Assembly: GCA_963825055.1 (NCBI GenBank)
Contig: CAWGSK010000012.1
Location: forward strand, 256,001 to 320,000
Length of the DNA: 64,000 bases
Reading direction: 5' to 3'
Source: an uncultured Gemmatimonadales bacterium
GTDB taxonomy: Bacteria; Gemmatimonadota; Gemmatimonadetes; Gemmatimonadales; GWC2-71-9
Both the position numbers and the translations under genes were made by a program. Of the stretch, positions 1 to 64,000 are shown one piece after another. The number at the start of each line of letters is the position of its first letter. The first letter of the stretch is position 1. The notes under the pieces are model-generated. The model was not told the DNA's origin. It ran no database searches and saw only the letters and a list, made by a program, of their open reading frames with translations.

Positions 1-470
1 CGCTGGCGCTGGCCGCCGAGGGGTCCTTCGACGCGGTGGTCGGCATTGACACGTCGCCGGGAGCGCTGGCACTCGCCCGCCAGAATCGGGAGTGGACCAG
101 CCTGCCCGTGCGGCTGGTCCAGGCGGACCTCTGCTCACCCCTGGCCTCCCGCGCGTACGACCTGGTCGTGGCCAATCCTCCGTACCTGACGGAGGGGGAA
201 TACGCCCGGCTGGATTCATCCGTCCGTGACTGGGAGCCGCGCGAAGCACTGGCCAGCGGTCCGGACGGGCTCGAGACAACCCGCCGCCTGGTGGACGAAG
301 CGCGCCGGCCCCTCCAGGCGGGAGGCTGGCTCGTGCTCGAGCTGGACAGCGCCCGTGCGGAAGCGAGCGCGGCGCTGGCGCGCCGGGCGGGGTGGGAATT
401 CGTGGAAGTGCATGACGATCTCTTTGGCCGTGCGCGGTATCTCACCGCGCGCAGGAGTGAAATAACATGA
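1..470 (+). CDS. prmC: Release factor glutamine methyltransferase (HemK/PrmC), 5' truncated by window edge
   Basis: VGIDTS..ALALAR SAM-binding region, DLVVANPPY motif, EPREALASGPDG and DLFGRARY C-terminal motifs. Confidence 0.9.
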   Translation, partial: LALAAEGSFDAVVGIDTSPGALALARQNREWTSLPVRLVQADLCSPLASRAYDLVVANPPYLTEGEYARLDSSVRDWEPREALASGPDGLETTRRLVDEARRPLQAGGWLVLELDSARAEASAALARRAGWEFVEVHDDLFGRARYLTARRSEIT

Positions 471-820
471 TGTGGGACAAGGCACAGGAACTTGGGCGCC
501 TCATCGGACAGACCCCGGAGTGCAAGGCGCTGCGCCGCGCGGAGGCGAGCCTTCGCGAGGACAAGACGAGCCAGGATCTGCTGGAGACCATCCAGAAGCA
601 CGCTCGCACGCTGGAGCAGGCCATGGCGACGGGGCAGGAGCCGGACGAGGCGACGGCCCAGGCCTATGAGAAGGCCGTCCGCGACCTGGAACTGAGTACC
701 ACCGGTCAGGCCTACGTGGCCGCGCGCGCCAACTTCGAGAAGATCATGGTGAAGGTGAACCAGCAGATCAGCGAGGGCATCGAGAAGGGTGCCACGAGCA
801 ACATCATCACGCTGGGATGA
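467..820 (+). CDS. YlbF/YmcA (RicF/RicA-like) family regulator
   Basis: 117 aa all-helical; DKAQELGRLIGQTPE..ALRRAE..LRED N-terminus typical of the family; ATGA coupling to both neighbours. Confidence 0.7.
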   Translation: MMWDKAQELGRLIGQTPECKALRRAEASLREDKTSQDLLETIQKHARTLEQAMATGQEPDEATAQAYEKAVRDLELSTTGQAYVAARANFEKIMVKVNQQISEGIEKGATSNIITLG

Positions 821-1452
821 GCGGGACGTTCCTGGTCGTCGAGGGCCCTGACGGGGCGGGCAAGTCCACGCTCGTGTCCGCGCTTGCCGCGCGCCTGCGC
901 GAGGCTGGCATCGAGCCTGTCCTGGTCCGGGAGCCGGGCGGCACCCCGGCGGCCGAGCGCATCCGCGAGGCGATCCTCGAAGCCGGGGGGCAATTCGAGG
1001 CCGAGACCGAGCTTCTGTTCATCGCCGCGGCGCGGGCCCATGTGGTGGAGTCCGTCATCCGGCCCGCCCTCGCGCTGGACCGGGTTGTTCTGAGCGACCG
1101 CTACGCGCTGTCCACGGACGCCTACCAGGGCGCCGGGCGCGGCATCCCGGCCGACGTGGTTCACACGGTGAACGCCTGCGCGACCCGTGGTCTCCAGCCG
1201 GACCTGACTATCATCCTCGATGTCTCGCCCGACGTGGGGAAGGCGCGCCAGCTGGCGGGCGGAAAGTCGCTCGACCGGCTGGACCAGGAGGACCTCTCCT
1301 TCCGCCGGCGGGTGGCCGACGCCTATCTGGCGGCACGGGGGGAAGGGGTGCGACATTTGGATGGCACCCTGCCGGTGGATGTGCTCGTAGACCTGGCGTG
1401 GGAAGCCATCGTCGGGACGGGCGTCACAACGCCCCGAACGGCTCAGGGTTAA
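817..1452 (+). CDS. tmk: Thymidylate kinase
   Basis: VVEGPDGAGKST P-loop, REPGGT, LSDRY, PDLTIILD. Confidence 0.95.
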   Translation: MSGTFLVVEGPDGAGKSTLVSALAARLREAGIEPVLVREPGGTPAAERIREAILEAGGQFEAETELLFIAAARAHVVESVIRPALALDRVVLSDRYALSTDAYQGAGRGIPADVVHTVNACATRGLQPDLTIILDVSPDVGKARQLAGGKSLDRLDQEDLSFRRRVADAYLAARGEGVRHLDGTLPVDVLVDLAWEAIVGTGVTTPRTAQG

Positions 1453-1519
1453 GATTGATCAGGTACGGCGGGAGGGCCGGACGGGGGTCGTCCGGAGCCG
1501 CCCGCCTCTGGAGGTGTAC

Positions 1520-3154
1520 ATGCGGCAACGGTGGGGAGTGATCGCGGTCGTTGCGGTGCTGGCGTTCCTGAGCGGCGGCTGGCTCATGCAGCGCGGGGCC
1601 GCGACCGGCGGCAACGTCTACCAGCAGGCCCGGCTGTTCGACGACGTGCTTGCGCACGTGAACCAGTATTACGTCGACTCCATCGGCGAATCCACGCTCT
1701 ACCGGAAGGCCACCGACGGCCTCCTGAGCGAACTGCACGATCCCTACTCGGAACTCCTCGTCGATACCACCTACCGCCAGCTGACAGAAACGCTGGGCGG
1801 CAACTACGGCGGCCTCGGCATTCAGATTGACGTACGCGACAAGTTCATTACCGTTGTCGCGCCGCTTCCCGATACGCCCGCCGAACGGGCCGGCATCGAG
1901 ACCGGAGACCGGATCGTCGAGGTGGACGGCAAGTCCACCGAGGGCTGGAGCAGCGACGAGGCCGTGAATGTCCTTCGGGGGCCGCCAGGCTCCACCGTTC
2001 GCCTGTCGGTCGAGCGGGCCGGGGTGGCCTCACCCCTCACGTTTACCCTGGAACGGGCCCGGATTCACGTGCGCTCCGTCCCGGCCGGCACCATCTTCCC
2101 CGGTGGCATCGGCTACATCTCGCTCAACCCGGTGGCCGAGAGTTCGCCGGACGAGCTGCGGGACGAAGTGGTGGCGATGCAGAAGAAGGGCATGACGTCC
2201 ATGGTCCTGGACCTCCGGGGCAATCCGGGCGGCCTGCTGGAGCAGGGGGTGGACGTTGCCGACCTCTTCCTTGATCCGAAGCAGGAAATCGTGTCCACCC
2301 GCGGCCGTGCGCGTGGATCGACGCGGGAATTCGATGACAGCCGGCCCCAGCAGTGGCCGGACCTCCCCATCGTGGTGCTGGTCAACGAGGGTACGGCCAG
2401 CGCGGCGGAGATCATCGCCGGCGCGCTGCAGGATCATGATCGTGCCGTCGTTGTGGGCACGCCGACGTTCGGCAAGGGCCTGGTGCAGACGCTCTTCACG
2501 CTGGGCGAGGACGTGGCGCTCAAGCTCACGACCGCCCGCTGGTACACGCCGAGCGGCCGCACCATCCAGCGCCAGGCGGCGGACATCGAAGACCAGCTCG
2601 CCCTGGCGGAGAACGAGGCCCAGGGAATCGAGGACACCCTGCATGCCCCCGTCGACACCGCGAAACTGCCGGCCTACCACACCGACGCCGGGCGCGTGGT
2701 GCGGGGCGGGGGCGGTATCGTGCCCGACATCATCGTCCGGCGCGACACGCTCACGGCCGACGAGCGCAAGTTCGTCGCGGCGATCGGGCCGAAGATCCCG
2801 GAGTACCGGGATGTGCTCACGGCGTTCGCCCTGGACATGAAGCGCCAGGGGCGGGTGACCGCCGAAGACTTCCAGGTGACGCCGGAGATGCTCCAGGACG
2901 TCCGTCGCCGGCTCACCGCCCGTGGCGTGAACATCAGCGAGGCCGACTTCCAGGGCGCCAACCGCATCCTGCGGGAGCAGTTGTCCTATGAGGTCGCGCG
3001 CTACGTGTTCAGTCGCGAGGCGGAATTCCGCCGTCGCGCGCGCGACGACCAGCAGCTCCAGACCGGGATCGACCTGCTGCGGCGGGCCTCGTCGCCGAAG
3101 GACCTGATGCAGCTGTCCATGGCGGAGCGATCCGGGGCGCCGTCCAGCCATTGA
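1520..3154 (+). CDS. ctpA: Carboxyl-terminal processing protease, S41 family (PDZ + peptidase)
   Basis: GGAGG RBS before ATG 1520; N-terminal TM; YGGLGI PDZ entry, LDLRGNPGG, TASAAEI (Ser), TFGKGLVQ (Lys). Confidence 0.9.
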   Translation: MRQRWGVIAVVAVLAFLSGGWLMQRGAATGGNVYQQARLFDDVLAHVNQYYVDSIGESTLYRKATDGLLSELHDPYSELLVDTTYRQLTETLGGNYGGLGIQIDVRDKFITVVAPLPDTPAERAGIETGDRIVEVDGKSTEGWSSDEAVNVLRGPPGSTVRLSVERAGVASPLTFTLERARIHVRSVPAGTIFPGGIGYISLNPVAESSPDELRDEVVAMQKKGMTSMVLDLRGNPGGLLEQGVDVADLFLDPKQEIVSTRGRARGSTREFDDSRPQQWPDLPIVVLVNEGTASAAEIIAGALQDHDRAVVVGTPTFGKGLVQTLFTLGEDVALKLTTARWYTPSGRTIQRQAADIEDQLALAENEAQGIEDTLHAPVDTAKLPAYHTDAGRVVRGGGGIVPDIIVRRDTLTADERKFVAAIGPKIPEYRDVLTAFALDMKRQGRVTAEDFQVTPEMLQDVRRRLTARGVNISEADFQGANRILREQLSYEVARYVFSREAEFRRRARDDQQLQTGIDLLRRASSPKDLMQLSMAERSGAPSSH

Positions 3155-3166
3155 GCCACCGCACCG

Positions 3167-3988
3167 GTGGCTGAGCTGCTCGGGGCCTTCGGCGTCGGGC
3201 TGCTCGTCGGCGCGATCTCGGCCCTGACGGGCATCGGAGGCGGGGTCATCATGGTTCCGTTCCTCTACCTGGTCTACAGTGGCTCACCGTATTCCCTCAC
3301 CGCCCAGACTGTCGTGGCCCACGCCACCAGTCTGGGCGTCGCCAGTGTGACGGCCTCGGTCGGCACGTGGCGTTACCACCGGCGCCAGGCCATCGACTGG
3401 GCGGCGGGGCTCACCTACGCGATTCCCGCTGTCGTCACCGCCTTCCTGACCGCACGTGTCCTGTCCACGCTGGACGAGGCGACCTGGGTGCGCGGGGCGT
3501 TCGGGGTCATGCTGATCGTCGCCGCGGCCGACATGGCGCGCCGCGCCTGGCGTCACGACCCTGAGCAGCTGGAGATCCCGCGGTCGGGGCGTCCACCCGC
3601 CCTGCTGGGCCTGATCGGCGCCATTGGCGGCGTCCTGACCAGCGCGCTGGGGATCGGTGGTGGTCTTCTCGCGCTGCCCTCGCTGCTCTACGTCGGCAGG
3701 CTGCCCGTGCGGCAGGTCGCCCCCACCTCGTTGATGACCGTGTTCCTGGCCACCCTGGCTGGTGTTTCGGGCTACGCCCTCTCCTCCGGGGCACCGGCAG
3801 TGTCGGGCGCCATGGCCGGCTTTCTCGACCTGCGGCTGGCCCTCCCCCTCGCGCTGGGGGCCGTCTGCACCGTGCCGCTGGGCGTCTGGCTCAACCGGGC
3901 GTCCCGGCCGGTCACCCTGTATGTCGTGTTCGCCGTGCTGCTCTCCGTGCTGGGGGCACGCCTCGCCTGGCAGGGGTTCGGGCTGTGA
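3167..3988 (+). CDS. Sulfite exporter TauE/SafE family membrane protein
   Basis: Two repeats of GIGGG..VP/LP..L followed by A.ATSL/PTSL; multiple hydrophobic segments. Confidence 0.85.
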   Translation: MAELLGAFGVGLLVGAISALTGIGGGVIMVPFLYLVYSGSPYSLTAQTVVAHATSLGVASVTASVGTWRYHRRQAIDWAAGLTYAIPAVVTAFLTARVLSTLDEATWVRGAFGVMLIVAAADMARRAWRHDPEQLEIPRSGRPPALLGLIGAIGGVLTSALGIGGGLLALPSLLYVGRLPVRQVAPTSLMTVFLATLAGVSGYALSSGAPAVSGAMAGFLDLRLALPLALGAVCTVPLGVWLNRASRPVTLYVVFAVLLSVLGARLAWQGFGL

Positions 3989-4836
3989 GCGACATGATCG
4001 CTATCGTCGGCCCGGGACGCATGGGGCAGGGGCTCGGGCTGGCGCTCGTCGTTTCGGGCGCCGAAGTCCGCATTCTTGGACGCCGGCGGCGGGAGATGGC
4101 TGGCGGGCTCCGGCTGGTGACCCGTGACTGGCGCCCGGTTCTGACGGAAACCGATCTGGTGCTCGTGGCGACCCGGGACGACGCGATTGCCAACGCCGCC
4201 AAGGACCTGGCCGACCTCGCCGTGCTCGGCGGGCGGCACACGGTCCTGCATCTCTCCGGCAGGCTTGGCCGGAGCGCCCTGGCGCCGCTGGAGCGCACCG
4301 GGGCGTCCCTCGGCAGCCTGCATCCCCTCCAGACTATCGCCGATCCGCTCACGGCCCCGGCACGCCTCCGGGGCGTCTTTGCCGCAGTGGAGGGTGACGA
4401 CCGGGCCCGGGAGGCCGCGACGGCCCTGTGCGGTCGCCTGGGGATGCGTCCGGTGGAGGTGGATGAGGCAGGGAAGCCCGCGTACCACGCCGGCGCGGCC
4501 GTGCTGGCCAACTACACGGTCACCCTGGCCGACCTGGCCTCGCGGCTGGCGGAGCAGGCCGGGGTGGCTCCCGAAGTGGCCCACATGATGTACCTGCCGC
4601 TGTTGTCGGGAGTGCTGCAGAACCTGGAGTCCATGCCACCGGCCGATGCACTCACCGGACCGATCCGCCGGGGCGACGTTGACACGGTCAAGGCGCACCT
4701 CGCCGGTCTGGACGAAGCCGAGCGGGAACTCTACCTGGTGCTGGGGCGTGCCACGCTGAGGCTCGCGGTGCGTGGCGGACTGGATCGGGAGGCGGCGGTG
4801 GCGGTGGGGGAGGTGTTGGGGGTGGAGGAGGTCTAG
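3985..4836 (+). CDS. Rossmann-like + DUF2520 oxidoreductase (PanG-like ketopantoate reductase candidate)
   Basis: IVGPGRMG, VLHLSG, SLHPLQT, YHAGAA..AN, ALTGPIRRGD motifs. Confidence 0.85.
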   Translation: MSDMIAIVGPGRMGQGLGLALVVSGAEVRILGRRRREMAGGLRLVTRDWRPVLTETDLVLVATRDDAIANAAKDLADLAVLGGRHTVLHLSGRLGRSALAPLERTGASLGSLHPLQTIADPLTAPARLRGVFAAVEGDDRAREAATALCGRLGMRPVEVDEAGKPAYHAGAAVLANYTVTLADLASRLAEQAGVAPEVAHMMYLPLLSGVLQNLESMPPADALTGPIRRGDVDTVKAHLAGLDEAERELYLVLGRATLRLAVRGGLDREAAVAVGEVLGVEEV

Positions 4837-4837
4837 G

Positions 4838-4929
4838 GGTCGAAAGGTCGAGAGGTCCAGGGTCGAGAGGTCAGGAGAGCCGGAGTACTCGACTCCTCGA
4901 CTGCTCGACTTCTCGACTTCTTGACCTCT
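4838..4929. repeat. Inverted pair of octamer tandem arrays, family A (GGTCGAGA ~5 units / CTCGACYN ~5 units)
   Basis: 4838-4876 ggtcgaaa ggtcgaga ggtccag ggtcgaga ggtcagga; 4888-4929 ctcgactc ctcgactg ctcgactt ctcgactt cttgacct; fills the gap between two convergent stop codons. Confidence 0.9.
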
Positions 4930-5574
4930 CTACGGCTCTACCACCCTCACACCGCTCGGCACCTTGAATACGAAAGCCGACTTGCTGACCGTCCGGTTCG
5001 TCTGCACGCCGGCCAGTGTCACCGTGCGGCTGGCCCGCGCCCCCTCCTCCACTTCCACCCGCCGGGGGAGGTGGTCTCCCCGGTCAATCCAGATGGTGGC
5101 GGCCCGGAAGGGCAGCGACGAGTCCTTCGGAACAAGGCGCAATACGTCTGTCTGGCGTCCGCCCACCGGTTCCACGCGCAGCCAGGTCGAGTCATAGCGT
5201 TCGTTGGGGCGATCCAGGAACCAGGCAATCACATTGGGGCCGGCGCTCGGGCTTTCGGGGGCGGGGTAGCGGAGCACCTGGCCGGGCGTGGAGCTCGGCG
5301 TGTACACCCAGAGGTGCTCTCCGTCCAGCACGATTGCTTCGCCGTCGGGATCGGTGAAGTGCATGGCAAACCGGTTCTCGCCGGTCTGCATGAGCCGGCC
5401 CCGGCTCTCCATGGCGCCCGACATGTCCTCGATGCGCTGCGTGAAGTCCGCGCTGAATGAGCTGAGGGCCTTGTATGTACGGGCGGCCTCGGCCAGGATC
5501 GCCTGCGGGTCCTGAGCGCGAAGCGGCCCGGCAACCATCGCCAGGCCGGCTGCGGCAAGGATGTATGACCTCAT
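4930..5574 (-). CDS. lolA: Outer membrane lipoprotein carrier protein LolA
   Basis: Signal peptide (..LRA-QDP), FSADFTQ, F...FTDPDGEAIVLDGEHLWVY, F.FKVPSGV; start taken at MRSYIL. Confidence 0.85.
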   Translation of the reverse strand: MRSYILAAAGLAMVAGPLRAQDPQAILAEAARTYKALSSFSADFTQRIEDMSGAMESRGRLMQTGENRFAMHFTDPDGEAIVLDGEHLWVYTPSSTPGQVLRYPAPESPSAGPNVIAWFLDRPNERYDSTWLRVEPVGGRQTDVLRLVPKDSSLPFRAATIWIDRGDHLPRRVEVEEGARASRTVTLAGVQTNRTVSKSAFVFKVPSGVRVVEP

Positions 5575-5589
5575 TCGAACTCCGATTCT

Positions 5590-5617
5590 CCGACTCAACG
5601 ACTTACGACTCAACGAA
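5590..5617. repeat. Short octamer array, family B (TCAACGAC)
   Basis: cgactcaacgacttacgactcaacgaac between aroF and lolA. Confidence 0.75.
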
Positions 5618-5627
5618 CGGCTGGCAT

Positions 5628-5648
5628 GGGCGGTGCCACCGCCCCTAC
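5628..5648 (-). repeat. GTAG-type REP-like hairpin overlapping the aroF stop
   Basis: Minus strand GTAG-GGGCGGT-GGC-ACCGCCC; shares GTAGGGGCGG with copies at 11799 and 11842. Confidence 0.55.
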
Positions 5649-6685
5649 GATTGGACTCCCACCGGCTCCGCCACCCGCCGCCCGATCGCCTCGGCGATGA
5701 CGCGCACCTCGCGCATCATGTGATCGAACTGCGCGGGGTAGAGGCTTTGCGCCCCGTCCGACATCGCGCGATCCGGCGTCGGGTGCACCTCAACCAGGAT
5801 GCCGTCGGCCCCGGCAGCGACCGCCGCGCGCGCCATCGGGATCACCATGTCACGCTGGCCCGTACCGTGGCTCGGGTCGGCGATGATCGGCAGGTGCGAG
5901 AGACCGTGCACCAGCGCGATCGCCGACAGGTCCAGCAGGTTTCGCGTCATCGTGTCGAAGCTGCGGATGCCGCGCTCGCACAGGATGACGTTCGGATTGC
6001 CTTCCGCCAGAATGTACTCGGCGGACAGCAGCCACTCCTGGATGGTGGCCGAGAGCCCGCGCTTCAGGAGCACCGGCTTGCCGGAACGGCCCGCCTGCTT
6101 GAGCAGGGAGTAGTTCTGCATGTTCCGGGCCCCGATCTGGATGATGTCGGCCCTGGCCGCCACCATGTCCAGCGAGTCTGCGTCGAGTGCCTCCGTGACG
6201 ATCAGGAGGCCCGTTTCCTCGCGCGCCCGGACGAGGAGATCCAGCCCGGGCATGCCCAGCCCCTGGAACGAGTAGGGCGAGGTCCGCGGCTTGTAGGCCC
6301 CGGCCCGGAGCACCGTAGCCCCGGCATCACGCACCTGCCGTGCCGCCGTCAGGATCTGCTCCTCACTCTCCACCGAGCAGGGCCCGGCCATGACCACGAT
6401 GTCCGTCCCGCCGACGGTCAGGCCGCCGGGCAGGGGGACGATGGTGGACTCCGGCTTCCACTCTCTCGAGACCTGCTTGTACGGCTTGGTGACGTGGATC
6501 ACCTCCTGCACGCCCGGAAGGGCCGACAGGCGGCTGGAATCCACCCGGCCGTCGTTCCCGACCACGCCCACGCTCGTCCGCTGTTTCCCGGGCATGGGCC
6601 GTGCCTGGTAGCCGAGTTCCTGGATGGTCTCGACGACTCGCTGGATGTCTTCCTGGGGCGCATCGCGCCGCATGACTACGAGCAA
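5645..6685 (-). CDS. aroF: 3-deoxy-7-phosphoheptulonate (DAHP) synthase, type I-beta with N-terminal regulatory domain
   Basis: MAGPCSVE, RAGAYKPRTSPYSFQG, QIGARNMQN, LLKRG, CERGIR, DPSHG, EVHP..A.SDG. Confidence 0.95.
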   Translation of the reverse strand: MLVVMRRDAPQEDIQRVVETIQELGYQARPMPGKQRTSVGVVGNDGRVDSSRLSALPGVQEVIHVTKPYKQVSREWKPESTIVPLPGGLTVGGTDIVVMAGPCSVESEEQILTAARQVRDAGATVLRAGAYKPRTSPYSFQGLGMPGLDLLVRAREETGLLIVTEALDADSLDMVAARADIIQIGARNMQNYSLLKQAGRSGKPVLLKRGLSATIQEWLLSAEYILAEGNPNVILCERGIRSFDTMTRNLLDLSAIALVHGLSHLPIIADPSHGTGQRDMVIPMARAAVAAGADGILVEVHPTPDRAMSDGAQSLYPAQFDHMMREVRVIAEAIGRRVAEPVGVQS

Positions 6686-6720
6686 GGGGTACCCTGTTGG
6701 TGACGGGGAAAATCTAATAG

Positions 6721-6864
6721 AGTCGAGGGGTCCAGAGGTCGAGCAGTCGAGTGGTTTCGGCCTCCAGACCTCTCGACCCCTCGACCTCTCGACCGTTCGA
6801 CCTCTCGACTTCTCGACTTCTCGGCTTCTCGGCTTCTCGACCTCTCGACCTCTCGACCTCCGAC
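6721..6864. repeat. Inverted pair of octamer arrays, family A (4 units GGTCGAG-like, then ~12-13 units CTCGACCT-like)
   Basis: 6721-6752 agtcgagg ggtccaga ggtcgagc agtcgagt; 6764-6864 ccagacct ctcgaccc ctcgacct ctcgaccg ttcgacct ctcgactt x2 ctcggctt x2 ctcgacct x3; abuts the smc stop. Confidence 0.92.
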
Positions 6865-9800
6865 TTAGACGTTCACGTCTTCGTGCTCATGCAACCGCAC
6901 GCCCACAATGGAGGACACTCCGGGTTCCTGCATGGTGACACCATAGACGGCGTCCGCTGACTGCATGGTCCGGGGGTTGTGCGTGATGACGATGAACTGC
7001 GTATCCGCCTTGAACTCCTCCAGCAGCCGGGTAAAGCGCCCGACATTGGAGTCATCCAGCGGCGCGTCCACCTCGTCCATCAGGCAGAAGGGGCTCGGCT
7101 TGCTGAGGTAGATGCTGAAGAGCAGCGAGGTCGCCACCAGGGTCCGCTCGCCGGAACTCAAGAGGTGAATCCGCTGCGTCCGCTTGCCCCGGGGGGCGGC
7201 ATGGATGTCGATCTCGCTCTCGAGCGGGTCATCCGGATTTGCCAGGCGGAGAGCGCATTCGCCGCCGCCAAAGAGGGTCTGGAACACCTCGCTGAAATTG
7301 TCCTGAATGGCCTCGAACGTCTCGAGGAACATCGTGCGGGCGGTCCCGTCGATCTCGCGGATGGCCTGCTGAAGTGACTGGCGGCCCGCGACCAGGTCGT
7401 CACGTTGCGTGGTGAGGAAATCGAGCCGCTTTACCTCCTCGGCGTGCTCCTCCACCGCCAGCGGATTGACCAGCCCGATCTGCTCGAGCCCCGCGACGAT
7501 CCGCTCGGATTCGGCCTGGAGGGTCTCCAGGTCAAGGTCCAGCATCGGCGCCTCAGCGAAGAGCGCGTCAATCGGCTTCTTCCATTCTGCCTCCACCCGC
7601 TCCACGATGGAGCGCCGGCGGGCATTCGACTCTGCGACCTCCAGCTCGAGGCGGTGGTGTTCCTCGTTCAGCGCTTCGAGGGTGTGGCGAGACGCCGAGA
7701 GTTCCGACTCGACCGCCGTCAGCGTGTCGTCGGCCCGAGCCAGCTCCTGCTCGGCGTCGGCACTGGCAGCCTCGAACTCGAGCAGCGCCACCTGGCGTTC
7801 CGCCCGCGATTCCTTCCACTGCTGCTGCTGCTCCTCCAGCGCGCCGGCATCGAGCCCGAGGCGATCCAGCTCGGCTGCCAGGGCCTCCGCCTGCCGCAAC
7901 GCTTCCGCCCCGGTGGTCTCCGCGCGCTCAAGGCGCTCGTCGAGCGCCTGGAGCCGGGCGGCAATCTGTCCGCTCTGCACCTGCCAGTGCACCCGCTCCT
8001 CGCGCGCGCTCTCCTGCTCGCGCTCAAGCTCGGACAGCGCCCCCCGTGCCTCGCCCAACTGTTCCTCGAGGCGGGCGCGGGCCAGGGAACCATCGGTGAG
8101 GGCTTCGTCGATCTCGGACAGGCGGCGCTCGCTCTTTTCCGCGCGCTCTGTAAGCGTCGCCAGCTGGGCCGTGGCTTCCTGAAGCTCGCGCTCGAGGTTC
8201 TGGGCCAGCCGCGCCGCATCCTCCCGAGCCGCCACACCCAGCCGCTCCTCCCCGCGGGCCTCTTCGGCTGCCGCGGCAGTGCGCTCCACGCCGGTTTCGG
8301 CGTCAGCGAGCTTCGCCAGGGTCTCCTGCAGCGTGGCCTCCGCCGCGGCGCGGCGCTGGCCGGCCTGCGCGACATCGTCGGTCAGGCTCTGCAGCTCCGC
8401 ACGACGGCGGAGCGGGCCCGACGGGGCAGGTGCGCCCGCGAGCAGGATGGAACCGTTGGCGCGCCGGAGCGCGTGACCGTCGCCCTCGATGGTCTCTGAG
8501 CCGCCCAGGAGAGCCCGGACCCAGTCGACTGCCGGGCCCTCCGCCCGGAGCCGGTCTCCCAGGGGATTCTGGCCCGTTGTTCCAGCCGGTCCGGGATTGA
8601 CGGGCAGCAGGACGATGGCCCCGGGCTGCGCCTCCGCGTGCCAGCGCCGGATGTCGGCCACCGCGCCGGTATCCCGGACGAGGACGGCGTGCACCCACTC
8701 GCCGAGCAGCCGCTCAGCCAGTTCCGCGTCCTGACGGGAGGTATTGAGGTAATCGCTCAGCGGGCCGAGGACAGCGCCGCCGAAGCGGTCCTTCGCGGCA
8801 AGGAGGGCCGCGGCACCGGGGGCGAGGCCGACGCGGTCACGCTCCAGTTCCTCCAGCGCGTGCCGGCGCGCGTCGAGCTGGGCCGCCAGTTCCTGTGCTT
8901 CGCGCAGCGACCCACGATCGTGCGCTTCCTGCCGGCGGAACTCGCCCAGAAGATGGCGGGCCTGTTCGGCATCGGCGACGGCCCGGCGCGCGGTCGCCGT
9001 GAGCCGTTCGGCGGATTCGGCAGCCTCGTTCCGGCGGGCCGTGGCATTCTGGAGATCGGATTCGAGAGTGGACCGTCTCGCCGAGATGTGACCCACCCGC
9101 TCCCGCAGGCTGGCAAGGTCGCTTTCGAGCGCCGTGCGCTCGCCTTCGAGCGAGCGGAGGGTCTGGACCTGCCGCTGGAGCTCCTCCTCCATGGACCGGA
9201 GCGCGGTGCGCTGTTCGCTGAGCCGGGTTCGTACGCCGTCCTCGGCGGTGCTCCGGGAGGCGAGCTCCCGCTCGATGGTCTCGCGCTCGGCCACCGCGGC
9301 CTCACGCTCTTCCCGGGCCCGCTCCTGCTCCCGCGCGGCCTGCTGCTGCCGTTCCTCCATGCCCTGCCGCTCATCCGTCGCCCGCAGCTTCCGTGACGCG
9401 GCATGCGAGAGACGCTCGGCCGCGAGGGCCAGGTCGCCGTCCAGCCGGCCGAGTTCCACCCGTGCCTCGGCCAGTCGGCGGCCAAGATCGGTGCGCCGGG
9501 ACTCCACGCTGCCGCGGGTGCGCGCGGCGTCCTCCCGCCGGTGTTCGAGCCCGGCGAGCTGCTCGCGGGTCTCCGGGAGGATGGCGCCCAGTTCCTCGCG
9601 GCGGGCCCTGATGGTGCCGAGCTGTTCCTCGAGGTCGTCGAGCAGGCGGCGCGCGAGCGTCAGCTGCACCGCGAACTTCTCTTCGGTGAGCTTGACGTGT
9701 CGCTCCGCCTTCCCCTTCTGCCTGGCCAGGCTCCGGATCTGGCTCTGCACCTCGGCGATGAGGTCCTCCACCCGCTGGAGATCCTGCGCGGTTTCCTCCA

Positions 9801-10341
9801 GCCGGCGCTCCGTGCTGTGTTTCCGGTCGCGATACAGCCCGATGCCCGCGGCTTCCTCGAACAGGCTGCGGCGCTCTTCGGCCCGGTCGCTCAGGAGCAG
9901 GTCAATCATCTTCGCCTCGATGACCACACCCGCGTCACTGCCGAGGCCGGTACCGCGCAGCAGATCCTGGATGTCGCGCAACCGCGCCGCGCTCCGGTTC
10001 AGGAGGTAGTCGCTCTGGCCCGAGCGGGAGAGGCGGCGGGTGATGACCACTTCCTGGTAGGGGACCGGGAGCTGGCCGTCGCTGTTGTCGAGAAAGAGGG
10101 AGACCTCGGTCACGTTGACCGGGCGGCGCGAGGCAGCGCCCTGGAAGATCACGTCCTCCATCTTGCTGCCGCGCAGCAGGCGGGCTGACTGCTCGCCCAG
10201 GACCCAGCGTACGGCGTCCGAGACGTTCGACTTGCCGCAGCCGTTCGGGCCCACGATGGCGGTCACACCGTCGCCGAAATCCAGCGTAACGGTATCGGCG
10301 AACGACTTGAAGCCGGAAAGTTCCAGCCGCGAGAGCTTCAT
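6865..10341 (-). CDS. smc: Chromosome segregation protein SMC
   Basis: GFKSF, IVGPNGCGKSN Walker A, long coiled coils with hinge, LSSGE signature, FCLMDEVDAPLD Walker B, ITH. Confidence 0.97.
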   Translation of the reverse strand: MKLSRLELSGFKSFADTVTLDFGDGVTAIVGPNGCGKSNVSDAVRWVLGEQSARLLRGSKMEDVIFQGAASRRPVNVTEVSLFLDNSDGQLPVPYQEVVITRRLSRSGQSDYLLNRSAARLRDIQDLLRGTGLGSDAGVVIEAKMIDLLLSDRAEERRSLFEEAAGIGLYRDRKHSTERRLEETAQDLQRVEDLIAEVQSQIRSLARQKGKAERHVKLTEEKFAVQLTLARRLLDDLEEQLGTIRARREELGAILPETREQLAGLEHRREDAARTRGSVESRRTDLGRRLAEARVELGRLDGDLALAAERLSHAASRKLRATDERQGMEERQQQAAREQERAREEREAAVAERETIERELASRSTAEDGVRTRLSEQRTALRSMEEELQRQVQTLRSLEGERTALESDLASLRERVGHISARRSTLESDLQNATARRNEAAESAERLTATARRAVADAEQARHLLGEFRRQEAHDRGSLREAQELAAQLDARRHALEELERDRVGLAPGAAALLAAKDRFGGAVLGPLSDYLNTSRQDAELAERLLGEWVHAVLVRDTGAVADIRRWHAEAQPGAIVLLPVNPGPAGTTGQNPLGDRLRAEGPAVDWVRALLGGSETIEGDGHALRRANGSILLAGAPAPSGPLRRRAELQSLTDDVAQAGQRRAAAEATLQETLAKLADAETGVERTAAAAEEARGEERLGVAAREDAARLAQNLERELQEATAQLATLTERAEKSERRLSEIDEALTDGSLARARLEEQLGEARGALSELEREQESAREERVHWQVQSGQIAARLQALDERLERAETTGAEALRQAEALAAELDRLGLDAGALEEQQQQWKESRAERQVALLEFEAASADAEQELARADDTLTAVESELSASRHTLEALNEEHHRLELEVAESNARRRSIVERVEAEWKKPIDALFAEAPMLDLDLETLQAESERIVAGLEQIGLVNPLAVEEHAEEVKRLDFLTTQRDDLVAGRQSLQQAIREIDGTARTMFLETFEAIQDNFSEVFQTLFGGGECALRLANPDDPLESEIDIHAAPRGKRTQRIHLLSSGERTLVATSLLFSIYLSKPSPFCLMDEVDAPLDDSNVGRFTRLLEEFKADTQFIVITHNPRTMQSADAVYGVTMQEPGVSSIVGVRLHEHEDVNV

Positions 10342-10389
10342 GCGTGCTGTCCTGGGGTCGTGCGGCGTTCGGGGTCGGGACGGGAAATA

Positions 10390-11766
10390 CTACTCCCCGT
10401 CAGGCTGATAGATGAAGAAGGGCCGGCCCAGCCGGCGCCCGGCCTGTTCGGCCAGGTTGCGCGTGGGGTAGGGACCCAGCACCACGCGGTTGCCATCGTC
10501 GACACCGCGCGGCGGCAGCACCTTGGCGGGCAGTCCCGCCTCCCGGAGCTTCCGTGCGAGATCCTCTGCCCAGTCGGGATTGCGCGAGCTGCTGACCTGG
10601 AGGTACACCGGTGAGCCCGACTCGGCGGTAGTGTCCGCCACGGCCGTGTCGCCGGTGATGGCGCGAGTCGTGGTGCCGTCATCCGGCTGCCAGGCGAGCG
10701 GCACCCAGCGGTCGGACGCTCCACCCTGGACCCGGCCCACCTCCTGCCAGGGTTCCTGGCTCAGGTCATAGCCGACCACATCACCGCCTTCGGCGGTGAG
10801 CAGGATCCCGCCGCCCACGACGGCCGGCAGGGTGGGTCCCCATCCCGTGCGGACCGTGCCCGCGACCTTCCCGCCGATGGCGTCCACGATCCAGGCGGTG
10901 TCCTTTGCGGTCGAGCGAATCAACAGCCAGTCCCCGTAGGCGTCAGTGCGCAACTCCGCGGGCTCGCCGGGGAGCTTCAGCTCGTCGAGCTCGTCGTCGT
11001 TGAACCGGTCGATGATGGCGAGGGGCTTCTCCCGGCGCAGGACGTAGAGCCGGTGGCCGCTCGGCGAGAAGGCAACATCGATGACGTGGCCCGACATCTT
11101 CATGCTCCGGACGGGCGGATCCTGAGCCGGATCGTACAACACCACGGCCGTATCGGCGGCCACGGCGACCAGGTCACCCCAGAAGGTGGCGGCTGTGGGG
11201 CCGTCCGGGATCGGTTCGGTGTGGATCGGCTGGTCCCCACTCAGCCGGACGATGGCCGGGACGTCGCCCCCGGTCACGACCAGGAGCTCGTTTCCCAGGC
11301 CCCCGAAGAGTACCGAAGGCCGGGCGGGGAGGGGGTCAGTGAACCGGCTGGTGGCCCGATGGGCCACTTCCAGCACGCGGTTGCTGTCGCTCACCGCGTA
11401 GAGGGTGCCGTCCGGCCCGACCGTCCCGCTCCGGACCTTGGGGAAGAGAGTGCGGACGCTCCGGCTCTCGAGGTCCAGCGCGAGCACCTGGTCCCGGTCG
11501 CCCAGCAGGTAGACCAGCCGGTCATCGATGCTCACGCCGAGGACGGAGGCGATATCCGGCAGCTTCTCGCGGAGGGCCCAGTCGTCCTCGGTCAGGTCCG
11601 GGATCCGGTACAGGGACGGCTTGCCGCCCCCGGTGGGGACCCGGAGGACGCTCGCGCGCTCGACCGGGCTCTCCTCGCGGATCCGGTCGGAGAGGCCCTT
11701 TGGGGTGCGATGACACGCAGAGAGGACGAGCGCCAGAAGCGCGCAGGCGTAGAGGGACCGTGGCAC
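10390..11766 (-). CDS. Lipoprotein with beta-propeller-like region and C-terminal SPOR domain
   Basis: Lipobox LSAC; VIDVAFSPSGHRLYV blades; C-terminal VYLQVSSSRN..WA..L..KL..AG...RVVLGPY; start taken at GTG 11766. Confidence 0.75.
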   Translation of the reverse strand: MPRSLYACALLALVLSACHRTPKGLSDRIREESPVERASVLRVPTGGGKPSLYRIPDLTEDDWALREKLPDIASVLGVSIDDRLVYLLGDRDQVLALDLESRSVRTLFPKVRSGTVGPDGTLYAVSDSNRVLEVAHRATSRFTDPLPARPSVLFGGLGNELLVVTGGDVPAIVRLSGDQPIHTEPIPDGPTAATFWGDLVAVAADTAVVLYDPAQDPPVRSMKMSGHVIDVAFSPSGHRLYVLRREKPLAIIDRFNDDELDELKLPGEPAELRTDAYGDWLLIRSTAKDTAWIVDAIGGKVAGTVRTGWGPTLPAVVGGGILLTAEGGDVVGYDLSQEPWQEVGRVQGGASDRWVPLAWQPDDGTTTRAITGDTAVADTTAESGSPVYLQVSSSRNPDWAEDLARKLREAGLPAKVLPPRGVDDGNRVVLGPYPTRNLAEQAGRRLGRPFFIYQPDGE

Positions 11767-11798
11767 GGGGGGAAAGTAACGGGGGGAGGGCGCCACCC

Positions 11799-11865
11799 GT
11801 AGGGGCGGGTCTGGACAGGCGGACGGGCGGTCAGGCGGACGGTAGGGGCGGGTCTTGACCCGCCC
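11799..11865 (+). repeat. GTAG-type REP-like hairpin plus partial direct copy, separated by an octamer array (RGGCGGAC)
   Basis: 11842-11865 GTAG-GGGCGGGTC-TT-GACCCGCCC perfect 9-bp stem; 14-nt copy GTAGGGGCGGGTCT at 11799-11812; between them ggac aggcggac gggcggtc aggcggac. Confidence 0.7.
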
Positions 11866-11928
11866 CCGCCCGCGCGGCGAGTCACACCATCCACGGCAGT
11901 CATTTGACCATGGTGGGCTATGGCTTAA

Positions 11929-11961
11929 CCGCGAAGGAGGCGAAGAGCGCGAAGCACAGAG
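11929..11961 (+). repeat. Nonamer tandem repeat (CGCGAAGNN x3)
   Basis: aac cgcgaagga ggcgaagag cgcgaagca cagag. Confidence 0.55.
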
Positions 11962-11966
11962 TCAGA

Positions 11967-11994
11967 TTGACAGCGACCCGGCTATCGGTACACT
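11967..11994 (+). promoter_or_regulatory. Putative sigma70 promoter for the 12069 ORF
   Basis: TTGACA-16 nt-TACACT. Confidence 0.5.
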
Positions 11995-12068
11995 GATCTC
12001 AATCCTGCACCGGTTGGTCCCCACAAGTTTGTGACTTTGCAGGCGCGTTCACCCGCGCTGCTGAGGTT

Positions 12069-12437
12069 ATGAAGTTGATATACGCCAGGTGGCATACAGA
12101 GATCGGGGAGAAGGGTCTCAAGCTCTTCATCGCTCGGGTGTTCTATTGGTTCTCACTGAGTTCAACCGCCGAGAGAGAACTCGACGTGGTCACCCATCTT
12201 CTGGAACTCGATGACCATGGAGTCGTGCGGAGAACCGTGGGTCTGGACGCGGCTGGCATTCCAGCCACCGTCGGGGGGGCGGGTGGGCACCGGCAGTCAC
12301 CCTTTGTTGGCGAGACCTTCCCTGTTGACCCGCAAGAGTTGATCCCACCGGCCAAGTTGATCGGGAGAGAAGAATTCCAAGCTGCATGGAGGGCCGCGAT
12401 ATCAGATCGAACCGGACGAGTTCACCTGGGCGGGTGA
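12069..12437 (+). CDS. Hypothetical protein (orphan, lower GC)
   Basis: GAGG RBS + ATG, upstream promoter, 122 aa; only ORF filling the gap; C-terminal I.REEF..AW. Confidence 0.6.
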   Translation: MKLIYARWHTEIGEKGLKLFIARVFYWFSLSSTAERELDVVTHLLELDDHGVVRRTVGLDAAGIPATVGGAGGHRQSPFVGETFPVDPQELIPPAKLIGREEFQAAWRAAISDRTGRVHLGG

Positions 12438-12469
12438 TTGGTGCTGGGGGTGAGAATGGCCGCTGACAA

Positions 12470-12559
12470 GTGAGTAGTGCTTCAGGGCGAGCGTCACCCG
12501 AGTGGGTTCGGCCCCATCCCTGATTCACTACTCACTACTCACTACTCACTACTCACTGC
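12470..12559. repeat. Inverted heptamer arrays, family C (GTGAGTA / TCACTAC x5)
   Basis: 12470-12479 gtgagtagtg; 12525-12559 tcactac x4 + tcactgc; inner tcaggg/ccctga extends the stem. Confidence 0.9.
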
Positions 12560-12563
12560 TTCT

Positions 12564-15500
12564 CTAGAACGTCGGCCCGAGGCTCAGCGTCCAGAGGCTG
12601 TTCACGCCATCGCGGTTGAGCGGGTTCGACCAGTCCAGCCGCAGGATCAGGATGCCCAGCACGTTCATCCGGATCGACGCGCCGATGGTCTGCATCGGGG
12701 TGCGGACCGTGACGGGGCTGTCGCCCGGGTCGCGGCTGAACTTGAGCGTGTTGCCACTCCGCCATGCCATGCCCACGTCATAGAACAGGGCGCCTTCGAT
12801 CGGCGGGAAGCCGATCGGCACGAACCCGAGCGACGCGTTCAGCAGCGGGAACCGGAGCTCGGCGCTGGCCAGTGCGATTTGCGTTCCTACGAGGCGGTCG
12901 AGGGCAGCGCAGCCGGTCTGGGTGCCGATGTCGTTGGAGTTCAGGCACTCGTTCCGCCGGTAGGAGCCGGAGGTGTTTCCACGGAGCAGCTCGGTGCTGC
13001 CGAGGAAGACCTGGAACTGGTCCGCGTCGCGTCCCAACCGGCCGAAATAGAGCGCGCGGGTGGCGAACGTGAACGGCCCGAAGAGATGGTCGTAACGGCG
13101 ATAGTCGGCCGTGGCCTGGGTGAAGGTCCAGCCGCCGATCGTCTGGGCCAGCTCGAAGCGGGAGCGCCGTCCGAGCAGGGGTCCGGTGTAGCCAAAGATG
13201 GTGTTGTCGTGCACCAGCGCGACCGACGGCTCGGCGTAGGTGACGTTGTTGAGCCCCTGCTCGTCCAGGGTCGCCTGGCGCGTGGCGAAGCCGGTGCCCG
13301 GGTCGTACGGCTCGAGGATGCTGAGCCGGGCGTCGTCTACGTTTGCCACCCGGACCCCCGCCTCGATCCGGCGGAAGCGGTTGATGGGATAGTATGCCTG
13401 TCCGAACGCCGAGCGGATCACCAGCCGGCGGATGTTGGTGACGAGGGTGTTCTCAGTGGACGTCGGCTCCCCCGGACGAATCTCGCTTGGCTCCAGGAAG
13501 AAGTAGGGGTCCTGCGAGACGCCGGTGATCCAGTTGACCCGCTTCTCCTGGTTGAGGTATGCGGCCAGGATCTGCGACTCGGTGAGGCGTCCGTTGACGT
13601 AGCCCGAAAAGATGAGCGTGTGGTTGTTGAGGATATCGCTCAGGGCGATGGTCGTGCCACCGAAGAACCCGTTCCCGAACGTGTCACGCGTGTAGCCGAT
13701 GGACGGTCGCGCGATGTAGTCCGGCGTCAGCTTGACGTTATAGTCCCGGATGGTGAACTCGCTCGTGTCCGGGAGATTGAGCGACGTGCTGTCCAGCAGG
13801 GCCTGGATCGAGACCGGGTTCGGGAGCAGGGAATCGATGCCGGTCCGGGTGGAGTCCGACTCGCGGAACCCGCTGGGCGTACGGTAGACCGACCCGCCCT
13901 GGCGCACCGCCCCCGACGCCTCCCCGGTGTCCGCCGGCGCAGCGCGGGGGACGTCCGGCGCAACCGCGGCGAGCTGATTGGGCCGCTCCTCCACCGGGCG
14001 CGGGGGGTGCGCGTACGACCGCGGGTTGGAAAGGGTGTAGACGTCGTAGTTCGAGTCCTCGTAGTACACGAAGGCCAGACGGTCGACGTCGCGGGCCCAG
14101 CTCAGGACCGGGGCGAGCGGGATGATACCCTGGACGCCCGTGTAGAAGTTCGTGATCTGGCTCAGCGACCGGTTGGTGAGGTCGTACATGTAGATGTTGC
14201 TGACGCCGTCCCGGTCGGACACGAACGCAATCTGGTTCCCGTCGGGCGACCACTGCGGGCTCGAGTTGCGGCCCTGCATCTGGTCCAGCACCTCGACGTT
14301 GCCGCTGTCCAGGTGATAGAGCGCGATCCGGAAGTTGCCGTACTTGAGCTGGTCGAAGTTGGTTTCCGGGCCCCGGTCGGTGCTGAAGGCAATGGTCTTC
14401 CCGTCCGGCGACCAGACCGGATGGAAGGCAGCGTACTTGTCGTTGGTGAGGCGCTGGAGGTCGGACCCGTCCTGGTTCACGACGAAAAGGTCCGAGAGCC
14501 CGCCGTCATATCCGGTGAAGACGATGCGGGTTCCGTCGGGGCTCCAGCTCGGCGTGGTGACCCCGTCCAGCGGGACCTTGATGCGGCCGATCTCGTCCTT
14601 CTTGTCCACGTCGACGATGACGATGTCGTCCCGCGGGCCGCTCTTGGCGGCGAGGACGAGGCGGCGCCCGTCCGGCGCGAAGTCAACGCCGGAGTTGATG
14701 AACCGGAAGGTTTCGTAGTTGGCGCTGAAGGAGGACTTGAGCAGCCGACCCTCCACCCGGCCCGTGTTGCCATCCGCCAGGTAGAGGTCGATGAAGTAGG
14801 TGTTCTTCTCGCTGAAGTACGCGACCTTCGACCCGTCCGGGGAGAGGGCCGGGGCCAGGTGCACGGTCCCGTCCGAACGCTTCTCGGTCAGCAGCTCGCT
14901 GGCCACGGTGCGCGCCTTGACGCGGTCGCCGATCTGGGGCAGGTACTTCTTCTGGACGGCGTCCCGCCACTGGTCGGAAAGCTGATCGAAGTTGAGCCCG
15001 ATCACCCGCCGGAAGGCACCTTCGAGGCTCCCGCTGACGCTGCTGTTCAGGATGGCGCCGATCGCCTCGTCCCCCCATCGCTCGCCGATATAGGCGAGGA
15101 TGGCGTGGCCGAAGCGGTACGGGAAAATTCGCGGGTCGTACGTCAGCTGCTCGATGGTGGGGAGGTCGCCCTCGAGGGCGGCGTCCCGGAGCCACATGGC
15201 GGTATTCGCATCGATCCGGCCCAGGGAGAGGTACTCCGCCATCCCCTCCACGAACCAGCCCGGCGGCCGGAGCTGGATGATGGTCTGGATGCCGGCCCCG
15301 GCCTTGCCACGGCTCCAGATGTCGTACTGAAACTGGTGGACCATCTCGTGCGTGAGCACGTGGTCGAAGTCGGCGTAGGAGCCGGTGAACGGCAGGATGT
15401 TCCGCTGCTTGAAGAAGTCGGTCTGCCCGCCCACACCCTCGGGAATGTCACTGATGTTGGTCTGCTGGAATTGCGAGTGTGACGCGTAGACGATGATCGG

Positions 15501-15746
15501 CTTCCGCTCGGTGAAGCGGTGGTTCAGCACCCGGGTGAGGCGCGCGTACGAGCGCTCGGCCATGCGGGCCGCATCCAGCGCAGCCGCCCGCTCCTCCGGG
15601 TAGAAGTAGACGTCGAAGTGCTCGGTCTGGATGATCTTGAAGTCGAAGGACTCGTAATGGACCTTGTTCTGCCCGAAGTACTGCGCGTGCAGCGCCGGCA
15701 GCGCCAGCGCGGACAGGATCAGGACCAGACCACCGATGCGTTTCAT
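12564..15746 (-). CDS. Omp85/BamA-family outer membrane protein with N-terminal gluzincin-like peptidase and PD40 (TolB-like) propeller
   Basis: Signal peptide then QYFGQNKV; HEMVH + WFVEGMAEY; repeated P.WSPDG..I.F; barrel with LRG, SAELRFP, LFYDVG, terminal LSLGPTF. Confidence 0.85.
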   Translation of the reverse strand: MKRIGGLVLILSALALPALHAQYFGQNKVHYESFDFKIIQTEHFDVYFYPEERAAALDAARMAERSYARLTRVLNHRFTERKPIIVYASHSQFQQTNISDIPEGVGGQTDFFKQRNILPFTGSYADFDHVLTHEMVHQFQYDIWSRGKAGAGIQTIIQLRPPGWFVEGMAEYLSLGRIDANTAMWLRDAALEGDLPTIEQLTYDPRIFPYRFGHAILAYIGERWGDEAIGAILNSSVSGSLEGAFRRVIGLNFDQLSDQWRDAVQKKYLPQIGDRVKARTVASELLTEKRSDGTVHLAPALSPDGSKVAYFSEKNTYFIDLYLADGNTGRVEGRLLKSSFSANYETFRFINSGVDFAPDGRRLVLAAKSGPRDDIVIVDVDKKDEIGRIKVPLDGVTTPSWSPDGTRIVFTGYDGGLSDLFVVNQDGSDLQRLTNDKYAAFHPVWSPDGKTIAFSTDRGPETNFDQLKYGNFRIALYHLDSGNVEVLDQMQGRNSSPQWSPDGNQIAFVSDRDGVSNIYMYDLTNRSLSQITNFYTGVQGIIPLAPVLSWARDVDRLAFVYYEDSNYDVYTLSNPRSYAHPPRPVEERPNQLAAVAPDVPRAAPADTGEASGAVRQGGSVYRTPSGFRESDSTRTGIDSLLPNPVSIQALLDSTSLNLPDTSEFTIRDYNVKLTPDYIARPSIGYTRDTFGNGFFGGTTIALSDILNNHTLIFSGYVNGRLTESQILAAYLNQEKRVNWITGVSQDPYFFLEPSEIRPGEPTSTENTLVTNIRRLVIRSAFGQAYYPINRFRRIEAGVRVANVDDARLSILEPYDPGTGFATRQATLDEQGLNNVTYAEPSVALVHDNTIFGYTGPLLGRRSRFELAQTIGGWTFTQATADYRRYDHLFGPFTFATRALYFGRLGRDADQFQVFLGSTELLRGNTSGSYRRNECLNSNDIGTQTGCAALDRLVGTQIALASAELRFPLLNASLGFVPIGFPPIEGALFYDVGMAWRSGNTLKFSRDPGDSPVTVRTPMQTIGASIRMNVLGILILRLDWSNPLNRDGVNSLWTLSLGPTF

Positions 15747-15759
15747 GACCAACTCCCGC

Positions 15760-16086
15760 TTACGAACTGGCCAGCAGGGCGGGGGCATCGCCCCACAGTC
15801 GCTCAAGCTGGTAAAAGGCCCGGGTTTCCGGATGGAAGAGATGAATGACGAAGTCCACGTAGTCGAGCAGGACCCAGTGCCCGCCGGACAGCCCTTCCAC
15901 GTGATGGGTCCGGTGCCCGGCTTCACGGAGTGTTTCCATGACCGCCTCGGCGATGCCGCGGACGTGCGCGTCCGAAGTTCCCGAGGCGATGATGAAGTAG
16001 TCCGTGGCGTCGCTCACGTGACGCAGGTCCAGCACCCGGAGCTCCCGCGCCTTCCGATCTTCGATGGCCCGGACCGCCGTCGCCAC
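15760..16086 (-). CDS. rsfS: Ribosome silencing factor
   Basis: EDRKA..L.VLDL, TDYFIIASG.S..HV, EG...HWVLLDYVDFVIHLF..R.FYQLERLW. Confidence 0.93.
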   Translation of the reverse strand: MATAVRAIEDRKARELRVLDLRHVSDATDYFIIASGTSDAHVRGIAEAVMETLREAGHRTHHVEGLSGGHWVLLDYVDFVIHLFHPETRAFYQLERLWGDAPALLASS

Positions 16087-16157
16087 GAGGGCGGGCAGGG
16101 CCGGGGTTCCTTTCTGACTACGAGTGCCGCGTGTGATTGGTTGAGCTCCTCTCCCGC

Positions 16158-17987
16158 TCAGGCCGACTCCGCCGCGCCCGTCGCGGGGGTCTCGTCCTCC
16201 ACCTGGTAAAATACTCCCCAGGCTCCCTCGCCCACATGGGTCCCGATGACCCCCGTTGCCATGGACGTGAAGCAGTCCTGCGGCCGATAGGCCGCGACCA
16301 GGGCGTTGGCGACCCGCTCGGCGGTCTCGGGCGCCTCGGCGTGGACCACCCCGAAGCGTAACCGGCGCGGGCGGGGCGTCAGTTGCCGGTCCAGCAGTGC
16401 CAGCACCCTCGGGACCAGCTTGTCCCGCCCACGGACCCGGTCGACCGGCTGGATCGCCCCGTTCTCGTCCAGGGCCAGGATCGGCTTCACGTCCAGCATG
16501 CCCGCCAGCCAGGCCTTGCCCCGGGTCACCCGTCCCGAGCGGATGAGGTTGTCGAATCGGTCCACCGTGATCAGGCAGCCGGACTGCGCCCGGACCCGGC
16601 GCAGCTCATTGGCGATGTCCGCTGCCTTCCAGCCCTGCTCGGCGAGTTCTGCCCCCCGGAGCGCCAGCAGGCCGAGTCCCAGCGAAGCCGAGGCGCTGTC
16701 GACCAGGTGCACGCCGGTGAGGCTCGCCGCCTTCACCGCCGCCTGCGCCGACTGGAAGGTCCCCGAGAGACGGCTCGCGAGCAGCACCGCGACGATTTCC
16801 TCCGCTCCGGCCAGCGTGTCCCGGAAGACCCGCACGAACTCCGACGGGGCGGGCTGGCTGGTGGTGGGGAGCTCCTTCGCCAGCCGCATCCGGCGGTAGA
16901 AGTCGGCCGGCTTGAGCTCCACCCGGTCCTGAAACGTCTGGTCCCCGAAGACGATCTGGAGCGGCACGATGCTGATGTGATGCCGGTCCAGGGTGGTGTC
17001 GGGGAGATCTGCCGAGGAGTCCGCGACGATGCCGACCGCCCGCTTCTCCGGGTGGGTCAACTCCCGGTGCTGCGCCCGCATGTCATCGGCCTTCCGGAGT
17101 TCGACCTCGCCCCAGCGGGTCGCATAGGTAAAGACGGCCTCGGGCGTGTCCGTATGCACATGGACCTTGAGCAGGTCTCCCGCCACCACCACCACCAGGG
17201 AGCCGCCGAAGACCCGCATCGCCCGGCGAATCTCGTTGGCCGTGGGGAGCTGGTCCCCCCGAACCATGACCTCGGTGCAGAACTGGTAGTCACGTTCCGC
17301 ATCCACCTCCACCATCGCGGCGGGGGCCAGATCCGCCGCCGAGTAGCTGGTGGGCGCCGGCAGAATGGGGTCTCCGTGGATGAGGCGGACCACGCCTTCG
17401 AGCATCCGGACGAACCCCATCCCCCCGGCATCCACGACCCCCGCCTCCTTGAGGACGGCCATCAGCTCGGGGGTGCGGGCCAGCGCCTCGCGGCCCTCGG
17501 TCAGGAGCCGCCGCATGAACACCTCGACGTCCCCCGTGTCGGCCGCGATGGCCTCCGCCGCGGCCGCGGCTTCGCGGGCCACCGTGAGGATCGTCCCCTC
17601 CTGGGGTTCGTCCAGGGCATCGTAGAGCTTGTCGGCCCCGCGCCGGATGGCCCGGGCGAGGTCTTCCGTGGAGGCCGTGTCCTGGTCCGCGAGCACCTCG
17701 GAGAACCCGAGGAGGAAGTGCGCCAGCATCATTCCCGAATTGCCGCGGGCGCCCAGGACGGCGCCGCGGCTCATGGCGGCGACGGTGGCGGAAAGCGGCG
17801 CGTCGCCGAGCGCCCGGAGGGCGTCGACGACGGCGCGGAGGGTGAGGCTGAAGTTTGTTCCGGTGTCCCCGTCCGGGACGGGGAACACGTTGATGCGGTT
17901 GATTTCCTCGCGGCCGGCGGCCACCCAGTCGGAGGCCGCGAACAGCGAACGGGCCAGCCTCGGCCCGTCGACGTACGCGATGCCCAC
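16158..17987 (-). CDS. DAK2 (FakA-like) + DegV (FakB-like) fusion protein
   Basis: INRINVFPVPDGDTGTN, GARGNSG, EGTILTV, VVDAGG, FCTE, KVHVHT; then ADSSADL, PTTSQP, LSGT, VDS, SGR, L.VKPIL, IGTHVGEGA. Confidence 0.9.
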   Translation of the reverse strand: MGIAYVDGPRLARSLFAASDWVAAGREEINRINVFPVPDGDTGTNFSLTLRAVVDALRALGDAPLSATVAAMSRGAVLGARGNSGMMLAHFLLGFSEVLADQDTASTEDLARAIRRGADKLYDALDEPQEGTILTVAREAAAAAEAIAADTGDVEVFMRRLLTEGREALARTPELMAVLKEAGVVDAGGMGFVRMLEGVVRLIHGDPILPAPTSYSAADLAPAAMVEVDAERDYQFCTEVMVRGDQLPTANEIRRAMRVFGGSLVVVVAGDLLKVHVHTDTPEAVFTYATRWGEVELRKADDMRAQHRELTHPEKRAVGIVADSSADLPDTTLDRHHISIVPLQIVFGDQTFQDRVELKPADFYRRMRLAKELPTTSQPAPSEFVRVFRDTLAGAEEIVAVLLASRLSGTFQSAQAAVKAASLTGVHLVDSASASLGLGLLALRGAELAEQGWKAADIANELRRVRAQSGCLITVDRFDNLIRSGRVTRGKAWLAGMLDVKPILALDENGAIQPVDRVRGRDKLVPRVLALLDRQLTPRPRRLRFGVVHAEAPETAERVANALVAAYRPQDCFTSMATGVIGTHVGEGAWGVFYQVEDETPATGAAESA

Positions 17988-17998
17988 CGGTGCCGTGG

Positions 17999-18445
17999 TT
18001 ATGCGGGCACCACCTTGACCTTCAGGTCCGCCGTGACTTCGGGGTGCAGCCGGATCGGCACCGTGTGCTCGCCCACGGTCTTGATGGGGTGGTCGAGCTC
18101 GATCTTGCGGCGATCCACCTCGACGCCCTTTTCCGCCAGCGCCGCGGCCAGGTCCTGGGCGGTGATGGAGCCGAAAAGCCGGTCGCCCTCGCCCGCCTTG
18201 CCCTCGATGGTGAGATCGATCGCGTTGATGCCCGCGGCCTGTGCCTCGGCGCCTTCTTTCTCGGCCGACAGCCGGACCGAACGGGCCTTCGTCTCGGCCT
18301 CGATCCGCTTCTTGTTTCCCGCGGTGGCCTCATAGGCCAGCCCTTGCGGGAGCAGGTAGTTTCGCGCATACCCCGGCTTCACCCTGACCATCTCGCCGGC
18401 CTTGCCGAGGAAGCGGACATCTTCCCGCAGAATCACTTCAGTCAT
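17999..18445 (-). CDS. rplI: 50S ribosomal protein L9
   Basis: VILREDV..LG..GE.V.VKPGYARNYLLP, LFGSIT, PIKTVG. Confidence 0.97.
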   Translation of the reverse strand: MTEVILREDVRFLGKAGEMVRVKPGYARNYLLPQGLAYEATAGNKKRIEAETKARSVRLSAEKEGAEAQAAGINAIDLTIEGKAGEGDRLFGSITAQDLAAALAEKGVEVDRRKIELDHPIKTVGEHTVPIRLHPEVTADLKVKVVPA

Positions 18446-19405
18446 TCATCCTCCGTGTGGCGGGGCCGGGAGGCGCCGCCGGAAATCGATCCACGTGTCA
18501 GCCAGGCCGATACCGGCCAGGCCGAGCAGTACGAAAGGTAACAGGAACACGAGCACCGCCCCCAGCAGCACGGTACCGAATCCGGGCCGCAGGATCCGCC
18601 CGGTAACCGCCATTCCGCAGGCCGCGTAGAGCCCGCCGACCACGACCAGCAGGTTGAGGCCGAGTGTCCCGAGGGCCGACACGATGATACCGACCAACTC
18701 CAGCCCCGCTGGCGTCTCGCGGAGTGAAGCCGAGGCCGGGGCGCTTATCAGCATCATCGCCAGGGCCGCGCTGGTGAGCCAGACGACACCCATTGGCACC
18801 CGGAACTCCGTGAACGGGCCCGGCCGCCGCCCGATGGGGTGCACGGCGATCCGGTGATGCCACTCGGCTGCCAGCACCACTCCCAGGAGCCCCGACAGGG
18901 CCATCCGCGCGGGGAACAGCCGGGCAACCGGCTCGGCCAGGCTTCCCACATCACGTGAGAGATTGCCGTGCAGCATCTGCCGGGTCATGTCGCTCCACTG
19001 CCGGACCAGTGCCTGCTGGATGTCTCCCCAGCCGACCCGGAAAACCACCGCCCAGAACACCACTGCCGCGAGCGCGAGGAGCACCGCCAGGGCCGCGTTC
19101 CCAAACGCCGTTCCCCGCCGCGGGGTCACGAGGATCGCGGTGCCCGCCAGCAGCACCGCCGAGGCGCCCGTCACCTCGGCCGCCAGTCCGCCAGGGCTGA
19201 CCAGGAGCATCGCGGACAGGGCGGCCAGCGTCACCAGCCACGCCCGCTCCCGGCCGGTGTGCGTGCCGCTCACTGCCTGCATCACCACGAGGGGCAGCAG
19301 GAGGAGGAGCGGCGTCGGGGCGATCAGGAAAAACCCGATCGTGGCCAGGACGGGGACCAGCGGTCCCGGCCGGGCGCCGGGCGGGCCGTTGCCCGGGTGT
19401 GTCAG
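18446..19405 (-). CDS. DUF2232 (YybS-like) membrane protein; start probably CTG overlapping the rpsR stop
   Basis: Position between rpsR and rplI; C-terminal [12 protein letters not shown]; hydrophobic frame stays open upstream of track start 19288. Confidence 0.75.
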
Positions 19406-19626
19406 CCCCCGTGTCCCTTGATGTAGGGCAGCAGGGCCAGTTCGCGCGCCCGCTTGATGGCCGTGCTGAGCTGCCGCTGGTGCCTGGCACAGCAGCCCGA
19501 GAGCCGGCGCGGGAGGATCTTGCCGCGTTCGGTCAGGAACCGGGAGAGCGCGCGTTCATCCTTGTAGTCCACGACGCGAACGCCGGACTCGCAGATCGGA
19601 CAGACTTTCGACATGCGGCGCATCAA
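19402..19626 (-). CDS. rpsR: 30S ribosomal protein S18 (Cys-containing form)
   Basis: [30 protein letters not shown]...AIKRAR..ALLPY. Confidence 0.97.
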
Positions 19627-19976
19627 TCGTCCTCCCCGTCACGGCTGTCGTCGTCTTCACTCGTGCGGGCCGCCACCGGCTGCTCGCCGTCGTTCAGGAC
19701 CACCAGAAACCGCAGCACACCGTCGTCCAGCTTGGCGGCACGCTCGAACTCCGGGAGGAGATCCGGGGAGGTCTCGAACTTGGCCACGACGTAGTAGCCG
19801 GTCTCGTGTTTGTTGATGGGATACGCCAGCGTCCGCTTGCCCCAGTGGTTCAGGTCCGGCTGGGATTCCTCGCCGGGGACCTTGAGCATGCCGCTGAAAC
19901 GTTCGAGTTTTTCATTGATGGCGGTCTCTTCGAGGGCGGAATCGAAGATATAGACCACCTCGTACTGACGGGTCAT
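19623..19976 (-). CDS. rpsF: 30S ribosomal protein S6
   Basis: [37 protein letters not shown] upstream of ATG 19976. Confidence 0.95.
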
Positions 19977-20078
19977 GACACCTTCCTTCGGACGTTGAAG
20001 CTTGCCCCGGCGCCGGTGTGAGGCCGAGGAGGATTTTGTGAGGGGGGTAAGATAGTGGGGGAGGGGGAGTTGCGGAAG

Positions 20079-20228
20079 GCGTTGAGTGGTTGAACAGCTG
20101 TTTCGTCGGCTTGACACCGTTGCACGTCGCTAACATTCTACAACCTAACGACTTAACGACTTAACGACTTAACGACTCAACGACTCAACGACTTACGATC
20201 TAACGACTCAACGACTAACCACCCAACG
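20079..20228. repeat. Octamer arrays, family B (GTTGAGTG x2 / YYAACGAC ~10 units)
   Basis: 20079-20097 gcgttgagtggttgaacag; 20145-20228 ctaacgac ttaacgac x3 tcaacgac x2 ttacgat ctaacgac tcaacgac ..., ending a few nt before the pirin ATG. Confidence 0.92.
20111..20139 (+). promoter_or_regulatory. Putative sigma70 promoter for pirin
   Basis: TTGACA-17 nt-CATTCT. Confidence 0.4.
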
Positions 20229-20231
20229 CCC

Positions 20232-21092
20232 ATGAAATCCCCCACCACCATCCTACCCGCTCCCTCCCCCCACTGGGTCGGTGACGGCTTTCCGGTCCGG
20301 ACCGTCTTCTCCACCCATGCCCAGGGGGCGGCGATCAGCCCTTTTCTCCTCCTGGATTACGGTGGCCCGGCCCGCTTCGAGGCATCGAATCGTCCGCGCG
20401 GAGTAGAGCAGCACCCCCATAAGGGCTTCGAGACAGTGACCATCGTGTTCGAGGGGGAAGTGGACCACCGCGACTCGGCCGGGAACGCGGGCCATATCGG
20501 GCCGGGGGACGTGCAGTGGATGACCGCCGGGCGGGGCCTGGTGCATGAAGAGATGCACGGCGAGCGCTACACGCGGGACGGTGGTCCGTTCGAGATGGCC
20601 CAGCTCTGGGTCAATCTCCCGGCCCGGGACAAGGGGGCCGAGCCGGGGTACCAGACGCTGACCCGGGCGCAGATCCCCGCGGTGTCGCTCGGCGGGAAGA
20701 GCACGGCCCGCGTGATCGCCGGGACGGTGAGGGAGACCACGGGGCCGGCCCGGACCTTCACACCGGTCACACTGCTCGACCTCTCCCTGGCCGGCGGGGA
20801 GGAGGTCACGCTCGACATCCCCGACGGCCACACGACCCTGGTCCTGGTGCGTGTGGGGAACCTGGACATGGGCGACGGTCGGTCCGTCGGACCAGCCGAT
20901 ACCGTGATGTTCTCGCGCGAAGGGCAGGGCCTCACCCTCCGCCCGACCATGCCCACCGCCGCGCTGGTCATGGCGGGGGAGCCCATCAATGAACCCGTCG
21001 CGGCGTACGGGCCATTCGTGATGAATACGCGGGAGGAGATCAGTGAGGCGGTGGAGCAGTTCAGGAGGGGGGAGATGGGGAGGCTGGGCTAG
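20232..21092 (+). CDS. Pirin family protein
   Basis: SPFLLLD, HPHKGFETVT, HRDS.G, VQWMTAGRG..HEE, QLWVNLP, GPFVMNT. Confidence 0.95.
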   Translation: MKSPTTILPAPSPHWVGDGFPVRTVFSTHAQGAAISPFLLLDYGGPARFEASNRPRGVEQHPHKGFETVTIVFEGEVDHRDSAGNAGHIGPGDVQWMTAGRGLVHEEMHGERYTRDGGPFEMAQLWVNLPARDKGAEPGYQTLTRAQIPAVSLGGKSTARVIAGTVRETTGPARTFTPVTLLDLSLAGGEEVTLDIPDGHTTLVLVRVGNLDMGDGRSVGPADTVMFSREGQGLTLRPTMPTAALVMAGEPINEPVAAYGPFVMNTREEISEAVEQFRRGEMGRLG

Positions 21093-21094
21093 AC

Positions 21095-21168
21095 GTTGAG
21101 TTGTTGAGTGGTTGAGTAGTTGAGTGGTGAGTTTGATTCAGCCGGGATCGCACGACTCAACGATTTAC
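21095..21168. repeat. Inverted octamer arrays, family B (GTTGAGTN x5 / ACGACTCAACGAT)
   Basis: gttgagtt gttgagtg gttgagta gttgagtg gtgagtt directly after the pirin TAG; 21152-21168 acgactcaacgatttacc. Confidence 0.88.
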
Positions 21169-21179
21169 CGCTCGCGCGC

Positions 21180-23531
21180 CTATCGCACGTTCAATCGCTG
21201 CTCCCGCACCAGCTCCTCGCCCGTCTCCGTGTCGGTTACGGTCAGGATCAGCCGGTAGCTGCCGGGCCGTACGCGCGCCAGGCCCATGCTGCGCTTGTAC
21301 CACGCGCGCGGGCTGGTCGCCGTTTCGGTAAACCGCAGGGAAGCGTCGGGGCGATGGTCGCCCTTCCGGACTTCGATGCGCGTGCGGTATCGCCGTCCGG
21401 GCACCTGGCCGTCCACTTGATAATAGAGTTCGGCGCTGGCGCCCTGGCGGTAGGCGTTCGTGGCGTTGATGCCGATGGGTGTGCCGAGGTGGTCCCAGAC
21501 GAGTGTGCTCTCTTCCTCCCCAAGAATCAGGTCGCTCATGACGCGGCGGCCGGTGCCGAAGGCCGGGACCTGTACGGCCGGCAGCCGGAAGACCGCCCCG
21601 CGGCTGTCGGACGTATCGCTGAGGGCAAGGCTGGCCTGGTACTGGCCCGGGGGCGCACGAAGCACGACGAGCCCCTGGAGCCAGGACCCTTCCGGCAGTT
21701 CCCTTCCGGCCTCGAGCCGCCCCACGTCATCCACCTGGGCGGCGGTTCCGGAGCCGGGCGCCGCCGACAGGCGGTAGTTGAGCGGTACTGCCCGCCCGGC
21801 CGTGTCCACGAGCTGGTGCGAGGGGACGGCAAAGACGCCGAGGAGTCCTCCGGCCACGCCGTAGATCTGGACGATGCCATCCATGGGCGTCGGATAGACA
21901 AGCTCGTTGTCATCACTGCGCAGTACGTGCTCGCCCGCCTTCCGCACCTTCTGGGACTTGCGAATGTCTTTCTGGAAGTCCAGGTCGTCCTTCCAGGTCA
22001 GCTGGGCGGCGGCCCGCGCGCAATACCAGGCGTCCAGCTGGCAGGCGGCATCACCGGTCGCCGGGGCGGTGACCAGGTAGAGGCGCGGGGGCACGCTGGG
22101 CGGCCCGGCGAAATGGAGCACGCGTGGCCCGTCCGTCTCGAGGTACTTCCAGTCCTCGGCGTACCACTGGTTCACGCCGGATCCTGTCACGCGCCGGTCG
22201 GGCTCCCCATGACGCATGTACACCAGCCCCCGGTCGTCGAACGGGCCGCGGAAGGTCCGGCTGATGCGATGAATCCGGTTGGTGAGCCGGTCCGGGCCCG
22301 CCTGCGGGTCGTTAAGGCCTTCCCGGAGCCCGCCCCCCACCGCGGCGGCGCTCAGGGTCCACTCGAACGGGCGGGAGTATACCTCGGGCGGCAGGCGGTA
22401 GTGGGCCAGGGCGTAGACCTCGCGCCGGCGATGCTCGGCGAGCCGGCTTCCCAGGGGCCGGCCGTCCTCCACGTCCCGTTGCTGCCAGAAATGGCGGACC
22501 CACGCCGCCCGGTCCTGGATGGTATCGACGTCCCAGGCGGTCAGTTCCGTGGAGTCGGCCGTCAGGGCCAGATCCTCCCGGAGCGCCGCGCGGGACACGG
22601 AGTCGTCCGCGACGCGCACCGCATCGTAGTACTCGCGCGTGCCCTCCAGCGCCCGGCCCAGGGCAAAACTGAGGCGGGAGCGCTCGAAGAGCACGATGGC
22701 CGAGTCGCCGCCGGCGCAGGCGTATCGCTCCACGGCGGCCAGGGCCGAGTCATACTCGGCGATCTGGAAATACAGCCGGGCCTGAAGACGGAAGATGTCG
22801 AGGGTAGGGCGGGGGAGATCATGGCTGATGGCCAGGCGGCTCGAATCGGGCCGATCATCCGGGACAAGGCCACTCAGTGGTTCCCTGCCGCCAGCGGCCG
22901 CATACTCGTGCCAGGTCGCGCCGGCGGCGGGATAATCCTCCAGTTCGGCCTCGGTCTCCATGAGCAGCCGGTAGCTGGTGGAATCGCGGCTCCGGGCCGC
23001 GGCCAGCTGCAGGATCGGAAGCAGCGTGACCGGGTCGTTCGTGAAGCCCTTCCGACCGACCAGCGAGGCCAGGGCGACGACGGCGTCCTGCCGCGAAGGA
23101 TCCAGCTCGAGGACGCGAAACCAGGCAGCCGATGCCCCGCCGATGTACCCCGCCCCGTCTCCCATGAGCGGGGCCGCCTTGGCGAACCCGCCCTCACGCG
23201 CGAGGCGTTTCCGCACCTCGCCCAGGGCGAACCAGATGTCAGGATTGTCCCAGTCACGCTGGACGGCCCAGTTCAGTTCCTGCTCCGCCTCGTGAAGCTC
23301 CCCCCGCCCGAGGAGGACCAGACCCGTTCTGATGGCGCTGGCCGGAGTGTGGTCGACCCCATTCAGGGAATCGGCGAGCCGTGAGAGCAGCGCGTCGTCG
23401 GCATGCTGGAGTCGGGCGCGGAACGCGGCGATGTTGTCGGAGGAGTCGACTCGCGCGAGATCATGCTGCGCCGCGACACCGGCCGGAATGACCAGGCCGG
23501 CGAGGAGAAGAAGCCCGCGTCGGGGGGACAT
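21180..23531 (-). CDS. Exported TPR + GWxTD-domain-like protein
   Basis: Signal peptide (AAQ), TPR-like helices, FW..RD...RLAEH.RR...A, DDRG.VY.RHGEPD..E.W.Y, C-terminal beta-sandwich (PGSYRL.LTV.D). Confidence 0.6.
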   Translation of the reverse strand: MSPRRGLLLLAGLVIPAGVAAQHDLARVDSSDNIAAFRARLQHADDALLSRLADSLNGVDHTPASAIRTGLVLLGRGELHEAEQELNWAVQRDWDNPDIWFALGEVRKRLAREGGFAKAAPLMGDGAGYIGGASAAWFRVLELDPSRQDAVVALASLVGRKGFTNDPVTLLPILQLAAARSRDSTSYRLLMETEAELEDYPAAGATWHEYAAAGGREPLSGLVPDDRPDSSRLAISHDLPRPTLDIFRLQARLYFQIAEYDSALAAVERYACAGGDSAIVLFERSRLSFALGRALEGTREYYDAVRVADDSVSRAALREDLALTADSTELTAWDVDTIQDRAAWVRHFWQQRDVEDGRPLGSRLAEHRRREVYALAHYRLPPEVYSRPFEWTLSAAAVGGGLREGLNDPQAGPDRLTNRIHRISRTFRGPFDDRGLVYMRHGEPDRRVTGSGVNQWYAEDWKYLETDGPRVLHFAGPPSVPPRLYLVTAPATGDAACQLDAWYCARAAAQLTWKDDLDFQKDIRKSQKVRKAGEHVLRSDDNELVYPTPMDGIVQIYGVAGGLLGVFAVPSHQLVDTAGRAVPLNYRLSAAPGSGTAAQVDDVGRLEAGRELPEGSWLQGLVVLRAPPGQYQASLALSDTSDSRGAVFRLPAVQVPAFGTGRRVMSDLILGEEESTLVWDHLGTPIGINATNAYRQGASAELYYQVDGQVPGRRYRTRIEVRKGDHRPDASLRFTETATSPRAWYKRSMGLARVRPGSYRLILTVTDTETGEELVREQRLNVR

Positions 23532-23741
23532 GGGGGCAGTATGTCGTCCGCGGACGGGGAGGGCAAGGTGAGAAGCCGGGTATCGGGCATCGGGAGGGTC
23601 GGTCGGTGAGTCGTTGACACGCTCCCCCGTCGACTGCCAACATCCCCGCAGCTTCGCCGTCAGGGCTTCACCGGGCGCTCGGCGTCCATCGACGACCACC
23701 CTGCGGTGACGGAGCAGGGACGCAACGCGCCCTCCGAAGCC

Positions 23742-23806
23742 GCCGACTGCCGATTGCCGACTGCCGATTGCCGACATCCGACACTCTACTGCCTACTCCC
23801 TCCCCC
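23742..23806. repeat. Heptamer array, family D (GCCGAYT x6) plus degenerate CCTACT units
   Basis: gccgact gccgatt gccgact gccgatt gccgaca tccgaca ctctact gcctact; directly downstream of the ychF stop. Confidence 0.88.
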
Positions 23807-24901
23807 TCACACATTAAACCGGAACAGCATCACATCCCCGTCCTGCACCACGTATTCCTTCCCTTCGGCCCGGGACAGGCCCTGCTCCCGCGCGCCCTTC
23901 CAGCCGGCGGCCTTCACGAAGGCCTCATAGGCGACGGTCTCCGCGCGGATGAATCCCTTCTCGAAGTCCGAGTGGATTACCCCGGCGGCGACCGGGGCCT
24001 TGTCCCCGCGATGGATGGTCCAGGCCCGGACCTCCTTCTCGCCGGCGGTGAAGTAGCTCTGGAGGCCGAGCAGGTGATAGGCCGCGTGCGCGAGCCGGTC
24101 GAGCCCGCTCTCTGTGAGGCCGAGGGATTCGAGAAACTCCGCGCGGTCTTCTGGTGGGAGTTCAGCCAGCTCCGCCTCGACCTTGGCGGAGAAGGTCACA
24201 ATCTCCGCCGGTTCGCCATCCCGGTTGATAGCCGCCTGCAACCCCTCTGTCAGTGCGTTCCCGTCCAGTTCATCCTCGGCGACGTTGGCGGCATAGAGCA
24301 CCGGCTTCGCCGTGAGCAGGTTGAACGTCCGGTAGACGGCGGCGTCTTCGTCGGGCGGTACCACACTTCGCGCGGGCTTCCCGGCGGACAGCGCTGCCTG
24401 GAGCTGTTCCAGCAGCCGTACCTCGGCCTTCGCCTGCGTGTCGCCCGACTTGGCACCCTTCTGCGCACGGTCCAGCCGCCGTTCCACGGTCGCGAGGTCG
24501 GCCAGGCCCAGTTCGAGGTTGATGATCTCGCGGTCGCGCACGGGATCGACATCGCCCATCACGTGCTGGACGTCGTCATCCCGGAAACAGCGGACCACGT
24601 GCACCACCGCGTCCACCTCACGGATGTTGGCCAGGAACTTGTTGCCCAGCCCCTCGCCCTCGCTGGCGCCCTTCACCAGCCCGGCGATGTCCAGGAACTC
24701 CACGGTGGCCGGGAGGGTGCGCTCCGGACTGACGATGCCGGCAAGCGTCTCGAGCCGGGGATCGGGGACCTGGACTACGCCGACGTTGGGCTCGATGGTC
24801 GCGAACGGATAGTTCGCGACCAGCGCCCCGGCCTGGGTCAGGGCGTTGAAGAGCGTGGATTTGCCGACGTTGGGGAGGCCGACGATGCCGAGTCTTAGCA
24901 A
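23807..24901 (-). CDS. ychF: Redox-regulated ATPase YchF
   Basis: GIVGLPNVGKSTLFNALT, ANYPFATIEPN, DIAGLVKGASEGEGLGNKFL, FIRAE, EGKEYVVQDGD; TTG start. Confidence 0.97.
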   Translation of the reverse strand: MLRLGIVGLPNVGKSTLFNALTQAGALVANYPFATIEPNVGVVQVPDPRLETLAGIVSPERTLPATVEFLDIAGLVKGASEGEGLGNKFLANIREVDAVVHVVRCFRDDDVQHVMGDVDPVRDREIINLELGLADLATVERRLDRAQKGAKSGDTQAKAEVRLLEQLQAALSAGKPARSVVPPDEDAAVYRTFNLLTAKPVLYAANVAEDELDGNALTEGLQAAINRDGEPAEIVTFSAKVEAELAELPPEDRAEFLESLGLTESGLDRLAHAAYHLLGLQSYFTAGEKEVRAWTIHRGDKAPVAAGVIHSDFEKGFIRAETVAYEAFVKAAGWKGAREQGLSRAEGKEYVVQDGDVMLFRFNV

Positions 24902-24905
24902 GGGA

Positions 24906-24937
24906 GGTCGAGAGGTCCAGGGGTCAAGAGGTCGAGG
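24906..24937 (+). repeat. Family A octamer array, left arm of the four-helix-bundle cassette
   Basis: ggtcgaga ggtccagg ggtcaaga ggtcgagg. Confidence 0.88.
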
Positions 24938-25037
24938 GACGCAGAACAAGCGACGAATCGTTCCGGGCCGCGTCGCTTCGGTACGGATTGTTTCCCGGTC
25001 GAGTGTATCTCAGTACGCACTCTTCCGAGACTGGGGC

Positions 25038-25397
25038 ATGGCCGACTTCAAGCAACTGGCGGTCTGGCAACGCTCACACCAGTTCGCCCTTGAGATATAT
25101 CGGGTCACGTCGACCTTCCCTGCCGCGCAGCGGTTCACGCTGACCGCTCAACTTCAGCGCGCGGCTGTGTCGGTCTCCTCCAATATCGCTGAGGGATGCG
25201 GTCGTTCCGGTGACGCCGAATTCTGTCGCTTCCTTCGTATTGCCCGCGGCTCGGCCAATGAAATCGAGTGTCAGCTTCTACTTGCGCGGGATCTGGGCTT
25301 TCTTCCGCGCGACGAGTGGGAGAGGCTGGACTCCGTGTGTCAACTGCTCAGCGCCATGCTCCTGAAACTGGCAAATGCGATTCAGGAGCAACCGTGA
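25038..25397 (+). CDS. Four helix bundle protein (23S rRNA IVS protein / Avd-like family)
   Basis: [41 protein letters not shown]...EF.RFL.IARGSA.E..CQL.LA.DLGFL; lower GC, antisense to flanking genes. Confidence 0.93.
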
Positions 25398-25413
25398 GAA
25401 GCACCCGCTCCAC

Positions 25414-25433
25414 TCTCGACCTCTCGACCTCTC
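25414..25433 (-). repeat. Family A octamer array, right (inverted) arm of the four-helix-bundle cassette
   Basis: tctcgacc tctcgacc tctc = reverse complement of the left-arm unit; abuts the hppA stop. Confidence 0.85.
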
Positions 25434-25434
25434 T

Positions 25435-27498
<2,064 letters not shown>

Positions 27499-27526
27499 GG
27501 TCTCAGCGGAGTGAGGGTGAGCGGCA

Positions 27527-28093
27527 TCAGCGATTGAACTGGTTCATGGCGAACTCGATACCGTCGGTCAGCCAGGTCTCCACGGCCAGGGCCATGGGGT
27601 CGAGCAACTCCTCCAGCGCGGCGGACTCGTCCGGGGCAAACCCGGCCAGGACGAAATCTGCCAGATCGTCAGCATCCGGGGGCAGGGGACCCACCCCGAT
27701 CCTGAGCCGGGCATAGTCCTGCCGGCGGAGGGCGCCCTCGATGCTCTTGAGCCCGTTGTGGCCCCCGGCGGAGCCGGCGCCACGGAGGCGGAAGCGCCCC
27801 AGCGGGAGGGCCACGTCGTCCACCAGGACCAGCAGGTCCAGCGCGGGGTCGAACCCCGGTATGGCACGGAGCGGAGCCAAAGCGGCCCCGCTCCGGTTCA
27901 TGTACGTCAGCGGTTTGATGAGGCGAACCTCGTGCCCCTCGCGCCGGCCGGCCGTCACCCGGGCGGCGCCATCGCGGCGGAACGCCGGGAACGCCCACCG
28001 CCGGGCCACGAAGTCCGCCAGCCGGTAGCCCGCGTTGTGGCGGGTGGCGGCGTATTCCGGGCCGGGGTTGCCGAGTCCCACGATGGCCCGCAG
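27527..28093 (-). CDS. pth: Peptidyl-tRNA hydrolase (probable CTG start)
   Basis: (L)[46 protein letters not shown]. Confidence 0.95.
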
Positions 28094-28096
28094 GAC

Positions 28097-28756
28097 TCAG
28101 TCCTCTTCTTCGGTTTCCTCGTCCTCGTCCTTGGCCTTCCGGATGAGTTCGGGCTCCGCCGTGGTCTCTTCCTCGACCTCGACCGGCTCCTCCTCCACCC
28201 GCGGGGGCACGACCGTGCAGACCGGAAGGTCGGGATCGTTCAGGATGGTGCCGTTCTCGAGGGGCACGTCGCGCACGAAGATCGAGTGTCCGATGGTGAG
28301 TGCGGTGACGTCCACGTCGATGCTCGACGGGATGTCGCCCGGCAGGCACTCGACCTCGAGCTCGCGGAGGGCCTGGTCGAGCACGCCGCCGCCGTTGCGG
28401 ACGCCGTCGGCAATGCCGACGAGGTGCACGGGCACGTCAACCGTGACCGTTTCATCCGCGCGAACCTCGTAGAGGTCCACGTGCAGGATATCGACCGGCT
28501 TGACCGGGTTGCGCTGGACTTCGCGGATCAGCGCCTTGACCGGCTCGCCGCCGTCCACCAGCACGTCGATGACGGTGCTGCCGCCCGCGACGTTCAGGAC
28601 TTTCTGCAGGCCCGGACTGTCGATCGCCAGGGCGCGCGCCTCGCGCCCGTGCCCGTAGATCACCGCGGGAACCTTGCCTTCGCGCCGCAGCGTCCGCGCT
28701 GCGCCCTTGCCCGTATCCCGGCGGCTCTCGACCGCCAGGCTCACCTGGTCTGCCAT
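28097..28756 (-). CDS. rplY: 50S ribosomal protein L25 (long Ctc form)
   Basis: GKGAAR.LRR.GKVPAVIYG, EVQRNPV..ILHVD, GV..GG, acidic tail. Confidence 0.96.
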   Translation of the reverse strand: MADQVSLAVESRRDTGKGAARTLRREGKVPAVIYGHGREARALAIDSPGLQKVLNVAGGSTVIDVLVDGGEPVKALIREVQRNPVKPVDILHVDLYEVRADETVTVDVPVHLVGIADGVRNGGGVLDQALRELEVECLPGDIPSSIDVDVTALTIGHSIFVRDVPLENGTILNDPDLPVCTVVPPRVEEEPVEVEEETTAEPELIRKAKDEDEETEEED

Positions 28757-28772
28757 GGATTTCCGTCCCTCG

Positions 28773-29726
28773 TCAGTCGAACAGCGAGCTTACCGACTGG
28801 TCGCTGTGTGTGTAGCCGATCGCCTTGGCCAGGAGGCCGGCGATCGAGAGAACCTTCAACTGCCTGAACTGCCGCTCCGGCGGGAGCTGGATCGTGTTCG
28901 TCACGACCACCTCGGCCACCGGACTGGCCTGCAGCCGCTCCACCGCCGGGCCCGACAACAGGGCATGCGTGGCGCAGCAGTACACGTTGTTGGCCCCCAG
29001 GCGCTTCAGCGCGTGGATCGCCTCCGTCATCGTGCCCCCGGTATCGATCATGTCGTCCGGGATGAGGCAGTCACGCCCGTCCACCTGGCCGACCACGTTG
29101 GCCACCTCGGCCACGTTGGCGGAGGGGCGCCGCTTGTCGATGATCGCCAACGAGGCGTTGAGCCGCTTGGCGAACCCGCGGGCCATCTTTGCGCTCCCGA
29201 CATCCGGCGCGACCACCACCGGGTCCTTCAGGCCGAGCTGCCGGAAGTAGTTCGTGAACACCGGCGCGGCGTACAGGTGGTCCACGGGGAGGTCGAAGAA
29301 CCCCTGCATCTGGTGCTGGTGAAAATCCATCGCCAGCACCCGGTCCGCCCCGGCCACCGAGATCATGTTCGCAATCAGCTTCGCGCTGATTGCCACCCGG
29401 GGCTGGTCCTTCCGGTCCTGCCGGGCATACCCGAAGTAGGGCATGACCGGGGTCACCCGGGCCGCGCTTGCCCGCCGGGCGGCGTCCATGAGGAGCAGCA
29501 GCTCCATGAGGTTCTCGGCCGGCGGGTTGGTGGGCTGGATAATGTACACATCCCGCCCCCGCACGTTCTCGTCGATCTTCACGAACAGCTCGCCATCGGC
29601 GAACCGTCGCGTCGTCACACGACAAAGCGGCTGCCCGAGATGGGACGCCACTTCCTCCGCCAGGGGCCGGTTGGCCGACCCGCTGAGCAGGAGTATCTGG
29701 CTGCGCGACATCGCTAGATCGGCCAT
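28773..29726 (-). CDS. prs: Ribose-phosphate pyrophosphokinase
   Basis: FADGE, NVRGRDV, PYFGYARQDRK, VVAPDVG, DKRR, DDMIDTGGT, ATH. Confidence 0.97.
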   Translation of the reverse strand: MADLAMSRSQILLLSGSANRPLAEEVASHLGQPLCRVTTRRFADGELFVKIDENVRGRDVYIIQPTNPPAENLMELLLLMDAARRASAARVTPVMPYFGYARQDRKDQPRVAISAKLIANMISVAGADRVLAMDFHQHQMQGFFDLPVDHLYAAPVFTNYFRQLGLKDPVVVAPDVGSAKMARGFAKRLNASLAIIDKRRPSANVAEVANVVGQVDGRDCLIPDDMIDTGGTMTEAIHALKRLGANNVYCCATHALLSGPAVERLQASPVAEVVVTNTIQLPPERQFRQLKVLSIAGLLAKAIGYTHSDQSVSSLFD

Positions 29727-29779
29727 AATACAGCCTTCCAAAATAACCGGGTCATTCCGGGGGAGTCAATGAAGGGGGA

Positions 29780-29850
29780 TTGGCCCTGGTGGATTCGAAC
29801 CACCATTCTCAGATCCAAAGTCTGATGTCCTGCCATTGGACGAAGGGCCA
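29780..29850 (-). tRNA. tRNA-Gln (TTG); CCA not encoded
   Basis: Minus strand TGGCCCT..AGGGCCA acceptor stem, TCAGA-CTTTGGA-TCTGA anticodon arm, GGTTCGAATCC T-loop; canonical ispE-tRNA-Gln-prs position. Confidence 0.95.
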
Positions 29851-29886
29851 GAGCTGCCGGATAACGTAACCCTTTAACAGAAAGGC

Positions 29887-29961
29887 GTAAACGGTGAACG
29901 GTAAACAGTGAACGGGGTGGCTGAGGCGGGGACGCTTCACCGTTGACTGTTCACCGTTCAC
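29887..29961. repeat. Inverted heptamer arrays, family E (GTRAACR x4 / YGTTCAC x4)
   Basis: gtaaacg gtgaacg gtaaaca gtgaacg ... cttcac cgttgac tgttcac cgttcac; last unit contains the ispE stop. Confidence 0.9.
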
Positions 29962-30815
29962 GCGGTCTGGACCGGGATTGTCCGTCCAAGTTTCGGGCTC
30001 AGCATCATCTTCGCGTCGTCACGTTCGCGGGCCGTGCGATACACCGCAAACAGGGTCGAGCCCGAGCCGGTCATCCGGCACAGCACGGGGTGGGTGTTGA
30101 CCAGCGCCTCGTAGCCCGCCCGGATCGCGGGGTGGTGGCTCCACACCACCGATTCGAACTCGTTTCCCGCCAACCGTCCGATGCTGCCCCAGCTGGACAG
30201 GGCCTCGAGGTCCAGCGCCACGGCCCCGCGCGAGGTGCCCGCCGAACGGGCCTGGTCCACCCAGAGATACGCGTCAGGGGTCCCGACGCGAACCGGCGGC
30301 ACGAGCAGCAGGGCAGGCGCCTTCGGCAGGGGTGGGAGGCGGAACATCCGCTCACCCCGGCCCCAGGACAGCGCCAGAGACCCGCCGCCGACGAAGAACG
30401 GCACGTCACTGCCGAGCCGGGCGGCAAACTGGAGCAGCTCATGCTGTGGCACTGCATGGCCGGCGATCTGGTTGACCGCCAGGAGCGCACCGGCGGCGTC
30501 CGCCGAGCCCCCGCCGAGGCCGGCCTGGGCGGGGATGCGCTTGGTGAGACGGAGTCGCACACCATGCCGGCGACCGGTGGCGGCCAGGACCATCTCCGCC
30601 GCGCGGACGGCGAGGTTCTCCTCCGGGGGGCCCAGGTCGGTCGCGTCGGTGTCCAGCTCGACTCCGGAGTCCAGCCGCTCGGCCTCCAGGGTATCGGCCA
30701 GGTCAATCAGGCAGAACAGGGTTTCCAGGCCATGGTATCCGTCTTCTTGCCGGGAGAGCACCCGGAGGAAGAGGTTGAGTTTGGCCCGGCACTCCACCCG
30801 CACCGGGTGGCTCAC
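29958..30815 (-). CDS. ispE: 4-diphosphocytidyl-2-C-methyl-D-erythritol kinase
   Basis: AKLNLFL, DGYH.LET, KRIP.QAGLGGGSADAA, LGSDVPFF, MTGSGS; GTG start overlaps upstream stop. Confidence 0.95.
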   Translation of the reverse strand: MSHPVRVECRAKLNLFLRVLSRQEDGYHGLETLFCLIDLADTLEAERLDSGVELDTDATDLGPPEENLAVRAAEMVLAATGRRHGVRLRLTKRIPAQAGLGGGSADAAGALLAVNQIAGHAVPQHELLQFAARLGSDVPFFVGGGSLALSWGRGERMFRLPPLPKAPALLLVPPVRVGTPDAYLWVDQARSAGTSRGAVALDLEALSSWGSIGRLAGNEFESVVWSHHPAIRAGYEALVNTHPVLCRMTGSGSTLFAVYRTARERDDAKMMLSPKLGRTIPVQTA

Positions 30816-31852
30816 GCGGTGGCTTCCTTCTGGAGCGATCGCAGGCCGAGTCCGGTACGGACCAGGGACCAGGCGCCGAGGAGGGTGATGGGGAGGAAGG
30901 TGGTGGCGTGGTAAACGAGCGCGTAGGACACCGCGCGGCCCTCGGTCACGCCGTACAGAACCAGGACGGCGCGGATGGCCAGCTCGAAAGCTCCTACGAA
31001 GCCGGGAGCGGTCGGGACGGTGATCGCCAGGGCGAGAATGCCCTGCATGACCAGCGCACCCGCGAAGTCGACGGGAATCTGGAAGGCGCTGAAGGCGACA
31101 TGGAAGGAAGCGGCGTTCACCAGCCACAGGACGAGTGACCAGGCGATCGCGCCCAGCAGGCGCACCGGGGACTGGAGGGCCGAGAGGCCATGAATGAGAC
31201 CGTCAATGAGTGCCACGATCCGGCCGGCGATGCGCTCGGATGGGACCAGGCGCTTGACCATCCGCTCGGCGAACGCCGGAAACGCAACGACCAGCCCCGC
31301 CACCAGGAGGCAGCCCACGAACACCCCCCCCATGGTGCTGGCGATCCGGGTGAGCCGCACCCCACCGACGGTGGTGCCCGCCGGGAGGTCGGAGAAGAAG
31401 AGCCCCACCGCGAGCAGCGAGACGACCGCGACACCGTCGAAGAGCCGCTCTACTGCCACTGACGAGAGCGCGGAGGTCACCCGGGTGCGGGTGAGCCGGG
31501 CGGCGGTGATGCTCCGGATCACCTCACCGGCGCGGAACGGCAGCACGTTGTTGGCCATGAAGCCGATGGCCACCGCGTGCCAGAGCGAGCCGGCCGGCAG
31601 GCTCTGGCCGTCCTCGCCGTGCAGGAGAATCCGCCAGCGTACGAGCCGGATCCCGAATGTGGACGTTGCGATGACGACTGCGGCGAGAATGGGCAGCAGC
31701 CGTGCCTCGCGCAACTCGCGGAGGACCTCGCCCAGGTGGATGTCTCCCAGCGCCAGATAGAGGAAGACCCCCGAGGCCAGTACGGCCAGGACCAGTCGCC
31801 AGGCCTGTGCTCTCGGTGCGCCCGGGGGCGTTGGGGTGGGAGTGGCGGTCAC
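30812..31852 (-). CDS. Lysylphosphatidylglycerol synthase TM domain (flippase-like) protein
   Basis: R..RWR.LL, IGFMANNVLPFRAGE..R, VERLFD, P.APG.VG.FE. Confidence 0.85.
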   Translation of the reverse strand: MTATPTPTPPGAPRAQAWRLVLAVLASGVFLYLALGDIHLGEVLRELREARLLPILAAVVIATSTFGIRLVRWRILLHGEDGQSLPAGSLWHAVAIGFMANNVLPFRAGEVIRSITAARLTRTRVTSALSSVAVERLFDGVAVVSLLAVGLFFSDLPAGTTVGGVRLTRIASTMGGVFVGCLLVAGLVVAFPAFAERMVKRLVPSERIAGRIVALIDGLIHGLSALQSPVRLLGAIAWSLVLWLVNAASFHVAFSAFQIPVDFAGALVMQGILALAITVPTAPGFVGAFELAIRAVLVLYGVTEGRAVSYALVYHATTFLPITLLGAWSLVRTGLGLRSLQKEATA

Positions 31853-33564
31853 ACGCCGCCGGAAGACTCGTGCTGGGCCAGCGCCACGAGGTCGTGCAGT
31901 TCTGCCACGAGGGGGCGCACCCGCCTGGGATCGTCAGTTTCCCCGAACAGCCGGGCGAGGTCGCGGCTGACTTCGCGAGCCCGTCGAATGGCTCCATCGC
32001 CGCTATAGCAGAGGTCGTCGATGTCGATGACCCCCATGGCGTCGGGCGCGGGCCGCGGAACAGGGGGCGCCGTGGCGCCGAGCAGTGCCTCGAGGGAGGC
32101 CTCCCCGACGGGGCGCATGCGCCGGAGCCGGTCGCGGGTGAGAAAGCTCCCGGCGATGCCCCCAGCCTCGACCTCCGGTGCCTCGTACTCCAGCGCTTCA
32201 ATCGGAACGACCTCGCGGTCGTCATCGACCTCCCGACTTCCCAGTTCCTCCGCTCGCAGCTCGATCGCCTCGATCGGCACGATCTCCCGCTCGGCCTGGT
32301 CGGGGGGGCCTTGCAGGTCAATGGCACCGATCCGTTCCAGCAGCCGCTCGAAGACCGTCTGGTCCGCCGGCGTACCAGCCAGGGCGCTGTCCCGGAGCGC
32401 GGTTCCCGCGTCGCGAAGGACGCCCGCCAGGACCGTGACCTCTTCGCCCGTGGTGGTGGTGATGTGCTCGCGCGTCCGCCCGGCGAAGTCCCGCAGTACC
32501 TCCGGTACCAGGGTGCCCGCCGCGTGTGCCAGGGCGCCCAGAGTGGTGACCGTGGTATAGAGCCGGAGCTGGCGCACGGTGCTGGTGGGTGCGTGTTCGA
32601 GATCCGCGGCGGCGCGGGTGAGGTGCTCGCCCATGCCGACCAGTTCCACCGTCCCGAGCTGGGCCTGCGGACTCTGCTGGGGCGGCACGCCGGCCTGGAC
32701 GACCCCTTCATCCCCCGCGGGGAAGAGCGACTCGATGGCCACGACGTCCCGCTCGCCGGCGAAGACCTGCAGCAGGAGTGTCGCAAACCGCTCGGGCTCC
32801 TCGGCGTCGGGTGTGGGACGGCCGTAGCGGGCCACATCCTGCGCCCCTCGTGATAGTGCCTGCGCGGCGGCGTCGAACACCTCCGCGCCAGCGGGCGGCG
32901 GGGCGTACATGCGGGTCATCTCGCCGACGGCCTGTTCGATGGCCTCGAGCAGCTCGGGGAGGGGGGACAATTCGCTCATCGCCGCGAGGCCGCGCAGCGA
33001 CTGGAGGCGGCGCAGGACGGCGTAGAGCGGATCGCGCGCCCCCGGCGTTGTGCGGAGTGCCCGGGCGGCGCGGTCCAGGGCGGCGGCAGCCAGGGCACCT
33101 TCCCGCGCCACGAAGGCACGCACCCCGGCATCGCTGCTGGAAAGCGTCGCACCGGCGCCACCGGGTGGTGTGGTCCGCGGTCCTGCCGGCGACGGTATGC
33201 CGGCTCGCCCCTCCAGTGCCCGCGCCAGGCGGTCGGCCCGGGCGGTCTCCTCGTCGCCCCATGACCCGGCGCGCCGGACCAGCTGCCGGAGCTCGTCCAC
33301 GGCGTGTTCCAGCGTTCCGCGGAGGTCGTCGTCCCAGTCGCTGCGGCCCTCCCTGTACCCCTTGGCCAGCGCCTCGAGCCCGCTCGCGGCGCGCGCCACA
33401 TGCGGCTGGTTGGCCATCAGCGCGCTGCCACGCAGCGCGCGGCAGAAGCGGACGAGGTCTTCCGGGGGCGGGGCCTCCTCGGAGGTCACCAGCGCGTGGA
33501 GCCGGTCGAGATAGTCGCCGGCCTCCATCGCGAAATATTCTGCCATTCCGATCGGGCTCGTCAT
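31849..33564 (-). CDS. Hypothetical helical protein with degenerate Hpt-like repeats
   Basis: EYF..EA..YL..L...LVRFCRALRGSALMA...A..LE resembles Hpt F..AH.LKGSA; second copy LRRLQSLRGLAAM. Confidence 0.6.
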   Translation of the reverse strand: MTSPIGMAEYFAMEAGDYLDRLHALVTSEEAPPPEDLVRFCRALRGSALMANQPHVARAASGLEALAKGYREGRSDWDDDLRGTLEHAVDELRQLVRRAGSWGDEETARADRLARALEGRAGIPSPAGPRTTPPGGAGATLSSSDAGVRAFVAREGALAAAALDRAARALRTTPGARDPLYAVLRRLQSLRGLAAMSELSPLPELLEAIEQAVGEMTRMYAPPPAGAEVFDAAAQALSRGAQDVARYGRPTPDAEEPERFATLLLQVFAGERDVVAIESLFPAGDEGVVQAGVPPQQSPQAQLGTVELVGMGEHLTRAAADLEHAPTSTVRQLRLYTTVTTLGALAHAAGTLVPEVLRDFAGRTREHITTTTGEEVTVLAGVLRDAGTALRDSALAGTPADQTVFERLLERIGAIDLQGPPDQAEREIVPIEAIELRAEELGSREVDDDREVVPIEALEYEAPEVEAGGIAGSFLTRDRLRRMRPVGEASLEALLGATAPPVPRPAPDAMGVIDIDDLCYSGDGAIRRAREVSRDLARLFGETDDPRRVRPLVAELHDLVALAQHESSGGV

Positions 33565-33648
33565 GCATGCCTCGGCGGTGCCGGGTCGGCGCTGGTGGGA
33601 GAGGGCCGGTGGAAGGTTAACGCCACGGTGCGCACGGGTAAACGGAGG

Positions 33649-34365
33649 TCAGCGGTTCATCGCCGCGCGGATCGCTCGCACGGCCTGCTCCATGCCGACC
33701 ATGATCGCGTGGCTCACCACGCTGTGCCCGATGTTGAGTTCCTCGACGCCCGGGATGGCGGCGACGGGTGCGACGTTGGCCCGGGTCAGTCCGTGTCCCG
33801 CATGCACGGCAAGGCCGAGTGCGCGCGCCTGGTCGGTGGCGTGGTGGAGCTCGTCCAGCGCGCGGTCGTCCTGGCGCCAGGTGTGGGCATACCGCCCGGT
33901 GTGCAACTCGATTGCGGGGACGCCCAGGGCGGCAGCGGCGTCCACCGTGTCGCGGTCGGGGTCGATGAAGAGGCTGACCCGGCAGCCGGCCTCCCCGAGC
34001 CGCATGATCGTATCCCGCAGCTGGTAGGCCCCGGTGCGGAGGTTGAGCCCGCCCTCGGTGGTGACCTCCTCGCGTCGTTCCGGGACGATGGTCGCCTGGT
34101 AGGGGGCGAGCCGGCACGCGAGGGCGACGATGTCCGGGCTGGTGGCGAGCTCGAGGTTCAGCACGGTGCGCACCGCGGCCGACATCCGCTCGACATCGTG
34201 GTCCTGGATGTGACGGCGGTCTTCCCGCAGGTGCACCGTGATGCCGTCCGCGCCGGCGTGTTCCGCAAGCGTGGCGGCGGCAACGGGATCGGGCTCGTCG
34301 GCGCGCCGGGCCTGACGGACCGTCGCGACGTGATCGACGTTGATGTAGAGGCGTGGTGGCGTCAT
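33649..34365 (-). CDS. pdxJ: Pyridoxine 5'-phosphate synthase
   Basis: NVDHVATVRQAR, GITVHLREDRRHI, VPERREEVTTEGGL, VSLFIDP, ELHTG, HAGHGL, ELNIGH. Confidence 0.97.
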   Translation of the reverse strand: MTPPRLYINVDHVATVRQARRADEPDPVAAATLAEHAGADGITVHLREDRRHIQDHDVERMSAAVRTVLNLELATSPDIVALACRLAPYQATIVPERREEVTTEGGLNLRTGAYQLRDTIMRLGEAGCRVSLFIDPDRDTVDAAAALGVPAIELHTGRYAHTWRQDDRALDELHHATDQARALGLAVHAGHGLTRANVAPVAAIPGVEELNIGHSVVSHAIMVGMEQAVRAIRAAMNR

Positions 34366-34426
34366 TGCTCGCTGTTCCGGGGGCCGTTAAGTTCGAACAC
34401 CATTTCTTCCGTAAGCGGGGTACCCG

Positions 34427-34867
34427 ATGCGCCGACTGACAAGCTTGTCCCTGATGGCCCTGGCCGTGGCGGCGTGTGGTGGTCGCCAGCCGTCGGGTAC
34501 CGGTCCCGCGAGCGCGGAATCCGCGTTGCACGGGTTCCTCCAGGCCGCGGCGGACAGCAACGTAACCGGGATGGCGGACCTGTGGGGCACCGCACGGGGC
34601 TCCGCCGGACAGACCGGCGCACCGGCGGATTACAACCGGCGAATCGCCATCATGCAGGCCTACCTGAAGAACACGCAGCACCAGGTCCTGACGAATGACC
34701 CGGTGAGCGGCCACGACAACCAGCGGGTGCTGCAGGTGCGGCTGGAGCGCGCCGGCTGTGCGCGCACGGTGCCGTTCACGATGATCTGGACCGGCAGTGC
34801 GTGGCTGGTCTACAGTTTCGACCTGAAGGACATCGGCAACCCCGAGATGCCCTGCGGCTCGTCCTGA
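34427..34867 (+). CDS. Hypothetical lipoprotein
   Basis: MRR..hydrophobic..VAAC lipobox; NTF2-like pattern (FL.AA...M..LW ... W.V..FD). Confidence 0.7.
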   Translation: MRRLTSLSLMALAVAACGGRQPSGTGPASAESALHGFLQAAADSNVTGMADLWGTARGSAGQTGAPADYNRRIAIMQAYLKNTQHQVLTNDPVSGHDNQRVLQVRLERAGCARTVPFTMIWTGSAWLVYSFDLKDIGNPEMPCGSS

Positions 34868-34876
34868 TCGGGAACC

Positions 34877-35293
34877 TCACGCGGTCGCCGGCGGTTCCTG
34901 GTCCGTGAGTTCGAGCAGGATGCCGGCCGTCGAGCGCGGGTGCAGGAAGGCCACGCGACGGCCACCCGCCCCGGGACGGGGCGCCTGGTCCACAAGCTCA
35001 TACCCGGCCTCGCGGCATGCCCGCAGGGCGGCATCGAGGTCCGGGACGCGATAACAGATGTGGTGAATGCCCGGGCCGCGCTTCGCGAGGAACTTCGCAA
35101 TGGGGGTCCCCGGCTCACTCGACGCGAGCAGCTCGACTTCGCTGTCGCCGAACGGGAGGGAAACGATCGTGGCGCCGTCGGCGGTTTCCGGCGGATGGGG
35201 CGTCAGCCCGAGCACGTCGCGATAGAAAGCGAGGGCGGCGTCCAGGTCGGACACGGCCACGCCGATGTGGGCGATACGGGGTGTGTCGGCCAC
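34877..35293 (-). CDS. mce: Methylmalonyl-CoA epimerase
   Basis: IAHIGVAV.DL..A, VELL, IAKFL.KRGPGIHHICY.V, PRPGA.G..VAFLHP.ST.GILLEL; GAGGGAG RBS before GTG. Confidence 0.9.
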   Translation of the reverse strand: MADTPRIAHIGVAVSDLDAALAFYRDVLGLTPHPPETADGATIVSLPFGDSEVELLASSEPGTPIAKFLAKRGPGIHHICYRVPDLDAALRACREAGYELVDQAPRPGAGGRRVAFLHPRSTAGILLELTDQEPPATA

Positions 35294-35400
35294 GACGATC
35301 TCCCTCGAATGGACGGGGCGCCCGAGGGTGGGCGCCACCGGCCGCATGATGACTTGACGCGGGCGCTCCAGGGCCCGCCATACATACGAAAGGGAAGCTA

Positions 35401-35739
35401 ATGGCAACGGCAGATTCCAAGACAATTCAGGCGACCGACCAGTCCTTCGTCTCCGAGGTGGAGAAGGCGGACGGTCTCGTGCTGGTAGACTTCTGGGCCA
35501 CATGGTGCGGGCCCTGCCAGATCGTGGCCCCCACGCTCGAGCAGTTGAGCCGGGAATACGCGGGCAAGGCCAAGGTGGTGAAGGTAGACGTGGACGCCAA
35601 CCAGGGGACGGCCATGAAGTACAACATCCGCTCCATCCCGAGCATCCTGTTCTTCAAGGGTGGCAAGGTGGTGGACACCGTCGTCGGCGCCGTTCCGCGG
35701 GCGGTGATCGAGGGCAAGATCCAGCAGCACCTCGCCTAG
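35401..35739 (+). CDS. trxA: Thioredoxin
   Basis: LVDFWATWCGPC, KVDVD, IRSIP..LFFKGG. Confidence 0.96.
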   Translation: MATADSKTIQATDQSFVSEVEKADGLVLVDFWATWCGPCQIVAPTLEQLSREYAGKAKVVKVDVDANQGTAMKYNIRSIPSILFFKGGKVVDTVVGAVPRAVIEGKIQQHLA

Positions 35740-35786
35740 GCACCTCGCCGGGGCCGCCCCCGCGGCGGCCCCGGCAGGGAGCATCC

Positions 35787-36791
35787 ATGCGCGCCAGCAG
35801 TGCCCGTCTCCTCCATTCGACCGTCCGCCTGACCGAGCTCGCCTTTCCAGATACGGGCGTCATGGTCTCGCGGACCCGGCTGCCCTTCGTCCATCTCGAC
35901 AATCTCATTTCGTTCGCCAAGGCCGACCGCGACGGCCGCGTGGACGCATGGTTTGCCGGGTACCTCCCGGATGAGGTCGTCCTGCTCTTCTTCCGGGCGG
36001 GTGAACTCGTCAATGCGGGTGCCATCCGTCCGGAAATCCGATGTGTGCTGCCGGTGGATGCCGCACTGGACCGCCTGCGGAGCGAGCCCGAACGCGGCGA
36101 AGGGGTGTACGCGCGTGCGCCGGCAAGGCAGCTGGACTGGATGTGGGCCTCCTGTGCCGCGCCTGCGCAGCTCCGGTTCGTGAACGAGCGGGACCCCGAG
36201 CGGCTCTTTCCGGTTCTGACCGGCGAGAACTTCAGCGGCGTCGTCGAACTGATCAGCGCTGGCCGGGTGAACTACCTGGAGTTCGTCTCCGGCCGGTATG
36301 CCAGCGGGTATTTCAGCGGGCGGGCCGAGGGCCGGCCGGTGGTCGAGCACGTCGAGTCGCTGTTCCGGGTCAGCGAACCGGGCCCGGCTCCCGACATCGC
36401 CGCCAGCACGTTCGCCCCCTCCGGACCGATGCCCACCCAGGCGACTGCGGCCCAGCGGCAGGGATATCAGGCACTGTATCGCCGGTTCGCCGACGCGGTG
36501 AGGCGGGAATGGCCCGAAGACGGGCCGCGTCACGTGGCCCGGGCCGCCGCGCGGGTGCAGGAGGACTTCCCCGCCTTTGCCACCCTCGCCGGCACCACCG
36601 GCGCGCCGGCGGCGACGGTCGATGAACTGAACGAGGGCTTCGCGGTATGGGCCCGGATGGTCCTCGAGGATCTCGAAGTGGTGATGCCCGGCGCGGCCGT
36701 GCGGCTGCTCCGGGAGGAGACCCGCGAACAGCGCTACGTGCTTCAGGCGGCCGGTTTCTATGGACGGCTGCCCTGGTCGGTGGAGTGGTAG
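35787..36791 (+). CDS. Hypothetical protein (possible tandem DUF4388/PATAN-like domains)
   Basis: AGGGAG RBS + ATG 35787; VLLFFRAGELVNA and FSGVVEL....NYLEFVSG segments; coupled to rsmI. Confidence 0.6.
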   Translation: MRASSARLLHSTVRLTELAFPDTGVMVSRTRLPFVHLDNLISFAKADRDGRVDAWFAGYLPDEVVLLFFRAGELVNAGAIRPEIRCVLPVDAALDRLRSEPERGEGVYARAPARQLDWMWASCAAPAQLRFVNERDPERLFPVLTGENFSGVVELISAGRVNYLEFVSGRYASGYFSGRAEGRPVVEHVESLFRVSEPGPAPDIAASTFAPSGPMPTQATAAQRQGYQALYRRFADAVRREWPEDGPRHVARAAARVQEDFPAFATLAGTTGAPAATVDELNEGFAVWARMVLEDLEVVMPGAAVRLLREETREQRYVLQAAGFYGRLPWSVEW

Positions 36792-37624
36792 CGGAACCCG
36801 GCACGCTCTACGTGGTGGCGACGCCGCTCGGCAACCTCGGGGACATCACGCTCCGTGCCCGTGACACCCTGCGGACGGTGGAGGTTGTGGCCGCCGAGGA
36901 CACGCGCCGCACCAGGCAGCTGCTGCACCATCTCGACGCCCACCCCCGCCTCATGAGCCTCCATGCCCATTCGCCCGCCTCCCGGCTCGAGGCGGTCCTC
37001 GCGCATCTGCGTGAGGGGCGCAGCGTGGCGCTGGTCTCGGACGCGGGCACGCCGGTGGTGAGCGACCCGGGGGCGCGACTCGTTGCCGAGGCCCGCGCGG
37101 CCGCCCTGCCGGTAGTGCCGGTTCCGGGCGTCTCCGCCGTGACGGCCGCGCTCAGCGTGTCAGGAATGGAGGCGGACCGGTACGTCTTTGTCGGCTTCCC
37201 CCCCCGCAAGGGAGTCGAGCGCGACGAAACCCTGGCGCGCGCGGCGCGCGAGCCCACCACAGTCGTCTTCTTCGAAGCCGCCAACCGCCTCCTGCGGCTC
37301 CTCGCCGATCTCGAGGCCCGCACCGGGCCGGACAGGCGGGTGATGGTCGGCCGGGAACTGACTAAACTCCATGAGGAGCTCCGGGCCGGGCCGATTGCGG
37401 AGGTGCGCCTCCACTTCGAGGCGGTGGAACCGCGTGGCGAAATCACCGTCGTGCTGGAGGGCGCGGTCGAGTCGTCCCCTGCGGACGAAGGGCCCGACAT
37501 CGCCGCGGAGGCGCAGCGGCTCCTCCAGGGCGGCATGCGCCGCTCCGCCGTGGTGCGTGAACTCGTCGCCGCCCACGGCCTTCCGCGGAACGAGGTGTAC
37601 CGGATCGTGCAGGAACTGCCATGA
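36785..37624 (+). CDS. rsmI: 16S rRNA (cytidine1402-2'-O)-methyltransferase
   Basis: GTLYVVATPLGNLGDITLRA, AAEDTR, LVSDAGTP.VSDPG, PVPG.SA, RELTKLHEE, RGE.TVV. Confidence 0.95.
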   Translation: MVAEPGTLYVVATPLGNLGDITLRARDTLRTVEVVAAEDTRRTRQLLHHLDAHPRLMSLHAHSPASRLEAVLAHLREGRSVALVSDAGTPVVSDPGARLVAEARAAALPVVPVPGVSAVTAALSVSGMEADRYVFVGFPPRKGVERDETLARAAREPTTVVFFEAANRLLRLLADLEARTGPDRRVMVGRELTKLHEELRAGPIAEVRLHFEAVEPRGEITVVLEGAVESSPADEGPDIAAEAQRLLQGGMRRSAVVRELVAAHGLPRNEVYRIVQELP

Positions 37625-38292
37625 CACGATGTCTGCTGCTCGCGTGCGTTCTCCTCGCGGTGCCGTGCCCGGCGCCTGAGGCGCAGTCCGCTCCCGTCAT
37701 GACGATCGGCCGCCTGCATTACGAAGGCGGCGGCGACTGGTACGCCAATCCCTCGAGCCTGCCGAACCTGCTCCGGGCGATCCGGGAGCGGACCGACCTC
37801 CGGGTCGCGATGACCGAGCGGACGGTGACGCTGTCCAGCGAGGATCTCTGGAGCGTGCCTTACATCTATATGACCGGGCACGGCAACGTCCGCTTCTCCG
37901 ACCAGGACCTGGCGACGCTGCGACGCTACCTGCGGCAGGGTGGGTTTCTCCACGCCGACGACAACTACGGCATGGACCAGTCCATCCGCCGTGAGCTGGG
38001 CCGGCTCTTCCCGGACCATCCACTGGTGGAGGTTCCCCTCGACCATCCGGTCTATCACCTGGTGTACGCGTTCCCCCGCGGCATCCCGAAGATCCACGAG
38101 CATGATGGCGACCCTGCGCAGGGCTTCGGAATCTTCCTCGACGGGCGGCTCGTCGTGTACTACTCGTACGAGTCCGACCTGGGCGACGGCTGGGAGGATC
38201 CCGATGTGCATCATGACCCCCCGGAGAAGCGCGAGGCCGCGCTTCGCATGGGCGTGAATCTGTTCGCGTACGCCGTGGGGTACGGCGGGTGA
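37621..38292 (+). CDS. DUF4159 domain-containing exported protein
   Basis: Signal peptide; RL.Y.GGGDWYANP, PYIYMTGHG, YL..GGFL.ADDNYG, SDLGDGWE, MGVN. Confidence 0.88.
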   Translation: MTRCLLLACVLLAVPCPAPEAQSAPVMTIGRLHYEGGGDWYANPSSLPNLLRAIRERTDLRVAMTERTVTLSSEDLWSVPYIYMTGHGNVRFSDQDLATLRRYLRQGGFLHADDNYGMDQSIRRELGRLFPDHPLVEVPLDHPVYHLVYAFPRGIPKIHEHDGDPAQGFGIFLDGRLVVYYSYESDLGDGWEDPDVHHDPPEKREAALRMGVNLFAYAVGYGG

Positions 38293-41200
38293 GCGGGAGC
38301 TCCACCCGCCAGGAGCTCGAGCGGCTCGTCCGGCCTCTGCGCGGCTGGAGTTCGCTCGGCTGGGCCGCGTTCGCCGCCGGGCTCGTGACGTTCATCCTCG
38401 GGGCAGCGGCGCTGCTCGCGCGGGTGCCCGGACTGTCAGGTCCGGCCTGGGTTTTCGTCGCCTGGGCGGCGGGGTTAGCCGCCCTCGTTCTCGTCGTGGT
38501 CCTGGCGCTCCGCGCCGTGACCTCGCTCGGAGTGGTGTGGGTGGCGCACCGCCTGGAGGAGCACGGCGGATGGCGGGCCGGCGGTCTCCGTGCCTTCCTC
38601 GATTCTCCCGCCCCCGGGACCAGCAGCGCGCTCTACACCGTTGCTGACGCGGCCTCAGGAGCGGAGCTGGCTTTGCGCGGTGATGATGCCCTGGCCCCCG
38701 AGCGGCGCTCGTTCCGCCAGCGCGCCTGGGGAGGCCTGCTGGTCGGGGCCGTCGGGTTGTCGGTCTTCGCCGCGGCCGGGCCGGTGCACGGCCCGGCGGC
38801 GGCCCTCTGGCGGCCCGGCATGGCCTGGGAGGCCATCACCGCTCCCGTCTCGCTTGCCGCGGCCACGGACGTCGTGGCCCGGGAGGACAGCGTCGCGCTG
38901 TTCCTCCGCGCCACCGGGCGCCGTGAGGCCGTGCTGTGGGTCCGGGGGCCGGGTGAGCCCTGGCGCGCCCGCACGGTACCGCTCGACTCCACCGGCCGCG
39001 CCACCGAGATGGTGGGGCCCCTCCGCACTGACCTTTTCGCCCGCCTGAGCGCGGGGCCGCGCTCCTCGGACACGGTCCATGTCCGGGTCCGGATACCCGC
39101 GTTCCTCGGGTCGCTCACTGTCACCGCCCGTTATCCGCGCTATCTGGCCCTGGCCGACGAGCCCATGCCGGTCGATGGTGACACGCTGCTCCTCCCGGCG
39201 GGCACGCGACTCGATGTTCGCGGCGAGGCCACCGCGCCGCTCGCTTCCGCCGCGTGGAGCGGGCCGGGACGCGAGGACATGGAAGTGCGGGGCGGCACGT
39301 TCAACGGGTCGCTGGCCCCGCGCGTGAGCGGCACGTACGCGCTCGAGCTCACCACGAAGGCCGGAGCTCCCCTCGCCGGCGATCCCGTCCTGCTGCCCGT
39401 CCGGCTGATTCCCGATGCCGCGCCACGCGTGGACATCCCCGTTCCCGGCCGCGATACCATCGTACCGCTCAGTCTGCGGATGCCCCTCGTGGTGGAAGCC
39501 GAGGACGACTACGGCCTCTCCGCGGTGGTCCTGGAGAGCCGGCGTATCTCGCGTCTCGGACTGGCGGACGACCCGGTACGCCAGCCGGTGCCACTCCCGG
39601 GCGGGATCCCGGATCGGGCGCTGCTCACGGTCGAACTGGACCTCAACGGCCGCGGCCTCCTCCCCGGCGATACGGTACGGTATTTCGTGCGAGTGGTGGA
39701 CAATGCGCCCGCCGGCCAGGCCGGCCGGTCACGGGAATACATCCTGCGGTTGCCGACGCTCTCGGAAGTACGCGCCGCCGCGCGCGAAGCGACGCGGGAT
39801 GTATCGGCGGGCCTCGATTCCGCATTGGCACGGAGCCGGGAATTGCAGCGCACCACCGAGGACCTGAGCCGGGAGCGGCCCAGGCCCGCGGAAGGCCAGC
39901 AGGGGGGACGCGAGGGCGAGCGCGCGATGAGCTACGACCAGGCCCAGCGCGCGGAGGCCGTCGCCCGGGAACAGCAGCAGCTGCAGCAGCAGGCGGAAGA
40001 CCTCCAGTCCGCACTCGAGGAGCTGCAGAAGAGCGCCCAGGCGGCGGGGCTCAACGACCCCGAGTTCCAGAAGCGGATGGAGGAAATCCGGGAGCAGCTC
40101 GACCGGGCCCTGTCACCGGAACTGAAGCAGCGCCTGGCGGACCTGCAGCAGGCCCTCAAGGAGCTTGACCCCGAGCGCGCGCGGGAGGCCCTGCAACAGC
40201 TCGCAAAAGCGCAGGAAGAGCTGCGAGACGCCATCGAGCGCAGCCGGGAGCTCTTCCGGCGCGCGGCCGTGGAAGGCGACATGGCCAACCTCACCGCGGA
40301 GTCGCGCGAGCTCGCGCGGGAGCAGGAGCAGTGGTCCGACCAGGTCTCGCGGGCCGACAGCGCCCGGGCTGCAGCGGAGGAGCGGGCGCTGGCGGCTCGG
40401 GCGGACTCCCTGGCGGCCGCGCTGGACCGTCTTGCCCCGCAGGTGGCATCCGAGGGACGCTCCGAGGAGCTCGAGCAGATGTCCGACCAGGTCGCGCAGG
40501 CCTCGCAGCAGATGCAGCAGGCCGCGTCGGAGGCGCAGCGCGGGCAGCGGAACGCCGCGAAGCAGTCCGGTCAGCAGGCGGCGCAGATGCTCCAGCCCCT
40601 CGGCGACCAGCTGCAGCAGGCGCGCCAGCAGATGCAGCAGCAGTGGCGCGATGAGGTCACGACGGAGCTCGACCGCGCGCTCTCGGAAACCAGCCGGCTC
40701 GCCGAGCGCGAGCTCGACGTGACGGAGTCCTTTCGCAAGGGGGACGTCTCCGGGGACGCACGCGCGGCACAGGGGGCACTGGAGGAGGGCGTGCAGAAGC
40801 TGCTCGAACAGGTCCGCGCCGCGAGCGGGAAGAACGCGCTGGTTTCGCCCGGGGTGACGGTCGCGCTGACCATGGCGCAGCAGAAAATGCAGCAGGCGCG
40901 CGAAGCCGTTGGAAATGCCACGCCGGACCCGCGTGGCGCGGCCGAGGCGGCGGGGCAGGCGGTGGACGCGCTCAACGCCGCGGCATACCAGCTCGTGCGG
41001 GCCAGGGGCGACGTATCCGGGGCCGGAAGCGGGTCGGGCCTCCAGGAGGCCATGGAAAAGATGCAGCAGATGGCGGGGCAGCAGGGTGGCCTCAACCAGC
41101 AGGCGTCGGGGCTCTTCCCGATGGCCGGCAACGCAGGCGTCCAGGCGCAGCTCCAGGAACTGGGTCGCCAGCAGCGCCGGCTGGCGGAGCAGCTCGAACG

Positions 41201-41567
41201 CATGCGGGCCCAGGGCCAGTTGCCCGGCACCGGTGACCTCGCGGACGAGGCGAAGGACCTTGCGCGGCAATTGGAGCAGGGCCGGATCGATCGGGCAATG
41301 CTTGAGCGCCAGGAACGCCTCTTCCGGCGCATGCTGGACGCCGGGCGGACGTTGCAGGGCGAGCAGCGCGATGAACAGAAGGAGCGACAGAGCACCACGG
41401 GCAAGGACGACAACGTCCGCCTCCCGCCGGCGCTTCGCGCCCTGCTCCAGAATGCCGGCCAGGCCATCCGGGTACCCGACTGGGAAACGATGCAGCGGCT
41501 GTCACCGGAGGAGCGGCGGCTGGTAGTCGAGTACTTCCGCCGTCTCTCGGACGGGAACGCGCCATGA
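38289..41567 (+). CDS. Large membrane-anchored coiled-coil protein (DUF4175-like)
   Basis: N-terminal TM helices, P.YL beta region, D..P.V..P, AEDDYGL, Y...V.DN, long Q/E-rich coiled coil, RQER...RMLDA, terminal EYFRRL. Confidence 0.7.
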   Translation: MSGSSTRQELERLVRPLRGWSSLGWAAFAAGLVTFILGAAALLARVPGLSGPAWVFVAWAAGLAALVLVVVLALRAVTSLGVVWVAHRLEEHGGWRAGGLRAFLDSPAPGTSSALYTVADAASGAELALRGDDALAPERRSFRQRAWGGLLVGAVGLSVFAAAGPVHGPAAALWRPGMAWEAITAPVSLAAATDVVAREDSVALFLRATGRREAVLWVRGPGEPWRARTVPLDSTGRATEMVGPLRTDLFARLSAGPRSSDTVHVRVRIPAFLGSLTVTARYPRYLALADEPMPVDGDTLLLPAGTRLDVRGEATAPLASAAWSGPGREDMEVRGGTFNGSLAPRVSGTYALELTTKAGAPLAGDPVLLPVRLIPDAAPRVDIPVPGRDTIVPLSLRMPLVVEAEDDYGLSAVVLESRRISRLGLADDPVRQPVPLPGGIPDRALLTVELDLNGRGLLPGDTVRYFVRVVDNAPAGQAGRSREYILRLPTLSEVRAAAREATRDVSAGLDSALARSRELQRTTEDLSRERPRPAEGQQGGREGERAMSYDQAQRAEAVAREQQQLQQQAEDLQSALEELQKSAQAAGLNDPEFQKRMEEIREQLDRALSPELKQRLADLQQALKELDPERAREALQQLAKAQEELRDAIERSRELFRRAAVEGDMANLTAESRELAREQEQWSDQVSRADSARAAAEERALAARADSLAAALDRLAPQVASEGRSEELEQMSDQVAQASQQMQQAASEAQRGQRNAAKQSGQQAAQMLQPLGDQLQQARQQMQQQWRDEVTTELDRALSETSRLAERELDVTESFRKGDVSGDARAAQGALEEGVQKLLEQVRAASGKNALVSPGVTVALTMAQQKMQQAREAVGNATPDPRGAAEAAGQAVDALNAAAYQLVRARGDVSGAGSGSGLQEAMEKMQQMAGQQGGLNQQASGLFPMAGNAGVQAQLQELGRQQRRLAEQLERMRAQGQLPGTGDLADEAKDLARQLEQGRIDRAMLERQERLFRRMLDAGRTLQGEQRDEQKERQSTTGKDDNVRLPPALRALLQNAGQAIRVPDWETMQRLSPEERRLVVEYFRRLSDGNAP

Positions 41568-43303
41568 GCCGCGTCGTCCGCTCTTTCCTCGTTCTCTGCC
41601 TCCTGCTGTCTGCGGGGGCCTCCGTGGCCCGGGCGCAGGACGCGGCGCTGGTTCGCGCCTTCAACCTGGAGCGACGCGGCGACTACGACGCAGCGGGGAA
41701 GGCCTATCGTGAGATCCTCTCCAGCACCCCGGACGACGTGGCCGCGCTGCTCGGGCTCGAACGGGTGCTGACCAACCAGAACCGGGTCGCAGAGCTGGTC
41801 CCGGCGGTGCAGGCCGCGCTTGCCACCGACCCGCGGGCCAGCGCGATCTACAGCCTCGGCATTCGCGCGTGGAGCGCGGCAGGACAGCCCGACAGCGTGG
41901 AGAAGGTGGTGGACCGCTGGGTGGCGATCCAGCCGAACGACGAGTCCCCGTACCGGGAGTGGGCCCTCCAGGCACTGGCCCGCCGCGATCGCCAGGAAGC
42001 GCGCCGCATCCTGATGCTGGCCCGGGAAAAACTGCACCGGCCGACGGCACTGGCCGGTGAAATGGCCCAGCTGTCCATGGCGGAACTCGATTATCCGGGC
42101 GCCGTGCGCGAGTGGGCCGCCGCAGTGCGCGCGTTCCCGGGCTACCGTGCCGCCGCCATCAACGCGCTCGCGGTGGTGCCCGTCCGGGTCCGCGGGCAGG
42201 TGATCGATGAGCTGACCGCGGGCAGCGAACCGGCCGGGCCGCAGATCGCCGCGGTCCTGCAGGCCCGCTGGGGCAGTCCGATGGCCGCGTGGGCCCTGCT
42301 CGATGGATCGCTGCCTGCCCGGCCGGAGCAGGCCCTGGATGTCCTGGGGGCGCTCCGGGATGCTGTCAGCGGCCTGGCTGGGAGCGATGCGCGCCGGGCC
42401 GAGGGGCACGTCCTGGAAGCCATGGCGGACCGGAGTCCGCCTGGCCGTGCGGCGTCGCTTCGCCTGGAGGCGGCCCGCGCCTACGCGGCGGGGGGCGACA
42501 GTGAGTCGGCCCGACGGGAGCTGGGGCAGGCCGGCGCCGCCGTCGCGGATTCGCAGCAGCTTGCGGCGGAGGCCGGGGTCACACTCGTGCGGGTCCTCCT
42601 GGACGAGGGCAAGGTCCGGGATGCTGCCCAGGAACTCGCGCGCTACCGCAACGCGCTGCCCGGCGGCATCGTGCAGGAGTTGAGCCGGCAGGTGGCCACG
42701 GCCTGGGTGGCGAAGGGCGAACTGGACCGTGCCGACAGCCTCGTCGCGCAGGACAGTACCGTGGAAGGCCTGGCCCTTCGCGGGCGCCTCTTCCTGTACC
42801 GGGGCGAGCTGGGTGAGGCCCGGAAAGCCCTCCAGTCCGCCGGGCCATATGCCGGCACGCGTGACGAGGTGACCAGTCGGACGACCATCCTGGCGCTGCT
42901 TCAGTCGCTCGAATCCGACCATGATCCCGCGCTTGGCCAGGCCTTCCTTACCCTCGCGCGGGGCGACACGATGTCGGCGGTGAATGCCTTCACCTCCGTG
43001 GGCGGACGCCTGCCGGCGGGCAGTGGCGGCGCGGAGGTCACGCTGCTGGCGGGGCGGCTCGCGGCCGCGTCGGGCCATGGAGACAGGGCCGAGCCGCTGC
43101 TCCGGCGCGCGGCCGCCGCGGACTCGTCGTCAGCCGCACCGGCAGCCATGTTCGAACTTGCCAGGGTGCTGGTGGGGCTCCAGCGCGCCTCGGAGGCCGT
43201 TCCCGTCCTGGAGAGCCTGATCCTGAATCGTCCGGAGAGTGCCGTCGTGCCGCAGGCCAGGCGGCTGCTGGACGAACTTCGCGGGGCGGTGCCGAAAACA
43301 TGA
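41564..43303 (+). CDS. Exported tetratricopeptide-repeat protein
   Basis: Signal peptide (ARA-QD), Ala-rich helical repeats, C-terminal A..A.FELA..L...LE.LI...PES....AR. Confidence 0.75.
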   Translation: MSRVVRSFLVLCLLLSAGASVARAQDAALVRAFNLERRGDYDAAGKAYREILSSTPDDVAALLGLERVLTNQNRVAELVPAVQAALATDPRASAIYSLGIRAWSAAGQPDSVEKVVDRWVAIQPNDESPYREWALQALARRDRQEARRILMLAREKLHRPTALAGEMAQLSMAELDYPGAVREWAAAVRAFPGYRAAAINALAVVPVRVRGQVIDELTAGSEPAGPQIAAVLQARWGSPMAAWALLDGSLPARPEQALDVLGALRDAVSGLAGSDARRAEGHVLEAMADRSPPGRAASLRLEAARAYAAGGDSESARRELGQAGAAVADSQQLAAEAGVTLVRVLLDEGKVRDAAQELARYRNALPGGIVQELSRQVATAWVAKGELDRADSLVAQDSTVEGLALRGRLFLYRGELGEARKALQSAGPYAGTRDEVTSRTTILALLQSLESDHDPALGQAFLTLARGDTMSAVNAFTSVGGRLPAGSGGAEVTLLAGRLAAASGHGDRAEPLLRRAAAADSSSAAPAAMFELARVLVGLQRASEAVPVLESLILNRPESAVVPQARRLLDELRGAVPKT

Positions 43304-44598
43304 AACGACGTGATTTCCTCGCGGGCACCGGCATGGTGCTGGGTGCGGTGGGACTCGACTGGCCGCTCGGGAGTCTCTGGCCGCCGGCGCGGCTGGCGGG
43401 CGGGCTGCTCGTGCCCATGGACGAGACCCAGTCGGATCACCTGAAGGCGTACGGGCTTGCCTACCGGGTGCTCCAGCGCGGGGCGCGCGCGGAATGGTTC
43501 CTGAATTACCGGAGCGGGGCGTTCCTGCTCCCGCAGGACCCGGCAACGACGCGTGACGCGGCCCTGGCCGGGGTGTCTGCGCAGGCGATCGACGCGGGGG
43601 CAGCGGACGGAATCCGCGCCGAGATTGCCGGTGGCAACATGGACGCCGTGCCACTGGAGAAGGCGCCGAAGGTGGCCGTGTACGTGACGCCGAATGCCGC
43701 GCCCTGGGACGACGCCGTCACCATGGCGCTGCAGTACGCCGGCATTGAATACGACAAGATCTGGGATGAAGACGTCCTGGCGGGCAAGCTCTCGACCTAT
43801 GACTGGCTGCACCTCCATCACGAGGATTTCACCGGACAGTATTCGAAATTCTACCTCAACTACGCCGGCAGCCCGTGGCTCACCGAGATGGTCTCGCTCA
43901 ACCAGGGGGTGGCGAGGAAACTCGGCTACCCCAACGTGCCCGCGGAGAAGCGCGCGGTGGCCCAGGCGATCGGGGCCTATGTCGAGCGGGGTGGTTTCCT
44001 CTTCGCGATGTGCACCGCCACCGAGACCCTCGATCTCGCCCTCGCGAGCGCGGGAACGGACATCGCTGCCAGCTACGCGGACGGCGACCCGATGGACCCC
44101 GATGCGCAACAGCGGATGGACTGGAGCCGGACCCTCGCCTTCCGGGACGCGAGCCTGGTGGCGAGCCCGGCCATTTCCCAGTTCTCCGACATCGACGGCC
44201 ACCAGGTCAACTCGCTGGACCGCCGCCAGCCGCTGGGGTCATTCTCGCTCTTCGGCTTCAGCGCCAAGATCGATCCCGTCGCCACCATGCTGGTGCAGAA
44301 CCACCGGCAGGTCATTCCGGACTTCTACGGCCTCACCACGTCCTTTACGCGGCGGACCCTCAAGCCCGCAGTGACCGTCCTGGCCGATGAGCCCGGGGCA
44401 CCATGGGTCAAGTACATTCACGGCGAGCACGGGCAGGGGACGTGGACCTTCTTCGGCGGCCACGACCCCGAGGACCCCCAGCACCAGATCGGCGACCCTC
44501 CGACCGACCTGTCGCTCCATCCCCATTCCCCGGGCTACCGCCTGATTCTCAACAACGTGCTCTTCCCCGCGGCGAAGAAGCGGGAGCTGAAGACGTAG
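43300..44598 (+). CDS. Conserved exported protein with Tat signal (family often labelled 'asparagine synthetase B'-like)
   Basis: KRRDFL twin-arginine; LLVPMD..Q.DHLKAYG, WFLNYR.G.F, PWDDAVT, DWLHLHHEDFTGQY.KF, GGFLFAMC, GGHDPED, SPGYRLILNNVLFPAA. Confidence 0.75.
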   Translation: MKRRDFLAGTGMVLGAVGLDWPLGSLWPPARLAGGLLVPMDETQSDHLKAYGLAYRVLQRGARAEWFLNYRSGAFLLPQDPATTRDAALAGVSAQAIDAGAADGIRAEIAGGNMDAVPLEKAPKVAVYVTPNAAPWDDAVTMALQYAGIEYDKIWDEDVLAGKLSTYDWLHLHHEDFTGQYSKFYLNYAGSPWLTEMVSLNQGVARKLGYPNVPAEKRAVAQAIGAYVERGGFLFAMCTATETLDLALASAGTDIAASYADGDPMDPDAQQRMDWSRTLAFRDASLVASPAISQFSDIDGHQVNSLDRRQPLGSFSLFGFSAKIDPVATMLVQNHRQVIPDFYGLTTSFTRRTLKPAVTVLADEPGAPWVKYIHGEHGQGTWTFFGGHDPEDPQHQIGDPPTDLSLHPHSPGYRLILNNVLFPAAKKRELKT

Positions 44599-44603
44599 AG
44601 ACC

Positions 44604-44651
44604 AGTGAGTAGTGAGTAGTGACTAGTGACTAGTGTAGTTCGTGACTAGTG
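44604..44651 (+). repeat. Heptamer array, family C (AGTGAST)
   Basis: agtgagt agtgagt agtgact agtgact agtgt ... gtgact agtg, 5 nt after TAG. Confidence 0.88.
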
Positions 44652-44734
44652 CTTGAGGGCGGCCGCCCTGTTGGTGAAGGGATTGGGCGAAAATGCCACT
44701 GCTGCCCGCCCCCCCGCCCCTGTATCTTTCCTGT

Positions 44735-44761
44735 ACGACTCAACGATTCAACGACTCAACG
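44735..44761. repeat. Octamer array, family B (TCAACGAY x3)
   Basis: acgac tcaacgat tcaacgac tcaacg upstream of dinG. Confidence 0.8.
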
Positions 44762-44787
44762 CCTCCTTCCCGCGCCGCAGGTTTTCC

Positions 44788-47295
44788 GTGTCCATAGCCC
44801 GCATCCCTCCCCACCTGCGCGACCTGATGGCGCGCGAGATTGCCTCGACCGGCGGCCGGGAGGTGTTGTTCGTCGCGCGGGTGGACGGCGAGGGCGTGGT
44901 CACGGACATCCGTCCAGTGGCCCGCGGCCGGTCCGACATGGTGCTTGCACTGCCCGGTGTCGCGGAGCAGGGCGACATGGTGCTGCACAACCATCCCGGC
45001 GGAAACCTGGAGCCGTCCCTGGCCGATCTGGACGTGGCGGCGCGCCTGCATGACGGCGGGGTGGGTTTCGGCATCGTCAACAACGAGGCGTCGGAACTGT
45101 CCATCGTGGTCGAAGTGCCGCGGGCGCGCGCACTCGCGCCGCTGGACACCCTGGACGTCGTCGCCCTGTTGTCGGAGGGCGGCCCGGTCGCGGAGATGAT
45201 GGGGCAGTACGAGGACCGACCGAGCCAGCGGGACATGACCGCCTACATCACCGATGCCTACAACGATGGCGGGATCGTGCTGCTGGAGGCCGGGACGGGC
45301 GTCGGCAAATCCTTCGCGTACCTCGTGCCGGCGCTCGCGTGGGCGAAGCAGAACGCGGAACGCACTGTCGTCAGCACCAACACGATCAACCTGCAGGAGC
45401 AGCTCGTCGGCAAGGACCTGCCGTTCCTCCGGCGGGCACTGGGTGACGCGGACCACACCCCGACGTTCGCCCTGCTCAAGGGCTGGCGGAATTATGTCTG
45501 CCTCGCGCGGCTCGACCAGGCGCTGGCCTCGCCGCAGTCGCTGCTCGAGCCGGAGAAGCACCACGAGCTGGACGGCCTCGCCGCCTGGGTACAGCACACC
45601 GGCGACGGCACGCTCGCGGATTTGCCGGTGCCGCCGAGCCCGGATGTCTGGGACGAGGTGAGTGCGGAGGCCGACCTCTGCACCCGGCTCAAGTGCCCCC
45701 GTTTCGACCAGTGTTTCCTGTTCAGCGCCCGGCGACGCGCCGCGGAGGCTGATGTCGTGGTCGTCAACCACCACCTGCTCGCGGCGGACCTCTCGGTCAG
45801 GCAGGCCCAGGACAACTGGCTGGAGGCCGCGGTCCTGCCTCCGTACCGCCGGCTGATCCTGGATGAGGCGCACCATCTCGAGGACGTGGCGGCCGGACAC
45901 CTCGGTGTTCGCGTGACCAGCCGGGGCGTGCAGCGGCTGCTGGGCCGGCTGGAGCGGAACGGGCGGGGGCTGGTGCCGTCGCTCACCGCCGAACTGGCCC
46001 GGCGCGACGATCTCCTGAGCCGCGCGAGCCTGGACCTGATCTACCAGCGGCTGCTCCCGACGCTGGCGCGGGCGAAGAGCGCGGCCGATGCCGTCATGGT
46101 CCGGCTCGCGTCGTTCCTGGACGGCAGCGGGATGCACGTCGTCCGGCTGACGGAGGACTTCGCCTCGGACGAGGTGTGGGCAAGGGGGCTCGGCACGGAG
46201 CTGGACGGGACCCTGGAAGCATTCCGGCAGCTCAGGGAGCACGTCGAGACGATCGCCGACCGCCTCCGGGAGGGGCCGGACAGCGAGCGGCGTGACCAGG
46301 TCCTGGGGGAGCTGCGTGGTGTCTTCCGCCGGCTCGAGGCTGCCAGCGACGCGTTCAACCGCACCCTGCGCCCGGCAGGCGGCGGTGCGCCGGCGGTGCG
46401 CTGGCTCGAACGCAGCGGACAGCGCGGCGGGCATGTCTCCCTGGCCGCCGTGCCGCTGGACCTGGCGCCCCTCCTCCGCGAGTTGATCTTTGAAAAAGTG
46501 GAAACCGTCGTGCTCACGAGCGCGACCCTCGCGGCCGGCGGCGATTTCGAGTTCCTCGAGTCGCGGCTCGGACTGACCGGCGACGGGGTTTCCGCGTCGG
46601 TCCGGGAAATCCTGCCTTCGCCGTTCGACTTCGCCTCGCAGTGCCTCTTCGGCATACCCGAGGACCTGCCCGACCCGCGCGAGGACGAGACGGCCCACGC
46701 GGTGGCCGTGAGCCAGGTGGTGGCGGACCTCGCCGGCGCGAGCGACGGCGGCATGTTTGTCCTGTTCACCAGCTACGCCGCGCTCCGGCGCGTGGCGGGC
46801 GAGCTGCGGGCCGTGATCGGGCATCGCTGGCCGCTCTTCGTGCAGGGCGAGGGCAACCGGGACCAGCTCCTCCGCCGCTTTCGCGAGGCCGGAAACGCGA
46901 TCCTGCTCGGCACGGATTCGTTCTGGGAGGGCGTGGATGTCCCGGGCCGGGCCCTCCGGGTCCTGGTCCTGACCAAATTACCGTTCAAGGTCCCGAGCGA
47001 GCCTCTCACCCAGGCCCGGCTGGAACGTCTGGCGGAGCAGGGCGAGGACGGCTTCATGGGTTACCTGCTCCCGCACGCGGCGCTCAAGCTGAAGCAGGGT
47101 TTCGGGCGGCTGATCCGCTCGTCGCGGGACGTCGGCGTGGTCGTCCTGCTGGACCGGCGGGTGATTACCAAGCGGTACGGCCCGCTCATTCTCGGGGGCC
47201 TGCCGCAGGCGGAGACCGTGATCGGCACCTGGGCGCAGGTGCGGACCAAGTGCGAGGACTTCTTCGCCCGCCACGGACTGGGGGTGAGCGTATGA
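44788..47295 (+). CDS. DinG/YoaA-family helicase with N-terminal JAB/MPN domain
   Basis: GREV..HNHPGGNLEPSLAD (JAMM); R.SQ Q-motif, EAGTGVGKS, Fe-S Cys (YVC..C...C....C), ILDEAHH, LTSATL, VLFTSY, FWEGVD, QGFGRLIRS. Confidence 0.9.
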   Translation: MSIARIPPHLRDLMAREIASTGGREVLFVARVDGEGVVTDIRPVARGRSDMVLALPGVAEQGDMVLHNHPGGNLEPSLADLDVAARLHDGGVGFGIVNNEASELSIVVEVPRARALAPLDTLDVVALLSEGGPVAEMMGQYEDRPSQRDMTAYITDAYNDGGIVLLEAGTGVGKSFAYLVPALAWAKQNAERTVVSTNTINLQEQLVGKDLPFLRRALGDADHTPTFALLKGWRNYVCLARLDQALASPQSLLEPEKHHELDGLAAWVQHTGDGTLADLPVPPSPDVWDEVSAEADLCTRLKCPRFDQCFLFSARRRAAEADVVVVNHHLLAADLSVRQAQDNWLEAAVLPPYRRLILDEAHHLEDVAAGHLGVRVTSRGVQRLLGRLERNGRGLVPSLTAELARRDDLLSRASLDLIYQRLLPTLARAKSAADAVMVRLASFLDGSGMHVVRLTEDFASDEVWARGLGTELDGTLEAFRQLREHVETIADRLREGPDSERRDQVLGELRGVFRRLEAASDAFNRTLRPAGGGAPAVRWLERSGQRGGHVSLAAVPLDLAPLLRELIFEKVETVVLTSATLAAGGDFEFLESRLGLTGDGVSASVREILPSPFDFASQCLFGIPEDLPDPREDETAHAVAVSQVVADLAGASDGGMFVLFTSYAALRRVAGELRAVIGHRWPLFVQGEGNRDQLLRRFREAGNAILLGTDSFWEGVDVPGRALRVLVLTKLPFKVPSEPLTQARLERLAEQGEDGFMGYLLPHAALKLKQGFGRLIRSSRDVGVVVLLDRRVITKRYGPLILGGLPQAETVIGTWAQVRTKCEDFFARHGLGVSV

Positions 47296-47918
47296 ACCCG
47301 CTGTCACCGTCGAAGATCGTCTGCGTCGGCCGCAACTACCGGGCACACGCCGAGGAGCTTGGCAACGTGTTGCCGGCGGAGCCCCTCCTCTTCCTCAAGC
47401 CGCCGAGCGCGCTGATCAATACCGGCATGCCGATCATCCTGCCGGGGTTGAGCGGGCAGGTGGAGCATGAGGCGGAGATCGGCGTGGTGGTGGGCCGCCG
47501 GCTCCGACGGGCGAGCGAGGATGAGGCCGCGGCCGCGATCGCCGGGTACATCTGTGTCAATGACCTGACCGCCCGCGATCTCCAGCAGAAGGACGGGCAG
47601 TGGACCCGGGCAAAAGGCTTCGACACGTTCTGCCCGGCCGGTCCCGCGGTGGTCGGGGGCCTCGACTGGCGCGACCTCGAGATCATCTGCCGGGTGAACG
47701 GGGTCCAGCGCCAGCATGGGGCCGCCCGCGACATGCAGTTCGGGCCGCCCGCCCTGCTGGCGTACATCAGTGGAATCATGACGCTGGAGCCGGGCGACCT
47801 GGTGGCGACCGGGACCCCGGCGGGCGTGGGCCCGCTGGTCCCCGGCGACCTGGTCGAGGTGGAGATTCCCGGCGTCGGTATCCTGTCCAACCCCGTGCAG
47901 GGAGAGGGAAGCGCATGA
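47292..47918 (+). CDS. Fumarylacetoacetate hydrolase family protein
   Basis: KIVCVGRNY..HA.E, FLKP, HEAE, NDLTARD.Q, W.RAKGFDTFCP, TLEPGD..ATGTP.GVG. Confidence 0.93.
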   Translation: MNPLSPSKIVCVGRNYRAHAEELGNVLPAEPLLFLKPPSALINTGMPIILPGLSGQVEHEAEIGVVVGRRLRRASEDEAAAAIAGYICVNDLTARDLQQKDGQWTRAKGFDTFCPAGPAVVGGLDWRDLEIICRVNGVQRQHGAARDMQFGPPALLAYISGIMTLEPGDLVATGTPAGVGPLVPGDLVEVEIPGVGILSNPVQGEGSA

Positions 47919-49111
47919 TCGAGTTCAGCCGGCCGCTCCAGGCCCTCCCGGGCTATCCGTTCGCGCACCTGCCCGCCGTCAAGCGGGCGCTGATCGAGCA
48001 GGGGCGGGATATCATCGACCTCGGCGCCGGCGACGCGGACTATCCGCCGCCGGTGGAGGCGGTCCGGGCAATGCAGGAGGCCGTGGCCGACCCCGCGCTC
48101 AGCAAGTACGGGTTCCAGCAGGGCCTGCCGGCCTTCCGGAGGGCGGCCGCCGACTGGATGGAGCGGCGGTTCGGGCAGCGTTTCGCCTGGGACACCGAGG
48201 TGCTGCCGCTCATCGGCAGCAAGGAAGGCATCGCCCACCTCCCGTTTACGGTCATCAATCCCGGCGACGTCGCCATCGTACCCGAGCCGGGATACCAGGC
48301 CTACCTCGGCGGAACGCTCCTGTCGGGCGGCGTGCCTTACGTCTATCCCCTCACGCCGCGCACCGGGTTCCTGCTCGAGATGGACGAGATTCCGGAGGAG
48401 ACGCTGCAACGCGCCCGGATCGTCTTCCTCAACTATCCGAACAACCCGACCTCCGCGCTGGCCCCGCGGGACTACCTCGAACGCACGGTCGCCACCTGCC
48501 GCCGGTACGACATCCTGCTGGCCTACGACAACGCCTACTGCGAACTGGCGTACGACGGCGAGGTGCCGCCCAGCGTATTCGAGATCCCCGGCGCGCGCGA
48601 CGTTGCCGTGGAGTTCTTCTCCCTCTCCAAGAGCTTCAGCATGACGGGGTGGCGGCTGGGATGGGCGGCCGGCCGTGCCGAGTTGATCGGCGCCCTGAAC
48701 CGGGTGAAGACATACGTGGACACGGGGCCGTTCCTGGCGGTGCAGGCGGCCGGCGCGGCCGTTCTTGCCCGGGCGGAGAGCCTGGTCACCCCGATCCGGG
48801 CGGAACTCCAGCGCCGGCGGGATGCCGGCGTGGCGGCGCTCCGGTCGGCCGGCTTCACCGTGGACGACCCCGGCGGAGCGATGTACTTGTGGGTGCCCCT
48901 GCCGGAGGGCATGGCTTCGGCGGACTTCGCGGAACGGGCACTGCAGGCTGAGGGCGTCCTGATCCTGCCCGGGAGCGCGTTCGGCCCGGCGGGAGAGGGC
49001 TTCTTCCGCATCGCGCTCACGGTCGGTCCCGAGCGGCTCGAGGAAAGCGTCCGGCGCCTGACCCGGGCCCGGGACGCCCTCCAGGGAAGGCCGGTTGCGG
49101 CGTCTCCCTGA
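47915..49111 (+). CDS. Class I/II PLP aminotransferase (LL-diaminopimelate aminotransferase-like)
   Basis: LP.YPF, DLG.GD.D, LIGSKEGIAH, LNYPNNPT, D.AY, SLSKSFSMTGWR.G, GEGFFRIAL. Confidence 0.85.
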   Translation: MIEFSRPLQALPGYPFAHLPAVKRALIEQGRDIIDLGAGDADYPPPVEAVRAMQEAVADPALSKYGFQQGLPAFRRAAADWMERRFGQRFAWDTEVLPLIGSKEGIAHLPFTVINPGDVAIVPEPGYQAYLGGTLLSGGVPYVYPLTPRTGFLLEMDEIPEETLQRARIVFLNYPNNPTSALAPRDYLERTVATCRRYDILLAYDNAYCELAYDGEVPPSVFEIPGARDVAVEFFSLSKSFSMTGWRLGWAAGRAELIGALNRVKTYVDTGPFLAVQAAGAAVLARAESLVTPIRAELQRRRDAGVAALRSAGFTVDDPGGAMYLWVPLPEGMASADFAERALQAEGVLILPGSAFGPAGEGFFRIALTVGPERLEESVRRLTRARDALQGRPVAASP

Positions 49112-49958
49112 TCTCGACCTGCGGGGGCGTCGCCGCCTGCCCTGGCCCGCACTGCTGGTCAGCCTTGTGGTGCACGCCATCCTGCTGCTGTCGCTGAAAA
49201 TCAACGGACACTGGCCGGAGCCGCTTCCGCTGGACCATGTCATCGTCCTCGCTCCGCCCGGGCCTTCAGTGCCTGCCGTCGAGATGCGATACGCGCCCCG
49301 TCGCGGCGCTGCGCCGGCGCTGCCGTCCCCACGGCCGGAACGGACGGCCACCGCACCAGTGGAACGACCCGCGGCCCCGCCCGCGGCAGGCCCGGCGGCG
49401 GCGATACCGGCTGTTGGTGGCGCGGCGCCGTCTGATACCATCGATCCGGCCAGCCCGGCCTTCGGCCAGGTTGGGCCGGCGTATGCCAGCGGGAACCTGT
49501 GGGTGCGCGCGCTGCCGCTGGCCCCGAAGGAACTGGCCAGCCGGCTGGACAAGAGCCACGCCGAGTTGATGGACAGCGCCGTCACGGCCATCGTCCAGGC
49601 CTTCCTCGATTCCATCGCGAACAGCCGTGAAGGGCGCGAGGCCCAGCTGCCCAGCTGGACAACGAAGGTTGCGGGAAAGACATTCGGCATCGACAGCCGC
49701 TACATTCACATCGCGGGACTGCGCATCCCCGCCGCGGTGCTGGCGTTGCTGCCGCTGCCGGCGGGCGGGAACCAGCAGAACGCACTCCAGCATGGCATGG
49801 ACCTGCGCCGCGACCTCATGCAGGCCGCCCAGCGGGCGAGCAACACCGCCGAGTTCAAGGAGCAGATCAGGGAAATTCGCGAGCGCCGTGAACGTGAGCG
49901 CGAATTCGAGAAGGCGCAACACGAAGCGCCGCCACCGGAGAATCCACCGATACCATGA
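49095..49958 (+). CDS. Hypothetical protein, N-terminal TM plus Pro/Ala-rich linker
   Basis: LLVSLVVHAILL (TonB-like SxxxH helix), Pro-rich spacer, charged C-terminal helix; coupled to neighbours. Confidence 0.6.
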   Translation: MRRLPDLDLRGRRRLPWPALLVSLVVHAILLLSLKINGHWPEPLPLDHVIVLAPPGPSVPAVEMRYAPRRGAAPALPSPRPERTATAPVERPAAPPAAGPAAAIPAVGGAAPSDTIDPASPAFGQVGPAYASGNLWVRALPLAPKELASRLDKSHAELMDSAVTAIVQAFLDSIANSREGREAQLPSWTTKVAGKTFGIDSRYIHIAGLRIPAAVLALLPLPAGGNQQNALQHGMDLRRDLMQAAQRASNTAEFKEQIREIRERREREREFEKAQHEAPPPENPPIP

Positions 49959-50398
49959 AACTGGTCGATACCGAAGAAACCATCATCCTCGTCACCGGCA
50001 GCGACATTCGCGCCGAGGAGCGCGACCGTCCGCTCGCCTACGGCCTCAAGGCCGAGATTGATCGCCGCGGGGCAGGCCATAGTTTCCGGCGCGCCGTGGT
50101 GGTGGGGGATGCATGGTACCTGGACAATCGGCTCTTCCACCTGAACCCCACCGTGGCCATCGGGGGCCCCGGCGTCAACGCCCTCGCGGCCGAGCTGGCC
50201 GGGGAACTTCCGACAGTCTGGAGTCAGGAGGAGCGGGTCTTCGTCCAGGCGGACTTCGAAAGCGAGTTGAAGCGGGCCTGCCTGTGGGGCGCGGACCGGC
50301 AGGCGACCTCGGACGCAGTGGACGCGTTCGTGCTCCAGGGAGTGCTTGACGAGCTCCTGGAGAAGATCTGGCGGTTTCGCACGGAAGTGTACGTGTAA
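49955..50398 (+). CDS. Hypothetical protein
   Basis: 147 aa, ATGA overlap, typical GC3 pattern; AIGGPGVN motif. Confidence 0.7.
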   Translation: MKLVDTEETIILVTGSDIRAEERDRPLAYGLKAEIDRRGAGHSFRRAVVVGDAWYLDNRLFHLNPTVAIGGPGVNALAAELAGELPTVWSQEERVFVQADFESELKRACLWGADRQATSDAVDAFVLQGVLDELLEKIWRFRTEVYV

Positions 50399-50490
50399 TG
50401 GAGATGGAGAAGCGGGAGCAGGGAAGAGAGAACAGGGGCGTGCTCCCGGGCCGGCCGCCTGTCCGCTTTGCCCGGTTCCCGCTTCCCATC
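50399..50490. repeat. Degenerate heptamer arrays (GGGAGCA/GGGAAGA ... TTCCCRY)
   Basis: tggaga tggagaag cgggagc agggaag agagaac agggg right after TAA; ttcccgc ttcccat at 50476-50489. Confidence 0.5.
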
Positions 50491-51129
50491 CTCCTTCTGA
50501 CCAGCGCCCTCGCCGGCTGCCGGGCTGATATCGGCCCGGGAACCCCCGGGATGGCTTCACTCGTGGTCACACCGGTCACGCCCGCCGGCGCGCTGGCGCC
50601 GACGCTGGTCCTGGAGGGCGTTCGGGTGGTGGTCAGCCATCCCGGCGCTGATACTCTCCGCGACTTCGTGGTGCCGATGGCGGTGGACCAGGATAGTCTC
50701 GTGGTCCGGGTCCCGCTGCTCCTGCCGGCCGAGGGCGACTCGCTCGCGGTCGGCCTCACGTACCTGGGTGCCGCGTCGGTCGCGCTCTTCACCGGCCAGC
50801 GGAGCGGTTTCTTCCTGCCCGGCGCCGCGACCCCGCTCCAGATCCCGCTCGTGTACGTCGGCCCGGGTGTGGCCACCACCACGCTTCAGCTCCTGCCTTC
50901 CGACACCAGCGTCACCGTCGGGAGCATCGTGACCTACACGGTCACGGCTGCCGACGGCCAGGGACTTCCCGTGCCCGACGTCTACGTGACGTGGAGCGTG
51001 ACCGACCCGTCGGTGGCGATCAGCGCGCTCGGTATTCTCGTGGCGCCCCTCGTCCCGACTCAGCTGCAGGTGACCGCCGTGACGCCGACCGGCGTTCGGG
51101 GCACGGCCAACCTGGTGGTGACACCCTAG
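50440..51129 (+). CDS. Hypothetical lipoprotein with C-terminal Ig-like (Big_2-like) domain; start uncertain
   Basis: LAGC lipobox; L.PSDTSV.VG..V.Y.V...D..G..V....VTWS..DPSVAIS..G.L.A. Confidence 0.65.
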   Translation: MLPGRPPVRFARFPLPILLLTSALAGCRADIGPGTPGMASLVVTPVTPAGALAPTLVLEGVRVVVSHPGADTLRDFVVPMAVDQDSLVVRVPLLLPAEGDSLAVGLTYLGAASVALFTGQRSGFFLPGAATPLQIPLVYVGPGVATTTLQLLPSDTSVTVGSIVTYTVTAADGQGLPVPDVYVTWSVTDPSVAISALGILVAPLVPTQLQVTAVTPTGVRGTANLVVTP

Positions 51130-51135
51130 CGCCGC

Positions 51136-52356
51136 TCACGGTGTGGCCGGCGGCTGGATCGTCCCGTCGGGCGCGAACCGCGCGGCCGATGGCCCGAAGT
51201 CTTCCTCCGACAACAGGCGCATCACCTGGACGGCCCGTCCCGAGGGATCGGGTTGGGGCCCCAGGCGTGGCGGCTGCCGCAGGGGAACGGCGCGGGCGTG
51301 GAGAAGGGTTCCGTCTCCCGCAAACTCGAGCTGCAGGATGGTCGTGAGGCCATTGGGACCCTGGAGGTTGAAGCCGCGGTACGTGAGGAAGTTGCCCAGC
51401 GAGTAGGCGATGAGCCGCCCGCGGTAGAACTCCATCCCCCGCAGGACATGCGGCCCGTGTCCCACCACGGCGTCGGCCCCGGCATCCACTACGGCGCGCG
51501 CCCAGGCTCGCAGGTGGCCGCGCGCCTCCCGCCCCAGGTACTCCATGCTGTCCGGCGTGTGCTGGGCGATGCTGCCCTCGCTGCCGCCGTGGAACGTGAC
51601 GATGAGGACATCCACATCCCGCCGGACCGAGTCGACGATCCGGGCGCTCTCCTCCGGGTCCAGCAGGTTGGGCGCGCTGGGATAGGTGGCGAACCCGACC
51701 ACGCCCACCACCGTCAGGCTGTCGCCCCGCTGGACCGTATCCACCACCACACGCCCGCCCGGGCCGTAGGTCCCCATCCCAAGGCGCCGGAACTCCTCCT
51801 CCGTGCCCAGCCGTCCCGCCAGGCCGTAGTCGTGCGCGTGGTTGTTCGCGAGATTCAGGTGGGTAAAGCCGGCGTCGGACAGGCGGGCGCCGAGATAGGT
51901 CGGGGTGAGGAAGACGTAGCACGTCCGCTGCACGGGAGGCCGGCGTCGCGGCCGGGTCCGGGTGGTGTCGACCTCCGGGCACTTTTCCGTGGTCCCGGTG
52001 TCGGCCAGGGTGCCCTCGAAGTTGCCGATGACGAGGTCGCCGGTGAGCATGCTGTCCACCGCCTCGAGCAGCCGGCGGCCGCTGTCCGGCGGCAGGCCGT
52101 CCGGCAGGGTGCTGGTGCCGAGGTTGATGTCGCCGGTCATGGCGAGGCGCACGGGGAGCGCGGCCCGCACCGGTCGGGGTGCCGGCACGGGCTGGGTGTC
52201 GGCGGCGATGGTGTCGGGTGCCACCGGCGCCAGGGTGTCCGACGCGGCTGCCGGAGGAGGCTCCGGGGTTGGAGCGGGAGCGGGAACGGCGGTCCCGCGG
52301 CTGCAGCCCGCCAGCAGCGCCGCCAGCGCCAGCAGTCGTACGGGTGAGCCGCTCAT
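51136..52356 (-). CDS. CapA (PGA_cap) family metallophosphoesterase-fold lipoprotein
   Basis: LAGC lipobox; GDINLG, GNFEG, LANNH..DYG, FHGG.E, GAD.VVGHGPHVLRG, YSLGNF. Confidence 0.9.
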   Translation of the reverse strand: MSGSPVRLLALAALLAGCSRGTAVPAPAPTPEPPPAAASDTLAPVAPDTIAADTQPVPAPRPVRAALPVRLAMTGDINLGTSTLPDGLPPDSGRRLLEAVDSMLTGDLVIGNFEGTLADTGTTEKCPEVDTTRTRPRRRPPVQRTCYVFLTPTYLGARLSDAGFTHLNLANNHAHDYGLAGRLGTEEEFRRLGMGTYGPGGRVVVDTVQRGDSLTVVGVVGFATYPSAPNLLDPEESARIVDSVRRDVDVLIVTFHGGSEGSIAQHTPDSMEYLGREARGHLRAWARAVVDAGADAVVGHGPHVLRGMEFYRGRLIAYSLGNFLTYRGFNLQGPNGLTTILQLEFAGDGTLLHARAVPLRQPPRLGPQPDPSGRAVQVMRLLSEEDFGPSAARFAPDGTIQPPATP

Positions 52357-53798
52357 CCTGCGGTGTGTGACCCGGCGGCAATCGTGGCGTCGAGCTTGGC
52401 CAGGCTCGCCTCCCGACCCATGACGGCGAGGAGCTCGTTCACCGGCTCGGACACGGTCGATCCCGTCAGCGCGATGCGGACTGGCTGCATAACGTCGCCC
52501 AGCTTCAGTCCATCCCGCTCGGCGAGGGCGGTGATGGCGGCGAGCGTCCCGTCAGTGGTCCAGGCCTCCGCGGGCACTTCGTGGAGCGCAGCGGTGACGG
52601 CCTCGAGCCGTGCCGGGAAGGCGCCTTCCTGCTTCCGAACGTACTTCCGGGCCTTGTCGTCCAGCGCCTCCGGAGTCCGCCGGAGCCTCACCGCGACCTG
52701 CCCGGCAATCTGCGTAATGGTGCGGGACCGTGCCTTCACCGAGTCGACCAACGGGGTGAGGTCACCGCGGGCCTCGACACCCAGTTCCTTGAGCGCCTCC
52801 CTGACCGGATCGAGCAGGTCGGCACCGGGAAGGTGCGACAGGTACTGGCCGTTCATCCATTCGAGCTTCGCGACGTCGAACACCGCCGGCTTCTTCTGGA
52901 TTCCGTCAAGCGAGAACCGCGCGATCATCTCTCCCTCGGGAAGGATCTCGAGGTCTTCCCCCGGTGACCAGCCGAGGAGCGCCAGGAAATTCCGCATGGC
53001 GAGGGGCAGGATGCCCTGGCCGCGATAGTCTCCTACTGCCGTCGCGCCGTGGCGCTTGCTCAGTTTCTTGCCGTCGGGTCCCAGAATCATCGGGACGTGC
53101 GCGAACACCGGCGGGGTCCGGCCAAGGGCGCGATAGAGGGCCACCTGTTTCGGGGTGTTGGAGATGTGGTCGTCGCCGCGTATCACATGGGTGATTTCCA
53201 TGGCGATGTCGTCCGAGACGACCGCGAGATTGTAGATGGGCGTCCCGTCGCTCCGGAGGATCACCAGGTCGTCCAGGTCGGTTCCCTGGAAGCTGATCCG
53301 GCCGTGGACCGCATCTTCCCACGCGATCTCGCCGTCCGGCATCAGGAACCGGACCACGGCCTGCTCACCCGCGGCCAGCCGACGCTCCACTTCCTCCGCC
53401 GGTAACCGGTGGCAACGCCGGTCGTACCGGAACGCGCTGTGCGCCGCCCCGGCTGTCGCCCGCTGGTGGTCCAGCTCCTCACGGGAACAGAAGCAGCGAT
53501 ACGCCTGTCCAGCCGCGAGCAGCCGCTCCGCGTCGGCCCGGTGGCGATCGGTGTACTCCCCCTGGAAGAAGGGGCCCTCGTCGATCGGAATCCCGAGCCA
53601 GGCGAGACCCTCGAGAATCACCCGGGTGTGCGCCTCGGTGCTGCGCTCGCGATCGGTGTCCTCGATCCGGAGGATCATCGTGCCGCCGGTGTGGCGCGCG
53701 AAAAGCCAGTTGAACAGGGCCGTCCTGGCCCCGCCGACATGGAGGTAGCCGGTGGGGGAGGGAGCAAAGCGGACTCTGGGGTTCGCAGGTGCGGTCAT
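52353..53798 (-). CDS. gltX: Glutamate--tRNA ligase
   Basis: RVRFAPSPTGYLHVGG, LRIEDTD, ITHVIRGDDH, KLSKR, RIALTG. Confidence 0.97.
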   Translation of the reverse strand: MTAPANPRVRFAPSPTGYLHVGGARTALFNWLFARHTGGTMILRIEDTDRERSTEAHTRVILEGLAWLGIPIDEGPFFQGEYTDRHRADAERLLAAGQAYRCFCSREELDHQRATAGAAHSAFRYDRRCHRLPAEEVERRLAAGEQAVVRFLMPDGEIAWEDAVHGRISFQGTDLDDLVILRSDGTPIYNLAVVSDDIAMEITHVIRGDDHISNTPKQVALYRALGRTPPVFAHVPMILGPDGKKLSKRHGATAVGDYRGQGILPLAMRNFLALLGWSPGEDLEILPEGEMIARFSLDGIQKKPAVFDVAKLEWMNGQYLSHLPGADLLDPVREALKELGVEARGDLTPLVDSVKARSRTITQIAGQVAVRLRRTPEALDDKARKYVRKQEGAFPARLEAVTAALHEVPAEAWTTDGTLAAITALAERDGLKLGDVMQPVRIALTGSTVSEPVNELLAVMGREASLAKLDATIAAGSHTAG

Positions 53799-53915
53799 CG
53801 GGTCACCGGATGGGTCGTGGATCGGTCCCGCCTGGCGTGCCGGGCGGTTGGGCGGGGAAGGTATCGGAGGTGCAAAGGGGCGCGCAACCGGCCCCACATG
53901 GGGTTTGAGCACCTC

Positions 53916-53931
53916 CGGCACTGTTCCTGCA
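53916..53931 (+). promoter_or_regulatory. Putative sigma54 (-24/-12) promoter for the pilin cluster
   Basis: CGGCAC-TGTTC-CTGCA, GG-N10-GC spacing, ~200 nt upstream of the first pilin. Confidence 0.4.
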
Positions 53932-54126
53932 TCGAATCACATCAGCGACGGCCGAATGGCCGAATGCCACATGAGGTTGGAGCGGCCGCCAGCGATTGTT
54001 CGCCGCTTAATGCCATGAACAGCGCGATTTCAACTTGCAGGGTGCCGTGTGTCTAATCTCTGTACTATCGAATTTTGGGACACCTCATCGGACGGGTGTT
54101 CCCGACCTGTTCTCCGGGAGCGCCGC

Positions 54127-54597
54127 ATGATCGGAGTCCCACGCGATTCTCATCGGGCCGGCTTCAGCCTGATCGAGATGCTGATTGTCATCGTGGTCGT
54201 TGGCCTGATCACGCTGAGCGGGTGGCCCAGGCTGCGCGACGCGAAGATCCGCAGCGATGTCAGAAGTGCCCGCGGGCAGGTGATCGGCCTCTATGCCAAG
54301 GCCCGGGCCTCGGCGGTGGAAACCGGCCGGCAGACGACCCTCCGGTTTTCCGGCACCAGCGCCTGGATCACGGCGACCCCCCGTCTCACCGCGCTGGCCG
54401 GCAGCACCATCGACACGCTGGGCGGGGTCAGCAACCTCTTCACGACCTACGGTGTCGGCGTGGCCGCCGCGCCCTCCACCACGGTGACGGTGGACGCGCG
54501 CGGCATCGGCACGTCCGCCACGACCACGATCCGGCTCACTCGGGCCGGGATCACGGATTCGATCCAGATTTCCGCCTATGGCAAGGTGCAGAAATGA
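54127..54597 (+). CDS. Type IV minor pilin, FimT/GspH-like
   Basis: Prepilin site G|FSLIEMLIV; AR..AV. Confidence 0.8.
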   Translation: MIGVPRDSHRAGFSLIEMLIVIVVVGLITLSGWPRLRDAKIRSDVRSARGQVIGLYAKARASAVETGRQTTLRFSGTSAWITATPRLTALAGSTIDTLGGVSNLFTTYGVGVAAAPSTTVTVDARGIGTSATTTIRLTRAGITDSIQISAYGKVQK

Positions 54598-54962
54598 CCA
54601 GGTCTGATGCTGGTTTCACGCTGGTCGAGGTCCTGATTGCCATCATCGTCCTGTCGGTTGGGGCGCTGGCGATGGCCGGGACCAGCGCGGCCGCAATCCG
54701 CATGGTAGGCCAGGGCAAGCGCAGTACCCAGGTGGCCCAGCTCGCCGTCTCCCGCCTTGAAACGCTGCGGCGGATCAGCCGGTCGACCTCTCCGGCCTGT
54801 AACGCGCTCACCAGCGGCAACGCCAACGCGGCATTCGGCATGACCGAGACGTGGACCGTCTCCGGGGCCGGCACTACGCGCTCGGTCCAGATCCTCGTGC
54901 GGCATGCGGAACAGCGTGGCCTCCAGGTGGACACCGTGCAGGCCGTCCTGGGGTGCAAATGA
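54594..54962 (+). CDS. Type IV minor pilin, PilV-like
   Basis: G|FTLVEVLIA..VLSVG.LA; ATGA coupling. Confidence 0.8.
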   Translation: MTRSDAGFTLVEVLIAIIVLSVGALAMAGTSAAAIRMVGQGKRSTQVAQLAVSRLETLRRISRSTSPACNALTSGNANAAFGMTETWTVSGAGTTRSVQILVRHAEQRGLQVDTVQAVLGCK

Positions 54963-55820
54963 GCGCCGGGCGGAAGGGCTTCACGCTGATCGAGCTGATG
55001 GTCGCGCTCGTGATCCTGTCCATCGTGGGCACCGCGGCGTTTCGCACCCTGAGCCAGCAGCGACGGGTCTCCGATGCCCAGACCGAACAGACGTTCCTGC
55101 AGTCCGGGCATCCGCCTGGGCAGCCTGATCACCATGAGCGAGATGCAGAACGTCGCGGTGAGCGGCACCGGCGCCTCGGACCTCATCGCCCTGTCCGATA
55201 CGGCCGTAACCTACCGTGCCATGCGGACGGTGAGTGCAGCCTGTCAGGTAACCAAGAACGAGGTCCGGATCCGCGCCGACCTGGCGTTCGGTCCCCGCGC
55301 GATCGTACCCGGCCAGGACAGCATGTTCCTGTTCGTCGAGCGCGATCCCGCTATTGCCAGCGATGACATCTGGATCCCCCTGCGCATCACCGGTGTCACG
55401 AACGGAAGCACGTGCGGCGCCCGTCCGGCGATCGCCCTGGCGACAGATATCGACACCACGCTCGCGACGGGGACGCCGCTCAGCCAGATCGTCCTGGATG
55501 CGCCGGTCCGCACGTTCGAGGTGATGGAGCTGCTCATGTTCAGCCAGGGGGGCCAGAACTGGCTGGGCCTGCATTCGCTGTCCATCCCCGGCGGACAGGC
55601 GCCCCAGGCCGTGGTGGGGCCGCTCGCCCCCGGCGGGCTCACTCTCACGTACCTCACGTCGGCAGGCGCCGTGACGCTGACGCCGTCAGCCGTCCGCAGT
55701 ATGCGGGTCACCCTCCGGGGGATGAGTGACCGGGCGGTGCACACCGGCAAGACCACCACCCAGGTCGCCGCCCTGCAGGACAGCCTGACGACCGTCGTCC
55801 AGCTCCGGAATTCACCATGA
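54959..55820 (+). pseudogene. PilW-like minor pilin with +1 frameshift at 55106-55108 (pseudogene or sequence error)
   Basis: G|FTLIELMVAL start; removing one G from TCC-GGG-CAT joins it to GIRLGSL...VQLRNSP*. Confidence 0.75.
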
Positions 55821-55846
55821 CCCACCCCGTGCAGGAGATGTTCCAT

Positions 55847-56982
55847 ATGGAAGTGCGCAACGAACGCGGCATCGCGCTGCCGATCGTCATCTTCACAATG
55901 GTGATCATCGGGGCCATCGTCGCCGGCACCTTCTTCCTGGCGCGCCAGGAAGCCCGGACGGGTGACAACACCATTGCATCCGCGACCGCCTCGGAGGCGG
56001 CCGAGGCCGGCATCGCCCAGGTGATCGCCAACTGGTCGCCTTCCGCCTACAACGGGATCGCGGTGGGCGACAGCCTCGTCCTGACGACCACCTCGCTTGG
56101 CGGGAACGCGTCATACACGCCGACGCTTTCGCGCCTGAGCCCCCAGATCTTCCTGGTCCGGGCGGTGGGACGTTACCAGGCCAACGGCGTGCCGCCGCGC
56201 AGCCAGCGGCAGGTCGGCATGCTGGCCCGCCTGGACATCCCGGCGGTGAACATGACTTCGGCCATCACCGTCCGCACCGGTATTACGATCAGCGGCAGCT
56301 CGGAGGTCAGCGGGCGGGACTCGGTGCCGGCCGCCTGGGGAGCCAGCTGCCCGCCGGCCGGCCCGATGATGCCGGGGATTCGGGATTCCAGCGGGAACGT
56401 CAACACCTCCGGTGCGTGCAGTGGCGCCTCCTGCATTACCGGCAATCCCCAGATCCTGGTCGATCCCACGATTACGAGCGCCGCCTTCACCCAGTTCGGC
56501 AGCGTCACGTTCGCGCAGCTCGCTGCCTCCGCGAACAAGACCGTCAGCGGCACCATGAACAGCATCGCGCCGACGACCACCGGCTACGCCGGCGGCCTGC
56601 CAGCGGAGCAATATCATCAACTGGGGTGACCCGCATAGCGCGACGGGTGCCTGCTTCGACTACTTCCCGATCATCTACGCGCCCGGAGACCTGCGACTGA
56701 CCGGCGGATACGGGCAGGGCATCCTGCTGATCGCCGGGGACCTGGACCTTGCCGGCGGGTTCGAGTTCTACGGCCCGGTGATCGTCCAGGGGACGGTGCG
56801 CAGTACCGGTACGGGCGGCCACATCTTCGGGGGCCTGATGGCGGGAGCGGCCAACCTGGGCACGACGCTCATCAGCGGTAACTCGGTGGTGGACTACTCA
56901 TCCTGCTCCATCAATCGTGCCCTTCAGGGGGCCTCCGCTGGTTACCCCGCTCGGTGAGCGTCGCTGGTCACAGCTGTACTAG
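55847..56982 (+). pseudogene. PilX-like minor pilin with two apparent +1 frameshifts (~56585, ~56940)
   Basis: G|IALP start, A.EAAEAG; after shift NWGDP..C..YFPIIY..GDL..GQGILLI.GDL...FYG.VIV.G; second shift gives VTPLGERRWSQLY*. Confidence 0.72.
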
Positions 56983-56997
56983 GGGAACGCCAATGCA

Positions 56998-57038
56998 ACG
57001 AGGGGCCGGGACCGCACGCGCGGTTCCGGCCCCTCGTC
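56998..57038. terminator. Long GC hairpin between the convergent pilX-like gene and tRNA-Ser (probable terminator)
   Basis: acgaggggccgggaccgc-acgc-gcggttccggcccctcgt, ~18-bp stem; weak U-tracts. Confidence 0.6.
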
Positions 57039-57049
57039 ATTTCCGGCCA

Positions 57050-57139
<90 letters not shown>

Positions 57140-57278
57140 CAGCGGCGCTAACGCTAATCACCGAGGGCACGAGGGGCAATGCCGTTCCCCCCGGAGGGGG
57201 TGACCCTTCCGCCCTCCATATGCACCCGGCCATATTGCAGGCGTCCCGCTGCGGTCCCGTGATTGCTCCGGAGGTCCT

Positions 57279-57906
57279 GTGCCGCGCCCCCTGCTTGTCT
57301 GCCTGGCTGCCCTTGCCTGTGCCGGTTCCGAATCATCCGCACCGACGTCGGCCCCGGAAGGGCGGTTCCTGCCGGTGTCCGGTGTTGTCCGTGATTCCAT
57401 CCTGGGCGAGCCGGTGGCGGGCGTCCGCGTTTATTGCCGGGGACTCCAGTTCTGTCACCGGTGTGGACGGGGCGTTTTCCCTCACGCTGGCGCAGGGCAG
57501 GCGGACGATTCAGGCCGCGCCCTTTGCCTTCGAACCCCTGCAATTGCCGATCGACCTCAATACCCCCCGGACCTTCGTCCTGCTGCTCCGGCGTGAAGCG
57601 CCAGCCGTCATCGCGTGCGTCGCTACTCCGGCGGGTCTGGCGGCCTGGGTGCTGGACCTGCAGGGCCGGAAGACAGTCGACCGCCGCTTCGCCACGTCGG
57701 TGGACATCGAGTCTCCGGGGGGGAACCGTCATCTCCTCGGCCATGAGCTCGGCTGGTACCCACTGTCCGACCTGATGTGGCGGGTGGACCTGCCCGGCAC
57801 AGGCCTCGACCGGGCCGATGTGATCTGGCATCTGGCAGATGGCGATGGCTTCCGCAGCGCACGCCGGTGCAGCGATGCCCCGGCCCAGGCTCCACCCTCC
57901 TTCTGA
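57279..57906 (+). pseudogene. Lipoprotein with carboxypeptidase-regulatory-like domain, +1 frameshift at 57430-57432
   Basis: GGAGG + GTG, ALAC lipobox, VSGVVRDS..GEPVAGVRV; removing one T continues IAGDSSSVTGVDGAFSL. Confidence 0.68.
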
Positions 57907-60900
57907 AAACCCTGCCCGGGGTTGAGGCTTCCGCCCAGGCGCCTGGTGGCCGTTGCGTCATCGTGGGTCTGGGTGCCTCGGCCGGAGGCCTGGAGGCCAT
58001 CCGCACGCTTCTGGATCACATGCCGTCGACGGAGGACATGGCCTTCGTCTACGTTCCGCACCTGAGCGCCAGTCACCAGAGCCTCCTGCCGGAGCTGCTG
58101 GCGCAGCACACGGAGATGGCCGTGGAGCAGATCCGGGACGGCATGCGCGTCGAGCCGAACCACTTCTACGTGATCGCGCCGGGCACGGGCGTCACGGTGC
58201 AGGGCGGCACGCTCCGGACAGCCCCTTCGGGAGAACACCGGCCTCCATCCGTCATTGACGAGTTCTTCCGCTCACTGGCGGAGGATCAGGGGCCGCACGC
58301 CGTGGGCGTTGTGCTGTCGGGCAGCGGGAGCGACGGCGCACTCGGGGTGCGGGCCATCAAGGAGCACGGCGGCCTGGCGCTCGCCCAGTCACCCTCCACC
58401 TCCCGGCATGAGGGGATGCCACTCGCGGCGGCAGCCACCGGCATGGTGGACAAGGTGCTGGACCTGGAAGTCATTCCTGAGGTCCTGTCGGACTACGTCG
58501 GCTTCCTGCGTTCCCTGAGCGCGTGTGACGGCCACGAGAAGCTCGAGGGACAGGTGCTGGAACTGCTCCCGCAGATCAGTAGTCTCCTGTACGAGGCGAC
58601 GGGGCACGACTTCAGCCGGTACAAGGAAAAAACGCTTGTGCGGCGCATCAAGCGCAGGCTTCAGCTGCACCAGCTCGATTCCGCCGAGCTCTACCATAGC
58701 CAACTGCGCAGCTCGCCCGAGGAGGTCGAGCGTCTTTTCCGCGACCTCCTGATTGGCGTCACGCACTTCTTCCGGGACGCCGAGGCCTTCGAGGCGCTGG
58801 AGCGCCTGGTCCTGGAACCGCTGGTCACGGGTGCCGACCGGTCCGGCGGCCCGGTGCGGATCTGGGTTCCGGCATGTTCCACGGGTGAGGAAGCCTACAG
58901 CCTGGCCATGCTCCTGAGCGAGCTCCGGTCGACCCATGGAGCCGACATCGATGTACAGATCTTCGCCACCGACATCGACGACATGGCACTCGAGGTGGCA
59001 CGCCGGGGACAGTATCCCGCTGCCATCGAGGACCAGCTTTCCTCCGAACGCCTGGAAAAGCATTTCACGACCCACGGTTCCGGATACCGGATCCGGAATG
59101 CGATCCGGGAGATGTGTGTCTTCTCGGTACACAGCGTCATCAAGGATCCTCCGTTCTCCCGGCTGGACCTGGTTTCCTGCCGGAACCTGCTCATCTATCT
59201 CGCGACGGACCTTCAGCGCCGCGTTCTGCCGCGATTCCACTTTGCCCTGAGACCGGGTGGCTGTCTGTTCCTCGGCCCGGCGGAGAATGCTTCCGGCTTC
59301 GACGGACTGTTCACGACAGTGGACGGCCGGCATCGCATTTTCCGCCGGCGGGATACCGTGGCGACGGTGCCGGCGGTGTCGCCATTGACGGCTCTGGACT
59401 GGCGGGCGGCAGCGCCAACGAAGGGAGAGCCGCCCGGCACCTCATCCGCGGATCGCGAGGGAATCCGCTCCCTCGAGCGGGTCATCCTGGAACAGTACGG
59501 GCCGGTGTGCGTGGTGGTGAACGCGAGGCAGGAGGTGGTGTATTACTCCGGCCGGACCAGCCGATACCTGGAACCGCCGGCCGGGGCGCCAACCGTCAAC
59601 GTGGTGAACCTCGCCCGGCGGGGGTTGCGGAGCAGGCTCCGGTCCGCCCTCTCGGCGGTAATGCGCACCGGGGTGCCGCTCGTCCAGCCGGCCGTGACCG
59701 TCCTGACGGAGGAAGGAAAGGAGACCATCAACCTCGTAGTCCGGCCCATGCCCGAGGCCCGGGAGAACGCCGGGCTCTACGTCATCGTGTTTCAGGAGCT
59801 CGCAGGACCGGTCGAAGGCGCCGAGCGGCGACGGACGAAGTCGGATGGTGAGGATCCCGTGGTTCAGGAACTCGAGGCGGAACTGCAGTCAACGCGCGAG
59901 AGCCTGGAGGCCACCATCGACCAGCTCGAGTCGTCCAACGAGCAGCTCAAGTCGTCGAACGAGGAGCTCGTCGCGATGAATGAGGAGCTGCAGAGCGCCA
60001 ACGAGGAGTACGAGACCTCGAAGGAGGAGCTGCAGTCCATCAATGAAGAGATGTCCACCATCAATGCCGAGCTCACCGAGAAAATCGCGCAGCTGGACCG
60101 GGCCAACGACGATTTGCGGAACTTGTTCCGCGCCACCGGCGTGGGCGTCATCGTCCTGGATGCGGACCTCCTGCTCCGTCGGTTTACCCCCGAGGCCGCG
60201 GGGCTGTTCCGCCTGATCCCGGGTGATATCGGGCGCCCCCTCTCGGACGTGCGATCCAGGGTCGATGACGACGTCGTCGAAGTAGCGCGCGAGGTGCTGG
60301 CGACTGGGAGCGAGGTCGAGCAGGAAGTCATGCGCACGGAAGGGAACCGGACCTGGATCATGCGGGTGACGCCGTACCGCTCCGAGGCCGATGCCATTGA
60401 CGGCGTCGTGTTGAGCTTTGCGGACGTCACGGCCATTCGCCGCATCGAGTCCGAGAAGGAGCGCCTGGCCGAGATTGTCCACTACTCGGAGGATGCCATC
60501 ATCGGCAAGACGCTCGATGGCGTCGTCTCCGCCTGGAATGCCGGGGCGGAGCGCCTCTTCGGGTACACCCCTGCGGAGGCGGTGGGCCGACCGGTGGCAG
60601 AGCTCATCGTGCCGCCCGAAGGCAAGGCGTGGCTCGAGGAAGTCTTCCAGCGGCTCCGGCGGGGCGAGCGGGTCGAGCCCTACGAGGTGGACCGTCAGAC
60701 GAAAGACGGCCGGCTGGTCCGTGTCCTGACTTCGGTCTCTGTCATCCCCGGGCCGGAAGGGGTTCCGTCGGGGCTGTCGGCAGTCATGCGGGACGTCACC
60801 CAGCGGGCCCGTGCTCTTGAGGCGCTCCAGCAGAGCGAACAGCGCCTCCGCCTCGCGCTCGCGGGTGCCCCCGTGTTCATGGCGAATGTGGACCGGGAAC

Positions 60901-63461
60901 TGCGATACACGTGGGTCCAGTCTTCCGCCACGGGCCGGCCCGCCTCCGACATGCTGGGGCGCACGGACGCCGAGGTTCTCGAAAACCCTGAGGATGCCGC
61001 GGCGCTGGCCGCCCTCAAGCGTTCCGTCCTCGAGACCGGGCGCGGACGGCGTGAGGAGATCTCGCTCCGGATCGACGGTCTCCTCCGCTGGTTCGACCTG
61101 ACGCTGGAGCCCCTCACCGAGCGCGGCGACGTCACCGGGGTGACCATCGTTTCCATGGAGATCACGCGGCTCAAGGATACCGAGGCCGAGCTGATCCGCT
61201 GGAAACAGTGGGTGGACGCCGCCGTGCGGGCGAGCGGGCTTGCCGTGTACGACTGGAACCACGGGACAGGGCACATCTCATGGGGCGGTGAGACTGGGTC
61301 GATCTTCGGCCTTGATCCGGCGGAGGTGGCCCGGAGCGGCAGGGACTGGGCGAGCCTGATCCACCCGGCAGACCGGGACTACTTCGAGGAACAGGTGCGG
61401 GCCAGCCTTGCTGGGCGCACCAGTTTGCGGGCGGAGTACCGGGTCCTGCACCATGACGGTCACTACGTCCACGTGGAAAACCGGGGTGACCTGCTTCCGG
61501 GGGAGGAAGAAGCTCCCGCCCGGATGGTCGGGTTTCTCACCGATGTGACCGATCGCATCGAGGCGGGGGAGCGCGACCGGCGCCTTGCCGCGATCGTGAC
61601 CACCTCCGATGATGCCATCCTGAGCGTCGATCCCGAGGGCGTCATCACCAGCTGGAATCCCGCCGCGGAGCGAATCTACGGGTACACCGCCGCGGAGGCC
61701 ATCGGGCGCCCGCTGGACCTCCTCGTGCCCCACGATGGGGTGGCTGAACGGACCTGGCTCGTCAACGCCATCCATCGCGGTGAGCGGGTTCGCCTGCGGG
61801 AATCCGAGCGGCGCCGGAAGGACGGAACCAGCGCCACGGTGCTTCTTACACTTTCTCCCCTGAGGGATGTGGGGGGGCGCCTGCGCGGCCTGGCCCTGGT
61901 GGAACGGGACATTACCGACCGCAAGCTGGTGGACGAGGCGCTCCGGACGAGCGAGGCGCGCTTTCGAACGGTCCTCAAGGGCTCCCCGATCTTCGTCTAC
62001 AGCCAGGACAGCGAGCTGCGGTACACCTGGCTGAGCGACACCGCCGATCATCGGGCCGTCGAGCAGATGCTGGGACGGACCGACGCGGAGCTTCTCGAGC
62101 GGTCGGCCGACGTGGAGGTCCTGGTGGCGCTCAAGCGCCGCGTGATGGAATCCGGGCGTGGCCTGCGCCAGGAAGTGGCGGTACGGATCGGCGGTCGTGA
62201 CCGGGTCTATGACCTCATTATCGAGCCGGACCGGGACGCAACGGGCCAGATCATGGGGGTCATGGGTGCAGGGATTGACATCACCGAGCGGAAACAGATC
62301 GAGGAGCAGCTCCGGCGGGCACACAAGCTCCAGGCGGTCGGCAAACTGGCCGGCGGGCTCGCCCACGAGGTCAACAACATGATGCAGGCCGTCATGGGGT
62401 TCGGCGGCATCGTGCGGAAGCGCCTGGGCGACGATCATCCCGAACGGCCCGACGTGGACGAGATCCTGAATGCGGCGCGGCGCGCGGCCAGCCTCACCCA
62501 GCAGTTGCTCGCCTTCAGCCGCCAGCAGGTGCTCCAGCCCCGACTGGTGGACGTCGGGGCGGTGGTGGAGGAGATGCACCCGACCCTGGGGCGCCTGCTG
62601 GGGGCGGACAAAGACCTGGAACTGGACATGGGTCCCCCGGGAGCATGCCGGGTGGACCGGGGGCAGCTCGAGGGGGTCCTGGTCAACCTCGTGCTGAACG
62701 CACGCGATGCGACGCCTCCCGGGGGCCAGGTCCGCATCAGCACCCGGCAGAGCACGCTGGATGACAGCTACCTCCGGCAACATCCGGGCGTGGAAATCCG
62801 GCCCGGGCCGTATGTTGTCCTTGCCGTGAGCGACACGGGCAGCGGCATGGATGCCGAAACCCGGGCCCGGGTGCTGGAACCGTTTTTTACGACCAAGCCG
62901 GTGGGCCAGGGCACCGGTCTCGGGCTGTCCACGGTCTATGGGATCGTCAAGCAGAGCGGGGGATACGTCTGGCTCTACAGCGAGCCGGGCGAGGGGACGG
63001 TGGTGAAGGTATACCTGCCGCTGGTGCAGGGCGAGGCGACCCGGGAGCCGGTGCGGGAGGACCGCGGAGTTGACACTCTGGGGGGCACGGAGACGATCCT
63101 GGTGATCGAGGACGAGGAGATCGTCCGGCGCATGGTGCGCACCGAACTGGTGGAGCAGGGGTACCGGGTCATCGAGGCGGTCAATGGCGCAGACGGCCTG
63201 GACCGGGTCGACGCTGAGCGCGACATCAAGCTGGTGCTCTGCGACGTGGTCATGCCGGTCATGTCGGGCAAGGTGGTGGGGGAGCAGGTGGCCGCTGTCC
63301 GGCCGGCGCTTCCGATCCTCTACATGTCAGGCTACACCGGCGAGGACATCGTTCATCGCGGGCTCCTCGACCCGACGGCCGACTTCATCTCCAAGCCGTT
63401 CTCCGGCGAGGTGCTGCTGCGCCGGGTGCGGGAGCTGCTTGACCGGGCGGCCGCCCGCTAG
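57903..63461 (+). CDS. CheB-CheR-PAS hybrid histidine kinase/response regulator; start uncertain (track start 57777 overlaps upstream gene)
   Basis: GASAGG/VPH/GSGSDG CheB triad; VTHFFRD, WVPACSTGEEAYS, ATDID, SCRNLLIY; coiled coil EELQS.NEE; multiple PAS; AHEVNN, NARDA, DTGSG, GTGLGL; REC (IEDE, LCDVVMP, KPF). Confidence 0.92.
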   Translation: MKTLPGVEASAQAPGGRCVIVGLGASAGGLEAIRTLLDHMPSTEDMAFVYVPHLSASHQSLLPELLAQHTEMAVEQIRDGMRVEPNHFYVIAPGTGVTVQGGTLRTAPSGEHRPPSVIDEFFRSLAEDQGPHAVGVVLSGSGSDGALGVRAIKEHGGLALAQSPSTSRHEGMPLAAAATGMVDKVLDLEVIPEVLSDYVGFLRSLSACDGHEKLEGQVLELLPQISSLLYEATGHDFSRYKEKTLVRRIKRRLQLHQLDSAELYHSQLRSSPEEVERLFRDLLIGVTHFFRDAEAFEALERLVLEPLVTGADRSGGPVRIWVPACSTGEEAYSLAMLLSELRSTHGADIDVQIFATDIDDMALEVARRGQYPAAIEDQLSSERLEKHFTTHGSGYRIRNAIREMCVFSVHSVIKDPPFSRLDLVSCRNLLIYLATDLQRRVLPRFHFALRPGGCLFLGPAENASGFDGLFTTVDGRHRIFRRRDTVATVPAVSPLTALDWRAAAPTKGEPPGTSSADREGIRSLERVILEQYGPVCVVVNARQEVVYYSGRTSRYLEPPAGAPTVNVVNLARRGLRSRLRSALSAVMRTGVPLVQPAVTVLTEEGKETINLVVRPMPEARENAGLYVIVFQELAGPVEGAERRRTKSDGEDPVVQELEAELQSTRESLEATIDQLESSNEQLKSSNEELVAMNEELQSANEEYETSKEELQSINEEMSTINAELTEKIAQLDRANDDLRNLFRATGVGVIVLDADLLLRRFTPEAAGLFRLIPGDIGRPLSDVRSRVDDDVVEVAREVLATGSEVEQEVMRTEGNRTWIMRVTPYRSEADAIDGVVLSFADVTAIRRIESEKERLAEIVHYSEDAIIGKTLDGVVSAWNAGAERLFGYTPAEAVGRPVAELIVPPEGKAWLEEVFQRLRRGERVEPYEVDRQTKDGRLVRVLTSVSVIPGPEGVPSGLSAVMRDVTQRARALEALQQSEQRLRLALAGAPVFMANVDRELRYTWVQSSATGRPASDMLGRTDAEVLENPEDAAALAALKRSVLETGRGRREEISLRIDGLLRWFDLTLEPLTERGDVTGVTIVSMEITRLKDTEAELIRWKQWVDAAVRASGLAVYDWNHGTGHISWGGETGSIFGLDPAEVARSGRDWASLIHPADRDYFEEQVRASLAGRTSLRAEYRVLHHDGHYVHVENRGDLLPGEEEAPARMVGFLTDVTDRIEAGERDRRLAAIVTTSDDAILSVDPEGVITSWNPAAERIYGYTAAEAIGRPLDLLVPHDGVAERTWLVNAIHRGERVRLRESERRRKDGTSATVLLTLSPLRDVGGRLRGLALVERDITDRKLVDEALRTSEARFRTVLKGSPIFVYSQDSELRYTWLSDTADHRAVEQMLGRTDAELLERSADVEVLVALKRRVMESGRGLRQEVAVRIGGRDRVYDLIIEPDRDATGQIMGVMGAGIDITERKQIEEQLRRAHKLQAVGKLAGGLAHEVNNMMQAVMGFGGIVRKRLGDDHPERPDVDEILNAARRAASLTQQLLAFSRQQVLQPRLVDVGAVVEEMHPTLGRLLGADKDLELDMGPPGACRVDRGQLEGVLVNLVLNARDATPPGGQVRISTRQSTLDDSYLRQHPGVEIRPGPYVVLAVSDTGSGMDAETRARVLEPFFTTKPVGQGTGLGLSTVYGIVKQSGGYVWLYSEPGEGTVVKVYLPLVQGEATREPVREDRGVDTLGGTETILVIEDEEIVRRMVRTELVEQGYRVIEAVNGADGLDRVDAERDIKLVLCDVVMPVMSGKVVGEQVAAVRPALPILYMSGYTGEDIVHRGLLDPTADFISKPFSGEVLLRRVRELLDRAAAR

Positions 63462-64000
63462 CTGCGTCCCTCGGCCGGCCGGTGCCCGCCCAGGCGTTCG
63501 AGGCGGAATGCCGGCGCCTCGTACCCCTCCGCACGGTAGTCCTCGGGAATCGCAATGGTGTTCCCGTCCCGCTGCGCCCCATAGTGCGGCGACATGATCT
63601 CCACTCCCGCTTCGTTGAACTTGTCCTGGATCTGCTGGTGCAGCTCCGAGTAGATGCCGGCCATGACGCCGGGCGTCTCGGTGTACGCGTTCAACTCGTA
63701 GCTCACATAGAAATCGTCCAGGCTGGTCTGGAGGACGAACGGTTTCGGCATGTCCCGGATGCCCTCAGTGGCCCCGGCCGCGGCCAGGAGCAGTTCGTGG
63801 ACCTGCCGCCAGGGGACATCGTAGCCGATGGTGACGCCGGTGTGGAGAATGAGGCCCCGGTCGCGGGCGGAACTGCTGTAGTTCACGATGTGGCTCGATA
63901 GCACCATCGCGTTGGGGACGGTGATGTCCGTGTTCTTGATGGTCCGGATCCGGGTGACGAGCAGGGTCTTCTCGACCACGTCCCCTATGGTGTCCGCGAT
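63458..64000 (-). CDS. MscS family mechanosensitive channel, 5' part outside window
   Basis: GDV.EK.LLVTRIRT..N..ITVPN, I.NYS, VTIGYDVPW, L.DFYV.YELN, FNEAGVEIMSPH. Confidence 0.88.
   Translation of the reverse strand: MADTIGDVVEKTLLVTRIRTIKNTDITVPNAMVLSSHIVNYSSSARDRGLILHTGVTIGYDVPWRQVHELLLAAAGATEGIRDMPKPFVLQTSLDDFYVSYELNAYTETPGVMAGIYSELHQQIQDKFNEAGVEIMSPHYGAQRDGNTIAIPEDYRAEGYEAPAFRLERLGGHRPAEGRS

Follow-up and report, generated by a model that had tools for sequence, protein, structure and literature searches.

What is a small gene of the PF05635 family doing between hppA and ychF, antisense to both and enclosed by two inverted arrays of short tandem repeats, and what kind of element do the gene and its arrays form together? 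The window, by which is meant the whole 64,000-nt stretch of DNA analyzed here (G000:C12:256001-320000), comes from an assembly of 3.53 Mb in 35 contigs, with 68% GC and 87% completeness. A sequence-only reading of the window had described at this place a lower-GC gene of 119 aa that runs antisense between hppA and ychF and is bracketed by inverted arms, and the coordinates, the PF05635 match, and the GC content determined below all agree with that description.

The gap between hppA and ychF holds a 536-nt insert composed of a left array, a leader, the PF05635 ORF, a spacer, and a right array, with the cassette proper spanning positions 24904-25433. The left, G-rich arm (24904-24938, plus strand), as delineated from TRF, the sequence, and arm pairing, contains about four tandem units (GGTCGAGA / GGTCCAGG / GGTCAAGA / GGTCGAGG), while the right, C-rich arm (25413-25433, plus strand) is made of 2.6 copies of CTCTCGAC, the reverse complement of the left unit. 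Enclosed by the arms are a leader of 99 nt from the left arm to the ATG (24939-25037, plus strand), the four-helix-bundle gene of 119 aa (25038-25397, plus strand), and a spacer of 15 nt between the stop codon of this gene and the right arm. Its product belongs to PF05635 (E=1.3e-37; 128.7 bits, cut-off 33.8) and to TIGR02436 (E=2.2e-36; 124.4 bits, cut-off 24). The left-side neighbor, ychF (YchF GTPase; 23807-24898, minus strand), has its start codon 5 nt from the left arm; this codon is TTG in the genome studied here, versus ATG in 14 relatives. The right arm ends 1 nt short of the stop codon of hppA (H+-pyrophosphatase; 25435-27498, minus strand), the neighbor located upstream on the minus strand. 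Since both neighbors are encoded on the minus strand, the PF05635 gene is antisense to each of them. The GC content is 0.59-0.61 within the cassette, versus 0.66-0.70 in the flanks.

The leader carries the motif TTCGGTACGGATTG (at about 24977-24990), which is also present in the leaders of several other cassettes from the same order. Among the 36 loci of this order, leaders are 47-128 nt long, five contain GGTACG with similar words in others, and a GATTCGGTACG-like word is common to several. A consensus scan of the leader region in the window revealed no sigma-70-type promoter. Folding agreed with the earlier suggestion of a long hairpin with the ORF in its loop: in the minimum-energy folds of both strands, the two arms pair with each other to form a closing long-range stem, and the arm duplex of the sense strand comprises 26 pairs (-42.1 kcal/mol). 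Comparison of positions 24700-25600 with Rfam gave no relevant match, the single row being a chance miRNA match (E=0.53).

As the sequence-only reading had also stated, transposase, integrase, and reverse transcriptase families have no match among the 40 window ORFs that were scanned, and this result could be extended beyond the window, as reverse transcriptase (PF00078) has no match in the 87%-complete genome. With regard to MITEs and classical transposons, the cassette has inverted ends, and no transposase family is represented in the cassette or the window. Target duplications are not readable at this site because the nearest empty sites have diverged by approximately 20%.

The arrangement is not peculiar to this locus. 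The genome encodes eight PF05635 genes, and all eight lie between inverted 7/8-mer arrays, whose units (GGTCGAGA, GTGGCAA, GTGACTA, GGCGGTCG in two cassettes, GAGTGGTT, GGGAGTG, and CGGTGAA) represent at least six different families. Genome-wide, TRF identified 853 non-overlapping 7/8-mer arrays, including 532 arrays with at least 3 copies, as well as 141 inverted array pairs within 3 kb. The loop is at most 100 nt in 92 of these pairs and 100-400 nt in seven. Six inverted pairs have a loop of 400-500 nt, and each of them encloses a PF05635 gene, as compared to zero direct pairs at the same spacing; the remaining two PF05635 genes were missed by the pair rule, their arms differing by 2 bases per unit. 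Above 600 nt, inverted pairs (35) are as frequent as direct pairs (36), so that this range represents background, and the longer loops enclose ordinary genes. The packaging of PF05635 genes between arrays is not due to chance, and the enrichment is overwhelming.

A comparative analysis extended this picture to other genomes. The PF05635 family is present in 15 of 20 relatives from the same order, and a strict inverted-arm rule is passed by 18 of 28 loci from 16 relatives, with many different units. For a wider sample, one genome per species was searched with the motif SIP[AS]N[IV]AEG, which yielded 601 confirmed places, from which the best 80 loci, spanning approximately 15 phyla, were taken. 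Among these best 80 loci, 50 pass the strict rule. TRF detected arrays on both sides in 55 of them (reverse-complementary in 51), only upstream in 12, only downstream in nine, and on neither side in four; in two Flavobacteriia loci the arrays are direct rather than inverted. An inverted-repeat score of at least 30 was obtained for 64 of the best 80 loci versus 8 of 150 displaced controls, so the enrichment around four-helix-bundle genes that the earlier reading had proposed to look for is present both here and elsewhere. The arms have a median length of 4.4 units, with 3-6 units in 66%, and 63 of 75 gene-bearing cassettes begin with the G-rich arm (eight are reversed and four are neutral). Orientation relative to the neighbors could be fully classified for 26 of the 36 loci of the window's order: 15 are antisense to both neighbors, four are sense to both, and seven are mixed. 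The excess of antisense over sense loci has a two-sided binomial p of approximately 0.02, with the kin among these loci not being independent.

To delineate the unit of inheritance, 116 loci were compared all against all at the nucleotide level. Two GGCGG-armed paralogues from this genome are 71% alike over positions 434-1041 and 434-1053 of their respective loci, a stretch that begins and ends with the arms and has unrelated flanks. Likewise, among cyanobacterial copies of different genera, the match between Sphaerospermopsis and Umezakia covers positions 1398-1891 where the arms span 1397-1891, and the likeness between Microcoleaceae and Sphaerospermopsis again extends exactly from arm start to arm end. 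The opposite situation, in which the flanks are shared and the cassette differs, is provided by a relative from another family (G013), where ychF and hppA are 75% and 83% identical at the nucleotide level, and yet the cassette has heptamer arms of AGTCGTG and encodes a protein that is only 40% identical. In this comparison the similarity of the flanks is lost 4 nt ahead of the left arm and returns 21 nt past the right arm. Shared flanks with a different cassette were also observed for Bosea versus two other alphaproteobacteria, for Mesorhizobium versus one, and for two Bacteroidota.

The hppA-ychF junction itself was found in several further states. Two relatives (G006 and G002) have a cleanly empty junction of 10-20 nt, and a third (G008), the genome of which has no PF05635 match, has only a (GAAGGGG)n hairpin without a gene at this place; in G015, a decayed copy with other arms is located before ychF. 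Together with the different cassette in G013, these junctions demonstrate the existence of filled, empty, and swapped states with boundaries at the arms. Among sequencing runs, only soil DNA metagenomes, and no RNA runs, were found to contain more than a small share of this DNA. In contigs from three soil DNA runs, which cannot show rare alleles, only the filled form was found, with no joint across 24903-25434; one 712-nt soil metagenome contig covers 24921-25632 without differences. Judged from these sequence comparisons, the gene and its arms are one unit that is kept, copied, and replaced from arm to arm. This supports the unit part of the earlier claim that gene and arms belong to a mobile or RNA-level system.

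The protein is under strong purifying selection, with a dN/dS of 0.04-0.09 in the six close pairs, the only ones with unsaturated synonymous sites. Its nearest solved structures are 2gsc (Xcc0516; E=4.1e-22 for 2gsc_A) and 2rld, both of them entries with five chains, and the Xcc0516 pentamer is cited in the parts of PMC10053308 and PMC4990558 considered here. No transposase-like fold or motif is known for the 119-aa protein. Across loci, protein similarity correlates with the repeat unit (r=-0.22; 0/500 permutations); for identical units from different phyla, protein identity is merely 41-50%, which equals the background level. This correlation thus reflects shared descent rather than a demonstrated reading code, and a protein-to-unit code was rejected, as the correlation is carried by close kin.

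The same repeat units also occur without the gene. The window contains two arm pairs with a loop of approximately 11 nt, as originally noted, and both are hairpins of the GGTCGAGA-type family. The first, at 4838-4930, separates the convergent genes DUF2520 (3985-4836) and lolA (4930-5613) and takes up all the space from one stop codon to the other, both of which are supplied by its degenerate outer units. The second, at 6721-6864, is located between the smc stop codon (6865) and the DAHP-synthase start codon (6685) and has lopsided arms, with approximately 4 units on the left versus 12.4 units on the right. The variant unit GGTCCAG is indeed shared by the left arms of the cassette and of these two hairpins. 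Elsewhere among the 28 motif clusters of the family, it was found only in hairpin C15:611 (as the complement, in the right arm) and in a loose, non-tandem cluster (C9:237819). This near-restriction to three neighbors within the window points to local copying among them.

In total, approximately 92 gene-less, short-loop hairpins of the cassette unit families are dispersed in the genome. In all 92 of them the G-rich arm comes first, which holds on both strands, and the same polarity was observed for 24 of 25 hairpins from the sampled relatives. Of 508 dispersed arrays, 71.5% differ from one of the resident cassette units by at most 1 mismatch, compared with a mean of 21% and a maximum of 41% for 300 random control sets of eight foreign cassettes. 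The match to a genome's own units also leads in G003 (0.77) and G014 (0.73), and does not lead in G013 (0/7). Such matching could also come from the gene landing in pre-existing hairpins.

The idea that the empty arm pairs are non-autonomous copies, targets, or scars of the cassette has this matching of units in its favor and two other results against it. First, the hairpin loops and the cassette interiors have no common sequence, their only matches being chance matches of 8-14 nt; an origin of the empty hairpins as MITE-like deletion derivatives was rejected on this basis. Second, in a set of 17 relatives, genomes with more copies of the gene have only slightly higher array loads (Spearman 0.31, p=0.23); kin are not independent in this set, and 40-147 kb per genome were sampled, excluding the G007 stretches that had been chosen near genes. 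Of the gene-bearing genomes, 6 of 12 reach a load of at least 5 arrays per 100 kb, versus 0 of 5 genomes that lack the gene; the six comprise 5 of 11 genomes sampled without bias and the source genome itself (15.1 per 100 kb). Gene-free genomes have 0-2.9 arrays per 100 kb, and two gene-bearing genomes, one with eight unarmed genes (G019) and one with four armed genes (G020), have no arrays in 100-120 kb.

These observations, namely the cassette architecture, the arm-to-arm homology, the junction states, the selection on the protein, the matching of units, the polarity of the arms, and their position relative to stop codons, form the basis of the explanation proposed here. According to this explanation, the cassette is passed on and changes its place as one unit that includes both arms, and it probably spreads as selfish DNA for which the arms serve as ends. 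For the protein, whose relatives assemble into rings of five subunits, binding to the repeat arms of its own cassette is predicted, and this binding would serve copying or maintenance of the cassette. The gene-less hairpins would be arms-only relatives that are kept or moved in trans and that may occupy the space available just downstream of stop codons. Taken as a whole, the chain of a selfish DNA-level cassette moved arm to arm, an arm-binding protein, and arms-only hairpins has, in our estimation, about an even chance of being correct.

Among the alternatives, the one that survives best assigns the hairpins to the host, as terminators or 3'-end stabilizers at gene ends, roles known for REP sequences in enterobacteria, with the four-helix-bundle gene being a separate small element that lands in existing loops. 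This would agree well with the positions of the hairpins, which lie right behind stop codons (median gap of 3 nt, with 57% within 10 nt, versus 83 nt to start codons). As judged on crude gene calls (2522 genes), 41 of the 81 classified hairpins are located between convergent genes, 35 between co-directional genes, and only five between divergent genes, with a further 10 overlapping a gene call and one at a contig edge; the 2487 background junctions comprise 375 convergent, 1736 co-directional, and 376 divergent ones, so that hairpins are enriched at convergent junctions and rare at divergent ones. The uniqueness of the loops, the few arrays in gene-free genomes (including the hairpin at the hppA-ychF junction in G008), and the fact that cassette units are a sample of abundant array families are likewise in favor of a host function. 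What makes this alternative unlikely is that the homology of relocated copies includes the arms and ends at their outer edge, and that the arms accompany the gene across approximately 15 phyla. Moreover, no terminator-like sites are present in 24700-25600 and no T run follows the arms, which do not have the makings of an intrinsic terminator. Nor is the need for stop codons a sufficient reason for the strict G-first polarity, which also holds for GGTCGAGA, a unit free of stop codons. Finally, high array loads were found exclusively in gene-bearing genomes, and the empty alleles in G006 and G002 look arm-free, at approximately 80% protein identity of the neighbor.

A second alternative places the element at the RNA level: a double-strand RNase would cut the arm stem and excise the cassette from the host transcript with little harm, the protein being secondary. 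Canonical RNase III excises 23S rRNA intervening sequences in this manner. The pairing of the arms in the folds of both strands would be consistent with such a mechanism, as would the location of the left arm, which in most other phyla ends so close to the start codon (0-50 nt) that a promoter would hardly fit between the arms. A GGTCGAGA-type hairpin is located in the 23S-5S spacer of this genome. In 75 loci, the arm duplex is more stable on the sense strand in 38 cases and on the antisense strand in 26 (equal in 11), with 154 versus 114 G-U pairs; this sense-strand excess is a hint, and the difference in stability is not significant (Wilcoxon p=0.069). In contrast, RNase III was not found in the lineage: PF14622 has no match in this genome, PF00636 has none in nine genomes, and TIGR02191 has none in 21 relatives. 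In a sample of the phylum, with positive controls, RNase III was found in none of 46 genomes of the window's class, single-contig genomes included, and in 14 of 15 genomes of other classes, and yet cassettes and hairpins abound in this class. The persistence of the cassette in this lineage thus cannot be due to excision by RNase III, and arms that act as RNase III cutting sites are unlikely in this class. Rather than being cut, the stem would persist in the hppA-ychF transcript as a stable structure directly before the ychF start. None of the 116 loci matches 23S rRNA, and the 23S gene of this genome (2959 nt versus a 2925-position model) has no insertion. An RNA stem also leaves relocation unexplained, and the strong purifying selection indicates that the protein is not a passenger. 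This alternative is therefore considered improbable, and the RNA-level part of the earlier claim is weakened, no RNase III gene having been found in the class.

The last alternative, in which the arrays arise by repeated short-template synthesis at DNA ends, akin to telomere-like break healing, with the Avd-like protein as an accessory of a reverse transcriptase, is considered highly improbable: the G-first polarity does bring the 3' ends of two G-rich strands together at the hairpin center, as in fused telomeres, and Avd is a partner of DGR reverse transcriptase (as described in the part of PMC10053308 considered), but PF00078 is absent from the 87%-complete genome, the Avd model scores 17 bits versus a cut-off of 80, and no link between breaks and array sites was found.

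The explanation by a selfish cassette can be widened into a more tentative proposal, which we consider possible and somewhat improbable. The PF05635 ring would be the dedicated partner of 7-8-base repeats, each ring lineage recognizing its own unit, with approximately one unit per subunit; ring protein and arms together would make up a family of transposase-free mobile elements that seeds the gene-less G-first hairpins downstream of stop codons; this family would account for the heptamer excess of prokaryotic genomes; and 23S rRNA IVSs would be its rRNA-lodged members. If true, this would join two loose ends, namely a very large protein family of unexplained function, originally discovered within rRNA intervening sequences and related to Avd, and the excess of intergenic heptamers in prokaryotes. 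If the ring protein reads its own unit, it would constitute a small, naturally diversified nucleic-acid recognition module, and a movement of cassette and hairpins that needs no transposase, if it occurs, would be a new way for DNA to be mobile. The hairpins also matter for genome annotation, as they reshape gene ends, supply stop codons and, at the locus studied here, replaced the start context of ychF. The loss of RNase III in an entire stem-rich class bears on the tolerance of these elements.

Several known systems share part of this architecture. In REP/RAYT systems (REPINs), a single-copy gene is flanked by an inverted short repeat that is also dispersed as gene-less hairpin pairs at gene ends; RAYT is a Y1 HUH transposase, and each RAYT gene lineage has its own repeat. 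The cassettes resemble these systems in having a flanked gene, dispersed gene-less hairpins at gene ends, and an own repeat for each gene lineage. Unlike RAYTs, the product here is a 119-aa four-helix bundle without an HUH domain, and the arms are tandem arrays rather than single palindromes, which sets the cassette apart from this class. The check for HUH genes suggested by the earlier reading returned two Y1_Tnp (PF01797) genes in this genome, both located elsewhere and flanked by other, non-heptamer palindromes; Y1 transposases were rejected as drivers, as both genomic copies carry other repeats.

The likeness to Avd concerns the fold. Avd is a four-helix bundle that assembles into a pentameric ring, and PF05635 has a related four-helix-bundle fold, likewise with a pentameric ring (PMC10053308, in the part considered). 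In a figure legend of PMC10910872, the part of that source considered here, '23S rRNA IVP' is placed among the proteins associated with CRISPR adaptation modules. Unlike Avd, the window protein reaches only 17.3 bits with the Avd model NF033474 (cut-off 80) and falls outside that family; and unlike DGRs, the cassette has no reverse transcriptase in its window or genome and no template or variable repeats.

With regard to the arms, the closest counterparts are short repeats that were described without a gene. In the part of the study by Rehm et al. 2015 that was considered (PMC4692102), GGGAATC in Xanthomonas and GGGGAYT in Nostoc were explained by G-quadruplex formation; the units have 7 bases, prefer approximately 4 copies, and are intergenic, within 50 bp of stop codons and rare between divergent genes, and each Xanthomonas genome has 70-75 inverted pairs in the convergent (G-first) orientation. 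That part gives no protein partner, and '23S' and 'four helix' have no occurrence in it. Mori et al. 2019 (PMC6344855) reported, in the part considered, a prokaryotic heptamer excess with 'no clear clue' to its cause, likewise naming no protein partner. The arrays studied here are repeats of the kind described by Rehm et al., being intergenic, 7-8 bases in unit length, arranged in G-first pairs, and located next to stop codons. Moreover, Pseudoxanthomonas (GGGAATG) and several Nostocales (AGGGAAT) have cassettes with such units. Unlike the G-quadruplex repeats, many of the units found here (e.g., GTGACTA and GTTGAGT) are without G runs.

The nearest relatives of the whole cassette are the intervening sequences of 23S rRNA. 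Ralph and McClelland reportedly described in 1993 a further ORF-bearing 23S rRNA IVS, in Leptospira. For Coxiella burnetii, the part of Warrier et al. 2016 considered here (PMC4990558) describes an IVS with S23p in which tandem heptamers occupy the arm beside the ORF: the 28-bp stem contains 2-3 copies of GACAGAT, the heptamer copy number varies between strains, the ORF is reported as decaying, and an old, untried idea is mentioned, namely that the IVS ORF serves mobility. As an IVS that carries S23p is already known to have tandem heptamers in its arm, the claim of an undescribed element holds in part, for the form located outside rRNA; in the literature covered, which was mostly that outside subscription journals, no paper was found that ties the PF05635 family to repeat arrays outside rRNA. 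Unlike the 23S rRNA IVSs, the cassette is inserted between the protein genes hppA and ychF and antisense to them, it is accompanied by many gene-less hairpins of cassette units in the genome, and it resides in a class without detectable RNase III; unlike the decaying Coxiella ORF, its gene encodes a protein under strong purifying selection. The two have the following in common: S23p is PF05635, the ORF occupies the loop of an inverted-repeat stem, the arm is of the heptamer type, and the size is approximately 430-530 nt, with the stem being represented here by octamer arrays whose 26-pair duplex closes the fold. On these features, the cassette can be classed as an element of the ORF-bearing IVS kind that is located outside rRNA.

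The cassette in the window (24904-25433), a PF05635 four-helix-bundle gene between inverted 7/8-mer arrays (arms), has altered one of its neighbors. The start codon of ychF, an essential-type GTPase gene, is TTG in the source genome (24896-24898, minus strand, immediately behind the arm) versus ATG in 14 relatives; the start region of this gene is reshaped by the cassette insertion. On the opposite side, the C-terminal 292 residues of HppA (encoded by the 3' part of the gene, 25435-26400) are 88.7% identical to those of G013, a relative from another family, and only 70-76% identical to those of the same-family relatives G006, G002, and G008. For ychF, this order is reversed (68% identity to G013 versus 80-81% to G006, G002, and G008). 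These comparisons hint that the end of hppA was transferred or converted along with the junction.

Several cassettes of the window's order carry a GATTCGGTACG-like word 40-75 nt upstream of the start codon, namely the window copy (24977-24990), two further cassettes of the source genome (C13:276166 and C12:680432), and loci L014 and L009; this word may represent a promoter or operator enclosed by the cassette arms. A hint that cassettes favor certain gene junctions comes from L099 (Tepidisphaerales) and L119 (Pseudoxanthomonas), which belong to different phyla and carry cassettes unrelated in sequence, yet share conserved flanking genes (flanks 66-70% alike in nucleotides). Other arrangements were also observed: the PF05635 genes of L096 (Faecalibacter) and L097 (Gaetbulibacter) are bordered by long arrays that are direct, not inverted, with ~22 copies per side in L096. 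The relative G019 has eight PF05635 matches; both inspected loci (L010 and L021) are without arms, and no 7/8-mer arrays were found in the 120 kb sampled from this genome, whose PF05635 genes may constitute an unarmed subfamily with a different role.

Additional 7/8-mer arrays occupy intergenic gaps of the window and reach start or stop codons. They flank a pirin gene (20146-20228 and 21095-21133), separate the co-directional genes 43300-44598 and 44653-47295 (44595-44651), lie past the stop of gene 12564-15926 with WD40-like/Omp85 domains (12525-12557), and fill gaps at 29887-29961 and 23742-23782; a complete AACGGTG/TTCACCG hairpin is among these further sites.

Elsewhere in the genome, the spacer that separates the 23S rRNA gene (C12:386559-389517) from an apparent 5S rRNA gene holds a short-loop hairpin (C12:389556-389618) built from the cassette's own GTCGAGA/TCTCGAC unit family; given this spacer position, the hairpin is certainly transcribed within the rRNA precursor. 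Hairpins with identical loops and flanks are duplicated across contig pairs C12/C21, C12/C25, and C15/C16 (e.g., C12:548376 = C21:19036 and C15:12414 = C16:9140), probably reflecting assembly redundancy; the contamination estimate for this genome is 6%.

Canonical RNase III, the enzyme excising 23S rRNA intervening sequences, was found in none of the 46 genomes of the window's class, including the source genome, in a search of a phylum sample in which control genomes were positive. Several of these 46 genomes are assembled in 1-10 contigs, and the enzyme is present in 14 of 15 genomes from other classes of the phylum, a pattern that looks like loss of rnc across the whole class. The source genome also encodes two Y1 (IS200/RAYT-type) transposases (C3:21452-21799 and C20:60213-60473), both bordered by their own palindromic repeats, which are not related to the heptamer arrays; therefore, a classical REP/RAYT-like system is present beside the PF05635 cassettes.
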